Program-made: the position numbers and the translations under genes | The notes under the pieces: model-generated | Databases searched by the model: none | Seen by the model: the letters and a program-made list of their open reading frames with translations, nothing else | What the model was told of the DNA's origin: nothing | Virus record (IMG/VR): IMGVR_UViG_3300029643_000012 | Origin: a virus | Taxonomy: Duplodnaviria; Heunggongvirae; Uroviricota; Caudoviricetes | Direction: 5' to 3' (one strand) | Length of the DNA: 21,714 nucleotides | In this document: positions 1 to 21,714 of the stretch, piece after piece | Numbering within the stretch: position 1 is the stretch's first letter | Layout of the letters: every line of letters begins with the position of its first letter

Positions 1-1097
1 TCCCAGGTCTCGCCCAGCGTGGTGTTCACAAAGGTTTTCAGGCCGTTGGGATCTTTCAGTGCATCCAGCCAGTCATAGACTATCTGTACCCAGGTGGTGA
101 ACGGACTGTACGCCGTCCAGATATGGAACGTGATGGAGCGCGGCGGCGGAATTTCATTATCCGCGGCGCTGAAAAACGTCAGACCGTCACGGGTCCACAT
201 CCCCGTGTTTTCACAGATCCACCGCCCGTTGCTCTGGTCAAGCTCAGACTGATGGATCACGCAGCCATGATGTTCACAGAGGTAGAAAACGCTTTCGGGG
301 CTGTCCTTCTCCCATTTAAGGCCAAAAGGCGTGGATTCATCGCCAAATTTCAGATACTGCTCCTCCCCACAGTGTGGGCAGGGCACATAAAAACGCATGA
401 AATGCGCCGACTCGTTGGCCGCTTTTTCGATCTGGCAGGTGCCTTTGATTTTAGGCGTCGAGCCGCGAATGGATTTGGGCCATACAGAGCCCTCAATACG
501 TTTATCCCCAAGCAGGGTTGGCGAACCCTCTTTTTCGACATCCGGTTCGAACGAGGAAAGTTCGTCATAGCAGACCACGTCCACGGATTTTTCACGGTAG
601 TTTTTAGCGGCAGCCCCGCCCAGGCACCAGAAGCCCACGCCCGATGAAAAACGTTTCAGCGTGAGGGTATTATCACGATGTTTACGCCCAAACCACGGTG
701 CAAGATCGAGTAAAACCGGCACATCCCTGATCGTGGGTTCCACATGAGATTTCATAAAATCTTCAGCAGCAGAATCCGTGGGCTGGAAAAGAAGGCTGTT
801 GCGTGATTTATGCTCAATAAAATAAGCCTCCACTCCCAGCAACATCTTTGTATAACCAACACGGGCAGATTTAATCAGATTAACAGTGCGGATCCGGTCA
901 TTCCCCATGCTGTTCATGATGGCAACCTGAAACGGCAGTGTTTCCCACCGCCCCGGGGTGTAAGATGACTCTTTCGGAAGGTAATAATGTCGATCTGCCC
1001 ACTGAACTGTCGTCAGAGGGACAGGAATTTTTAGCGCAAGGAGGCCGGTTGCTATCGCTCCTGCAGAATTAGCCGCCCTCAGTTCGTCTGAAATCAT
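1..1097 (-). CDS. A: Terminase large subunit gpA, N-terminal part (gene runs off the left edge of the window)
   Basis: Minus-strand translation reads [46 protein letters not shown]... and, at the window edge, [16 protein letters not shown]...[10 protein letters not shown]. Both closely resemble lambda gpA as I remember it. The start at 1097 overlaps the Nu1 3' end as in lambda. The plus-strand ORF 123..647 is its antisense shadow. Confidence 0.9.
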
Positions 1098-1617
1098 CAA
1101 TCCACCTGCGCACATTCTCACCGGCTTCAGAAGCCACATCGGATGCTTTCGCGATTTCAGTTTTCACAGCATCAAGATGTACGGGTGATATATCAGGGTA
1201 TTTACGCTGCAGTGTCTGAGGGACACGGACAAGGATCCCTGATATATTCTGTGCCACTCGCTGAAAGATGTAGGTAAATAACTCCGTCTCGAGGACAAGG
1301 CCTTCCTCACGAGCATTTTTCAGCTCCTGTGCATCGGCCTGTGCCTTCGTCAGTCGGTAACGTTCGTAATCAATGGTGCCGGGCTGAAGGTCTGATTCGC
1401 TGGCAGCCCTCAAATCCTCGATCTCTTTACGGAGTTTTTCGTTTTCAATATCAGCTTCCCTCTGCGCATACCACTGAATGGCAGCAGTTGTATCAAAAAC
1501 TGATTCAGTCCCTTTCCCTCCACCAGAAACTAGTGGTAACCCCTGACTCTGCCAGGCGGTGATGGTCCTGACATCAACGCCAAAAATATCGGCCAGTTTT
1601 TTCTTATTGACGTTCAT
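1069..1617 (-). CDS. nu1: Terminase small subunit Nu1
   Basis: 182 aa [39 protein letters not shown]...; winged-HTH N-terminus and ADIENEKLR...[25 protein letters not shown] core matching lambda Nu1; lies directly upstream of and overlapping gpA. Confidence 0.9.
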
Positions 1618-1619
1618 AC

Positions 1620-1830
1620 ACTCCCCCGGGAACCAGAAAGGATCTGAAAATGGCGTTTTCTAACAAAAACAGCCTTTGTCAGATCCTTTTATATTTTTAA
1701 AATTCTATTGATAATCAATCAGTTAAAAAGAAGAAGAACGGATCTGATTTTTCCCTAAAAATTTTCATAAATAGCGAAAACCCGCGAGGTCGCCGCCCCG
1801 TAACCGGTCGGATCGCCGGAAAGGACCCAC
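1620..1830 (-). promoter_or_regulatory. cos: cos region: cosN cohesive-end sequence at 1787..1798, with cosB expected between cosN and nu1
   Basis: The reverse complement of 1787..1798 is GGGCGGCGACCT, and the surrounding minus-strand sequence GGGCGGCGACCTCGCGGGTTTTCGCTATTTATGAAAATTTT matches the lambda left cohesive end as remembered. Position is immediately upstream of nu1. Confidence 0.8.
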
Positions 1831-1877
1831 GAAAATGATAATGATTATCATCTATATAAGGTTTATCACAACATGTG

Positions 1878-2315
1878 TGAACCGCCCCGGGAATCCTGGA
1901 GACTAAACTTCCTGAGAAAGAGGTAAACAGGATGACTAAAAATACTCGTTTTTCCCCCGAAGTCCGTCAACGGGCAGTCCGTATGGTTCTGGAAAGTCAG
2001 AGCGAATATGACTCACAATGGGCGACAATTTGTTCCATTGCTCCAAAGATTGGCTGTACGCCGGAGACTCTGCGTGTCTGGGTTCGCCAGCATGAGCGGG
2101 ATACCGGGGGCGGTGATGGAGGGCTCACCACCGCTGAACGTCAGCGTCTGAAAGAGCTGGAACGTGAAAATCGTGAACTGCGCCGCAGTAACGATATCCT
2201 TCGCCAGGCTTCCGCTTATTTTGCGAAGGCGGAGTTCGACCGCCTCTGGAAAAAATGATGCCACTGCTGGATAAGCTGCGTGAGCAGTACGGGGTCGGAC
2301 CGCTATGCAGCGAAC
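1878..2315 (+). mobile_element. Truncated IS3-family insertion sequence (IS629-like): left terminus, intact orfA, first ~19 codons of orfB
   Basis: Element starts TGAACCGCCCCGGG... at 1878. orfA translation matches IS629 OrfA as remembered. The next ORF begins [19 protein letters not shown] and then diverges into a stop after 28 codons, so the element is truncated near 2315 and no right inverted repeat is present. Confidence 0.7.
1932..2258 (+). CDS. IS3-family transposase OrfA (IS629-like)
   Basis: 108 aa; helix-turn-helix N-terminus and leucine-zipper-like C-terminus ([26 protein letters not shown]) typical of IS3-family OrfA. Confidence 0.8.
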
Positions 2316-2418
2316 AATCAATTATGACGCAGGTATCGTATTAATTGATCTGCATCAAATTAACGTAAAAGCAACTTCAGATAATACAAATCAGCAACAC
2401 TGAATATGGGGAAACATT

Positions 2419-2604
2419 ATGTCATCAAAGAACAGAACCCGCAGAACAACAACCCGCAACATCCGATTTCCAAACCAGATGATTGAACAAATTAACATCG
2501 CTCTTGATCTGAAAGGTTCAGGAAACTTTTCAGCGTGGGTTATTGAAGCCTGCAGAAGAAGGCTGTCAACAGAGAGTTCGGGTATGAATTACATAATTAA
2601 GTAA
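2419..2604 (+). CDS. Small YlcI/YnfO-like prophage protein (DUF3950-like, possible ribbon-helix-helix fold)
   Basis: 61 aa ORF MSSKNRTRRTTTRNIRFPNQMIEQINIALDLKGSGNFSAWVIEACRRRL...; resembles small proteins found next to lysis genes in E. coli lambdoid prophages. Assigned from memory only. Confidence 0.45.
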   Translation: MSSKNRTRRTTTRNIRFPNQMIEQINIALDLKGSGNFSAWVIEACRRRLSTESSGMNYIIK

Positions 2605-3227
2605 CATGGTGTTCACAGAACACGCAGTTACCGGACACATCAGTTTTCCATTCGCTCCCCGGCAGTACAGGCTTCCCCTCTGACGGGATAGCCTGAAAAA
2701 ATAACACAGAAAATTATTTGTTATAATTAATATAACTTACTCAAAAAAAAGCGACGAGAAAATCAGCATCAACGAACAATAAGCGCCAATACGTGATAAC
2801 AAATGGCAGCCATATTTATCTGCAGTATAAGCAATGGACAGGATAACCACACCAGAAACCGTCAGCATAAAATCCACTTGAACTTCCCCGGACAAAATCG
2901 ACTCATCTAAAGATTTACAGCTCTTTTTATTATCAATATGTTAAAAGTAAAATAAACAGATGTTCAATAACACGAATACAAAAACGTGCTGAAATTCAAT
3001 GAATCCATTTCTGTGTCATCAATTAATAGTGATAAACATCCGGTTTCTTCCACCATCGCACCGGACAGGCGACTATGAGGGGACAACGCCGCGCTCCGTT
3101 AACGCGGTAAACCCCGGTGTGTATCGTTTTTGATTATCCCCGCACACTCGCGCAGAGGAGTCTCCCTGTCGGGCTGCGGTCTCTGTTAATGAGGGAATAC
3201 AGCGACGATACGGCGCATCAACAAAAC

Positions 3228-3695
3228 TTATTTCAGGCACTGAGTACGGATATATTCCTGCGCCCCTTCCAGTTGCTTCTGCATCGTCATCAGCCGCTCT
3301 CTGAGGGTGAAATAATCCCGTGTAACGGTGTCTGCCAGTTGGGGGCCGGTTGCATTATCCACGCGGGCGGTGCCGGTGGCTTCACGCACGGGACCTGGAC
3401 AGGTGGCGTTGATACGCAGGCGCTTACGACCAGCGGCAACGTCAGCGCGAAGAGTTTCATTTTCAGCTTTCGCATCAGCTAACTCCTTCGTGTATTTTGC
3501 ATCGAGCGCAGCAACATCACGCTGACGCATCTGTATGTCAGTAATTACCGCGTTCGCCAGCGTCAGTTCTCTGGCATTTTTGTCGCGCTGGGCTTTGTAG
3601 GTAATGGCGTTATCACGGTAATGATTAACAGCCCATGACAGGCAGACGATGATGCAGATAACCAGAGCGGAGATAATCGCGGTTACTCTGTTCAT
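3228..3695 (-). CDS. Rz: Spanin inner-membrane subunit Rz (i-spanin)
   Basis: Translation [43 protein letters not shown]... closely matches lambda Rz. Start at the internal ATG (3695) gives an ATGA overlap with the endolysin stop. Confidence 0.9.
3290..3475 (-). CDS. Rz1: Spanin outer-membrane lipoprotein Rz1 (o-spanin), embedded in Rz in another frame
   Basis: 61 aa [25 protein letters not shown]...[19 protein letters not shown]; lipobox LVVSAC and proline-rich body matching lambda Rz1; fully inside Rz. Confidence 0.85.
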
Positions 3696-4189
3696 TGCTG
3701 ACCCCACAAACAGATTTCACGCTCAATCTCACGACGAGTCATGAGACCTTTCCATTGCTTACCGCCAGCATATGTCCAGCGACGTAGCTGATCACATGCG
3801 CCTTTGATATCGCCCTGGTTTATTTTGCGAAGAAGCGTCGATGTTCTGAAATTGCCAGCACCCACGTTGTAAACGAATGAGTAAAGAGCGCCGCGCATTG
3901 TTTCCGGTATATCGACTTTGATGTACGGGTTAATTTGTCTGGCGACCGTGGCAAGGTCTTTATTCAGGAGGGCTTTGCATTCTGCTTTGGTATACGTTTT
4001 ACCGAGCATGATGTCTTTTCCTGTATGCCCGTGACATACAGTCCATACACCAACAATATCTTTGTATGGTATGTAGCTGACACCTTCCAGACCATCGTTA
4101 CCACTTGGGCCAGTGATTAACACTGATGCTATAGCAATTGCTCCGCCACCAATAGCAGCAGCAACGGCTTTTCGTAATGATGGAGGCAT
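3692..4189 (-). CDS. R: SAR endolysin, phage 21 R21-type lysozyme (not the lambda R transglycosylase)
   Basis: 165 aa starting [27 protein letters not shown] (Gly/Ala-rich signal-anchor-release domain) followed by a T4-lysozyme-like body; matches phage 21 R as remembered. Confidence 0.9.
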
Positions 4190-4404
4190 TATTCACCTCT
4201 CGCAGCCTTGCGCTTATCTTCTTTAATCTTGAAATAAAGGTTTGTCAGGTACGTCAGCAGGCCAAATACCAGGCTACCCAGCACACCTATTGCCGCCCAC
4301 TGTGAGGGCGTGACTTTATCGAGCAACTGTAAAAACCAGTACCCGGCACTACCTGCTGAGGTACCATAGGCGACACCCGTTGTTAACTTATCCATGGATT
4401 TCAT
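4189..4404 (-). CDS. S: Pinholin S21 with dual-start motif (Met1 antiholin / Met4 holin)
   Basis: 71 aa [29 protein letters not shown]...[35 protein letters not shown]; two TM segments, M-K-S-M dual start; matches phage 21 S. Confidence 0.9.
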
Positions 4405-4542
4405 AACCCCACCTCGCAGACAAAGCGGGTGTAAATTAAGGGGATACTACGTATCGCAATAAAGGCAGAAACGTAACAGATTCGGAGTCAGTGAATAACT
4501 CAGGTATTGGGTTATCAGCTAATATCGAGACTCAAAAAATGG

Positions 4543-4566
4543 AAAAACCCGCTCGACGGCGGGTTT
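4543..4566 (-). terminator. Rho-independent terminator on the minus strand just upstream of S (candidate tR'-type late-leader terminator)
   Basis: Minus-strand reading AACCCGCCGTCGAGCGGGTTT followed by TTCCATTTTTTG: a GC-rich hairpin and a U-run. Confidence 0.6.
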
Positions 4567-4992
4567 AAGCTGTGTGACGAAGTAACCACTCTTAACAGCA
4601 TAACCAATTTTTTACGTACGTAAACTACTAAATGATATTTGTGAGAATGCCACCGAGTGTTCAAAACACCACCACAAATGCATAAGAAAACTTCAACAAA
4701 TAACCAGTTAATAATTTCCAATGTTATTTTTAGTTTGTTTAAATTAAGCTAAAGAATTATAGAGCACTTATAAATAAGTGCCATTAATATAAATTAGCTA
4801 ATAGATTTATTTTTGTTCAGACAAGAGCCATGAATAGGATTAGATAGAAAAGGTTCAGATAAAAATAGAGATCTACTTCACAAATTAAATGAGAAACTAA
4901 AACTTACATCTTGAAATAATCACATTGATTAGATGAATATTTATCGCGCAGTGACATCATTTTTTAATAATAGTTCAAAAAAAGGGCGTACA

Positions 4993-6075
4993 ATGAAAAA
5001 ATTAACAGTGGCAATTTCTGCTGTAGCTGCATCAGTACTGATGGCGATGTCTGCTCAGGCAGCTGAAATTTATAATAAAGACAGTAACAAGCTGGATCTA
5101 TACGGGAAAGTTAATGCCAAGCACTACTTCTCCTCTAATGATGCAGATGATGGTGATACTACTTATGCCCGTCTTGGCTTCAAAGGTGAAACCCAAATCA
5201 ACGATCAACTGACTGGTTTCGGTCAGTGGGAATATGAATTCAAAGGCAACCGTGCTGAATCTCAAGGTTCTTCCAAAGACAAAACCCGTCTTGCATTTGC
5301 AGGCCTGAAATTTGGTGATTACGGCTCAATCGATTACGGCCGTAACTACGGTGTAGCATACGACATCGGTGCGTGGACTGACGTTCTGCCAGAATTCGGT
5401 GGTGATACCTGGACCCAAACAGATGTGTTCATGACTGGTCGCACTACTGGTGTTGCAACTTATCGTAACAACGACTTCTTTGGTCTGGTCGATGGCCTGA
5501 ACTTTGCTGCTCAGTATCAGGGTAAAAATGACCGCACTGACGTAACTGAAGCCAATGGTGATGGTTTCGGTTTCTCCACTACTTATGAGTATGAAGGATT
5601 CGGCGTGGGTGCAACCTATGCTAAATCAGATCGCACTGACGGTCAGGTCGCCTATGGTAAGAGCAAATTCAATGCCTCCGGCAAAAATGCGGAAGTATGG
5701 GCTGCAGGCCTGAAATATGATGCGAACAATATCTATCTGGCTACCACATATTCTGAAACTCAGAATATGACCGTTTTTGGTAATAACCATATTGCAAACA
5801 AAGCACAAAACTTTGAAGCAGTAGCACAATATCAGTTTGACTTCGGTCTGCGTCCATCTGTTGCTTACCTTCAGTCAAAAGGTAAAGACCTTGGTGTTCA
5901 TGGTGACCGAGACTTAGTCAAGTATGTCGATGTCGGTGCTACTTACTACTTTAATAAAAACATGTCCACTTTTGTTGATTACAAAATCAACTTAATTGAC
6001 GATAGTAAGTTTACCAAAACAGCTGGTATTGATACCGACGACATCGTCGCTGTAGGTCTGGTTTATCAGTTCTAA
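4993..6075 (+). CDS. Outer-membrane general porin of the OmpC/OmpF/NmpC (phage Lc-type) family; lysogenic-conversion moron
   Basis: Signal peptide [23 protein letters not shown] then [17 protein letters not shown]..., ending ...VAVGLVYQF (C-terminal Phe typical of porins). Plus strand between Q and the lysis genes, as for nmpC in DLP12 and lc in PA-2. The track ORF begins at 4933 but the ATG at 4993 fits a signal peptide. Confidence 0.9.
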
Positions 6076-6093
6076 TCTGACTTACGAAAAAGA

Positions 6094-6128
6094 TATGTTG
6101 CGGGAGGCTTTGCCTCCGCAACATATAA
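6094..6128 (-). terminator. Hairpin plus U-run on the minus strand downstream of Q (candidate tR' of the Q-dependent late leader)
   Basis: Minus strand reads ATATGTTGCGGAGGC-AAAG-CCTCCCGCAACATAT followed by CTTTTTCG. Confidence 0.45.
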
Positions 6129-6213
6129 GTGGAGCCCTCAAGCCACTTCCTTTAGAAGCACTACCTTGCTTCTTACTATATAAACCTTCTGTTATATATT
6201 ACCCTTTATTTTG

Positions 6214-6237
6214 GGGGCGTTTCCACGCCCCATTTTT
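6214..6237 (+). terminator. Rho-independent terminator downstream of the porin gene
   Basis: GGGGCGT-TTCC-ACGCCCC followed by ATTTTT on the plus strand. Confidence 0.55.
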
Positions 6238-6263
6238 AATAACTTTTAGTAAACAATTGCATA

Positions 6264-6647
6264 TCAATTAGAATTATTAGCAACGATATCCATATCTAAC
6301 CGGATATCTAATGCCATTAACATCCCTTCAATTATGCCCTCAGCCTTCTGTAACCTTTTCCCGATATAACCATCCGAGCAGCAATGCTTACTTGCCAGTG
6401 ACATGAATGTCATACCACATACATAATAATCTACTAATAAATCGTGTAAATCGCTGTTGTTCTTTTTCAGACGGGCCATGCACCCGCAAATGATCATCGC
6501 GTCATCGTCACAACATTGCGGGCGAGATTTTACTTTTGAAGGAATTAATCCCTTAAAACCGGCGGCAATGGACGACCAGGTCACATCTTCATGATTATTA
6601 GCCGCCCACGCACCCCAACGCTCAAGAACCATCTGAATATCACGCAT
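6264..6647 (-). CDS. Q: Late-gene antiterminator Q (QuuD / phage-82-type)
   Basis: Translation [24 protein letters not shown]...[16 protein letters not shown]... with the Cys-rich zinc-binding region of this Q family; position between the nin region and the lysis genes. The track ORF extends to 6662; the internal Met gives a 127 aa product. Confidence 0.85.
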
Positions 6648-6732
6648 CAACTTACTCCACAAAAATCAGACCAGAACGCCAATTACAAGCAAAAATCAAC
6701 AAAACAGTATTAGTTGATTGTTATCTCTGACT

Positions 6733-6856
6733 TCATACTCCTGTTCCTGTCAGGGTTTTGGCGTAATTCTTCAGTATTCGGTAATCGGTCAAAACAGAAC
6801 CGAGGAAACGATATAAGCGCAGACGCCCCCAGCGGTGGCGAAGAAGTTCTGCCATA
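6733..6856 (-). CDS. Small ORF between rusA and Q (YlcG-like, 40 aa)
   Basis: Minus-strand ATG at 6856; MAELLRHRWGRLRLYRFLGSVLTDYRILKNYAKTLTGTGV; same position as ylcG in DLP12. Below the track size cut-off, found by hand. Confidence 0.35.
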
Positions 6857-6869
6857 TTAAACTCAAACA

Positions 6870-7232
6870 TCATTCATTCCCCATTTCGGTGATGGTCAGT
6901 TCCAGCCTCCCACCTTTGGTAACAGGCATCTTCACAACGCGGTAATCAACGACCTGAGCATCATCCAGCCAGAAACCTGCTTTAGTGAGTGCGTCAAAAG
7001 CGGCTTTTTGCAGATTATCCAGGTCACGGCGACGGCGATCCGGCATGTGGCACTCAATGCGGATTTTCACAGGCATAGCCAGGCCGATATCCAGCATTGC
7101 GTTTTTAATGATTCGGGCGACGTTATCGCGGTATGCCTGCCCCTCTGCGCTGACGTGCGTGCGCCCGCGATTATGGCGGTAATAGCGATTATTGCTCGGA
7201 GGCCAGGGTAATGTGATGCTGTAGGTATTCAC
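6870..7232 (-). CDS. rusA: Holliday-junction resolvase RusA
   Basis: 120 aa [41 protein letters not shown]...; essentially the E. coli RusA sequence as remembered; GTG start overlapping the upstream stop. Confidence 0.95.
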
Positions 7233-7357
7233 GCCTTAATAACCCCCTCTTTCAGCCACATAACCTGTGTTCTCGCCATACCTTCCAGCGCGCATTCTTT
7301 TGCATATGCAGCATCGACTTGCTTGGCATGCCCTTTACCGGCAATCTTCTGTATGCG
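7229..7357 (-). pseudogene. 3' remnant of a YbcO-like (DUF1364) gene abutting rusA
   Basis: The 42 codons before rusA read ...[29 protein letters not shown], matching the C-terminus of YbcO as remembered, but the frame is closed by in-frame TAG codons immediately upstream and has no plausible start. Confidence 0.4.
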
Positions 7358-7438
7358 CTAAACCTAGATAGAATCCACTCTGTGCACATTGAAGCCCGCT
7401 CTATGCTTTCTTTCAGGTATTGAAGGGATTGAGATGGG

Positions 7439-7786
7439 CTAAGCATTATTGGCCTCCTGCATCAGGAGAAAGACAATCATGGCGGCGCGGAGAGGTCTGG
7501 TATCAAATATTGGGCTTACGCCTTTTGCATCCACACACCATTCAGTTAACTGGTCTAAGATAGAAATCCTGTATTTCTCAATAATCGGCCATGAAGCGCT
7601 CGGATCATTGCAGTAGTCAGGCAAATGATTTAATGGCTCAAAAGTTGTATCAGCATTTCCGTAATACCATTTGTTGGTGTTATTCCCTGATGTTTCCGGT
7701 TTACTTGCCCAAAGGCCTTTAAAAATTATGTCTCCTACCATTCTGTTAATTTCAAAATCACTTAACTGTGAATAATCCATTGTCAT
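7439..7786 (-). CDS. Hypothetical nin-region protein (about 115 aa)
   Basis: [34 protein letters not shown]...; start ATG at 7786 forms an ATGA overlap with the ninE stop, suggesting translational coupling. No family recognised. Confidence 0.5.
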
Positions 7787-7959
7787 TTCCTCGCACGATA
7801 TCTTAGCCACCGGATATCCCACAGGTGGGCTGTGTAATTGAAGGTTTTTACGTCAGATTCTTTTGGGATTAGCTTGCGTTTATTTCTGGAGCGTTTCGTT
7901 GGAAGGTATTTGCAGTTTTCGCAGATTATGTCGGTGATGCTTCGTCGCTGTCGTCTCAT
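7783..7959 (-). CDS. ninE: NinE
   Basis: Internal-start product [58 protein letters not shown] (58 aa) matching lambdoid NinE; ATGA overlap with the upstream gene. Confidence 0.75.
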
Positions 7960-8483
7960 GCAGCCCTCCTGACGCCCTGCCCGATCGCCATCAATGCCGC
8001 TTTGGATACGGTAGTAAACATCCGTCGAGGACTGATGAACGGTCGCCAAATCAGCAGCATGGAGCCTTTGCTGTTTCCCTTCTTCTCCAGCCCTGTCGAT
8101 GGTTCGATAAAATTAATCCGTCCATCAGTGATAATACGAACTTCGTCAACACTCTCCAGAGCCTTGCTGAACCATCCGACAGACATATCCTCTGGCACAA
8201 GCATCACTACCGTCTGTCGCTGTTGTATACACTGCTCAGCGGCTTTTTCCACCCACGGCCTGATATTGCTGTACGGTGGGTTATTCCAGATTGCACCGTG
8301 GCTTACCCACTCAGAATTGAGCGCGTCGTCGTCCTCAGTTAGCCAGTGAGCGCACAGAGCATTTTTGTCGCTCGCTGCCGAATCCAGCCAGAATCCAAAC
8401 TCAATATCCAGTGCATCAAAAAGCCAAAGCGGCGTTTGCCAGCAGTCCTTGTCGTGTGCTGGCGTATTTGATTTGATAGTCAT
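7956..8483 (-). CDS. Phage-type DNA N6-adenine methyltransferase (orphan, Dam-like)
   Basis: Contains the catalytic NPPY motif (AIWNNPPYS); likely start [26 protein letters not shown]...; no adjacent restriction endonuclease gene. Confidence 0.7.
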
Positions 8484-8920
8484 GCAGCCCGATCTCCCCA
8501 TCGCGCTTTCCATTCGAGAGCCAGTCGCGCTTCGTCTGACCACTTAACGCCACGCTCTGTACCGAATGCCTGTATAAGCTCTAATAGCTCCGCAAATTCG
8601 CTTACACGCATCCTGCTGGTTGACTGGCCTATTACCACAAAGCCATTCCCGGCAAGGTTAGGAACAACATCCTGCTGCTTTAATGCTGCGGTAAACACAC
8701 ACTTCCAGCTTTCTGCATCCAGCCAGCGACCATGCCATTCAACCTGACGAGAGACGTCACCTAAGCAGGCCCATAGCTTCCTGTTTTGGTCTAAGCTGCG
8801 GTTGCGTTCCTGAATGGTTACTACGATTGGTTTGGTTGGGTCTGGAAGGATTTGCTGTACTGCGTGAATAGCGTTTTGCTGATGTGCCGGAGATCGAATT
8901 TCAAAGGTTAGTTTTTTCAT
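8480..8920 (-). CDS. ninB: NinB (Orf-family recombination mediator)
   Basis: MKKLTFEIRSPAHQQNAIHAVQQILPDPTKPIVVTIQERNRSLDQNRKLWACLGDVSRQVEWHG... closely matches lambda NinB. Confidence 0.85.
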   Translation of the reverse strand: MKKLTFEIRSPAHQQNAIHAVQQILPDPTKPIVVTIQERNRSLDQNRKLWACLGDVSRQVEWHGRWLDAESWKCVFTAALKQQDVVPNLAGNGFVVIGQSTSRMRVSEFAELLELIQAFGTERGVKWSDEARLALEWKARWGDRAA

Positions 8921-8993
8921 GACTTCCCTCTCCCCCAAATAAAAAGGCCTGCGATTACCTGCAGGCCTGTTATTAGCTCAGTGATGTAGATGG

Positions 8994-9284
8994 TCATCTT
9001 TTAACTCCATATACCGCCAATATCCGTTTCATCGTGGCACTCTGGCGACACTCCTTAAAAATCAGGTTCGTGCTCATCTTTCCTTCCCGTTCTTCCTTGG
9101 TAGCAAACCGGTAATACACCGTTCGCCAGACCTTACCTTCGATAACCAGAAGACCTGCCCGTGCCATTTTAGCCGCGGCCTGATTTATGCTGGTTACTGT
9201 TGCGCCTGTTAGCGCGGCAACGTCCGGCGCACAGAAGCTATTATGCGTCCCCAGGTAATGAATAATTGCCTCTTTGCCCGTCAT
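8994..9284 (-). CDS. ren: Ren
   Basis: 96 aa MTGKEAIIHYLGTHNSFCAPDVAALTG... matching lambda Ren; directly downstream of P. Confidence 0.8.
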   Translation of the reverse strand: MTGKEAIIHYLGTHNSFCAPDVAALTGATVTSINQAAAKMARAGLLVIEGKVWRTVYYRFATKEEREGKMSTNLIFKECRQSATMKRILAVYGVKR

Positions 9285-9982
9285 ACACTTGCTCCTTTCA
9301 GTCCTAACTTAGCTTTAATTTCTGCGATCTTCGCCAGCGCCTGAACACGATTTAGAGGTCTGCCGCCCATGACAGGAAGTTGTTTTACTGGTTCAGGTAT
9401 CGTCTCACCACGGTTAATTCGCGCTGTCATACAGGTCAGTTCATCGGCAGCCTTGCGTCGTAATTCCGCGTCAGTCAGCGCATTGGCCCGCATGTTCTGG
9501 TACAGGTTGGTAACCAGCCAGTAGTGCGCGTTCGATTTCCACGGATAAGACTCTGCATCCGGATACAGGCCTCGCTTCCGGCAATACTCGTAAACCATAT
9601 CAACCAGCTCGCTGACGTTTGGCAGTCCGGCGATAACGGATGCTTCTTCCCGGCACCATGCAACAAACTGCCCGGGTGATGGCAGAAATGGTCGATTCTG
9701 CCGACGGGCTACGCGCATTCCTGCGTTAACCTGTTCCATTGTGGTGATCCCGTTTTCCCGGAAAGCCAGAACCCACTGGCGGCGGATTTCGTTCAGTTCG
9801 TTCTGGTCACGGTTAGCCAGACTCGCCGGGAAAGTTGCCAGTAACTGGCTGAACACACCGTTGATGATCTGCGCTACCTGCTGTACCTGCGGCTTTTCGT
9901 CGTACTGTTCCGGCATGTTGTTGGCGATCCGACGCATCTGCTCACGGTCAAAATTAACCATCTGTGCGGCGATGTTTTTCAT
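9281..9982 (-). CDS. P: Replication protein P (DnaB helicase loader)
   Basis: 233 aa MKNIAAQMVNFDREQMRRIANNMPEQYDEKPQ... near-identical to lambda P as remembered. Confidence 0.95.
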   Translation of the reverse strand: MKNIAAQMVNFDREQMRRIANNMPEQYDEKPQVQQVAQIINGVFSQLLATFPASLANRDQNELNEIRRQWVLAFRENGITTMEQVNAGMRVARRQNRPFLPSPGQFVAWCREEASVIAGLPNVSELVDMVYEYCRKRGLYPDAESYPWKSNAHYWLVTNLYQNMRANALTDAELRRKAADELTCMTARINRGETIPEPVKQLPVMGGRPLNRVQALAKIAEIKAKLGLKGASV

Positions 9983-10878
9983 AAATCCACCCCGTAAATC
10001 CAGTCAGTGTTTGTCAGGTCGAGTTTTGGTTTGCAGGCTGTCACACCTGCCTGTTGCTTGTTACGGTTGATTTCGAGCTGGGTCCACTTGTCGCGGAGTT
10101 TGGCCGGGCTCAGCACGTTACCGGACCAGAAGTTGTCCTGGCATGCCCAGCGGAACAGTACACACATGTCGCGATGGTTACGTCCGTCACGTTCACGCAT
10201 CAGGCGGATATCGTTAGCCCACCCTGCAAAATTCGGTTTTCTGGCTGATGGCGCGATGGTCTTCACCATGTCAAACATCCATTCTGCGGCGGTCAGGTCT
10301 TCTGCTGTCCCCCACTTGCTGCCGCTCTGAATTGCAGCATCCGGTTTCACCACAGAAAGGTCGTTTTCTGGCTGGTCAGAGGATTCGCCAGAATTCTCTG
10401 ACGAATAATCTTTTCTTTTTTCTTTTGTAATAGTGTCTTTTGTGTCCCCCTGTTTTGAGGGATAGCAATCCCCCAATTTGAGGGATGTTTTATCCCTCGT
10501 TTTAGGGGATTTTCCCTCGTTTTGAGGGATACACCATTCTGAGATGTTTTTATTTGGTCCAAACATGCCGCCTTGCTGCTTGATAATATTCATTCTGACG
10601 AGTTCTAACTTGGCTTCATTGCACCGTTTGACGGGTAACTTTGTAATCTCGCTAAGTTGAGAATCGGTGATTCTGTCCATTGGTTTATTCCATCCATAGG
10701 TTTTACGCAGAATGGCAAGCAGCACTTTAAACTGTCGCTTGGTCAGATCTGCGCCTGAATAAGCCTCAAGCAGCATATTTGATAGTCTGGCGTAACCATC
10801 ATCGAGATCTGCCACATTACGCTCCTGTTTGGCAAAGTTACCTCTGCAGAAGTTGAGTATTTTTGCTGTATTTGTCAT
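9979..10878 (-). CDS. O: Replication initiator O
   Basis: 299 aa MTNTAKILNFCRGNFAKQERNVADLDDGYARLSNMLLEAY... near-identical to lambda O; contains the ori iterons. Confidence 0.95.
   Translation of the reverse strand: MTNTAKILNFCRGNFAKQERNVADLDDGYARLSNMLLEAYSGADLTKRQFKVLLAILRKTYGWNKPMDRITDSQLSEITKLPVKRCNEAKLELVRMNIIKQQGGMFGPNKNISEWCIPQNEGKSPKTRDKTSLKLGDCYPSKQGDTKDTITKEKRKDYSSENSGESSDQPENDLSVVKPDAAIQSGSKWGTAEDLTAAEWMFDMVKTIAPSARKPNFAGWANDIRLMRERDGRNHRDMCVLFRWACQDNFWSGNVLSPAKLRDKWTQLEINRNKQQAGVTACKPKLDLTNTDWIYGVDL
10395..10540. repeat. ori: ori-lambda: four iterons (about 10447..10531) plus adjacent AT-rich region (about 10400..10440) inside the O gene
   Basis: Repeated TTTGAGGGAT / CCCTCAAA-type units (ttttgagggatagcaatcccccaatttgagggatgttttatccctcgttttaggggattttccctcgttttgagggat), next to tcttttcttttttcttttg. 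Confidence 0.85.
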
Positions 10879-10887
10879 AATGACTCC

Positions 10888-10964
10888 TGTGGATTGATCC
10901 AGTAATGACCTCAGAATTCCATCTGGATTTGTTCAGAACGCTCGGTTGCCGCCGGGCGTTTTTT
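10888..10964 (+). ncRNA. oop: OOP antisense RNA (promoter pO TTGAGT-17-CATAAT at 10853..10881; terminator hairpin 10939..10958 plus U-run)
   Basis: Plus-strand CGCTCGGTTGCCGCCGGGCG followed by TTTTTTATT matches the lambda oop terminator as remembered; a sigma70-like promoter lies about 77 nt upstream; the RNA overlaps the cII 3' end in antisense. Confidence 0.65.
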
Positions 10965-11207
10965 ATTGGTGAGTCCATCAAGCGCATACTTAAAAGCCCT
11001 GCTAATCGGACTGATGTCTGATGCCATTCCGAAAGCACACAAGACCGAAGCAATAAATCTCCAGTCCGTTCTGCTTATCTTCGATTCATGACAGCCAATC
11101 ATCTTTGCCAGACCGCGCTGGGTAATAGCTGACAGATTGATAAGTAAATCTGTTTCTGCGCGATCAACGTCACGCTGTGATAGTTTGCTGTAACTTGTTC
11201 TTTCCAT
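10911..11207 (-). CDS. cII: CII transcriptional activator (lambda-type C-terminus, divergent N-terminal region)
   Basis: 98 aa ending ...LTNKKRPAATERSEQIQMEF, identical to the lambda CII C-terminus; the N-terminal two-thirds differ. Confidence 0.8.
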   Translation of the reverse strand: MERTSYSKLSQRDVDRAETDLLINLSAITQRGLAKMIGCHESKISRTDWRFIASVLCAFGMASDISPISRAFKYALDGLTNKKRPAATERSEQIQMEF

Positions 11208-11292
11208 TTCTTAAGATTTCCAATAGTGAATAGTTAGTTGAAAGGTATGCGTGGAAACGCATATGGCCTTAGTTGGTCAGATATCTTGGAAC

Positions 11293-11338
11293 TCGCTTTT
11301 CAGCGACGTAGGACGAATGTCCGTTGTTACAAAGAGCG
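11293..11338 (-). promoter_or_regulatory. nutR: nutR: boxA-like CGCTCTTTG (11330..11338) and boxB hairpin (11293..11306)
   Basis: Minus strand reads CCGCTCTTTGTAACAACGG...CTACGTCGCTGAAAAGCGAG: stem TCGC / GCGA around a TGAAAA loop, downstream of cro. Confidence 0.6.
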
Positions 11339-11348
11339 GATCCGCTTA

Positions 11349-11564
11349 TTAAGCGGCTTTGTGTTCCGGCGGGAACACGTCATCAAGACTGACTTTTGCG
11401 CCTAACTTGTTTAGGCACGCAACAAGAGCACGGCATGTTTTAAGGTCTGGGAAGCGACGACCAGATTCCCAATGTCCGATAGCTCCCTGTGTGCATCCAA
11501 CTGCCTTAGCAAGTGTTGTTTGAGAGATATTCAGTGACTCTCGATATTTTCGTAGGTTGCTCAT
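11349..11564 (-). CDS. cro: Cro-type HTH repressor (71 aa)
   Basis: MSNLRKYRESLNISQTTLAKAVGCTQGAIGHWESGRRFPDL...; HTH_XRE signature QTTLA...QGAIGHWESG; GGAGG ribosome-binding site upstream; divergent from cI. The track ORF 11349..11735 is an artefactual N-terminal extension. Confidence 0.8.
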   Translation of the reverse strand: MSNLRKYRESLNISQTTLAKAVGCTQGAIGHWESGRRFPDLKTCRALVACLNKLGAKVSLDDVFPPEHKAA

Positions 11565-11675
11565 ATGCCCTCCATAGTAAACACGAATAAAAAAATACAA
11601 TATGTACTTTGCGAATACAAGTAAAAATACACATTGTGCATGGATGGTTCCAGTACAGAGCGTAATAATAAGGAC
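11565..11675. promoter_or_regulatory. OR region: divergent pR (towards cro) and pRM (towards cI) with operator-like TACA/TGTA repeats
   Basis: 110 bp AT-rich spacer between divergent cro and cI; minus-strand candidate pR TTGTAT-17-TATTTT shares the spacer core AAAGTACATAT with the pL candidate; several TACAA...TTGTA dyads. Confidence 0.5.
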
Positions 11676-12335
11676 ATGAAAATGAAATGGTATGAACTGG
11701 CTAGATCCAGAATGAAAGAGCTCGGCATAACTCAAGAGAAGTTAGCCGAAGAGCTAGGTATGACGCAGGGTGGGATTGGACACTGGTTGCGCGGATCTCG
11801 TCATCCATCTCTTAGTGATATTGGTGTGGTGTTTAAATACCTTGGTATTGATAACATATCATTCAACCACGACGGGACATTTTCACCTGTTGGCGAATAC
11901 TCATCGGCCCCAGTTAAAAAACAATATGAGTACCCTGTTTTTTCTCATGTTCAGGCTGGGATGTTCTCTCCAGAACTCAGAACCTTTACCAAAGGCGATG
12001 CGGAGAGATTGGTAAGCACAACCAAAAAAGCCAGTGACTCTGCATTCTGGCTTGAGGTTGAAGGTAACTCAATGACCGCACCAACAGGTTCCAAACCCAG
12101 CTTTCCTGACGGGATGTTAATTCTGGTTGACCCTGAGCAAGCTGTTGAGCCCGGCGATTTCTGCATAGCCAGACTTGGTGGTGATGAATTTACCTTCAAG
12201 AAACTGATCAGGGATAGCGGTCAGGTGTTTCTACAGCCACTAAACCCACAATACCCAATGATCCCATGCAATGAGAGTTGTTCCGTTGTGGGGAAAGTTA
12301 TCGCCAGCCAATGGCCTGAAGAGACGTTTGGGTGA
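11676..12335 (+). CDS. cI: CI repressor (S24 LexA-like autopeptidase C-terminal domain; non-lambda N-terminal DNA-binding domain)
   Basis: C-terminus ...[46 protein letters not shown] matches lambda CI; N-terminal HTH ([23 protein letters not shown]) is a different immunity type. Start at 11676 (MKMKW) or 11682 (MKW); the second has better ribosome-binding-site spacing. Confidence 0.85.
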
Positions 12336-12374
12336 TGAAACCACTTTTATCTACAATTTACAGGGCGGTAAACA

Positions 12375-12932
12375 TTGGCAAAAATAGATGATTATCAGCC
12401 AAGCCAAGTAGAAGTTGATAAAGTACTTTATTGTAAAAAAATAGTTAACTTTTCTGGCGTTAAATGGAAACAGAAACCAAGTCGCTCTGATATGTGGCTA
12501 CAAGCCCATATCATCCCCTTGGATGAGGATTGTATACCTATACAAGGGCTAAAGTTTGAACTGAAATGGAAACCAGATCAGGATTCAGAACCTGATGACC
12601 CGATTTCTTACCCTAAAATAAATATTATTGCTTTCTATCATAACAAGAGGGTTTTCGCGGTAGATACCTATCACTTTGACAAACACACGAATAGTTACAA
12701 GGTCGATCATCCGAAGTACCAAGATATCATTTACGGTGCTCACTACCATGTATACTATGAAGAAGCTGGATACTATAGTGATAGAATAGCGTTTCCAATC
12801 GAAGATGACATAAACCCAGATGACCTGGTAGGGTATTGGAATTACTTCTGTAAACATCTGAACATAACTTACTCTGGGAGAATACCTTTACCGCTTGAAG
12901 ATGAGTCGGGGCAAATGGGGTTTGGAATATGA
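12375..12932 (+). CDS. Unrecognised protein, 185 aa; first gene of a two-gene operon in the rexA-rexB position
   Basis: Uninterrupted 185-codon ORF immediately downstream of cI on the same strand; AT-rich; acidic, Tyr/His-rich (YHFDKHTNSYKVDHPKYQDIIYGAHYHVYYEEAGYY); no family recognised. Confidence 0.65.
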   Translation: MAKIDDYQPSQVEVDKVLYCKKIVNFSGVKWKQKPSRSDMWLQAHIIPLDEDCIPIQGLKFELKWKPDQDSEPDDPISYPKINIIAFYHNKRVFAVDTYHFDKHTNSYKVDHPKYQDIIYGAHYHVYYEEAGYYSDRIAFPIEDDINPDDLVGYWNYFCKHLNITYSGRIPLPLEDESGQMGFGI

Positions 12933-13681
12933 TGTGCTCAACAGTGATCTCACAACTAGGTTTCGAATGCCATCCAATAGGCAAGACCTTGAGAATTATC
13001 AGTCCATTCACTTACTGTGATGATGGAGAGCATGTCGGTGCCTTTATCCGTGAAGTCAATGGTAGGTATTTAGTTAGTGACAGATGCGATGCCTTAATGA
13101 ATATGGAGGCAAGAGGGATCTCGCTTACCAAAAAACGACTTGATGAGATACGACAATTACTGCTTAAAGAAGGCGCAGAACTCAATGCTCGAGGAGAAAT
13201 CATTGCTTGGGCAACAGAAAAGGATGTCGGTGCGATTACATCGAACATAATTAGAGCTGGTATACTCGCATCAACTTTGTCGTTAGACTGGTATCAGCCA
13301 GTTCAAGCTGAAAAGTTTGAAAGTATGGTTATTGATTATCTATATCACACAGAGCTTAGAGACGCACTTTCTCTTCGTGAAAACGTATATGGCTTGAGTG
13401 GACATCAAATTACCGTCCCTGTAACAATAAAAACCGACATACCTAAATACGTTTTTACATCAAGCGTGAAACACGGAGGAAGCTGGAATAGTGCTTACTC
13501 ATTGCTTGGGAAACTAATTGATCTTAAAGCTTCAAGTGAGGAGTATAACAACAGATTTGTTGTTATAGACAGCGAAGCAATTGGTGATCAAATGCAACAA
13601 CTCTCCTTACTCTTCCATGAATCAAGCCAAGTTCTACCATTCTCCAAAAGAGAGACTTGGGTTAAGAGACTTGCAGCATAA
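12929..13681 (+). CDS. Unrecognised protein, 250 aa; second gene of the two-gene operon
   Basis: ATG at 12929 overlaps the upstream stop (ATGA); 250-codon ORF followed by a rho-independent terminator; no family recognised. Confidence 0.65.
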   Translation: MMCSTVISQLGFECHPIGKTLRIISPFTYCDDGEHVGAFIREVNGRYLVSDRCDALMNMEARGISLTKKRLDEIRQLLLKEGAELNARGEIIAWATEKDVGAITSNIIRAGILASTLSLDWYQPVQAEKFESMVIDYLYHTELRDALSLRENVYGLSGHQITVPVTIKTDIPKYVFTSSVKHGGSWNSAYSLLGKLIDLKASSEEYNNRFVVIDSEAIGDQMQQLSLLFHESSQVLPFSKRETWVKRLAA

Positions 13682-13685
13682 TACA

Positions 13686-13712
13686 ACCCGGCCTCAGCGC
13701 CGGGTTTTCTTT
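13686..13712 (+). terminator. Rho-independent terminator ending the cI / two-gene operon
   Basis: ACCCGGC-CTCAGC-GCCGGGT followed by TTTCTTT, directly after the stop at 13681. Confidence 0.7.
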
Positions 13713-13899
13713 GCCTCACGTTCGCCCACCTAAAAACACATAACCAATTATATTTATTGAAAAATAAATAGATGCAACCCACTAAACCACGCAATTCTGA
13801 TCTCTCCTTACATCGCCGAGGCAATACATCCACGCTAAAAAACAACACTATTAAATACAAAGCGTTATAAAAAACCACGCCAACTTACAACAAATTGTA

Positions 13900-13928
13900 T
13901 TGATCTTGTAAAGTACATATCGTACTAT
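13900..13928 (+). promoter_or_regulatory. Candidate pL promoter (TTGATC-17-TACTAT) with operator-like dyads
   Basis: Sigma70-like hexamers with 17 bp spacing about 45 bp upstream of nutL boxA; TACAACAAATTGTA dyad immediately upstream. Confidence 0.5.
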
Positions 13929-13974
13929 TTAACCGTCAGCAGGACGCTGGAAGCCAAATGGAACAGACTGGCAG

Positions 13975-14019
13975 GCTCTTTAAACAACGTCGACTCTCGA
14001 CTACGTGGCTGAAAAGCCA
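13975..14019 (+). promoter_or_regulatory. nutL: nutL: boxA GCTCTTTAA (13975..13983) and boxB hairpin (14006..14019)
   Basis: GCTCTTTAAACAACG...CTACGTGGCTGAAAAGCCAG: same architecture as nutR, with a compensatory stem change (GGC/GCC here, CGC/GCG in nutR). Confidence 0.65.
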
Positions 14020-14117
14020 GATCACCCAACCACATAAGCTGTGGGATGCAATGCCGAAGCAACCGTCTCAGGAGGAGCTTCGAGATTGCATCGCCAAAGT
14101 TTATTCGGGAGGAATCC

Positions 14118-14390
14118 ATGTCCAGAAAAACAGAATTTAAAGGCACCGCAGCTTCTCGCCGTAGAGCTCGTCGCGCAAATCTGCAAAGTCAGGAGGCGAT
14201 CAGCTCCGACAAGCTACACAGGCCAACCCCTTCACGAGTGGTCTTGCAATGCAAGCTCAAACCAGCAATGAGAGCAGAAGTGATAACTCTGACAACGTTG
14301 ACCAGAAAATATGAAGGTTCAACTTGTCTTCCGAACGTAGCTCTTTACGCGGCAGGCTACCGGAAATCAAAACAACTGACGGCGAGATGA
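14118..14390 (+). CDS. N: N-type antiterminator (arginine-rich motif near the N-terminus)
   Basis: MSRKTEFKGTAASRRRARRANLQSQ...: arginine-rich RNA-binding motif like the N proteins of P22 and phage 21; GGGAGG ribosome-binding site; directly downstream of nutL. The track ORF from 14046 is an upstream extension. Confidence 0.7.
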   Translation: MSRKTEFKGTAASRRRARRANLQSQEAISSDKLHRPTPSRVVLQCKLKPAMRAEVITLTTLTRKYEGSTCLPNVALYAAGYRKSKQLTAR

Positions 14391-14406
14391 TAAATTCATT
14401 TGCTAA

Positions 14407-14988
14407 TTACTTGTTTTTGCCATGCTTATCCTGAGCGATAAGTTCATCCATAAGGCTGTCTGCCTTCCCGGCAAACCTAATGTAGCACTCATGTCTATAG
14501 CTTTCAGGGATAACGAAACGGTCGGTATCAGGATATCCAACAGCAGGAGGCCTTCGAACGAGGAGTCCTTTTTTGAGCAATGAAATTGATTCATGAGCGC
14601 CCTTTTCCGTTTGTAGCTGGTTATTAGCGGCTACAGCGAATGCCAAATACGCTCTTTCTCCAAGAGTTAACGAATCAAACAAATCTTGCACATATTTTTC
14701 TTCTTTAGATTTGCGCTTCTGAGCAGCGAATACCTCAATTCTTTCAGTCACAGCGTGATAAGCGGAATTAACAACGCCGTTAAGCACATAGCTAACGCAA
14801 AACAACAGGATGTAATACATCCAGTAATGAGGAAGGATTTCTGGATTATGCAGGTTTATCCATTCTTTTACGCTTACCGGCATAACAATAATCAATATGA
14901 TCAGGATGATTAGCATATGAATCAACTGTTTAAGTGTCATTCCTTGCAGGAAAAAATGCATTAGTTCCTGCCACCATGAGTTGTTCAT
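14407..14988 (-). CDS. sieB: Superinfection exclusion protein SieB
   Basis: 193 aa MNNSWWQELMHFFLQGMTLKQLIHMLIILIILIIVMPVSVKEW...; N-terminal membrane segments; matches lambda SieB as remembered; convergent with N as in lambda. Confidence 0.8.
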   Translation of the reverse strand: MNNSWWQELMHFFLQGMTLKQLIHMLIILIILIIVMPVSVKEWINLHNPEILPHYWMYYILLFCVSYVLNGVVNSAYHAVTERIEVFAAQKRKSKEEKYVQDLFDSLTLGERAYLAFAVAANNQLQTEKGAHESISLLKKGLLVRRPPAVGYPDTDRFVIPESYRHECYIRFAGKADSLMDELIAQDKHGKNK

Positions 14989-15131
14989 CGGCGTTTCTCT
15001 TTTGCTCTCTGTAGGGGTGAATAGAGTTTATCCGATTTCTCGTTGTAGGGGTACACGAGAACCACCGAGCCTGATGTGGTTAAAAGACAGGCACAATCTT
15101 TACTACCGCAATCCACTATTTAAGGTGATAT

Positions 15132-15218
15132 ATGGAAGAAGAATTTGAAGAGTTCGAAGAGCATCCTCAAGATGTGATGGAACAATACCAGGACTATCCG
15201 TATGACTACGACTATTGA
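15132..15218 (+). CDS. Small acidic ORF (28 aa, lambda orf28-like) overlapping the ral start
   Basis: MEEEFEEFEEHPQDVMEQYQDYPYDYDY; found by hand, below the track cut-off. Confidence 0.35.
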   Translation: MEEEFEEFEEHPQDVMEQYQDYPYDYDY

Positions 15219-15402
15219 TACAAATCAATGGTGTGGACAATTCAAACGATGCAATGGATGCAAGCTGCAATCGGAATGCATGGTTAAGCCTGAAGAAATG
15301 TTTCCTGTAATGGAAGATGGGAAATATGTCGATAAATGGGCAATACGAACGACGGCAATGATTGCCAGAGAACTTGGTAAACAGAACAACAAAGCTGCCT
15401 GA
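15202..15402 (+). CDS. ral: Restriction alleviation protein Ral
   Basis: 66 aa MTTTIDTNQWCGQFKRCNGCKLQSECMVKPEEMFPVMEDGKYVDKW... matches lambda Ral. Confidence 0.85.
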   Translation: MTTTIDTNQWCGQFKRCNGCKLQSECMVKPEEMFPVMEDGKYVDKWAIRTTAMIARELGKQNNKAA

Positions 15403-15538
15403 TAGTGGCCTTTATTTTTGGCATAAATAACAGAATAAACACTGCACTGTGTATTCATTCCAACGAGTGAATACACGGAGCAATGTCGCTCGTAACTAAA
15501 CAGGAGCCGACTTGTTCTGATTATTGGAAATCTTCTTT

Positions 15539-15565
15539 GCCCTCCAGTGTGAGGGCGATTTTTTA
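15539..15565 (+). terminator. Rho-independent terminator-like hairpin in the pL operon upstream of ea10
   Basis: GCCCTC-CAGTGT-GAGGGC followed by GATTTTTTAT. Confidence 0.5.
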
Positions 15566-15584
15566 TCTATGAGGATATGAATAG

Positions 15585-15953
15585 ATGTCAAACATCAAAA
15601 AATACATCATTGATTACGACTGGAAAGCATCAATAGAAATTGAAATTGACCATGACGTAATGACAGAGGAAAAACTTCACCAGATTAATAATTTCTGGTC
15701 AGACTCTGAATACCGACTCAATAAACACGGCTCTGTATTAAATGCTGTATTAATCATGCTGGCGCAACATGCTCTGCTTATAGCAATTTCAAGCGACTTA
15801 AATGCATATGGTGTTGTGTGTGAGTTCGACTGGAATGATGGAAATGGTCAGGAAGGATGGCCTCCAATGGATGGTAGTGAAGGAATAAGAATTACCGATA
15901 TCGATACATCAGGAATATTTGATTCAGATGATATGACTATCAAGGCCGCCTGA
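15585..15953 (+). CDS. ea10: Ea10-like early protein
   Basis: 122 aa MSNIKKYIIDYDWKASIEIEIDHDVMTEEKLHQINNFWSDSEYRLNKHG...; position and sequence match lambda ea10 as remembered. Confidence 0.7.
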   Translation: MSNIKKYIIDYDWKASIEIEIDHDVMTEEKLHQINNFWSDSEYRLNKHGSVLNAVLIMLAQHALLIAISSDLNAYGVVCEFDWNDGNGQEGWPPMDGSEGIRITDIDTSGIFDSDDMTIKAA

Positions 15954-16025
15954 GCGCGGCGTTACCGCATACCAATTACGCTTCACTCGAGGCGTTTTTC
16001 GTTATGTATAAATAAGGAGCACACC

Positions 16026-16190
16026 ATGCAATATGCCATTGCAGGGTGGCCTGTTGCTGGCTGCCCTTCCGAATCTTTACTTGAACGAATCACCCGTAAA
16101 TTACGTGACGGATGGAAACGCCTTATCGACATACTTAATCAGCCAGGAGTCCCAAAAAATGGATCAAACAATTATGGCTATCCAGACTAA
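16026..16190 (+). CDS. cIII: CIII (FtsH inhibitor that stabilises CII)
   Basis: Hand translation from the ATG at 16026: [54 protein letters not shown], matching lambda CIII. Not in the ORF track (under 60 aa). Confidence 0.85.
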   Translation: MQYAIAGWPVAGCPSESLLERITRKLRDGWKRLIDILNQPGVPKNGSNNYGYPD

Positions 16191-16302
16191 ATTCACTATC
16201 GCCACTTTTATTGGCGATGAAAAGATGTTTCGTGAGGCCGTCGACGCTTATAAAAAATGGATATTAATACTGAAACTGAGATCAAGCAAAAGCATTCACT
16301 AA
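16159..16302 (+). CDS. kil: Kil (FtsZ-targeting host-killing protein)
   Basis: 47 aa [47 protein letters not shown], matching lambda Kil; this is the C-terminal part of track ORF 16033..16302. Confidence 0.8.
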
Positions 16303-16377
16303 CCCCCTTTCCTGTTTTCCTAATCAGCCTGGCATTTCGCGGGCGATATTTTCACAGCCATTTTCAGGAGTTCAGCC

Positions 16378-16674
16378 ATGAACGCTTATTACATTCAGGA
16401 TCGTCTTGAGGCTCAGAGCTGGGCGCGTCACTACCAGCAGATCGCCCGTGAAGAGAAAGAGGCAGAACTGGCAGACGACATGGAAAAAGGCCTGCCCCAG
16501 CACCTGTTTGAATCGCTATGCATCGATCATTTACAACGCCACGGGGCCAGCAAAAAAGCCATTACCCGTGCGTTTGATGACGATGTTGAGTTTCAGGAGC
16601 GCATAGCAGAACACATCCGGTACATAGTTGAAACCATTGCTCACCATCAGGCTGATATTGATTCAGAGGTATAA
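16378..16674 (+). CDS. gam: Gam (RecBCD inhibitor), short GamS form
   Basis: 98 aa [60 protein letters not shown]... matches lambda Gam. Confidence 0.9.
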
Positions 16675-16679
16675 AACGG

Positions 16680-17465
16680 ATGAGTACAGCACTCGCAACG
16701 CTGGCAGGGAAGCTGGCTGAACGTGTCGGCATGGATTCTGTCGACCCACAGGAACTGATCACCACTCTTCGCCAGACGGCATTTAAAGGTGATGCCAGCG
16801 ATGCGCAGTTCATCGCATTGTTGATCGTCGCCAACCAGTACGGCCTTAATCCGTGGACGAAAGAAATTTACGCCTTCCCTGATAAGCAGAACGGCATTGT
16901 TCCGGTGGTGGGCGTTGATGGCTGGTCCCGCATCATCAATGAAAACCAGCAGTTTGATGGTATGGACTTTGAGCAGGACAATGAATCATGTACATGCCGG
17001 ATTTACCGCAAAGACCGCAATCATCCGATCTGCGTTACCGAGTGGATGGATGAATGCCGCCGCGAACCATTCAAAACCCGCGAAGGCAGAGAAATCACGG
17101 GGCCGTGGCAGTCGCATCCCAAACGGATGTTACGGCATAAAGCCATGATTCAGTGTGCCCGTCTGGCCTTCGGATTTGCTGGTATCTATGACAAGGATGA
17201 AGCCGAGCGCATTGTCGAAAATACCGCATACACTGCAGAACGTCAGCCGGAACGCGACATCACTCCGGTTAACGATGAAACCATGCAGGAGATTAACACT
17301 CTGCTGATTGCCCTGGACAAAACATGGGATGACGACTTATTGCCGCTCTGTTCCCAGATATTTCGCCGCGACATTCGCGCATCGTCAGAACTGACACAGG
17401 CCGAAGCAGTGAAAGCTCTTGGATTCCTGAAACAGAAAGCCACTGAGCAGAAGGTGGCAGCATGA
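16680..17465 (+). CDS. bet: Bet (Red-beta single-strand annealing protein)
   Basis: 261 aa [66 protein letters not shown]... matches lambda Bet. Confidence 0.95.
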
Positions 17466-18142
17466 CACCGGACATTATCCTGCAGCGTACCGGGATCGAC
17501 GTGAGAGCTGTCGAACAGGGGGATGATGCATGGCACAAATTACGGCTCGGCGTCATCACCGCTTCAGAAGTTCACAACGTGATAGCAAAGCCCCGCTCAG
17601 GAAAGAAGTGGCCTGACATGAAAATGTCCTACTTCCACACCCTGCTGGCTGAGGTTTGCACCGGTGTGGCTCCGGAAGTTAATGCTAAGGCGCTGGCGTG
17701 GGGAAAACAGTACGAGAACGACGCCAGAACCCTGTTTGAATTCACTTCCGGCGTGAATGTTACTGAATCCCCGATCATCTATCGCGACGAAAGTATGCGC
17801 ACCGCCTGCTCTCCCGATGGTTTATGCAGTGACGGCAATGGCCTTGAGCTGAAATGCCCGTTTACCTCCCGGGATTTCATGAAGTTCCGGCTCGGTGGTT
17901 TCGAGGCCATAAAGTCGGCTTACATGGCCCAGGTGCAGTACAGCATGTGGGTGACACGAAAAGATGCCTGGTACTTTGCCAACTATGACCCACGAATGAA
18001 GCGTGAAGGCCTGCATTATGTCGTGGTTGAGCGGGATGAAAAGTACATGGCGAGTTTTGACGAGATGGTGCCGGAGTTCATCGAAAAAATGGACGAAGCA
18101 CTGGCTGAAATTGGTTTTGTATTTGGAGAGCAATGGCGATGA
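17462..18142 (+). CDS. exo: Exo (Red-alpha 5'-3' exonuclease)
   Basis: 226 aa [50 protein letters not shown]... matches lambda Exo; ATGA overlap with bet. Confidence 0.95.
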
Positions 18143-18321
18143 CCCATCCTCACGATAATATCCGGGTAGGCGCGATCACTTTCGTCTACTCCGTTACAAA
18201 GCGAGGCTGGGTATTTCACGGTCTTTCTGTTATCCGAAATCCGCTGAAAGCCCAGCGGCTGGCTGAGGAGATAAATAATAAACGGGGGGCGGTATGCACA
18301 AAGCATCTCCTGTTGAGTTAA
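18133..18321 (+). CDS. Small early-left protein (lambda orf60a-like)
   Basis: 62 aa; start overlaps the exo stop; position corresponds to lambda orf60a. Confidence 0.5.
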
Positions 18322-18485
18322 GAACGAGTATTGATTTGGCACATAGCCTTGCTCAAATTGGAGTCAGGTTTGTGCCAATACCAGCAGAAACAGACGAAGA
18401 ATTTCATACGTTAGCCACATCCCTTTCACAAAAGCTGGAAATGATGGTGGCGAAAGCAGAAGCAGATGAGAGAGACCAGGTATGA
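18294..18485 (+). CDS. Small early-left protein (lambda orf63-like)
   Basis: 63 aa [63 protein letters not shown]. Confidence 0.5.
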   Translation: MHKASPVELRTSIDLAHSLAQIGVRFVPIPAETDEEFHTLATSLSQKLEMMVAKAEADERDQV

Positions 18486-18565
18486 CAACCACTGAATGCA
18501 TTTTTCTGGCAGCGGGCTTCATATTCTGTGTGCTTATGCTTGCCGACATGGGGCTTGTTCAGTGA
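18482..18565 (+). CDS. Small hydrophobic peptide (27 aa; possibly the 5' part of a frameshifted orf61-like gene)
   Basis: ATG at 18482 overlapping the upstream stop; MTTTECIFLAAGFIFCVLMLADMGLVQ*; the sequence continues in another frame (track ORF 18496..18678). Confidence 0.3.
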   Translation: MTTTECIFLAAGFIFCVLMLADMGLVQ

Positions 18566-18871
18566 CACCTCAGCAAGAAAACGCCCTTCGCAGCATTGCC
18601 CGTCAGGCTAATTCTGAAATCAAAAAAGTCAGACAGCAGTTTCCAAAAACGTCAATGACATTTGCCGTAGCGTACTGAAGAAGCACCGCGAAACGGTAAC
18701 GCTGAAGGGATTCACACCGACTCATTTAAGCCTGGCAATCGGCATGTTAAACGGCGTCTTTAAGGAACGATGAACATGAAAAGCAAAATTATCAGGGAGC
18801 TACAGGCTCCTTTTTTATTGTTCGCATTCACCCTCAAGCGTATTAACCAACAGTTCAGGGATTAATGAAAG

Positions 18872-19093
18872 ATGGCAGACATCATTGATTCAGCATCAGA
18901 AATAGAAGAATTACAGCGCAACACAGCAATAAAAATGCGCCGCCTGAACTACCTGGCTGTATCTGCCACTCATTGTTGTGAGTGTGGCGATCCGATAGAT
19001 GAACGAAGACGCCTGGCCGTTCAGGGTTGTCGGACTTGCGCCAGTTGCCAGCAAGATCTGGAGCTTATCCGCAAACAAAGGGGGATTAAGTGA
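18872..19093 (+). CDS. DksA/TraR-family C4 zinc-finger protein (lambda orf73-like)
   Basis: 73 aa with CxxC...CxxC (CCECGDPIDERRRLAVQGCRTCASCQ). Confidence 0.75.
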   Translation: MADIIDSASEIEELQRNTAIKMRRLNYLAVSATHCCECGDPIDERRRLAVQGCRTCASCQQDLELIRKQRGIK

Positions 19094-19419
19094 TGGCTAA
19101 CCTGCAACTTGCTGTTAAAAGTGAATACTTCGATGCCATGATTCGCGGAGAGAAAACGGAAGAGTATCGCTTGTGTAATGACTACTGGAATAAGCGAATT
19201 ATGTTCCGGGAATATGACCGCCTGATTATCACAAAGGGATATCCGAAGCGCGACGATTCCAGTCGCAGAATTGATGTTCCGTATGACGGATATGAAGTGA
19301 AGACAATCACACATCCGCACTTTGGCGATAAACCGGTAAAGGTGTTCGCTATAAAGGTGAATATCAGCACTGAATATCAATCCGCACAACACAAGGTCAA
19401 GAATGTTCAGAGTGATTGA
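19090..19419 (+). CDS. ASCH-domain-like protein
   Basis: 109 aa; contains IRGEKTEEYR, which fits the ASCH signature GxKxxExR. Confidence 0.55.
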   Translation: MMANLQLAVKSEYFDAMIRGEKTEEYRLCNDYWNKRIMFREYDRLIITKGYPKRDDSSRRIDVPYDGYEVKTITHPHFGDKPVKVFAIKVNISTEYQSAQHKVKNVQSD

Positions 19420-19642
19420 CCCTAACACCTGGTACGTCGACCACCACGGCACTCCCTGCAAAATCCTGCGTTCTACCCACAACAAAGTTCACTACATCCG
19501 AAAAGGCAGAACATGTATCGCCAGCATGTTCCGCTTTAATCATGACTTTGAACCTGTGAATAAAGCTGATGCAGATCGGATAGCAGAAGAGATCGAAACG
19601 GCAGAACACATTAAGAAGTTACGTGACATGCGCAGGAAATAG
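19403..19642 (+). CDS. Hypothetical protein (79 aa)
   Basis: ORF overlapping the upstream gene end; no family recognised. Confidence 0.4.
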   Translation: MFRVIDPNTWYVDHHGTPCKILRSTHNKVHYIRKGRTCIASMFRFNHDFEPVNKADADRIAEEIETAEHIKKLRDMRRK

Positions 19643-19781
19643 AAAAATTGATAAATTCAATACTGCATTTCTCAGCATTAAATTTATCTCTATGACCAGT
19701 CAAGAGATGTACCTGCCATGAGCTTAATATCATGTCAGATATATCGGTCACAAACTCCCTCAGCAGCTAAGAGGAGGACAA

Positions 19782-20018
19782 ATGTCTCGACTAATCACTT
19801 TACAGGACTGGGCTAAAGAAGAATTTGGGGACTTAGCACCAAGTGAGCGAGTTCTGAAAAAATACGCGCAAGGGAAAATGATGGCCCCACCCGCTATAAA
19901 AGTTGGTCGCTACTGGATGATTGACCGAAATTCCCGTTTTGTAGGAACGCTTGCAGAACCGCAACTCCCAATAAACGCAAACCCAAAACTCCAAAGGATA
20001 ATCGCTGATGGCTGCTAG
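19782..20018 (+). CDS. xis: Excisionase-like protein (Xis)
   Basis: 78 aa immediately upstream of and overlapping the integrase start; GAGGAGG ribosome-binding site upstream; AlpA/Xis-like size and position. Confidence 0.65.
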   Translation: MSRLITLQDWAKEEFGDLAPSERVLKKYAQGKMMAPPAIKVGRYWMIDRNSRFVGTLAEPQLPINANPKLQRIIADGC

Positions 20019-21150
20019 ACCCCGATCTCACAAAATCTCTATACCCAATTTATATTGCAAATTAGATAAGCGAACCGGAAAGGTATATTGGCAATACAAA
20101 CATCCACTATCCGGTCGTTTTCATAGCTTAGGAACTGATGAGAATGAAGCAAAACAAGTTGCTACTGAAGCAAATACCATTATTGCTGAACAACGTACCA
20201 GACAAATATTAAGCGTCAATGAGCGTCTGGAAAGAATGAAAGGCAGGCGCTCAGACATTACGGTGACAGAATGGCTTGATAAATATATTTCTATCCAAGA
20301 GGACAGGCTGCAACATAATGAACTAAGACCCAACTCCTATCGGCAAAAAGGCAAACCCATTCGTCTTTTCCGTGAGCATTGTGGAATGCAACACCTCAAG
20401 GATATTACCGCACTTGATATTGCCGAAATAATTGATGCTGTAAAGGCTGAAGGTCATAACAGGATGGCGCAAGTCGTGAGAATGGTGTTGATCGACGTCT
20501 TCAAAGAAGCACAACACGCAGGACATGTTCCGCCAGGATTTAACCCAGCGCAGGCAACAAAACAACCACGAAATCGAGTAAACCGCCAAAGATTGTCACT
20601 GCCCGAATGGCAGGCAATATTTGACAGCGTAAGCAGACGGCAGCCCTATTTAAAATGCGGCATGCTACTTGCTCTTGTTACTGGACAACGTTTAGGCGAT
20701 ATCTGCAATTTGAAATTCTCTGATATATGGGACGACATGTTGCACATTACTCAGGAAAAAACCGGTTCAAAACTTGCTATTCCGCTTAACCTGAAATGCG
20801 ATGCTCTGAATATTACCCTTCGTGAAGTTATATCTCAGTGCAGGGATGCTGTTGTTAGTAAATATCTGGTCCATTACCGTCACACTACCTCTCAAGCAAA
20901 CAGAGGAGACCAGGTTTCTGCGAATACTCTGACAACGGCTTTTAAAAAGGCCCGGGAAAAATGTGGCATAAAATGGGAGCAAGGAACTGCGCCCACATTT
21001 CATGAGCAGCGATCTCTGTCAGAACGGTTATATCGGGAACAGGGTCTGGATACGCAAAAGTTGTTAGGCCATAAATCCAGAAAAATGACCGACCGATACA
21101 ATGATGATCGTGGTAAAGACTGGATTATCGTAGATATCAAAACAGCATAG
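20008..21150 (+). CDS. int: Tyrosine integrase (icd-specific; e14/phage-21-type)
   Basis: 380 aa; catalytic-domain motifs (...GQRLGDI..., ...HEQRSLSERLY..., ...LLGHKSRKMTDRY... with the Tyr nucleophile); convergent with and adjacent to the icd 3' end. Confidence 0.9.
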   Translation: MAARPRSHKISIPNLYCKLDKRTGKVYWQYKHPLSGRFHSLGTDENEAKQVATEANTIIAEQRTRQILSVNERLERMKGRRSDITVTEWLDKYISIQEDRLQHNELRPNSYRQKGKPIRLFREHCGMQHLKDITALDIAEIIDAVKAEGHNRMAQVVRMVLIDVFKEAQHAGHVPPGFNPAQATKQPRNRVNRQRLSLPEWQAIFDSVSRRQPYLKCGMLLALVTGQRLGDICNLKFSDIWDDMLHITQEKTGSKLAIPLNLKCDALNITLREVISQCRDAVVSKYLVHYRHTTSQANRGDQVSANTLTTAFKKAREKCGIKWEQGTAPTFHEQRSLSERLYREQGLDTQKLLGHKSRKMTDRYNDDRGKDWIIVDIKTA

Positions 21151-21160
21151 AAAATAGCCA

Positions 21161-21199
21161 GTTTTGGGGAAGGGTTTTGGGGAAAGTTTTGGGGAAGAT
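21161..21199. repeat. Three tandem 13-bp direct repeats (GTTTTGGGGAAGG-like) between int and icd
   Basis: gttttggggaagg gttttggggaaag ttttggggaaga read directly from the sequence; candidate arm-type recombinase or accessory-factor binding sites. Confidence 0.6.
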
Positions 21200-21218
21200 T
21201 TTACATCATCATAAAACA

Positions 21219-21241
21219 ACGGGCGTGTTATACGCCCGTTT
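21219..21241 (-). terminator. Rho-independent terminator for icd (minus strand)
   Basis: AACGGGCGT-GTTAT-ACGCCCGTT, followed on the minus strand by GTTTTAT, about 25 bp after the icd stop. Confidence 0.65.
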
Positions 21242-21263
21242 CAATATTTAACACATGTAGTGA

Positions 21264-21714
21264 TTACATATTCTTGATGATCGCGTCACCAAACTCTGAA
21301 CATTTCAGCAGTTTAGCGCCTTCCATCAGACGTTCGAAGTCATAGGTTACGGTCTTGGCATTGATTGCGCCTTCCATACCTTTAACAATCAGGTCAGCCG
21401 CTTCAGTCCAACCCATATGGCGCAGCATCATCTCAGCGGAGAGAATAATAGAGCCTGGGTTTACTTTGTCCTGTCCGGCATATTTCGGCGCAGTACCGTG
21501 GGTGGCTTCAAACAGGGCGCATTCGTCACCGATGTTTGCGCCAGGGGCGATACCGATACCACCAACCTGCGCTGCCAGGGCGTCAGAAATGTAGTCACCG
21601 TTCAGGTTCATACAGGCGATAACATCATATTCAGCCGGACGCAGCAGGATCTGTTGCAGGAATGCATCAGCAATCACGTCTTTAATGACGATCTCTTTGC
21701 CGGTATTCGGGTTT
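21264..21714 (-). CDS. icd: Isocitrate dehydrogenase (NADP), 3' end only (gene runs off the right edge); distal codons probably prophage-supplied
   Basis: Translation ...[66 protein letters not shown]...[10 protein letters not shown] is the Icd C-terminus. The track ORF start at 21677 is an internal Met. Confidence 0.9.

Follow-up and report, generated by a model that had tools for sequence, protein, structure and literature searches.

This locus raises the question whether a porin gene that stands on the opposite strand between the late antiterminator gene Q and the lysis genes of a tailed phage is an intact moron that changes the outer membrane of the lysogen. The earlier note, made from the letters of this DNA, had taken it for such a moron and had called lysogenic conversion plausible. 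This interpretation is supported by the alignment to Lc and NmpC, by the position of the gene and by its integrity. The reading preferred in this report is that an intact Lc/NmpC moron, reverse-oriented between Q and the lysis cassette, swaps the porin complement of the lysogen (probability about 0.88). Judged by sequence, the gene is an intact Lc/NmpC prophage porin of a kind that is already known and described. In this report, the window is the whole stretch of DNA that was analysed (21,714 nucleotides) and all positions refer to it.

Gene, start codon and protein

The features of the locus, in the order of their positions, are:

3228..3707 (-): Rz-type open reading frame, corresponding to the annotated rzpD of ATCC 11775
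3692..4189 (-): lysozyme gene
4189..4404 (-): gene of a P21-type holin (EssD), the first lysis gene (Pfam Phage_holin_2_1, E = 2e-35)
4545..4566 (-): hairpin resembling a terminator, on the late strand and ahead of the holin gene (terminator scan)
4570..4590: distal CRP-binding site (J02580.1 misc_binding 1067-1087, 21/21 identity)
4700..4992 (+): AT-rich upstream regulatory region (G+C 0.25, conserved blocks extending to E. albertii)
4865..4885: proximal CRP-binding site (J02580.1 misc_binding 1363-1383, 21/21 identity)
4911..4940 (+): candidate porin promoter, TTGAAA, 18-nt spacer, GAATAT (putative, relaxed hexamer scan)
4993..6075 (+), including the stop codon: porin gene, Lc/NmpC allele, 360-aa precursor (Pfam, Lc alignment, PGAP)
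4993..5061 (+): signal peptide, 23 aa, cleavage between AQA and AE (identical to the sig_peptide of J02580.1)
6076..6242 (+), end approximate: structured 3'UTR, IpeX-type element (homology to the nmpC-quuD spacer of DLP12)
6098..6123: bulged 11-bp hairpin just past the stop codon, followed by ATATCTTTTT on the minus strand (sequence reading and folds)
6214..6237 (+): intrinsic terminator of the porin/IpeX transcript, 7-bp stem with 6 G-C pairs, then ATTTTT
6264..6662 (-): Q (QuuD-type) late antiterminator gene, convergent with the porin gene (Pfam Phage_antitermQ, E = 7.7e-54)
6870..7232 (-): RusA gene

The open reading frame spans 4933..6075 (+), and translation from the ATG at 4993 gives 360 residues. 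Sequence comparison supports 4993, not 4933, as the correct start. The former is preferred because PGAP places the start there in E. coli ATCC 11775, where the gene has the same coordinates as in the window, because the lc start and the 23-residue signal peptide of the PA-2 record J02580.1 map to this position, because AAGGG lies 7 bases upstream of this ATG and because 1-nt indels between the two ATG codons put 4933 out of frame in three of six variant loci. The start at 4933, used by some phage RefSeq records and by many database entries of 380-385 residues, was rejected on these grounds.

The porin had been described beforehand as a complete member of the OmpC/OmpF family with a signal peptide and a C-terminal phenylalanine, and this description holds. 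The Pfam profile Porin_1 (PF00267) is covered from 1 to 337 of its 337 positions (E = 1.9e-151), which corresponds to a full-length domain. The protein aligns end to end with the OmpC crystal chains, from residue 24, the first of the mature form, to the C-terminal YQF (E = 6e-137). Relative to homologues, the window porin has no frameshift or stop codon. At least 1000 contigs of the public collection encode this very protein, where it goes by 'porin OmpC' or 'outer membrane porin protein LC'. The gene is thus intact, as it had looked to the earlier note. Among the NCBIfam models, the OmpC subfamily is reached with 521 bits (cutoff 484); the cutoffs of the PhoE equivalog (NF007544, 503.7 bits vs 599) and of the OmpF equivalog (NF007446, 481.5 bits vs 583) are missed. 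PGAP names the product of the window-type gene 'porin OmpC', a label that masks its prophage origin. The G+C content inside the porin gene is 0.43-0.48.

The mature N-terminus, AEIYNK, fits the pattern AE(I/V)YNK and coincides with residue 1 of the OmpC crystal chains. At the C-terminus (VGLVYQF), Tyr358, Gln359 and Phe360 are invariant. The pore-lining basic residues Lys39, Arg60, Arg99 and Arg150, the acidic residues Asp130 and Glu134 of L3 and the motif PEFGGD of this constriction loop are invariant in comparison with OmpC, OmpF and PhoE. An AlphaFold2 model calculated from 27 input sequences has 16 long strands and is of moderate confidence (mean pLDDT 69, pTM 0.68). According to this model and to the independent homology to solved 16-stranded porins (E = 6e-137, see above), the protein is a predicted 16-stranded β-barrel.

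Variability of loops and strands was computed as mean column entropy among 14 Escherichia alleles. The predicted surface loops L1, L2 and L4-L8 reach 0.57-1.12 bits; the strands range from 0.06 to 0.39 bits, L3 has 0.11 bits and the periplasmic turns are mostly at 0. All indels among these alleles are located within surface loops. Variation restricted to the loops in such an alignment is the usual pattern of an exposed, functional porin.

At the DNA level, the signal-peptide region is 98.6-100% conserved across four variants, the mature coding sequences of which are 83-90% identical. The longest invariant run over seven diverged alleles comprises 32 nt (5003-5034, signal-peptide codons 4-14). 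Within this run, CAGTGGC at 5006-5012 is the complement of the first 7 nt of RybB, and nmpC mRNA is a reported RybB target (PMC3333887). The calculated duplex (-13.9 kcal/mol) is equalled by 19% of background tiles and is uninformative alone; the pairing was therefore rejected as evidence.

A protein of 364 residues that is named 'porin OmpF' (P0033) has an OmpF-like N-terminal part of about 100 residues, and its remainder is identical to the window porin. It is either a real recombinant of ompF and the prophage porin gene or an assembly chimera.

Flanking genes and transcription signals

The porin gene (+) is located between Q (-) and the holin gene (-), on the strand opposite to both. The Q product additionally has a distant match to Q21 structures (E = 4e-8). 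The earlier note had described the porin gene as transcribed against the late operon. The opposite orientation is directly visible, whereas antisense late transcription is derived from the lambda paradigm. If the lambda arrangement applies, pR' is to be expected immediately downstream of Q, and the hairpins at 6123-6098 and 4566-4545 would then be Q-suppressed terminators. The hairpin just past the porin stop codon and the adjoining ATATCTTTTT form a possible terminator of the late transcript on the minus strand, judging from the sequence; owing to the bulge, this hairpin was not called by the terminator scan. The best minus-strand promoter match of the region (ATGGCA, 17-nt spacer, TATAAT at 4784-4756) is located beyond the porin gene, towards the holin gene, and has a -35 element with little conservation. 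For DLP12, the regulatory region of the lysis operon is given as -121 to +650 (PMC7918800), which does not settle the position of pR'. A locus with Q only (H55) was considered as a guide to pR' and discarded as uninformative, as it results from an IS1 deletion.

A segment of 77 bp (4544-4620) that includes the minus-strand hairpin and the distal CRP site is common to the phages SfII and SfIV, with 90-95% identity. In Shigella phage SfII, its counterpart (2001-2077 of locus L176) adjoins the holin gene in the same position. The gap between Q and S of SfII contains two unrelated reverse-oriented genes, and the segment borders different reverse-oriented hypothetical genes in SfII and SfIV. Because of these unrelated genes in the SfII gap and because of the shared segment, the Q-S gap seems, from the compared sequences, to be a general, recurrent insertion slot for morons with a conserved boundary element.

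The region upstream of the porin gene is poor in G+C (0.25 at 4700-4999, 0.32 at 4550-4849). The earlier note had called 4700..4990 an AT-rich promoter region. Its low G+C content is confirmed (0.25), but the promoter itself is an assumption, as the scan at default threshold did not detect a plus-strand sigma-70 consensus promoter in 4700-4990. The relaxed hexamer scan gave the candidate at 4911-4940, which is weak in terms of its sequence. The blocks that contain its two hexamers are still recognisable in the E. albertii copy. Upstream blocks kept over this distance include TCTTGAAATA (4909-4918) and ATTGATTAGATGAATA (4925-4940). The TCACA half-site of the proximal CRP site is retained in all variants, including the most divergent copy, from E. 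albertii. The candidate promoter would set the centre of this CRP site (4875) near -71.5, a class I position.

The terminator that had been proposed at 6214..6237 was found by the scan. Its stem has the sequence GGGGCGTTTCCACGCCCC at 6214-6231, followed by ATTTTT, and the run 6225-6242 is invariant across the variants. The 3'UTR, which ends in this terminator, has a fold energy of -53.6 kcal/mol (z = -7.1) and shares about 94% identity with the nmpC-quuD spacer of K-12 DLP12 in a pairwise alignment and 91.6% in a multiple alignment. According to reviews, IpeX is an RNA of 167 nt, known from DLP12 and PA-2, which arises from the phage porin promoter within the porin transcript (PMC12197685, PMC5069750, PMC8065619). 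OmpC and OmpF are lowered by IpeX, apparently without extended complementarity (PMC12197685, PMC5069750, PMC7177473, PMC10690425, PMC8065619). Position, length and identity to the DLP12 spacer allow the tentative assignment of 6076..~6242 as an IpeX-type element, because the distance between stop codon and terminator (162-167 nt) matches the reported length of this RNA.

A search of the whole window against Rfam at gathering threshold and of 4400-6700 at E ≤ 1 gave no family over the porin leader or the 3'UTR. The sub-threshold matches in 4400-6700 (sau-19 and Trp_leader, E ≤ 1) were dismissed as chance. Rfam contains no family for IpeX, and the RefSeq record of MG1655 carries no ipeX annotation. 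RNAduplex calculations of the 3'UTR with the ompC and ompF leaders yielded long, unrealistic duplexes of marginal significance and were set aside.

Role in the lysogen, expression and distribution

Most likely, the gene is a self-contained moron that would be transcribed from its own CRP-assisted promoter in the AT-rich upstream region. The transcript would end at the intrinsic terminator (6214-6237). Its product would be exported via the Sec pathway with cleavage of the signal peptide after AQA, and the mature protein is predicted to form 16-stranded trimers in the outer membrane, with the channel properties of a general-diffusion porin. The IpeX RNA would be supplied by the 3'UTR of this transcript and would lower OmpC and OmpF of the host. 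The net effect on the lysogen would be a swapped porin complement, with altered permeability and altered surface loops facing phages, colicins and antibodies. A benefit by receptor exclusion may be added to this effect.

The same elements can be weighted differently. The IpeX-type RNA of the 3'UTR could be the main selected product, which shuts down OmpC and OmpF, with the porin serving as carrier transcript or as replacement for the lost permeability. Across the four variants, the 3'UTR is indeed at least as conserved as the mature coding sequence (88.6-91.6% vs 82.9-89.9% identity). It is also strongly structured, as its z score of -7.1 indicates, and the reviews cited above derive IpeX from the porin transcript and attribute to it the decrease of OmpC and OmpF. 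However, the pore-lining residues and strands are under purifying constraint while the loops diversify, which corresponds to a functional, exposed porin, and a prophage remnant between yedK and fliE in E. coli B1172 keeps the porin frame intact without neighbouring Q or lysis genes. The roles of RNA and porin are, moreover, not mutually exclusive. That the RNA is the main product is accordingly rated as unlikely, and the porin moron with its own contribution to the outer membrane remains the preferred reading.

The porin gene is probably expressed. Prophage Perceval of strain LF82 encodes a porin that is 100% identical in protein sequence, and the locus is 99.3% identical in DNA. In LF82 transcriptomes, 'Outer membrane porin NmpC' is found among the morons and is 10-fold above the prophage median in the lysogen; the transcription of the Perceval porin was measured in LB (PMC9928086). 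In CFT073, two nmpC genes show higher expression at 37 °C than at 23 °C, in RNA as well as in protein, and ompC behaves in the opposite way (PMC12890032).

These data bear on the view that the gene is intact but quiescent, owing to AT-rich silencing, temperature or catabolite repression, and would be a cargo that brings about no conversion under ordinary conditions. The intact nmpC of E. coli BE is termed a quiescent porin gene in a title cited by PMC3333887, the upstream region has a G+C content of 25% without a strong sigma-70 match, and the expression of nmpC in CFT073 depends strongly on temperature (PMC12890032). Yet the NmpC protein was seen at 37 °C in that strain (PMC12890032), and the identical protein of Perceval is the one transcribed 10-fold above the prophage background in LB (PMC9928086). 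That the frame is intact in most of the carriers listed and that the exact protein is present on at least 1000 contigs speaks for selection on the protein. Quiescence is thus considered quite improbable, and an active moron is favored.

Region 4600-6400 agrees in every base with phage ev207 and with a prophage of E. coli ATCC 11775 (100% identity), and 36 phage records contain at least 80% of the region. A match is present in 3172 of 5426 complete E. coli genomes and extends over at least 80% of the length in 2470. In IMG/VR, 461 stretches encode a relative. The best 80 of these 461 all have the identical protein and are therefore of no use for the assessment of diversity; Q and holin genes are both found within 2 kb of the porin gene in 76 of these 80 loci. 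The porin gene is located between Q and S in the isolated phages ev207, ev017, 2G7b, Perceval, the PhiR series and 434. The alternative, a host porin gene of the chromosome (ompC or ompD) next to prophage DNA, might be suggested by the PGAP name and by the closest non-Escherichia relatives (OmpD-like, 76-83% identity), which have no Q or holin gene within 2.5 kb. It is refuted by these phage genome records and has practically no probability; an identity of only 66% to K-12 OmpC and the presence of both phage neighbours on 76 of the best 80 viral contigs also speak against it.

In isolate 434B of the laboratory phage 434 (L175, 2822-5118), IS5 is inserted in the porin gene after codon 346, a disruption similar to that of nmpC in K-12 DLP12. 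This suggests that 434B obtained its late region from DLP12 when the two recombined in K-12. The chromosomal yedK-fliE locus of some E. coli strains, such as B1172 (L008, 2830-3912), has an intact porin gene with 87% DNA identity next to ybcM-ybcL-emrE. Lysis genes and an annotated Q are absent from this locus, and only the last ~100 nt of Q align. In other strains, such as E. coli VE-F10 (L005, 3001-3325), the locus between yedK and fliE retains the porin upstream region and the first codons only. These remnants correspond to 4664-6362 of the window. The yedK-fliE remnant has the appearance of a DLP12-like prophage that decayed, with the porin outlasting the phage.

A further-reaching idea is that porin and IpeX-type 3'UTR form a receptor-swap module that takes away OmpC/OmpF and supplies a phage porin instead, with loop alleles matched to the tail-fibre specificity of the own phage or of competitors. 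This idea is speculative and rather doubtful. If it is true, the porin alleles (360-aa, 365-aa, 370-aa and other) would co-vary with tail-fibre alleles across lambdoid phages. Tail genes are not present within the window.

The gene is a classical lysogenic-conversion gene present in more than half of the complete E. coli genomes, and its finding here adds little. What this report adds to the first reading is the position of the start codon, the conservation of the CRP sites, the 3'UTR of IpeX type and the confinement of allelic variation to the loops. Prophage porins alter the surface and the permeability of clinical E. coli, which concerns host range in phage therapy, the targets of colicins and antibodies and the entry of antibiotics.

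Comparison with related prophages and porins

The closest records to the window are PhiR63_2 and PhiR57_1. Homology to the records of ev207, ATCC 11775, DLP12 and phage 434 ends at about 3250. In ev207, ATCC 11775, K-12 DLP12 and phage 434, bor/iss follows Rz, whereas a bor/iss lipoprotein gene was not found in the window (region 2554-3249; tblastn with ev207 Bor). Because of the missing bor/iss and the end of homology, the window is, by sequence comparison, a different mosaic from these four. Region 1932-2344 encodes an IS3-family transposase OrfA of 108 residues. An Rfam ALIL frameshift pseudoknot (2213-2312, 75.9 bits) is located 3' of OrfA and is accompanied by a short OrfB fragment only. 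To judge from these matches, 1932-2344, on the downstream side of the lysis genes, is what remains of a truncated IS3-family element. A further Rfam match, to Lambda_thermo, the cIII thermoregulator element (16013-16071 (+), 88.5 bits), agrees with the annotation of a lambda-like cIII gene in the prophage of ATCC 11775.

Among the general porins, K-12 OmpC, OmpF and PhoE are 66%, 62% and 65% identical to the window porin, respectively. With the crystal structures of these porins (2J1N, 2OMF and 1PHO) it shares family, fold, constriction residues and C-terminal phenylalanine. The lysine in the PhoE motif FMTKRASG, Lys125, the determinant of PhoE anion selectivity, is replaced by glycine in the window porin, as in OmpF and OmpD.

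The closest chromosomal clade consists of OmpD of Salmonella enterica and the OmpD-like porins of Citrobacter and Enterobacter (76-83% identity, 81% for Salmonella OmpD). The L3 constriction loop of the OmpD-like porins has the same sequence as in the window porin, and their signal peptide differs. In 78 of 80 genome loci, the OmpD-like genes have no Q or holin gene within 2.5 kb and are thus chromosomal. Because of this lack of phage neighbours, the prophage-borne porin appears, from these sequences, to be an Escherichia lineage of the OmpD clade.

The earlier note had placed PA-2 lc and DLP12 nmpC at the same site as the window porin and had proposed an alignment to both. The J02580.1 alignment and the flanks in MG1655 bear out the position, and identity is 90.7% to Lc and 92% to P0135, a 365-residue E. 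coli porin named NmpC/LC. In K-12 MG1655, nmpC of DLP12 is flanked by quuD and essD and has the opposite orientation to both, as in the window. The DLP12 gene is split by IS5 near its 3' end and is annotated as a pseudogene, whereas the window copy is intact. The DLP12 locus is 88.6% identical in DNA to that of the window. Its upstream region (89-95%) and the 3'UTR/IpeX region (92-94%) are conserved, but the mature coding sequence is only ~83% identical, and the loop set of DLP12 NmpC is of the 365-aa type.

The PA-2 record aligns over its whole length, with the lysis genes on one side and its far end in the 3' end of Q at 6301. The lc gene has the opposite orientation, as in the window, its start and stop coincide exactly with 4993 and 6075 and the two CRP sites annotated in the record are unchanged. 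At the DNA level, identity amounts to 85.5% in the coding sequence and ~82% downstream. Lc has 365 residues, compared to 360 in the window porin, and 331 of 365 aligned columns are identical. The two proteins have the same signal peptide, and within their first 176 residues they differ at only two positions; nearly all differences, including two indels, are found in the predicted loops L4-L8.

Follow-up and report, generated by a model that had tools for sequence, protein, structure and literature searches.

Two hairpins encoded on opposite strands of a 21,714-nt stretch of phage DNA (Caudoviricetes; hereafter the window) are very probably the N-utilization sites nutR and nutL of a common lambdoid E. 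coli prophage of the VT2-Sakai type. The compensated base-pair change that separates their boxB stems is real, but in this phage family it is an old trait that has become fixed and is already on record, and the sites themselves are ordinary and known. We draw this identification from the sequence and folds of the two elements, their gene context, homology to described nut sites, covariation among relatives, and the co-variation of the boxB loop with the ARM of the N protein.

The window holds a lambdoid immunity region that is 100% identical to that of phages ev017 and ev207, the minus strand carrying pR-cro-nutR-cII-O and the plus strand cI, pL, nutL and N (Table 1). The genes cro, cII, O, cI and N were placed by the open reading frame map, Pfam matches and the annotation of the identical phages. 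The end of cro lies just 5' of nutR, which falls between cro and cII on the pR transcript, while nutL sits ~40 nt past the pL start and ~100 nt before the N gene on the pL transcript. Each early transcript carries one site on its transcribed strand, in the orders pL-nutL-N and cro-nutR-cII. This is where nut sites must lie, and the two have positional homologues in H-19B, 933W and epsilon34. A consensus promoter scan left both pL and pR below threshold, with only 8 of 12 positions matching, and both were therefore placed from the operators annotated in AP005153; the pL call rests on homology and on this annotation, in which one operator, oL1 (13911..13927), is matched exactly and overlaps pL. 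We infer that the hairpin at the tR1 position is part of a terminator region overridden by N; HK97 retains this region, epsilon34 has the corresponding hairpin annotated as putative tR1, and nutR/tR1 of H-19B is a Rho-dependent terminator (PMC3526286).

Table 1. Early promoters, genes and nut-site elements of the immunity region, in window coordinates.
Feature	Positions	Strand	Evidence
tR1-position hairpin UAUGCGU-UUCC-ACGCAUA, between nutR and cII	11246..11263	-	fold
nutR boxB UCGCU-GAAA-AGCGA	11293..11306	-	covariance model score 38.8 bits; same 14-mer is putative NutR boxB in epsilon34 EU570103
nutR spacer hairpin GGAC-AUUC-GUCC	11311..11322	-	MFE -4.1 kcal/mol, z -3.1; final C is the C of CUACG
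nutR boxA CGCUCUUUGUAACAAC (boxA-like stretch CGCTCTTTGTAACAACG at 11338..11322; boxA element CGCUCUUUG)	11323..11338	-	read directly; kept in relatives
cro, 71 aa, HTH, first gene of the pR transcript	11349..11564	-	Pfam HTH_3, E = 4.2e-12; Cro in PhiR57_1 and VT2-Sakai annotation
oR operators, divergent pR/pRM region	11593..11667	.	exact matches to operators annotated in AP005153
pL: -35 TTGATC, 17-nt spacer, -10 TACTAT	13900..13928	+	hexamers read directly
nutL boxA GGCUCUUUAAACAAC (boxA-like stretch GGCTCTTTAAACAACG at 13974..13989; boxA element GGCUCUUUA)	13974..13988	+	contains rrn-type consensus GCUCUUUA
nutL spacer hairpin GUCGA-CUC-UCGAC	13989..14001	+	MFE fold
nutL boxB UGGCU-GAAA-AGCCA	14006..14019	+	covariance model score 41.6 bits
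N antiterminator gene, 90 aa, N-terminal ARM MSRKTEFKGTAASRRRARRA	14118..14390	+	Pfam PF25694 N_peptide, E = 1.5e-32

The boxB coordinates proposed in the initial annotation are exactly those of the two 14-nt hairpins, and the 20-mers quoted there are present letter for letter: CTACGTCGCTGAAAAGCGAG at 11292..11311 (-) for nutR and CTACGTGGCTGAAAAGCCAG at 14001..14020 (+) for nutL, neither of which is expected by chance (100 shuffles). Folding, suggested there as a check, gave stable hairpins at both sites (nutR -6.5 kcal/mol, z -2.7; nutL -7.1 kcal/mol, z -3.3), each with a 5-bp stem, a 4-nt GAAA loop and a U-A closing pair, and CUACG stands directly 5' of boxB in both. Loop and flanks are identical, as had been claimed, and the sole difference between the two boxBs is stem pair 2, C-G in nutR and G-C in nutL. 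By our own rough estimate, the chance that two substitutions in 20 positions hit one of the five stem pairs and keep pairing is ~0.01-0.02, and the compensatory swap is consistent with selection for an RNA stem and, as the initial annotation had it, supports the calls for pL, N and the direction of early transcription. A covariance model of the nut site found exactly two scoring sites in the window, on opposite strands and one per early transcript; a search of 11150..14200 against Rfam 15, which covers curated families only, returned no match at E <= 1.

The boxA-like elements reported upstream of both boxBs can be read directly from the sequence, with a CGCUCUU(U)A-like element 5' of boxB at nutR and at nutL. 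Of the boxA references quoted in PMC2724277, rrn UGCUCUUUA and lambda CGCUCUUA, the nutR boxA matches both. Each site also has a spacer hairpin directly 5' of boxB, flanked by ACAAY and (C)UACG, and the core formed by spacer hairpin and boxB is the minimum free energy (MFE) structure at both sites (-11.7 and -12.0 kcal/mol; z -2.7, -3.25). At nutR this hairpin has the sequence that oligo RS663 targets in H-19B as the 'nutR spacer'. In the nutL spacer of relatives the stem is kept and the loop varies (CUC, ACUC, ACAC, AUC, GCAC), and other lineages have wholly different stems in this slot. The covarying spacer hairpin, a GAAA tetraloop in place of a lambda-type pentaloop, and a loop size that tracks the ARM are refinements beyond the initial annotation.

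Among relatives the covariation is strong and lends independent support to the stems. In a gap-free, N-padded alignment of 16 distinct nut sites, whose boxB rows were picked by requiring pairing, 96% of cells were paired against 71% in shuffles, a score reached by 0 of 500 shuffles; both sides change at 7 of the 10 pairs, and the spacer helix covaries at 4 of its 5. The pairing-based choice of rows is offset by a pattern scan that left the outer two boxB pairs unconstrained: both of these pairs formed in 78 of 80 nut-context sites as compared with 16 of 72 out-of-context matches. Across relatives, boxB pair 1 occurs as U-A, A-U, C-G and G-C, pair 2 as G-C, C-G and A-U, and the closing pair as U-A, C-G and U.G. 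The nut leader is present in 763 of 5,426 complete E. coli genomes (~14%). The swap seen in the window is not particular to it, being fixed in all ~80 relatives with a VT2-Sakai-type N.

One might read the swap as functional, tuning N affinity or hairpin stability at each site or avoiding a perfect inverted repeat between the divergent operons. No phage examined has the same stem at nutL and nutR, at least one compensated pair always setting them apart, and the two predicted stabilities differ slightly, which would fit such a role. The gap is only 0.6 kcal/mol, however, the positions that vary lie well away from the loop and closing pair contacted by lambda N, and many stems coexist with one ARM, as in drift under a purely structural constraint. 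Moreover, the two sites travel in different modules, nutR with cro/cII and nutL with N, and their separate descent accounts for the stem difference. We regard a functional swap as improbable.

A second possibility is a long-range helix formed by boxA and the 3' half of boxB that would regulate nut function, in which the base just before GCUCUUU (C in nutR, G in nutL) would co-vary with the swapped base. This pairing is the MFE structure of the 66-71-nt contexts at both sites, the pre-boxA base is complementary to the swapped base in the majority haplotype (81 nutL and 78 nutR copies), and 'alternative NUT RNA structures' appear in the title of Neely & Friedman 2000 on H-19B. Yet these longer folds do not significantly outscore shuffles (z -1.3, -0.9), several functional-type sites have no boxA core (H-19B nutL, epsilon34 nutL), and the pairing fails in five distinct variant haplotypes (the L036 type, POCJ13 nutL, Citrobacter nutL and nutR, and Tatumella nutL). 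Given these failures we dropped the helix and its "triple covariation" as a coincidence, and consider it very unlikely.

There is scarcely any chance that the hairpins, although short G+C-rich inverted repeats in a two-hairpin layout that we take to be superficially like the HK022 put RNAs, are intrinsic terminators or attenuators, repressor-bound DNA palindromes or protein-independent put-like antiterminators: they are followed by GUUCCAAG and GAUCACCC with no U-run and were not called by a sense-strand terminator scan, and their loop and linker are most conserved while the stem arms vary, the reverse of what an operator would show. A U.G closing pair in one relative can form only in sense-strand RNA, and on both strands the hairpins are oriented with transcription. 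The phage also encodes a cognate N with an ARM and carries boxA, and read-through at the homologous nutR of H-19B depends on N. We therefore rejected these readings and retain the two elements as probable nut sites.

As nut sites, they can be set beside those of H-19B, 933W and HK97, whose N has 127 aa. These phages share with the window boxA, ACAAY, a spacer hairpin, (C)UACG and a 5-bp boxB, as well as an identical nutR spacer hairpin GGACAUUCGUCC and nutR stem UCGCU/AGCGA; the nutR-tR1-cII leader of HK97 is nearly identical to that of the window, and the 933W RefSeq record has nutL and nutR features at equivalent positions. The boxA, spacer and boxB of H-19B nutR (defined by the antisense oligos RS662-664 of the N/NusA footprinting work, PMC3526286 supplement) match the window's nutR position for position, and in H-19B the spacer and boxB are protected in footprints by N plus NusA/G, and read-through at nutR/tR1 needs N (PMC3526286). 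Their N is homologous (~41% identity, same Pfam family, same C-terminus), but the window's 90-aa N has a central deletion relative to it, and the window ARM AASRRRARRA is two residues shorter than their SRSRRRERLKAKA. The boxB loop is a GACAA pentaloop there and a GAAA tetraloop here, the nutL stem and nutL spacer hairpin are of other sequence, and H-19B nutL is without boxA, whereas the window's nutL has a near-consensus one.

Salmonella phage epsilon34 (EU570103) has GAAA tetraloops, the same short ARM type and, annotated as 'putative NutR - boxB', a 14-mer identical to the window's nutR boxB. It differs in its 120-aa N with an H-19B-like body, its nutL stem (CGGCU/AGCCG) and spacer hairpin (GAUUC/GAAUC), and the absence of a boxA core at nutL and nutR. 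Lambda shares the placement of the sites (after pL and before N, after cro and before cII), its boxA, an ARM-bearing N, the pL leader motif UCAGCAGGACGC, and a boxB of five base pairs, closed by U-A, whose G-purine-A loop takes up a GNRA fold. Unlike the window, lambda caps its boxBs with GAAGA/GAAAA pentaloops from which one base is extruded, and it has a short unstructured spacer of 8-9 nt in place of a spacer hairpin, and two identical boxB stems, nutL and nutR differing instead in the loop. In P22 and phage 21 the principle is alike, an ARM peptide recognizing a small hairpin, and P22 gp24 shares the C-terminal 24 residues of N, but the loops differ, a CUAACC hexaloop in phage 21 and GACAA in P22. 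To our knowledge, the layout of CUACG linker and spacer hairpin is absent from both. The P22 boxB, GCGCU-GACAA-AGCGC, is the H-19B/HK97 nutL boxB sequence (P22 loop: PMC12550061).

The ARM-bearing N encoded beside nutL is 98.9% identical to VT2-Sakai N, and in an alignment with the N proteins of H-19B, 933W and epsilon34 its ARM aligns with the H-19B ARM RSRRRER, which has been defined by mutagenesis. Loop size tracks the ARM: the short-ARM N occurs with a tetraloop boxB in all 21 distinct haplotypes and the H-19B-type ARM with GACAA in all 4, an association that amounts to about one split between two clades and few independent events. Within one phage the loop class is always common to nutL and nutR, and in natural chimeras the ARM and the nut type stay linked, as in epsilon34, with its H-19B-like N body, and a Tatumella prophage whose N has a lambda-N-like C-terminal half. 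With GAAA and AASRRRARRA in place of the GACAA pentaloop and SRSRRRERLKAKA, the window's nut/N pair lies outside the H-19B specificity class and is a sister subtype, the VT2-Sakai/epsilon34 type.

The N-boxB pairs that we found cited as structurally solved have the GNRNA pentaloop of lambda, the GACAA pentaloop of P22 and the CUAACC hexaloop of phage 21. Lambda N prefers a GNRNA pentaloop, and the true tetraloop of the window departs from this best-studied model; the openly readable literature yielded nothing specific on Sakai-type nut sites or a natural GAAA boxB. We tentatively suggest, as a possibility that we do not favor, that N of the VT2-Sakai/epsilon34 type recognizes a natural canonical GAAA tetraloop without an extruded base, with the 1-nt loop indel and the ARM indel acting as a specificity switch. 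Sakai-type and H-19B-type pairs might then be orthogonal despite near-identical nutR modules, and NusA engagement might be changed as well.

By analogy with known systems, the leftward pR transcript, which runs through cro, and the rightward pL transcript, which heads for N, would each present boxA, the spacer hairpin, (C)UACG and boxB in that order. Through its arginine-rich N-terminus, N would bind the loop of boxB and the U-A pair that closes it, while NusB/NusE would bind boxA and NusA the spacer region. The RNA-protein complex would stay with RNA polymerase, which could then pass the terminators tR1 and tL and reach cII-O-P and the recombination genes. Binding and antitermination by the window's own N/nut pair are thus proposed by extension from H-19B, the source of the direct biochemistry, which has an N of only ~41% identity and a GACAA loop on boxB. 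The boxB stem would drift by compensated changes because only its shape matters, and the nutL and nutR copies come from two old lineages that differ by the C-G to G-C swap.

While the basic biology of nut sites is textbook, the sites have annotation value, as they fix the direction and extent of two early operons and confirm pL and the true start of the 90-aa N. They also assign the prophage to the VT2-Sakai type of immunity and antitermination, which Stx2 phages of O157:H7 share. Tetraloop and pentaloop boxBs, each with its own ARM variant, form together with the domain-swap chimeras a natural series that could serve the study or engineering of orthogonal N/boxB tethering pairs.

Both N antitermination sites of the window, nutR and nutL, carry a boxB hairpin closed by a canonical GNRA tetraloop. 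The nutR 20-mer (CTACGTCGCTGAAAAGCGAG) and the nutL 20-mer (CTACGTGGCTGAAAAGCCAG) each occur once in the window, with no copies of either expected in shuffled sequence. Each boxB folds into a 5-bp stem with a 4-base GAAA loop, UCGCU-GAAA-AGCGA in nutR (-6.5 kcal/mol, z -2.7) and UGGCU-GAAA-AGCCA in nutL (-7.1 kcal/mol, z -3.3). The initial annotation had placed these at 11293..11306 and 14006..14019, the exact bounds of the two 14-nt hairpins, and had described a compensatory stem change between them; indeed, the sole mismatch between the 20-mers lies at stem pair 2, C-G in nutR versus G-C in nutL, and both stems still pair. The boxA-like elements it had read 5' of the hairpins are likewise present, and resemble the boxA of rrn (UGCUCUUUA) and of lambda (CGCUCUUA) (PMC2724277). 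It overlooked the tetraloop and an extra hairpin in the spacer, lying at both sites between ACAAY and (C)UACG (nutR, GGAC-AUUC-GUCC; nutL, GUCGA-CUC-UCGAC). The minimum free energy (MFE) structure of the 36-37-nt core comprises both hairpins at either site (-11.7 and -12.0 kcal/mol, z -2.7 and -3.25).

Escherichia phages ev017, ev207, PhiR57_1 and PhiR63_2 match the surrounding region (10800..14600) at 100% identity, and O157:H7 Stx phages match it at ~95% in two blocks; the window runs in reverse of the lambda map. Gene order and mapped operators place pR such that nutR lies on its transcript, in the order cro-nutR-cII, while the mapped oL1/pL and N place nutL ~40 nt downstream of the pL start, on its transcript, and ~100 nt upstream of N. 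This is the classical placement of the nut sites in lambda.

Features of the immunity region and its nut sites (window coordinates)
Feature	Coordinates	Strand	Basis or remark
P		minus	
O	9979..10878	minus	
cII	10911..11207	minus	Pfam Phage_CII
nutR 20-mer	11292..11311	minus	
nutR boxA-like CGCUCUUUGUAACAAC	11338..11323	minus	sequence reading
cro	11349..11564	minus	
oR operators	11593..11667		exact matches to operators annotated in Stx1 phage record AP005153
cI	about 11640..12335	plus	
Two ORFs at rex position	12375..13681	plus	
Intrinsic terminator	13685..13706		ends cI operon just upstream of pL
pL promoter TTGATC-17-TACTAT	13900..13928		overlapped by oL1
oL1	13911..13927		exact match to operator annotated in AP005153
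nutL boxA-like GGCUCUUUAAACAAC	13974..13988	plus	sequence reading
nutL 20-mer	14001..14020	plus	
N	14118..14390	plus	Pfam N_peptide, E = 1.5e-32

Several further elements lie along these transcripts. The two ORFs in place of rexA/rexB share a transcript with cI and hit the PADLOC candidate defence system PDC-M24, with E = 4.8e-4 for PDC-M24A (weak) and E = 4.7e-10 for PDC-M24B. Pfam adds DUF6978 (weak) and DUF1828; the ORFs are likely a prophage-encoded exclusion or defence pair, ended by the intrinsic terminator at 13685..13706. A perfect palindrome, CCGCUUAAUAAGCGG (11342..11356), extends across the stop codon of cro, immediately 5' of the nutR boxA, and is weakly flagged on the plus strand by a terminator scan; about half of the relatives carry it and the others have unrelated …GCAUAAGUAACC instead, which assigns it to the cro module. 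The pL leader begins with UCAGCAGGACGC (13937..13948), a stretch also present in the pL leader of lambda (L103, about 1065..1080, minus strand) and nearly matched in 933W and epsilon34, despite differing immunity sequences around it. Rfam places Lambda_thermo, the cIII thermoregulator, at the cIII start (16013..16071, plus strand, 88.5 bits), and an ALIL pseudoknot (2213..2312, plus strand, 75.9 bits) where ORF 1932..2258 ends, suggestive of an insertion sequence with programmed frameshift in that part of the prophage.

The stem swap is not confined to the window: UGGCU/AGCCA at nutL and UCGCU/AGCGA at nutR recur in all of the ~80 IMG/VR loci that have this N. Diverged prophages of Citrobacter, Kluyvera, an Enterobacteriaceae genome and Tatumella, reached through N alignment, added the boxB stems AGGCU/AGCCU, CGGCU/AGCCG, UAGCU/AGCUA and UGGCC/GGCCA and the spacer stems GGCC/GGCC, GAUUC/GAAUC and GGUGA/UCACC. 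Pairs were counted on a gap-free alignment of 16 distinct nut sites, with boxB rows pre-selected for pairing, in which 96.3% of cells were paired as against 70.7% after shuffling (0 of 500 shuffles attained the observed value), the covariation score was 0.624 versus 0.146, and 7 of 10 pairs had both sides changed versus a shuffled mean of 4.6; sliding the register left 13-44% of cells paired. Pair 1 of boxB appears as U-A, A-U, C-G or G-C and the swapped pair 2 as G-C, C-G or A-U, pairs 3 and 4 are invariant, and the closing pair is U-A except for one C-G and one U.G. Because of the pre-selection, an unbiased scan was run with the pattern CTACGNNGCTGAN{1,2}AAGC, which leaves both outer stem pairs free: both outer positions were paired in 78 of 80 sites in nut context, with 7 stem types, versus 16 of 72 out-of-context, mostly chance, matches. 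A covariance model built from the alignment found just nutL and nutR in the window (41.6 and 38.8 bits), the runner-up scoring 11.2 bits and lacking a boxB.

Across all loci with both sites, the nutL and nutR boxB stems are never identical in any phage, and their lineages are separate (nutR, UCGCU or UAGCU; nutL, NGGCU, GCGCU or UGGCC). The N specificity classes have the spacer hairpin and stem of nutR in common, the loop alone switching between GAAA and GACAA. Three loci with N and nut of the E. coli-phage type, on short contigs, bear non-enterobacterial labels (L090, 97% identical to that type, and L096, contigs 'MAG: Segatella copri'; L094, Xanthomonas pisi, 394 bp), most likely through binning or assembly contamination.

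We read standard N/nut processive antitermination as most likely operating at both window sites. For the stem swap, the best reading is that two copies constrained by structure alone have drifted; these would have descended separately, nutL moving with the N module and nutR with the cro/cII module. An alternative boxA:boxB helix is the MFE structure of longer folds, and the base preceding boxA is complementary to the swapped stem base, but this complementarity breaks in 5 distinct variant haplotypes and the helix is a weak candidate. A functional role for the swap is similarly weak, given a stability difference of merely 0.6 kcal/mol at positions far from the loop. Terminator, operator and put-like (HK022-type antiterminator RNA) readings were rejected: no U-run follows the hairpins, the loop is conserved more than the stem arms, hairpin orientation tracks transcription, and the window encodes a cognate N.

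This N shares 98.9% identity with VT2-Sakai N and ~41% with the N of H-19B, 933W and HK97. The GenBank records of VT2-Sakai and Stx1 phages give N 114 aa from an ATG equivalent to 14046, 26 nt past boxB. The 90-aa start at 14118 is favored by the alignment of the family, by a Pfam match covering residues 1-90 and by a ribosome-binding site (GGGAGGAAUCC), and the longer annotation is probably over-extended. Among all collected loci, a short arginine-rich motif (ARM), [AS][AS][SGT]RRRx[RHQ]R.., occurs in 21 distinct N-terminal haplotypes with tetraloops (GAAA; GCAA once), and the H-19B-type ARM SRSRRRE[RL]LK[AV]KA in 4 haplotypes with GACAA, an association that comes down essentially to a single split separating two clades and thus represents few independent events. 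Loop class is the same at nutL and nutR within every phage. ARM and nut type also stay together in two natural chimeras: epsilon34 N, an H-19B-like body carrying the short ARM, and the N of a Tatumella terrea JCM 8887 prophage (L101, 5001..5320), whose N-terminal ~40 aa belong to the Sakai/epsilon34 ARM type and whose C-terminal half is lambda-N-like (…IDLSDLFAYQ…WYSKPGERGITCTGRQK…), with two-hairpin GAAA nut sites. This co-variation, kept in the chimeras, supports the ARM reading the boxB loop, as in lambda and P22.

Homologous sites have been annotated and studied before. In the RefSeq record of 933W, nutR and nutL are annotated at positions homologous to those of the window, and the epsilon34 record labels the window's nutR boxB 14-mer, TCGCTGAAAAGCGA, "putative NutR - boxB". 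The H-19B nutR of Muteeb et al. 2012 (supplementary oligo table: boxA CATAAGTAACACCGCTATTTTCAC, spacer CACAATGGACATTCGTCCTACG, boxB TACGTCGCTGACAAAGCGAGTCCC; PMC3526286) matches the window nutR position for position, with identical GGAC-AUUC-GUCC spacer hairpin, CUACG linker and stem, and differs mainly in its loop, GACAA versus GAAA; HK97 has a nut pair of the H-19B type. The N-boxB complexes we found cited have a GNRNA pentaloop (lambda), a GACAA pentaloop (P22) or a CUAACC hexaloop (phage 21), in contrast to the tetraloop here. Two Salmonella phages, 103203_sal5 and vB_SosS_Oslo (L088, 4870..4900, and L089), have an aberrant nutL boxB, GCUC-CGUCAAC-GAGC, with a 4-bp stem and a 7-nt loop without GNRA, alongside a nutR with a GACAA loop and U.G closing pair and an H-19B-like ARM (TSRARRRERLKAKA); this nutL may be a degenerate site or a further specificity variant.

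The sole mildly novel angle, which we hold tentatively and consider doubtful, would be a distinct specificity class in which a natural tetraloop boxB goes with a shortened ARM; we found no description of such a class in the papers covered, and one may already exist. Rfam holds no family matching the window nut sites, which reflects its curation and not novelty. Biochemical work exists on the homologous nutR, a public record annotates the identical boxB, and 763 of the 5,426 complete E. coli genomes carry the leader. The window nut sequences are identical to those of long-published phages, and the finding is correct and ordinary; the nut sites serve annotation.

What the first reader, a model, noticed from the sequence alone, without database searches (positions are those of the whole stretch)
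12375..13681. Unrecognised two-gene AT-rich operon in the rexAB slot, immediately downstream of cI
Seen in sequence: two co-directional ORFs of 185 and 250 codons, translationally coupled by an ATGA overlap at 12929..12932, start 40 bp after the cI stop on the same strand and end at a hairpin-plus-U-run terminator (13686..13712). The segment is visibly AT-rich (roughly one-third GC by eye in the first 120 bp) while the flanking cI and N regions are near 50% GC, which suggests horizontal acquisition. Established knowledge: in lambda this position holds rexA-rexB, an exclusion system transcribed with cI from pRM in the lysogen, and the cI-to-N interval is a recognised hotspot for prophage-encoded anti-phage modules. 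Inference: this pair is a lysogen-expressed defence, exclusion or abortive-infection module. I do not recognise either protein as RexA/RexB or any named family. The first is acidic and Tyr/His-rich with no obvious transmembrane segment; the second has no motif I can assign.
Basis: partly seen in the sequence, partly recalled or inferred. Interest (0 to 1): 0.88.

Follow-up and report, generated by a model that had tools for sequence, protein, structure and literature searches.

The report
Untested two-gene cassette behind prophage repressor
Right after the repressor gene of a lambda-like E. coli prophage (also present in the probiotic strain Nissle 1917) sits a conserved pair of coupled genes that two computational screens flag as a likely anti-phage defence system, but nobody has tested it and one of its proteins resembles no known structure.

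Summary
orfA (12375..12932, TTG start) and orfB (12929..13681, ATGA overlap) follow cI on the same strand with no terminator in between. They end just before a hairpin terminator at 13685. The pair has 39.6% GC against 46% for the window.

Comparison with phages that share this cI and N shows the exchangeable cassette is 12337..13684, so the terminator belongs to the shared backbone. Both genes are under strong purifying selection. They stay paired even where orfA identity falls to about 22%. In nearly every full-context locus they lie downstream of an HTH plus S24-peptidase repressor, from Escherichia to Pseudomonas phages.

orfB combines DUF1828 (type III secretion chaperone-like fold) with DUF1829 (PD-(D/E)xK nuclease fold), but it has no conserved catalytic triad. 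orfA gives a confident model with no structural neighbour, and it carries an invariant Asp/Asn/His cluster.

The pair hits the PADLOC candidate system PDC-M24 weakly. The exact proteins are listed as "Predicted novel defense gene" by DefensePredictor (Science 2026), but they were not among the units that study tested.

Verdict: this is a real cargo cassette, probably expressed in the lysogen, and most likely an anti-phage system. Neither its function nor its mechanism has been shown. Interest is moderate.

The parts
11640..12335 (+). cI-type repressor gene (HTH_3 + Peptidase_S24). It is the upstream gene of the presumed operon. The longest ORF starts at 11634; RefSeq starts it at 11640.
   Evidence: Pfam: Peptidase_S24 1.3e-28, HTH_3 2.1e-10. 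Annotated as a LexA family regulator in ev207.
11590..11610 (.). Operator-like sequence on the oR side. It pairs with 13910..13930.
   Evidence: 21-nt inverted pair, 86% complementary, flanking cI and the cassette. The function as an operator is inferred.
12336..12374 (+). 39-nt cI-orfA spacer with no terminator-like hairpin.
12337..13684 (+). Exchangeable cargo cassette, made up of the spacer, orfA and orfB.
   Evidence: Homology with same-cI phages 2B8, 2G7b and Stx2a_WGPS8 ends at 12333-12337 and resumes at 13684/13685.
12375..12932 (+). orfA: 185 aa, soluble, TTG start. It has an invariant K22, W31, R92, D97, N106, G121, H123, H125, F158 and P173, with H104 nearly invariant. The C-terminal tail (about 171-185) is conserved but predicted disordered.
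   Evidence: phrog_2017 at 6e-67.
12929..13681 (+). orfB: 250 aa, soluble. The N-terminal DUF1828 domain (aa about 1-121) has a type III secretion chaperone-like fold. The C-terminal DUF1829 domain (aa about 127-250) has a PD-(D/E)xK-like fold. The protein ends in ...RLAA.
13685..13715 (+). Intrinsic terminator of the cI operon (tIMM-like). It is part of the shared phage backbone, not of the cassette.
13910..13930 (.). Operator-like sequence on the oL/pL side.
14119..14390 (+). N antiterminator gene, the right border of the slot.
   Evidence: Annotated as N-like in ev207. An N_peptide Pfam hit in the related locus L002.

Best explanation
The pair is a horizontally exchanged accessory cassette carried in the cI-to-terminator slot of the immunity region of a lambdoid prophage. 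It is most likely transcribed together with cI (from pRM in the lysogen, and from pRE during establishment) and stopped at the shared terminator at 13685. Its most likely role is to protect the lysogen against other phages.

It belongs to a small family of two-protein modules: a DUF6978-like protein plus a DUF1828-DUF1829 protein, distantly related to the PADLOC candidate PDC-M24.

Proposed working, all inferred: the two proteins form a complex. orfB supplies a peptide- or protein-binding chaperone-like domain and a nuclease-fold domain that probably binds nucleic acid rather than cutting it in the canonical way. orfA is kept scarce by a non-ATG start codon. It carries a cluster of invariant Asp, Asn and His residues that looks like a metal site, and it is the candidate effector.

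By analogy with the validated system DS-6/HipAD, where a DUF1829 protein partners a toxic kinase, orfB would restrain or direct orfA until an infecting phage disturbs the complex.

What is shown: the anatomy, the conservation of the pairing, the slot, the folds and the conserved residues. What is inferred: co-transcription with cI, complex formation, the defence function, and which protein is the effector.
For: Anatomy:
- Same strand as cI, 39-nt spacer, no terminator or above-chance promoter in between, terminator directly after orfB.
- The cassette boundaries sit at the cI stop and the terminator stem.
- Other cargo occupies the same slot in same-cI phages and in prophage NC-SV.

Linkage to a repressor:
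- The pair lies downstream of an HTH+S24 repressor in all 7 species-representative genomes found: Izhakiella, Yersinia, two Providencia, Xenorhabdus, Pantoea and Thorsellia.
- The same holds in E. coli prophages with two other cI alleles, in distant relatives L020, L022 and L023, and in a Pseudomonas phage.

The two genes behave as a unit:
- orfA and orfB diverge together. In the second E. coli allele they are 41% and 51% identical to the window's proteins.
- Pairing with a stop/start overlap is kept down to about 22% orfA identity.
- Both are under purifying selection.

Defence predictions:
- PADLOC PDC-M24B at 4.7e-10 over the full length, and PDC-M24A at 4.8e-4. Only PDC-M24A models are hit across the orfA family.
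- DefensePredictor lists WP_000968518.1 (orfB, log-odds 5.64) and WP_001062368.1 (orfA, 4.90-5.42) as 'Predicted novel defense gene', above its strict cut-off of 4. These accessions are the CDS of the 100%-identical SF-468 locus.
- The cI-N region is a published hotspot that holds rexAB and bstA (PMC8585504).

Indications about mechanism:
- DS-6B (DUF3037+DUF1829) is the partner of a toxic kinase in a validated system.
- The orfA start codon is TTG or GTG in 12 of 15 loci, while orfB has ATG with an upstream AGGA/GGGG.
Against: - There is no experimental evidence of any kind for this pair. It is absent from the 94+24 units tested by DefensePredictor, and only 45% of the tested predictions worked.
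- PADLOC 'PDC' systems are themselves unverified candidates. Two that were tested elsewhere showed no activity (PMC12409345).
- The orfA hits to PDC-M24A and DUF6978 are weak and partial, below Pfam's threshold.
- The canonical D...(D/E)xK residues are not conserved in orfB: H159 and K173 vary across the family. A nuclease mechanism is therefore unsupported.
- orfA has no structural or sequence neighbour of known function, so naming it the effector is a guess.
- Read-through from pRM was not measured.
- One distant relative (L024) is not next to a recognisable repressor.
Confidence: 0.5

Rival explanations
1. The pair is a toxin-antitoxin-like addiction or stress module. orfA is a toxin made in small amounts. 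orfB is a labile antidote, degraded through its C-terminal LAA-like tail. The main role is to stabilise the prophage or control growth, with any anti-phage effect secondary.
For: - The two genes are small, overlapping and co-diverging.
- orfA has a conserved weak non-ATG start, while orfB has ATG plus a Shine-Dalgarno sequence.
- orfB ends in ...LAA, LVA or IAA in most homologues, including the Pseudomonas one. From my own knowledge, this resembles the ClpX recognition motif of the ssrA tag.
- The DUF1829 protein DS-6B is proposed to be antitoxin-like.
Against: - No hit to any toxin or antitoxin family in Pfam, NCBIfam or PADLOC.
- Loss of pRM transcription at induction would free the toxin during the phage's own lytic growth, yet phages carrying the pair (ev207, ev017, PhiR57_1) are deposited as phage isolates.
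- The LAA reading comes from memory and was not tested.
Confidence: 0.2
2. The pair modulates the prophage's own lysis-lysogeny switch or its induction, for example by acting on the S24 repressor or on operator DNA. It would not act against other phages.
For: - Near-obligate linkage to HTH+S24 repressors of many different specificities.
- orfB has a nuclease-fold domain without the catalytic triad, which is compatible with DNA binding.
- From my own knowledge, lambda RexA has been reported to bind DNA and to favour the switch to lytic growth.
Against: - Phages with the same cI do without the pair and carry unrelated cargo instead. It is therefore not part of the switch.
- The same pair serves at least nine different repressor alleles, which argues against a specific partnership with one repressor.
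- Linkage to the repressor is explained equally well by use of its promoter, as proposed for bstA.
Confidence: 0.12
3. The pair is a lysogenic-conversion gene set that benefits the host in some way unrelated to phages, such as stress tolerance, colonisation or virulence.
For: The same prophage carries other host-directed cargo (iss, an ompC-like porin) in SF-468. The pair is retained in Nissle 1917, whose prophage 3 was reported as non-inducible (PMC5987069).
Against: Both proteins are cytoplasmic, with no signal peptide or membrane segment. One has a nuclease-superfamily fold. Both score as defence-like in a model trained to separate defence genes from other genes. The slot is known for exclusion genes.
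Confidence: 0.08

Closest known systems
Lambda RexA/RexB exclusion system
   Same: Two co-directional genes in the same slot, between cI and the terminator upstream of pL/N. Presumed expression with cI in the lysogen. Horizontally exchangeable cargo.
   Different: No sequence relationship: no RexA hit in Pfam at E<=1. RexB is a membrane protein, whereas neither protein here has a membrane segment. The folds differ: a chaperone-like domain plus a PD-(D/E)xK-fold domain in orfB, and an unassigned beta-rich fold in orfA.
PADLOC phage defence candidate PDC-M24 (A+B)
   Same: Two adjacent genes. orfB matches the PDC-M24B models over their full length (4.7e-10 and 1.5e-7). The C-terminal third of orfA matches PDC-M24A (4.8e-4). 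Across the orfA family only PDC-M24A models are hit.
   Different: The matches are weak, and orfA covers only about 56 of 148 model positions, so PADLOC itself would probably not call the system (inference). PDC-M24 has no experimental support and is mentioned in the main text of no paper in the library.
DefensePredictor DS-6 / HipAD (HipA-like kinase + DUF3037-DUF1829 protein)
   Same: A two-gene prophage or mobile-element system whose second component carries a DUF1829 (PDDEXK clan) domain. That component is proposed to bind its partner and DNA.
   Different: The partner here is not a kinase. The N-terminal domain here is DUF1828, not DUF3037. DS-6 is validated and this pair is not.
BstA (Salmonella prophage BTP1)
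   Same: Sits directly downstream of the prophage repressor, presumably uses its promoter, and has its own terminator. The association with repressor loci is conserved across genera.
   Different: BstA is a single protein with no homology to the pair, and it has a DNA-based self-immunity element (aba). No such element has been shown here. The 5' 44 nt of orfA and the 3' 135 nt of orfB are, however, unusually conserved between alleles.
Pfam DUF1828/DUF1829 and DUF6978 families
   Same: orfB passes the DUF1828 threshold (33.5 bits against 22) and matches DUF1829 by published HHpred (98.8%). orfA shares the C-terminal part of DUF6978.
   Different: orfA stays below the DUF6978 threshold (22 bits against 29.6), and only 6 of 18 family members hit it. 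None of these families has a known function.

Membership tests
Lambda RexAB | A RexA homologue (Pfam PF15969) | tested here: not met
   The Pfam scan at E<=1 gives only DUF6978 for orfA and only DUF1828 for orfB.
Lambda RexAB | RexB: a polytopic inner-membrane protein | tested here: not met
   The highest 19-residue Kyte-Doolittle mean is 0.45 for orfA and 1.19 for orfB. Both AF2 models are globular.
Lambda RexAB | Position between cI and pL/N, on the same strand as cI | tested here: met
PADLOC PDC-M24 | A match to a PDC-M24B model | tested here: met
   PDLC04540 at 4.7e-10, covering residues 2-249 against model positions 4-254 of 256.
PADLOC PDC-M24 | A match to a PDC-M24A model in the adjacent gene | tested here: inconclusive
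   PDLC04536 at 4.8e-4, covering only residues 104-163. Between 1 and 4 of 18 family members hit each of the three PDC-M24A models, with a best E-value of 2.4e-4.
Pfam DUF1828 | A score above the gathering threshold | tested here: met
   33.5 bits against a cut-off of 22, over residues 26-110.
Pfam DUF1829 (clan PDDEXK) | A profile match in the C-terminal domain | tested here: inconclusive
Pfam DUF6978 | A score above the gathering threshold | tested here: not met
   22 bits against a cut-off of 29.6, covering the C-terminal part only. 6 of 18 relatives hit it, with a best E-value of 1e-4.
Active PD-(D/E)xK nuclease | The alpha-beta-beta-beta-alpha-beta core fold | tested here: met
Active PD-(D/E)xK nuclease | A conserved D...(D/E)xK catalytic motif | tested here: not met
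   Across the wide family, only G155, S157, G158, P164 and D198 are invariant in this domain. H159 and K173 vary, and no acidic residue sits two positions before K173.
Validated DefensePredictor systems (DS-1 to DS-45) | Listed among the cloned and tested transcription units (Table S6) | tested here: not met
   Neither accession, nor 'DUF1828', occurs in Table S6, S7 or S8. They occur only in the prediction tables S5 and S10.
Type II toxin-antitoxin | One protein is toxic and the other neutralises it | not testable with these tools
   Only indirect cues are available: the weak start codon of orfA and the LAA-like tail of orfB.

The most novel reading that the evidence does not exclude
The pair is a mechanistically new anti-phage system. 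Its effector (orfA) has a fold not seen in any solved structure and a new Asp/Asn/His metal centre. It is controlled by a DUF1828-DUF1829 partner whose nuclease-fold domain has lost catalysis and serves as a sensor or nucleic-acid anchor. The repressor's own promoter keeps the system switched on only in lysogens.
Probability: 0.25. Interest if true: 0.7.

Novelty: new variant of a known kind. Interest (0 to 1): 0.48.

Why it matters
If the pair defends, it would add a widespread system to the prophage arsenal. This allele covers at least 80% of the cassette in 239 of 5,426 complete E. coli genomes. Carriers include Nissle 1917, ATCC 25922, the type strain ATCC 11775 and many extraintestinal pathogenic strains. 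A second allele occurs on more than 1,000 contigs.

It could account for part of the unexplained resistance of Nissle 1917 to lambda and Stx phages. The authors of that study asked which other genes of prophage 3 are involved.

It would give a first function to DUF1828 and to the orfA family, and a second functional context for DUF1829. It would also offer a protein of unassigned fold with a likely metal site for mechanistic study.

If it does not defend, it is still a clean example of cassette exchange at fixed boundaries in the immunity region.

Tried and rejected
- NCBIfam gave nothing useful.
- Sequence searches of the PDB with family profiles gave no real hit. The apparent 3e-11 hit of orfA to a designed Kelch-type repeat protein is the sum of six sub-threshold repeats and was discarded.
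- Rfam found no known RNA in or next to the cassette.
- The search for related loci with the wide orfA alignment failed because no stretch was conserved enough.
- I suspected that prophage NC-SV of strain NC101, the subject of a 2026 paper on an sRNA at the 3' end of cI, was this prophage, which would have supplied phenotypes. On checking, NC-SV shares the icd site and the structural genes but has a different repressor and different cargo (DUF6932 plus a 310-aa protein). Its data therefore do not bear on this pair.
- I considered a cupin-like or HNH-like reading of the orfA G-x-H-x-H...E motif. I dropped both: no cupin or His-Me finger structure appears among the fold matches, and the spacing does not fit HNH.
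- Literature searches for PDC-M24, DUF1828 and DUF6978 gave no functional study.
- Brenes & Laub 2025 (Cell Host Microbe 33:1004) may describe the PhiR phages that carry the pair, but it is not in the library and could not be read.

Full report
WHAT IS THERE

The window is the early region of a lambda-like prophage. DNA from 11600 to 14400 is 100% identical to Escherichia phages ev207 and ev017 (Jouyvirus) and to PhiR57_1 and PhiR63_2. The cassette (12340..13720) is 100% identical to prophages in E. coli Nissle 1917, ATCC 25922, ATCC 11775, NU14, APEC O18, SF-468 and others. In all, 239 of 5,426 complete genomes hold at least 80% of it. In SF-468 the prophage sits at icd.

The gene order is cII and cro on the minus strand, followed on the plus strand by:
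- cI (11640..12335; HTH_3 + Peptidase_S24);
- orfA (12375..12932);
- orfB (12929..13681);
- a hairpin terminator (13685..13706 plus a T-run; -17.2 kcal/mol);
- an operator-like sequence at 13910..13930, which pairs with one at 11590..11610;
- N (14119..14390).

A sieB-like gene on the minus strand and ral come next.

The pair has 39.6% GC against 46.0% for the window, 46.3% for cI and 49.6% for N. That places it in the lowest 1.4% of windows of that length. The composition dip is real but modest.

THE CASSETTE AND ITS BOUNDARIES

Phages 2B8, 2G7b and Stx2a_WGPS8 share cI at 97-99% DNA identity and N at 93-99%. They carry a NYN-domain gene, a 283-aa gene or a 173-aa gene in place of the pair. 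Homology stops at 12333-12337, at the cI stop codon, and resumes at 13684/13685, the first base of the terminator stem. The exchangeable unit is therefore 12337..13684, and the terminator belongs to the backbone.

NC-SV of strain NC101 uses the same icd site. It has yet another repressor followed by a DUF6932 gene and a 310-aa gene. This confirms the slot as a cargo hotspot, as published for the cI-N region, which also holds rexAB and bstA (PMC8585504).

THE GENES ARE REAL AND FORM A UNIT

orfB has about 56 homologue clusters in Enterobacterales, Aeromonas and Thorsellia. orfA has about 20 clusters by word search. A profile search of 1.84 billion cluster representatives also returned only 20, so this is a small family.

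Non-synonymous differences are 0.14-0.37 per site against saturated synonymous differences of 0.70-0.89.

A second E. coli allele (180 aa + 258 aa; on more than 1,000 contigs) occupies the same slot behind two further cI alleles. Its proteins are 41% and 51% identical to orfA and orfB, so the partners diverge together. Between the two alleles, the first 44 nt of orfA and the last 135 nt of orfB are as well conserved as the neighbouring backbone (the aligned blocks that contain them are 96% and 88% identical), whereas the best-aligned part of the middle is about 65% identical.

The pairing holds in relatives with only 22-26% orfA identity. There too, a gene of 169-182 aa is followed, usually with a 4-bp overlap, by a DUF1828 protein of 245-258 aa.

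All seven species-representative genomes with a full locus show the pair directly behind an HTH+S24 repressor: Izhakiella, Yersinia, two Providencia, Xenorhabdus, Pantoea and Thorsellia. Three of them have a DUF3024 gene in between. The distant loci L020, L022 and L023 also lie behind an S24 protein, but L024 does not.

A D3-like Pseudomonas phage has an annotated orfB homologue behind its CI-like repressor. It also has an unannotated orfA homologue (L028:2420..3004) that overlaps the orfB homologue's start.

The orfA start codon is TTG or GTG in 12 of 15 loci. orfB starts with ATG, preceded by AGGA or GGGG.

THE PROTEINS

orfB:
- It passes Pfam's threshold for DUF1828.
- The AlphaFold2 model (pLDDT 85.9) has two domains.
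- The C-terminal domain resembles PD-(D/E)xK nucleases: Can2 at 10.4, BstEII at 10.0, PspGI and NgoMIV at 9.9.
- A published HHpred run on the identical protein assigns DUF1829 (clan PDDEXK) to residues 155-241.
- Across the wide family the invariant residues are S25, P26, D32, D51, E90, W121, F130, L138, G155, S157, G158, P164 and D198.
- H159 and K173 sit where the catalytic Asp and Lys would be, and both vary. Canonical nuclease chemistry is therefore not supported.
- Most homologues end in LAA, LVA or IAA.

orfA:
- It gives a confident model (pLDDT 87.8, pTM 0.84).
- Its invariant residues are K22, W31, R92, D97, N106, G121, H123, H125, F158 and P173, with H104 nearly invariant. They suggest a metal or catalytic site, but this is an inference.
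- Its last 15 residues or so are conserved (P..ED.SGQ.G..). The last nine (177-185) are modelled with pLDDT below 50, i.e. as disordered, as expected of a docking peptide.
- It is below threshold for DUF6978.

Neither protein has a membrane segment.

WHAT IS KNOWN ABOUT IT

PADLOC models of the candidate system PDC-M24 hit both proteins: B at 4.7e-10 over the full length, and A at 4.8e-4 over part of it. PDC systems are unverified candidates (PMC11514479, PMC12409345). No paper in the library mentions PDC-M24 in its main text.

DefensePredictor (DeWeirdt, Mahoney and Laub, Science 2026; PMC13092281) lists WP_000968518.1 and WP_001062368.1 as "Predicted novel defense gene". Their log-odds are 5.64 and 4.90-5.42, above the strict cut-off of 4. 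These two accessions are the CDS of the identical SF-468 locus. They are not among the 118 units that were cloned and tested. No validated system in that study contains DUF1828. The overall validation rate was 45%.

The same study validated DS-6/HipAD, in which a DUF3037-DUF1829 protein partners a HipA-like kinase and is predicted to bind it and DNA.

Bury et al. 2018 found that Nissle 1917 resists lambda and Stx phages for reasons only partly explained, and they pointed to other genes of this prophage.

INTERPRETATION

The best-supported reading is a cargo cassette co-transcribed with cI and expressed in the lysogen, most probably an anti-phage system of a type that has been predicted but never tested.

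The proposed mechanism is an A-B complex. orfB acts as a chaperone-like, nucleic-acid-binding partner. orfA acts as a scarce metal-dependent effector. This rests on translational coupling, co-divergence, the weak start codon of orfA, the conserved tail, the folds and the DS-6 analogy. None of it has been demonstrated.

The rivals are:
- a toxin-antitoxin or addiction role, which overlaps with defence;
- a role in the prophage's own switch, which is unlikely because same-cI phages lack the pair;
- a host-fitness function unrelated to phages.

It is not a RexAB homologue. It works from the same place and probably under the same expression logic, but with unrelated, soluble proteins.

NOVELTY AND SCORE

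The kind of system is well known: exclusion or defence cargo behind the prophage repressor. The exact genes are already in public prediction lists. What remains open is whether it defends, and how. The unassigned fold of orfA and the non-canonical nuclease-fold domain of orfB leave room for new chemistry.

I rate it a new variant of a known kind, with interest about 0.5.

One caveat: Brenes & Laub 2025 could not be read, so an earlier experimental test cannot be fully excluded. The same laboratory's 2026 tables still class both genes as novel predictions.

Noticed in passing
window 10884..11253 (-), gene 10911..11207: The 'phage repressor (pr)' gene of Nissle 1917 prophage 3, cloned by Bury et al. 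2018 and reported to give about 200-fold protection against lambda and Stx phages, maps by its cloning and qPCR primers to the cII-like gene of this prophage. It does not map to cI (11640..12335).
   Followed up: yes
window 12375..12418 and 13547..13681, compared with L002: Between the two E. coli alleles of the pair, the first 44 nt of orfA and the last 135 nt of orfB are as conserved as the flanking backbone (they lie in alignment blocks of 96% and 88% identity), while the best-aligned part of the middle is about 65% identical. This could mark recombination anchors for allele swapping, or a cis element comparable to the aba element of bstA.
   Followed up: partly
window 12375 (TTG); L002-L024 orfA starts: The orfA start codon is TTG or GTG in 12 of 15 loci, including distant relatives. 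orfB always starts with ATG, overlaps the orfA stop in most loci, and has an AGGA or GGGG 8-11 nt upstream.
   Followed up: yes
window 13670..13678 (orfB C-terminus ...RLAA): orfB and most homologues, including the Pseudomonas phage one, end in LAA, LVA or IAA. This resembles the ClpX recognition motif of the ssrA tag and may act as a degradation signal.
   Followed up: partly
L028:2420..3004 (Pseudomonas phage VB_PaD_phPA-G, PP083311): An unannotated orfA homologue carrying the same D...H.N...H.H and C-terminal GQMGF motifs. It overlaps the start of the annotated orfB homologue and lies downstream of the CI-like repressor.
   Followed up: yes
L030 (NC101, NZ_CP072787 2131370..2133546): Prophage NC-SV uses the same icd site and similar structural genes. 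Behind a different XRE-type repressor it carries a DUF6932 gene and a 310-aa gene. This is another two-gene cargo in the equivalent slot, and the published svsR sRNA is placed at the 3' end of that repressor gene.
   Followed up: partly
L010:4044..4385, L012:4053..4394, L013:4052..4393: A 113-aa DUF3024 gene is inserted between the repressor and orfA in the Izhakiella and Providencia prophages.
   Followed up: partly
window 14407..14988 (-) and 15202..15402 (+): A sieB-like superinfection-exclusion gene and a ral anti-restriction gene lie just beyond N. The immunity-proximal region therefore carries several exclusion or counter-defence functions.
   Followed up: no
window 2213..2312 (+): Rfam match to the ALIL pseudoknot (75.9 bits), the frameshift element of IS3-family transposases. 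This points to an insertion sequence in the left part of the window. The best whole-window matches in complete genomes also list IS3 transposases.
   Followed up: no
window 16013..16071 (+): Rfam match to the lambda cIII thermoregulator element (88.5 bits).
   Followed up: no
window 14045..14092 (+): A 16-nt inverted repeat (88% complementary, 16-nt loop) just upstream of the N start, overlapping a 60-codon ORF (13958..14140) that is annotated as hypothetical in SF-468.
   Followed up: no

Follow-up and report, generated by a model that had tools for sequence, protein, structure and literature searches.

What do the two short, overlapping genes that lie between exo and xis in this lambdoid prophage encode, and how might they serve the phage that carries them? 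The window, by which we mean the whole 21,714-nt stretch of viral DNA that was analyzed, is a lambdoid prophage of the phage-21 type inserted at icd, and its DNA at 18700-20100 is 100% identical to phage PhiR63_2, 99.9% identical to ev207 and 98.1% identical to phage 21. After the cIII thermoregulator RNA, the + strand carries gam, bet and exo in that order, and the mapped features that frame the locus are the following.

14046-14390, + strand: N
16013-16071, + strand: cIII thermoregulator RNA
17462-18142, + strand: exo
18133-18321, + strand: orf60a (DUF1317)
18294-18485, + strand: orf63 (DUF1382)
18496-18678, + strand: orf61-like open reading frame
18872-19093, + strand: orf73, encoding a TraR/DksA-type C4 zinc finger protein of 73 aa (Pfam zf-dskA_traR, E = 6.7e-9; phrog_54; TIGR02419)
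19782-20018, + strand: xis
20008-21150, + strand: int
after int, minus strand: truncated icd copy

The original prediction had placed two overlapping open reading frames in the variable accessory region between exo and xis, and both of them are present there, upstream of xis and int (19090-19419 and 19403-19642, both on the + strand, the second of 79 aa), with an overlap of 17 nt. They lie on the strand transcribed from pL, and the segment varies among related phages; its character as a variable accessory region is supported by the literature (PMC8614690) and by an insertion/deletion difference from phage 1H12. The architecture is as expected for a lambdoid exo-xis region, and its annotation is routine. 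Both protein families are already known and are used in the public annotation of identical phage and E. coli proteins, with RefSeq labeling those of ev207 'ASCH domain-containing protein' and 'DUF4222 domain-containing protein'. The two genes share their genomic slot and early pL expression context with those for lambda Ea22, Ea8.5, Orf73 and Orf55, and these lambda proteins, which are not essential, modulate the choice between lysis and lysogeny, several of them being proposed to act on RNA polymerase. Lambda Orf73 has been described as a TraR-like binder of RNA polymerase, and it and Orf55 are among the proposed targeters of this enzyme (PMC8614690). However, neither gene studied here is homologous to Ea22 or Ea8.5; ea22 is absent, and the ASCH and DUF4222 genes come straight after orf73. 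An Rfam scan of the ASCH/DUF4222 region returned no RNA family, and counts of promoter and terminator patterns there were at the level of shuffled sequence. We treated an antisense open reading frame of 154 aa (19021-19485) as spurious; it matches no family and is unannotated in relatives. The parts of the locus itself map as follows.

19093-19419, + strand: ASCH gene, 108 aa, phrog_625; product 100% identical to the phage 21 protein
19147-19170, + strand: GxKxxExR signature G19-E-K21-T-E-E24-Y-R26, in the loop and strand beta2 after helix alpha1
19309-19326, + strand: conserved loop T73-H74-P-H76-F77-G78 between beta5 and beta6, located from conservation and the secondary structure of the model
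about 19084-19365, + strand: ASCH cassette missing from phage 1H12, from pairwise alignment of the window with 1H12
19403-19642, + strand: DUF4222 gene, 79 aa, phrog_285; AAGG before the start, first 17 nt overlapping the ASCH tail
19412-19561, + strand: DUF4222 domain, residues 4-53, a five-stranded SH3/Tudor-like beta-barrel
19562-19636, + strand: C-terminal charged alpha-helix of 25 residues (54-78), from the AlphaFold2 model

The first gene had been read as encoding 109 aa from 19090, a length that we revise to 108 aa. Its true start is almost certainly the ATG at 19093, because this codon forms a TGATG overlap with the stop of orf73, is preceded at about 8 nt by a GGGGG Shine-Dalgarno sequence, and agrees with the N-termini of homologues. 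Proteins from many genera begin with MANLQLAV, and the PHROG profile begins at the same residue. The product is basic (pI about 9), with a folded core at residues 1-92 and a disordered tail at residues 100-108; the last ~10 residues are encoded by the leader/junction of the next module.

Comparison with other phages and with E. coli genomes indicated that the two genes move separately. Phage 1H12, a close relative, has no ASCH cassette but retains orf73, xis and int, and its DUF4222 gene is intact; some 12 related phages give two-piece matches, at 78% coverage, from which the ASCH cassette is likewise absent. The precise absence from 1H12 demonstrates that the ASCH gene is a dispensable insertion/deletion module. 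Parts of the 553-bp ASCH/DUF4222 segment, containing at least one of the two genes, occur in 2,799 of 5,426 complete E. coli genomes, or about half; both genes are present together in 684, many genomes have only one, and the ASCH-only and DUF4222-only matches break at window positions ~19383 and ~19399, respectively. An obligate ASCH-DUF4222 pair was considered and rejected, since each gene is found without the other.

The peptide IRGEKTEEYR, on which the assignment of the first protein to the ASCH family had been based, is present, and GEKTEEYR is the sole match to G.K..E.R in the six-frame translation of the window. Shuffled windows contained a mean of 0.23 such matches, and 20% of the shuffles had at least one, so that the motif alone proves little and acquires significance only through conservation and fold. 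Pfam ASCH (PF04266) matched residues 7-29 only, over the N-terminal 23 profile positions, at E = 0.068 and 14.3 bits, which is under the gathering threshold of 21.2 bits; among 56 diverged homologues, six matched this model at E < 0.01 and two matched the related DUF3850. A search of PDB chain sequences with the ASCH protein gave no match, a PDB search with the profile of the 56 diverged homologues gave chance-level matches to ribosomal proteins and no ASCH protein, and no NCBIfam model matched either this protein or the DUF4222 protein. Alignment of the family profile with YqfB by hhalign was confined to the 13-residue motif (residues 14-26 to residues 14-26, E about 0.1), in which the residue numbers are the same as in YqfB (DDILAGRKTITIR versus DAMIRGEKTEEYR); the numbering of the signature is also shared with EOLA1. 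Sequence comparison by itself points to ASCH weakly but consistently. The sub-threshold Pfam score and the lack of a profile match in the PDB indicate a divergent member of the family, which is recognized by fold and motif and not by a curated HMM.

Structure prediction supported this assignment. The AlphaFold2 model, built from 44 homologues, had a pLDDT of 82.7 (mostly 88-93 in the core blocks, 77 in one loop block) and the topology beta1-alpha1-beta2-alpha2-beta3-beta4-beta5-beta6. In a Foldseek search the best 15 matches were all ASCH proteins, with probabilities up to 0.99 and TM values of 0.44-0.59, and ZmASCH (5guq/5gus) was among the best structural matches. Two fold-search methods were concordant on ASCH, and the model and Foldseek together give the ASCH barrel that the original prediction had called for. 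The modest Foldseek scores suggest a divergent, minimal ASCH domain of roughly the size of 3iuw. This entry, E. faecalis NP_814290 (80 aa), and 2z0t, P. horikoshii PH0355, are mini-ASCH proteins from structural genomics with 15-19% identity to the phage protein, and they offer no mechanism for it.

Conservation gave the signature its weight. We found 654 homologues of the ASCH protein, and a HMMER search against 1.84 billion representatives of 50%-identity clusters yielded 750 relatives, 124 of which were less than 62% identical to the window protein and were used for the counts that follow. The motif is retained in these distant homologues, with K21 in 124/124, E24 in 123/124, R26 in 121/124 and G19 in 115/124. 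Outside the motif, W32 is kept in 123/124, Y50 and G49 in 121/124 each, G66 in 120/124, and R35 in 114/124 (Lys in a further 7), and the loop at T73-G78 retains H74 in 113/124, F77 in 112/124 (Trp in the other 12) and G78 in 110/124. Polar residues are thus near-invariant at 40-55% identity. The loop is a candidate for the second wall of the presumed ligand pocket, and H74 could possibly serve as an acid/base residue. Comparison with the copy in phage Stx2 II gave a dN/dS of 0.085 for the ASCH gene, indicating purifying selection, and amino-acid identity to the protein of a Jersey-like virulent phage (79%) exceeds nucleotide identity (71%). A tblastn search located the protein in 333 phage records, among them those of Stx phages, HK022, P22-like phages, virulent Jersey-like Salmonella phages, the P2-like Ralstonia phage RSA1, and two jumbo phages. 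A phage ASCH family this widespread, with a sharply conserved K-E-R/W/Y/H site, comes to attention as the standalone ASCH proteins YqfB and EOLA1 are now being recognized as ac4C deacetylases.

The characterized ASCH proteins provide a frame for asking what kind of ASCH protein this is. E. coli YqfB (PDB 1TE7/9KYF) is also a standalone ASCH barrel of about 100 aa, with an identical beta1-alpha1-beta2 N-terminal register and with G19, K21 and R26 equally numbered. The YqfB-type ac4C amidohydrolases are reported to use the catalytic residues K21, T24, R26 and E74, and they showed neither RNA binding nor nuclease activity (PMC9599836). From this set (K21, T/S24, R26, E74) the phage protein has only K21 and R26: position 24 is Glu where the YqfB clade has its Thr/Ser nucleophile, the helical insert with E74 is missing and the conserved T-H74-P-H-F-G loop is found instead, and sequence similarity is confined to residues 14-26. 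Members of the TRIP4/EOLA1-like clade have K21, E24 and R26 together with a Ser/Thr at position 7, and human EOLA1 has been reported to be a deacetylase of free ac4C, whereas mouse EOLA1 was reported to be inactive (bioRxiv 10.64898/2026.08.01.741249). The phage protein resembles this clade in its K21-E24-R26 pocket, in its absolutely conserved Glu24, and in being a standalone domain; however, it is about 60 residues shorter, it has its own conserved W32, R35, Y50 and H74, and its position 7 is Ala (Pro 35, Ala 29, His 22, Asn 21 and Ser 6 among the 124 relatives). With Glu at position 24, no E74 insert and no Ser/Thr at position 7, it does not belong with the YqfB-type proteins and agrees only halfway with the TRIP4-like clade. 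The phage proteins look like a separate, phage-borne clade of ASCH.

The second gene, previously described as having no recognizable family, belongs to a defined one. Its 79-aa product matched Pfam DUF4222 (PF13973) at E = 3.6e-19 and 68.5 bits, against a threshold of 27, with residues 4-53 aligned to positions 2-53 of the 53-position model, and it matched phrog_285 at E = 6.3e-37; nearly all of its homologues carry precomputed PF13973 matches, and its N-terminus, MFRII, is conserved across genera. An AlphaFold2 model from 24 homologues (pLDDT 87) consists of a small barrel at residues 10-52 and, after it, a charged helix of 25 residues, and a search of PDB chain sequences gave no match. The family includes RgdR (ECs1581; c1493 in CFT073), a 99-aa DUF4222 protein of O-island 51, which is now viewed as a PICI; RgdR activates LEE1 and type III secretion, represses motility, and alters Congo-red binding (PMC3378721, PMC10877973, PMC6092414). 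It binds DNA weakly and non-specifically, and its published orthologues are more than 77% identical over 99 aa and have an RGD motif at residues 20-22 (PMC3378721). We confirmed c1493/RgdR as a PF13973 protein (E = 1.2e-24). Like the window protein, it is a small, basic protein with a barrel and a C-terminal helix that is carried on a mobile element, and the two are 26% identical over 68 residues that include both barrel and helix. In contrast to RgdR, the window protein has 79 aa instead of 99 and is without the N-terminal extension that bears the RGD motif, and its gene precedes xis in a lambdoid phage, whereas the RgdR gene precedes the primase gene of a PICI. The similarity falls far short of that among published orthologues, and the 26% identity and the lack of an RGD extension indicate a distant paralogue of RgdR, not an orthologue. 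Through this protein, phage 21 and numerous lambdoid prophages are connected with the RgdR family, which controls the expression of virulence genes in EHEC.

Taking these results together, our preferred explanation, to which as a whole we would assign a probability of roughly 0.4, is that the two genes are independent, non-essential accessory genes expressed early from pL, the ASCH protein being a hydrolase or eraser and the DUF4222 protein a modulator of host transcription. Both occupy the position of lambda ea22/ea8.5 in the early leftward (pL) operon. The analysis establishes the structure of the genes, their assignment to families and folds, their conservation under purifying selection, and their modular and dispensable character, while the ligand, catalysis, the partner of the DUF4222 protein and any gain for the phage are conjectural. 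The ASCH protein is a minimal PUA-like barrel of ~92 residues that keeps the K21-E24-R26 pocket of the TRIP4/EOLA1-type domains and adds W32, R35, Y50 and H74, and a flipped-out or free nucleobase would be taken into the pocket formed by K21, E24 and R26 with W32, Y50 and H74. Our best guess is that it flips out a modified cytosine-type base and hydrolyzes or binds it; tentatively, at somewhat under even odds and by analogy with characterized relatives, we favor over a passive reader a small hydrolase, or eraser, whose target would be a cytosine-type base with an N4-acyl or similar modification. Its substrates could be nucleosides, nucleotides or accessible RNA, as with YqfB and EOLA1. Hydrolysis is favored because the standalone ASCH proteins characterized in the literature consulted (YqfB, EOLA1 and ZmASCH) have been reported as hydrolases, the activity of EOLA1 being contested, and because the residues of the invariant triad are those to which catalysis has been ascribed. 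Several observations speak against a hydrolase, namely that there is no E74-bearing insert and no Ser/Thr7, that EOLA1 catalysis is disputed, and that conserved W32, Y50 and F77 would fit an aromatic-cage reader equally well. E. coli already has YqfB, so that a second deacylase would be of doubtful benefit.

For the DUF4222 protein, the most likely role, by analogy, is that of an RgdR-like modulator of host transcription, which may act through protein contacts (with RNA polymerase or a regulator) together with weak, non-specific DNA binding. Such a role fits the proposal that several exo-xis proteins target RNA polymerase (PMC8614690). The RGD motif, which is important in RgdR, is missing, and this speaks against an RgdR-like role. 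The original prediction that the genes may be host-modulating is therefore plausible for the DUF4222 protein by its analogy with RgdR, while for the ASCH protein host modulation is conjectural. Both genes enlarge the repertoire of the exo-xis region, which affects lysogeny and Stx-prophage induction.

A non-catalytic role would account for some of the same features. The ASCH protein could hold a modified base in its aromatic pocket and exert its effect through occupancy, so as to tune replication or the expression of phage genes or to shield sites; N6-methyladenine in Dam/EcoK-methylated or hemimethylated DNA, and m5C or ac4C in RNA or DNA, are examples of bases that it might recognize. The conserved aromatics W32, Y50 and F77 are compatible with such a reader, relatives in the PUA superfamily (EVE, YTH, SRA and ASCH) act as modification sensors, prokaryotic TRIP4-like ASCH domains are contextually tied to adenine-modifying R-M systems, and the prophage itself encodes a Dam-type methyltransferase (7956-8543). 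However, a standalone domain of 92 residues without an effector would be needed in stoichiometric amounts, and the invariant K-E-R triad is the set called catalytic in YqfB and EOLA1. We consider a reader rather unlikely.

One or both proteins might instead counter host defenses, as had originally been suggested, with the ASCH protein acting as a decoy or blocker of type IV restriction enzymes with PUA domains, or reversing a defensive acetylation of bases or tRNA by GNAT-type systems. The position in a variable early accessory region, the occurrence of the ASCH gene in virulent as well as temperate phages, and the habitual partnership of ASCH domains with GNAT acetyltransferases and R-M systems in conflict loci are consistent with this idea. 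However, the neighborhoods examined had no conserved tie to defense or counter-defense genes, lambdoid DNA is without hypermodified bases for type IV enzymes to target, and we found no paper linking this protein to counter-defense; a literature search on phage ASCH proteins, 933W L0064, and ASCH in anti-defense found no functional study. PADLOC gave no match for six exo-xis proteins, a result that says little here, as its library models defense and not anti-defense proteins. The suggestion of an anti-defense function thus gained no support, and we regard it as very improbable.

We give equally little credence to a single-stranded RNA-binding protein or ribonuclease that would act like ZmASCH on host or phage transcripts. 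The place of ZmASCH among the best structural matches, the basic pI, and the name 'RNA-binding protein' given to the homologue in Sakai Sp5 and in some GenBank records all point in this direction; yet ZmASCH has 143 aa with extra elements, its Y47 and S128 (from PDB mutant entries) have no demonstrated equivalents in the phage protein, and RNA binding and nuclease activity were both lacking in YqfB-type proteins. That the open reading frames or the ASCH resemblance are due to chance and functionless is a negligible prospect and, by sequence comparison, appears effectively refuted by conservation, for although the motif is expected 0.23 times per window, the Pfam score is below threshold and the cassette is dispensable, there are 654 homologues and 750 cluster representatives, a dN/dS of 0.085, near-invariant polar residues at 40-55% identity, confident AlphaFold2 models with concordant fold searches, and a DUF4222 score far beyond the Pfam cut-off.

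Returning to the hydrolase that we prefer for the ASCH protein, its gene neighborhoods offer a single contextual hint, which is recurrent adjacency to EaA-family genes and which points weakly to nucleotide metabolism. A DUF551 (EaA-family) gene lies directly upstream of the ASCH gene, overlapping it, in Stx2 II and in the P22-like phage APC_JM3.2, and a gene for a DUF551 protein lies directly downstream in the Jersey-like phage AG11. A PF04447 dATP/dGTP pyrophosphohydrolase gene is upstream of the ASCH gene in a Salmonella prophage; in an Erwinia prophage the ASCH gene lies between P and NinB, and in RSA1 it comes directly before the primase gene. A more specific version of the hydrolase, which we judge improbable in this form, is that phrog_625 proteins are erasers that would use K21, E24 and R26 together with H74 on N4-acyl cytosine-type bases, either sanitizing nucleotide pools with the EaA proteins (MazG-like dATP/dGTP pyrophosphohydrolase/DUF551) that are often encoded next to them or reversing acetylation by GNAT toxins or defense systems. 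If true, this would be a new class of counter-defense or pool-sanitizing deacylase in temperate and virulent phages.

Apparent domain fusions were also considered. The longer ASCH homologues were uninformative in this respect, most of them having no recognizable second domain. The one reverse transcriptase-ASCH protein (P0275) combines an incomplete reverse transcriptase with an ASCH domain shortened at its N-terminus, and it looks like a chimeric call. The Bet-ASCH, ERF-ASCH, Ea22-DUF4222 and orf61-DUF4222 'fusions' result from deletions in decayed prophages, and in the last two kinds the helix segment of the DUF4222 protein is joined to the N-termini of Ea22 or orf61 (P0203, P0171).

In three unrelated phage groups, represented by Stx2 II, the P22-like APC_JM3.2 and the virulent Jersey-like AG11, a DUF551 (EaA-family) gene adjoins or overlaps the ASCH gene, and in a Salmonella prophage the ASCH gene follows one encoding a PF04447 dATP/dGTP pyrophosphohydrolase protein (ASCH with DUF551 or PF04447 in comparison loci L007 2385-3285, L015 1813-2785, L014 2501-2967 and L008 2477-3839). 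In contrast to these phages, the window has its ASCH gene without a DUF551 or PF04447 neighbor. A DNA primase gene lies directly downstream, with stop/start overlap, of the DUF4222/RgdR gene in the CFT073 PICI (locus L002 4182-6232) and of the ASCH homologue in Ralstonia phage RSA1 (locus L005 3001-6095). These two adjacencies may be a coincidence, or they may hint that small ASCH and DUF4222 proteins accompany replication modules. A reverse-transcriptase domain is directly joined to an ASCH homologue in P0275, a metagenome/genome representative of 364 aa, matching the PADLOC RT model (E = 1.8e-20) and, weakly, DRT UG4/UG17. This is a single sequence whose ASCH part lacks the first ~12 residues, and it is probably a chimeric or decayed call.

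Within the exo-xis segment of the window, two further features accompany the ASCH and DUF4222 genes:

18496-18678, + strand: orf61-like gene, 60-aa protein, with a sub-threshold ZapA match
19650-19688: imperfect inverted repeat of 16 bp, in the intergenic gap separating the DUF4222 stop codon from the start of xis

The ZapA match of the orf61-like protein (E = 0.0025, 18.5 bits) falls below the cut-off of 23.8, and its Stx2 II homologue bears the RefSeq name 'cell division protein ZapA'. In deletion derivatives (protein P0171, 'ybl17') the orf61-like N-terminus is fused to the DUF4222 C-terminus. The inverted repeat looks like an intrinsic terminator of leftward (antisense) transcription, since its minus strand folds at -18.3 kcal/mol (z = -3.4, with 0 of 200 shuffles equally stable) and the hairpin is followed by AAUUUUUCUA; folding of the plus strand is weak (-7.6 kcal/mol, z = -0.8). 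We know of no transcript ending at this repeat.

The prophage carries its own methyltransferase gene, located in the nin region, which bears on the putative reading of m6A by the ASCH protein:

7956-8543, - strand: phage-type DNA N6-adenine methyltransferase (Pfam PF05869, E = 5.5e-65)

Two ORFs stand out in the immunity region:

12375-13681, + strand: two overlapping ORFs, DUF6978 (weak) and DUF1828

The 185-aa ORF matches DUF6978 weakly, below the cut-off (E = 2e-4), and the 250-aa ORF matches DUF1828 (E = 5e-8). The pair, flanked by the cI-like repressor (11634-12335) on one side and by N on the other, sits in the slot occupied by rexAB in lambda, with sieB (14407-14988, - strand) nearby, and could represent an immunity-region exclusion or defense module.

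Two further features lie next to the lysis region:

1932-2312, + strand: IS3-family signature, transposase orfA plus frameshifting pseudoknot
1932-2258, + strand: HTH_Tnp_1 transposase orfA
2213-2312, + strand: ALIL frameshifting pseudoknot (Rfam RF01497, 75.9 bits)
4933-6075, + strand: Gram-negative porin gene, 380 aa (Pfam Porin_1, E = 2e-151)

The IS3-family signature has the Nu1 terminase gene on one side and the lysis region on the other, and the element may be degraded, because the ORF downstream of orfA (3117-3482) had no match in the Pfam search. The porin gene is flanked by the Q antiterminator (6264-6662, - strand) and the lysis genes (lysozyme 3692-4189, - strand), is oriented opposite to both, and appears to encode an Lc/NmpC-type porin of lysogenic conversion.

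What the first reader, a model, noticed from the sequence alone, without database searches (positions are those of the whole stretch)
21150..21714. Prophage end at icd: prophage-supplied icd 3' end, terminator and tandem repeats beside int
Seen in sequence: the Icd C-terminus ends ...[10 protein letters not shown], whereas I remember ...IIENM for the chromosomal gene. It is followed by its own terminator hairpin (21219..21241), three tandem 13-bp repeats (21161..21199) and the convergent integrase. Established knowledge: e14 and phage 21 integrate within icd and rebuild its 3' end with phage-borne sequence, leaving the displaced original segment at the other prophage end. The exact att core is not identifiable from this window alone.
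Basis: partly seen in the sequence, partly recalled or inferred. Interest (0 to 1): 0.4.

Follow-up and report, generated by a model that had tools for sequence, protein, structure and literature searches.

The report
Phage 21-type prophage junction in icd
This is the integrase-side end of a phage 21-type lambdoid prophage inserted in the E. coli isocitrate dehydrogenase gene, with the phage supplying a replacement gene end, terminator and integrase-binding repeats; it is a long-known textbook arrangement, so the finding is correct but ordinary.

Summary
The region is the left junction (attL) of a phage 21-type prophage in icd.

- **Module identity:** xis-int and the adjoining 277 bases are 98.7% identical to phage 21 and 99.2% identical to phage 4A7. 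Identity to free phage genomes stops sharply at window 21427.
- **Phage-borne block:** 21211-21427 (217 bp) holds a copy of the icd terminator and the last 164 nt of icd. From 21428 onward the sequence is host icd.
- **Crossover:** it lies within 21418-21427.
- **Repeats:** three exact dodecamers GTTTTGGGGAAR (21161, 21174, 21186) sit where lambda has P'1-P'3. In 20 of 27 related loci a triplet or part of one keeps the same spacing, and its motif changes along with the integrase arm-binding domain. They are therefore very probably arm-type Int sites, and the phage 21 record already annotates them as attP subsites.
- **Far end:** in two proxy genomes it carries the displaced 165-nt icd fragment.

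Two corrections. IIKNM is not a phage marker, because prophage-free strains encode it too. The terminator is a copy of the native icd terminator, not a separate phage one.

Already known; low interest.

The parts
19782..20018 (+). xis (excisionase), 78 aa
   Evidence: ORF. Pfam PF07825 Exc, 26.5 bits. Annotated as excisionase in phage 21.
20008..21150 (+). int: lambda-type tyrosine integrase, 380 aa, with an N-terminal arm-binding domain
   Evidence: PF09003 Arm-DNA-bind_1 (98.8 bits) and PF00589. 35% identical to lambda Int over the full length, with R-K-H-R-H-Y aligned. 60% identical to e14 IntE. 98.7% nucleotide identity to phage 21 int.
21161..21172 (+). dodecamer GTTTTGGGGAAG, candidate arm-type Int site nearest int (P'3-like)
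   Evidence: Exact match. Annotated as an attP subsite in OL657228.1. Triplet conserved in related loci.
21174..21185 (+). dodecamer GTTTTGGGGAAA, candidate arm-type Int site (P'2-like)
21186..21197 (+). dodecamer GTTTTGGGGAAG, candidate arm-type Int site nearest the core (P'1-like)
21208..21240 (-). phage-borne copy of the icd rho-independent terminator (stem-loop 21218-21240, U-tract 21208-21217)
   Evidence: Hairpin sequence identical to the terminator of prophage-free attB. The e14 copy keeps the hairpin with different stem bases.
21211..21427 (.). 217-bp block shared by attP and attB (the att identity block); phage-derived in this attL
   Evidence: Matches to prophage-free genomes start at 21211-21213. 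Phage matches end at 21427. 2 of 217 differences to 4A7 attP against 11 of 217 to SK1144's own displaced copy.
21264..21427 (-). phage-supplied last 164 nt of icd, stop codon 21264-21266 included: 53 whole sense codons (LRHMGW...IIKNM) and two bases of the Met codon that spans the junction
21418..21427 (.). interval containing the strand-exchange (overlap) region of the att core, TGGCGCAGCA
   Evidence: The right limit is the end of attP/attB identity. The left limit is position 21417, where attL and attR differ in both SK1144 and K-12. e14 excision switches that same base (PMC13626634 Table 1).
21428..21714 (-). host-derived icd coding sequence, which continues beyond the window
   Evidence: 0 differences in 287 nt to prophage-free AR_0017. 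No similarity to phage attP.

Best explanation
Window 21150-21714 is the int-proximal junction (attL, of the form B-O-P') of a phage 21-type lambdoid prophage integrated inside icd.

The phage attP carries, between its crossover site and its P' arm, a 217-bp replacement cassette made of the last 164 nt of icd and the icd terminator. Int-mediated exchange within TGGCGCAGCA (21418-21427) joins host icd (21428 onward) to this cassette. Icd therefore stays full-length, with an unchanged amino-acid sequence, and keeps a terminator. The original 3' end is left as a pseudogene at the other prophage end.

The three dodecamers immediately after the int stop codon are the P' arm-type sites. They would be bound by the N-terminal arm-binding domain of Int. 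Together with a fourth copy about 120 nt beyond the core in the P arm (at attR in a lysogen), they would assemble the recombination complex for integration and, with Xis, for excision.

Shown here: the sequence identities, the boundaries, the repeat geometry, the domain content, and the co-variation of motif with Int class. Inferred: Int binding to the dodecamers, the exact 7-bp overlap, and terminator activity.
For: **Module identity**
- Window 19700-21427 is 98.7% identical to phage 21 (M61865.1, OL657228.1) and 99.2% identical to phages 4A7, 3W and 1W. All of these matches end at 21422-21427.
- The phage 21 record annotates the same three elements: attP subsites with consensus YYTTCCCCAAAA, a terminator and an ICDH-like pseudogene.

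**Junction**
- The four-way att alignment reads ...GGCGCAGCA followed by TCATCTC in the host and GTATATA in the phage.
- The phage-borne block shows 2 of 217 differences to 4A7 attP, 11 of 217 to SK1144's own displaced copy, and 7 of 217 against 0 of 287 to prophage-free AR_0017, p = 0.0026.

**Far end**
- SK1144 and ATCC 11775 have ymgL, then a 168-nt icd pseudogene, then phage DNA. This matches the icd/icdC layout in K-12.

**Integrase**
- Int has the lambda arm-binding domain (PF09003, E = 1.8e-28) and the catalytic domain.

**Arm sites**
- A fourth dodecamer lies 119 nt past the boundary in the phage 21 attP and in SK1144 attR.
- e14 has the same geometry with a different motif, TTTTGATAAC: three copies plus one.
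- In 20 of 27 related loci from other Enterobacterales the motif recurs just after int. Sixteen show all three or four copies at 13+11/12 (12+13 in one locus); the other four show two or three copies that fit the same register. The motif is GGGG, ATAA, ACTG or GCAG and follows the class of the Int N-terminal domain.
- Lambda P'1-P'3 abut the int stop codon in the same way, and lambda P1 lies 126-135 nt from the core in the same orientation.

**Literature**
[quoted passage not shown] - The e14, icd and icdC arrangement is described in PMC13626634.
Against: - The window itself does not contain the other prophage end, and no complete E. coli genome matches the whole window at 100% (best 92-94% coverage). 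The displaced fragment is therefore shown only in proxies that share the attL end.
- Int binding to the dodecamers has not been demonstrated here, and I could not read the primary biochemical papers.
- Positions 21423 and 21425 (C..G or T..A) vary in both the phage attP and host attB pools, so the exact 7-bp overlap is not fixed.
- The phage 21 attP region was scanned for IHF consensus sites. The P' side has none, and the two matches found in the P arm are no more than chance gives. How the P' sites reach a core about 220 bp away is therefore unexplained.
Confidence: 0.95

Rival explanations
1. There is no phage contribution to icd. The integrase element simply sits in the intergenic space downstream of an intact chromosomal icd, and the 3' end and terminator are the native ones.
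For: The terminator hairpin and the encoded C-terminus are identical to those of prophage-free strains. The Icd protein accession is the same in lysogens and non-lysogens.
Against: Free phage genomes carry this 217-bp block, and their identity to the window stops at 21427 inside icd. Divergence from a prophage-free allele steps from 7 in 217 to 0 in 287 at that point. A second, different copy of the same 165 nt lies at the far end in the proxy genomes.
Confidence: 0.02
2. The three repeats are not Int arm sites. They would instead be another signal, for example a G-quadruplex-forming T4G4-like array, an int 3' UTR regulatory element, or binding sites for Xis or a host protein.
For: No binding data were available to me. 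The plus strand holds four G-runs (GGGG AA GGG TTTT GGGG AAAGTTTT GGGG). Folding of the int 3' region gives no significant structure (z = -0.78), which leaves the function open.
Against: The triplet's position and its 13+11/12 spacing are kept while the central bases change, and three of the four motif classes have no G-run. The motif class follows the class of the Int arm-binding domain. A fourth copy sits in the P arm at the distance of lambda P1. Int has the PF09003 arm-binding domain.
Confidence: 0.04
3. The junction belongs to an e14-type element rather than a phage 21-type prophage.
For: The attB site and the overall layout are the same: three repeats, a terminator copy and the icd 3' end.
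Against: Int is only 60% identical to IntE but about 99% identical at nucleotide level to phage 21 int. The arm motif is TTTTGGGGAA, not TTTTGATAAC. Here int abuts the att site, whereas e14 has ymfD, ymfE and lit in between.
Confidence: 0.01

Closest known systems
Phage 21 int-xis-attP module (GenBank M61865.1, OL657228.1) and its relatives 4A7, 3W, 1W and ev207
   Same: The order xis, int, three dodecamers, terminator, icd 3' fragment is the same. Nucleotide identity is 98.7-99.2%. The end of identity inside icd is the same.
   Different: This is the integrated attL form, so host icd follows the junction instead of the phage P arm. The icd fragment matches 4A7 (2 of 217 differences) better than phage 21 itself (13 of 217, including a TCA/AGC serine codon switch at 21297-21300).
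Cryptic prophage e14 of E. coli K-12 (icd / icdC)
   Same: Same attB and the same crossover interval. It also carries a replacement icd 3' end and terminator, three tandem arm repeats on the P' side and one on the P side, and a displaced icdC at the far end.
   Different: Int is 60% identical. The arm motif is TTTTGATAAC. The terminator stem has different bases. int lies about 3.3 kb from the att site.
Phage lambda attP and attL (P'1-P'3, P1, P2, core)
   Same: A heterobivalent Int with an arm-binding domain. Three tandem arm-type sites abut the int stop codon. The outer P-arm site lies about 125 nt from the core in the same orientation.
   Different: Lambda integrates between gal and bio, not inside a gene. 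Lambda P'1 is about 47 nt from the core, whereas here the nearest dodecamer is about 220 nt away because the icd cassette lies in between. The arm consensus differs and Int is 35% identical.

Membership tests
Phage 21-type icd-integrating lambdoid prophage (attL end) | int and xis nearly identical to those of phage 21 | tested here: met
   98.7% nucleotide identity over 1728 nt to M61865.1 and OL657228.1.
Phage 21-type icd-integrating lambdoid prophage (attL end) | phage-borne replacement of the icd 3' end whose identity to free-phage attP ends inside icd | tested here: met
   Phage matches end at 21427. The four-way alignment shows the switch. There is a step in divergence from a prophage-free allele.
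Phage 21-type icd-integrating lambdoid prophage (attL end) | displaced original icd 3' fragment and phage P arm at the other prophage end | not testable with these tools
   This lies outside the window, and the source genome was not found. It is met in proxies with an identical or near-identical attL: SK1144 and ATCC 11775.
Phage 21-type icd-integrating lambdoid prophage (attL end) | three dodecamers YYTTCCCCAAAA between int and the terminator | tested here: met
   Exact copies at 21161, 21174 and 21186, matching the annotation in OL657228.1.
Lambda-type heterobivalent tyrosine integrase system | N-terminal arm-binding domain together with a catalytic domain carrying the R-K-H-R-H-Y residues | tested here: met
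   PF09003 at 98.8 bits and PF00589 at 84.6 bits. The catalytic residues align with lambda Int.
Lambda-type heterobivalent tyrosine integrase system | arm-type sites in both arms that the Int N-terminal domain binds | tested here: inconclusive
   Candidate sites are present in the P' arm (window) and the P arm (phage 21, SK1144 attR). Their motif co-varies with the Int N-domain class. Binding itself cannot be tested here.
Lambda-type heterobivalent tyrosine integrase system | short overlap region identical in attP and attB where strands are exchanged | tested here: met
   Bounded to 21418-21427 by the end of identity and by the attL/attR marker at 21417 (PMC13626634). The exact 7 bp are not resolved.
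Rho-independent terminator | G+C-rich hairpin followed by a U-tract on the transcribed strand | tested here: met
   9-bp stem, 6 G-C pairs, tail GUUUUAU on the icd strand. z-score -3.0. Termination activity was not tested.
e14 element | IntE-type integrase and TTTTGATAAC arm repeats | tested here: not met
   60% protein identity to IntE. The arm motif here is TTTTGGGGAA.

The most novel reading that the evidence does not exclude
The icd-targeting integrases of Enterobacterales form one family with a fixed arm architecture: three tandem sites spaced 13+11/12 just after int, and one site about 120 nt beyond the core. Within this family there are at least four interchangeable arm-recognition codes (TTTTG-GGGA, -ATAA, -ACTG with an A for the G, and -CAG). 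Each code is matched by a class of N-terminal domain. Different elements could therefore share one attB without excising each other. A more remote reading is that the T4G4-like array of the phage 21 class also forms a G-quadruplex that affects int expression or complex assembly.
Probability: 0.5. Interest if true: 0.25.

Novelty: already known. Interest (0 to 1): 0.1.

Why it matters
It matters little as a discovery. Integration of phage 21 and e14 into icd, with a phage-borne replacement 3' end, has been known since around 1990 and is annotated in public records.

It has some practical use for annotation:
- About 31% of complete E. coli genomes (1680 of 5426) carry this int-attL junction.
- In those strains the last 164 nt of 'icd' (stop codon included) and its terminator are phage DNA. 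This affects icd-based typing and phylogeny.
- It also explains clustered silent polymorphism at the 3' end of icd.

Tried and rejected
1. **Primary papers.** I tried to read Wang et al. 1997 (J Bacteriol 179:5705) and Hill et al. 1989. Neither is held. What I say about them rests on citations in PMC12803456, PMC10111431 and PMC13626634, and otherwise on memory, which I mark as such.
2. **Locating the crossover with O157:H7.** I compared O157:H7 attL with O55:H7 attB to place the crossover left of 21423. I rejected this as inconclusive because free phages such as Lambda_2E9 also carry the T..A allele at 21423/21425.
3. **Phage D2 record.** Record OM475427.1 appeared to carry a longer icd segment (match to 21547). 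It contains runs of N and host icd sequence past the junction, so it looks like a chimeric or prophage-derived assembly and not a variant attP.
4. **IHF consensus search.** It gave two sites in the phage 21 P arm and none on the P' side, which is not above chance.
5. **Source genome.** The whole-window search found no 100% full-length match. SK1144 and ATCC 11775 are therefore only proxies for the far end.
6. **Rfam.** No family reaches threshold in 21150-21264. There is only a sub-threshold tpke11 hit (20.8 bits against a threshold of 43), which I take as chance or terminator-like.
7. **Lambda record annotation.** The 'int 4' binding-site feature in the lambda GenBank record does not coincide with P'1-P'3 as read from the sequence, so I used the sequence and not the annotation.
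8. **Scripted analysis.** Most fetched loci were not available to scripts, so I used the alignment and repeat tools instead.

Full report
**Observation**

- int (20008-21150, plus strand) is convergent with an ORF on the minus strand that ends at 21264 with ...[10 protein letters not shown].
- Tandem Repeats Finder reports a period-13 array at 21160-21202.
- Read closely, the array is three exact dodecamers GTTTTGGGGAAR at 21161, 21174 and 21186. Over the whole window 0.31 matches with up to one mismatch are expected by chance.
- A terminator-like hairpin lies on the minus strand at 21240-21218: 9 pairs, 6 of them G-C, followed by the tail GTTTTATGAT. Its free energy is -18.5 kcal/mol and its z-score against shuffles is -3.0.

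**Identity of the module**

Window 19700-21427 matches 24 phage genomes over most of its length.
- It is 98.7% identical to phage 21 (M61865.1 and the complete genome OL657228.1).
- It is 99.2% identical to phages 4A7, 3W and 1W.
- Every one of these matches ends at window 21422-21427, inside icd.
- The phage 21 genome record annotates the same three elements next to int. They are an 'integration site attP' of three subsites with consensus YYTTCCCCAAAA, a terminator, and an ICDH-like pseudogene.

The integrase has the lambda Int arm DNA-binding domain (PF09003, 98.8 bits) and the tyrosine recombinase catalytic domain.
- It aligns over its full length with lambda Int at 35% identity, with the catalytic residues conserved.
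- It is 60% identical to IntE of e14.

**Where the phage ends and the host begins**

I aligned four sequences:
- the window (attL);
- phage 21 attP;
- the prophage-free locus of strain AR_0017 (attB), where ymgL is followed directly by icd;
- the far end of the prophage in strain SK1144 (attR). SK1144's attL end is 100% identical to the window over 715 nt.

All four share a block from about 21211 to 21427. After ...GGCGCAGCA the two host-type sequences continue TCATCTCAGCGG (icd), and the two phage-type sequences continue GTATATAAAAA (P arm). Matches to prophage-free genomes begin at 21211-21213. The attP/attB identity block is therefore 217 bp. It includes the terminator and the last 164 nt of icd.

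Differences across this block:

| Compared with | Differences in 21211-21427 | Differences in 21428-21714 |
|---|---|---|
| 4A7 attP (free phage) | 2 of 217 | not applicable |
| SK1144's own displaced copy (attR) | 11 of 217 | not applicable |
| AR_0017 attB (prophage-free) | 7 of 217 | 0 of 287 |

For AR_0017 the contrast between the two segments gives Fisher p = 0.0026.

**Crossover interval**

The right limit is the end of attP/attB identity at 21427.

The left limit is position 21417, on three grounds:
- In SK1144, attL has A at 21417 and attR has G.
- In K-12, attL has G and attR has A.
- A published re-analysis of e14 excision reports that this very base switches on excision: MG1655 position 1196220, H366H CAC to CAT (PMC13626634 Table 1).

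Strand exchange therefore lies within TGGCGCAGCA, window 21418-21427.

I could not fix the 7-bp overlap. Positions 21423 and 21425 occur as C..G or T..A in both phage attP sequences (Lambda_2E9 has T..A) and host attB sequences.

**The displaced fragment**

The window does not reach the other prophage end. No complete E. coli genome holds the whole window at 100% (best 92-94% coverage at about 98-99% identity). The far end can therefore only be shown in proxies.
- In SK1144 and in the type strain ATCC 11775, a 168-nt 'isocitrate/isopropylmalate family dehydrogenase, missing N-terminus' pseudogene lies beside ymgL. This is where intact icd sits in prophage-free strains.
- It is followed by phage P-arm sequence, sitABCD and tail fibre genes.
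- K-12 has the equivalent icd / e14 / icdC arrangement.

First, IIKNM is not a phage signature.
- Phage 21, prophage-free AR_0017, the displaced SK1144 copy and the window all encode ...GDAIIKNM.
- The other non-K-12 E. coli sequences aligned (Nissle, O157:H7 F3113, UID2309220010, DEC5A, M10, GPEC1352, Lambda_2E9, 4A7, D2) read the same last five codons.
- K-12 encodes ...IIENM in both its e14-supplied copy and its displaced copy.
- Several prophage-free strains and several lysogens share the same Icd protein accession.

Second, the terminator is not a separate phage terminator. Its hairpin is base-for-base that of the native icd terminator in prophage-free strains.
- The phage carries a copy of it.
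- The e14 copy keeps the hairpin with different stem bases (GGGAGCG...CGCUCCC).
- The Kosakonia relative has yet another hairpin in the same place.
- Together these suggest the structure is maintained.

**What the repeats are**

Several lines point to arm-type Int binding sites, the equivalent of lambda P'1-P'3.

1. **Domain.** Int has the arm-binding domain.
2. **Position.** In lambda the three P' sites are tandem with spacing 10 and 11, and they abut the int stop codon. P1 lies 126-135 nt on the other side of the core in the same orientation. Here the three dodecamers start 11 nt after the int stop.
3. **Fourth copy.** A copy, ATTTTGGGGAAA, lies 119 nt beyond the boundary in the phage 21 attP and in SK1144 attR, in the same orientation.
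4. **e14 parallel.** e14, which uses the same attB, has the same geometry with a different motif. There are three TTTTGATAAC copies after its terminator copy and one copy 118 nt beyond the core.
5. **Co-variation.**
   - Among 27 sampled loci encoding Int relatives from other Enterobacterales, 20 have the motif repeated just after int.
   - Sixteen of the 20 show all three or four copies at 13+11/12 (12+13 in one locus). The other four show two or three copies that fit the same register.
   - The motif is TTTTGGGGAA for Ints 66-84% identical. It is TTTTGATAA for the e14-like class, ATTTTACTGAG in Pectobacterium and Symbiopectobacterium, and TTTTGCAG in Serratia, Rahnella and one Pantoea.
   - The N-terminal 70 residues fall into the same four classes.
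   - In 18 of the 80 fetched loci the Icd HMGWTEA coding motif lies on the opposite strand about 250 nt after int in most of them.
   - I read the Kosakonia locus in full and it has the same layout.

Binding itself is inferred, not shown.

From memory, not verified here: Wang et al. 1997 delimited the minimal phage 21 attP to about 366-418 bp, bounded by 'repeated dodecamers' proposed as arm sites. The span from 21161 to the P-arm copy would be about 397 bp, which is consistent with that.

**How it most likely works**

- **Integration.** Int exchanges strands in the 10-bp interval at the upstream edge of the identity block. Host icd codons up to Met-363 (MG1655 numbering, from the H366 marker) then run on into the phage-borne last 53 codons and terminator. 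The enzyme is unchanged and transcription still stops.
- **Displaced end.** The original 3' end is stranded at attR, as in e14 (PMC13626634).
- **Why attP is long.** Because the cassette lies between the core and the P' sites, the nearest arm site is about 220 bp from the core. In lambda it is about 47 bp. No IHF consensus is found on that side of the phage 21 attP, so how the arm reaches the core is open.
- **Possible dual use of the hairpin.** It may also act on int transcripts. On the plus strand it is followed by UUUCAAUAUUU, which is below the scan threshold.

**Comparison with what is known, and verdict**

Integration at icd with a replacement sequence in attP is described as well known (PMC10111431). 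[quoted passage not shown] The junction is common: 1680 of 5426 complete E. coli genomes cover at least 80% of window 21000-21714.

The finding is a correct reading of a known structure. The only modest addition is the cross-genus view of four arm-motif classes with one fixed geometry.

Novelty: already known. Interest: 0.1.

Noticed in passing
window 12375-12929 (+) and 12929-13678 (+): Two genes lie directly downstream of the cI-type repressor gene (11634-12332), in the position lambda gives to rexAB. They hit the PADLOC candidate defence pair PDC-M24A (E = 4.8e-4) and PDC-M24B (E = 4.7e-10), and Pfam DUF6978 and DUF1828. A SieB homologue follows at 14410-14988 on the minus strand.
   Followed up: partly
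window 4933-6072 (+): A prophage-borne OmpC-like porin of 380 aa (PF00267, 504 bits) lies between the lysis genes and the Q/nin region.
   Followed up: no
window 2213-2312 (+): Rfam finds an ALIL pseudoknot (RF01497, 75.9 bits), the frameshift element of IS3-family transposases. This suggests an IS element inserted between the Nu1 gene and the lysis genes. The lambda cIII thermoregulator is at 16013-16071.
   Followed up: no
window 21227-21231 (terminator loop); L014, L016, L013: The terminator loop is inverted (TGTTATA versus TATAACA) in phage Lambda_2E9, in phage D2 and in the attL of strain UID2309220010. The stem is unchanged.
   Followed up: no
window 21423 and 21425: A linked C..G / T..A polymorphism inside the crossover-adjacent CGCAGCA occurs in both free-phage attP sequences and prophage-free attB alleles. 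This would be expected if phage and host exchange alleles at or near the overlap.
   Followed up: partly
L004 21283-24732 (SK1144) and L017 13930-17379 (ATCC 11775): In both proxy lysogens the sitABCD iron/manganese transporter genes lie inside the element, between attR (the displaced icd fragment and the P arm) and the tail fibre genes. They therefore appear to be prophage cargo.
   Followed up: no
L016 (OM475427.1, phage D2): This 'phage' record has a run of N across the first dodecamer and continues into host icd past the att boundary before rejoining the P arm. It looks like a chimeric or prophage-derived assembly.
   Followed up: partly
L018 (USAL01000018.1, 'uncultured Sutterella sp.' UMGS1525): A 23.5-kb contig of a genome bin labelled Sutterella encodes an Int 100% identical to the window's. 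It has the icd motif at the same offset as in the window. It is probably an E. coli contig placed in the wrong bin.
   Followed up: partly
L019-L094, just after int: Int relatives across Enterobacterales keep a triplet with 13+11/12 spacing but use four different motifs: GGGG, ATAA, ACTG and GCAG. The motif matches the class of the Int N-terminal domain.
   Followed up: partly
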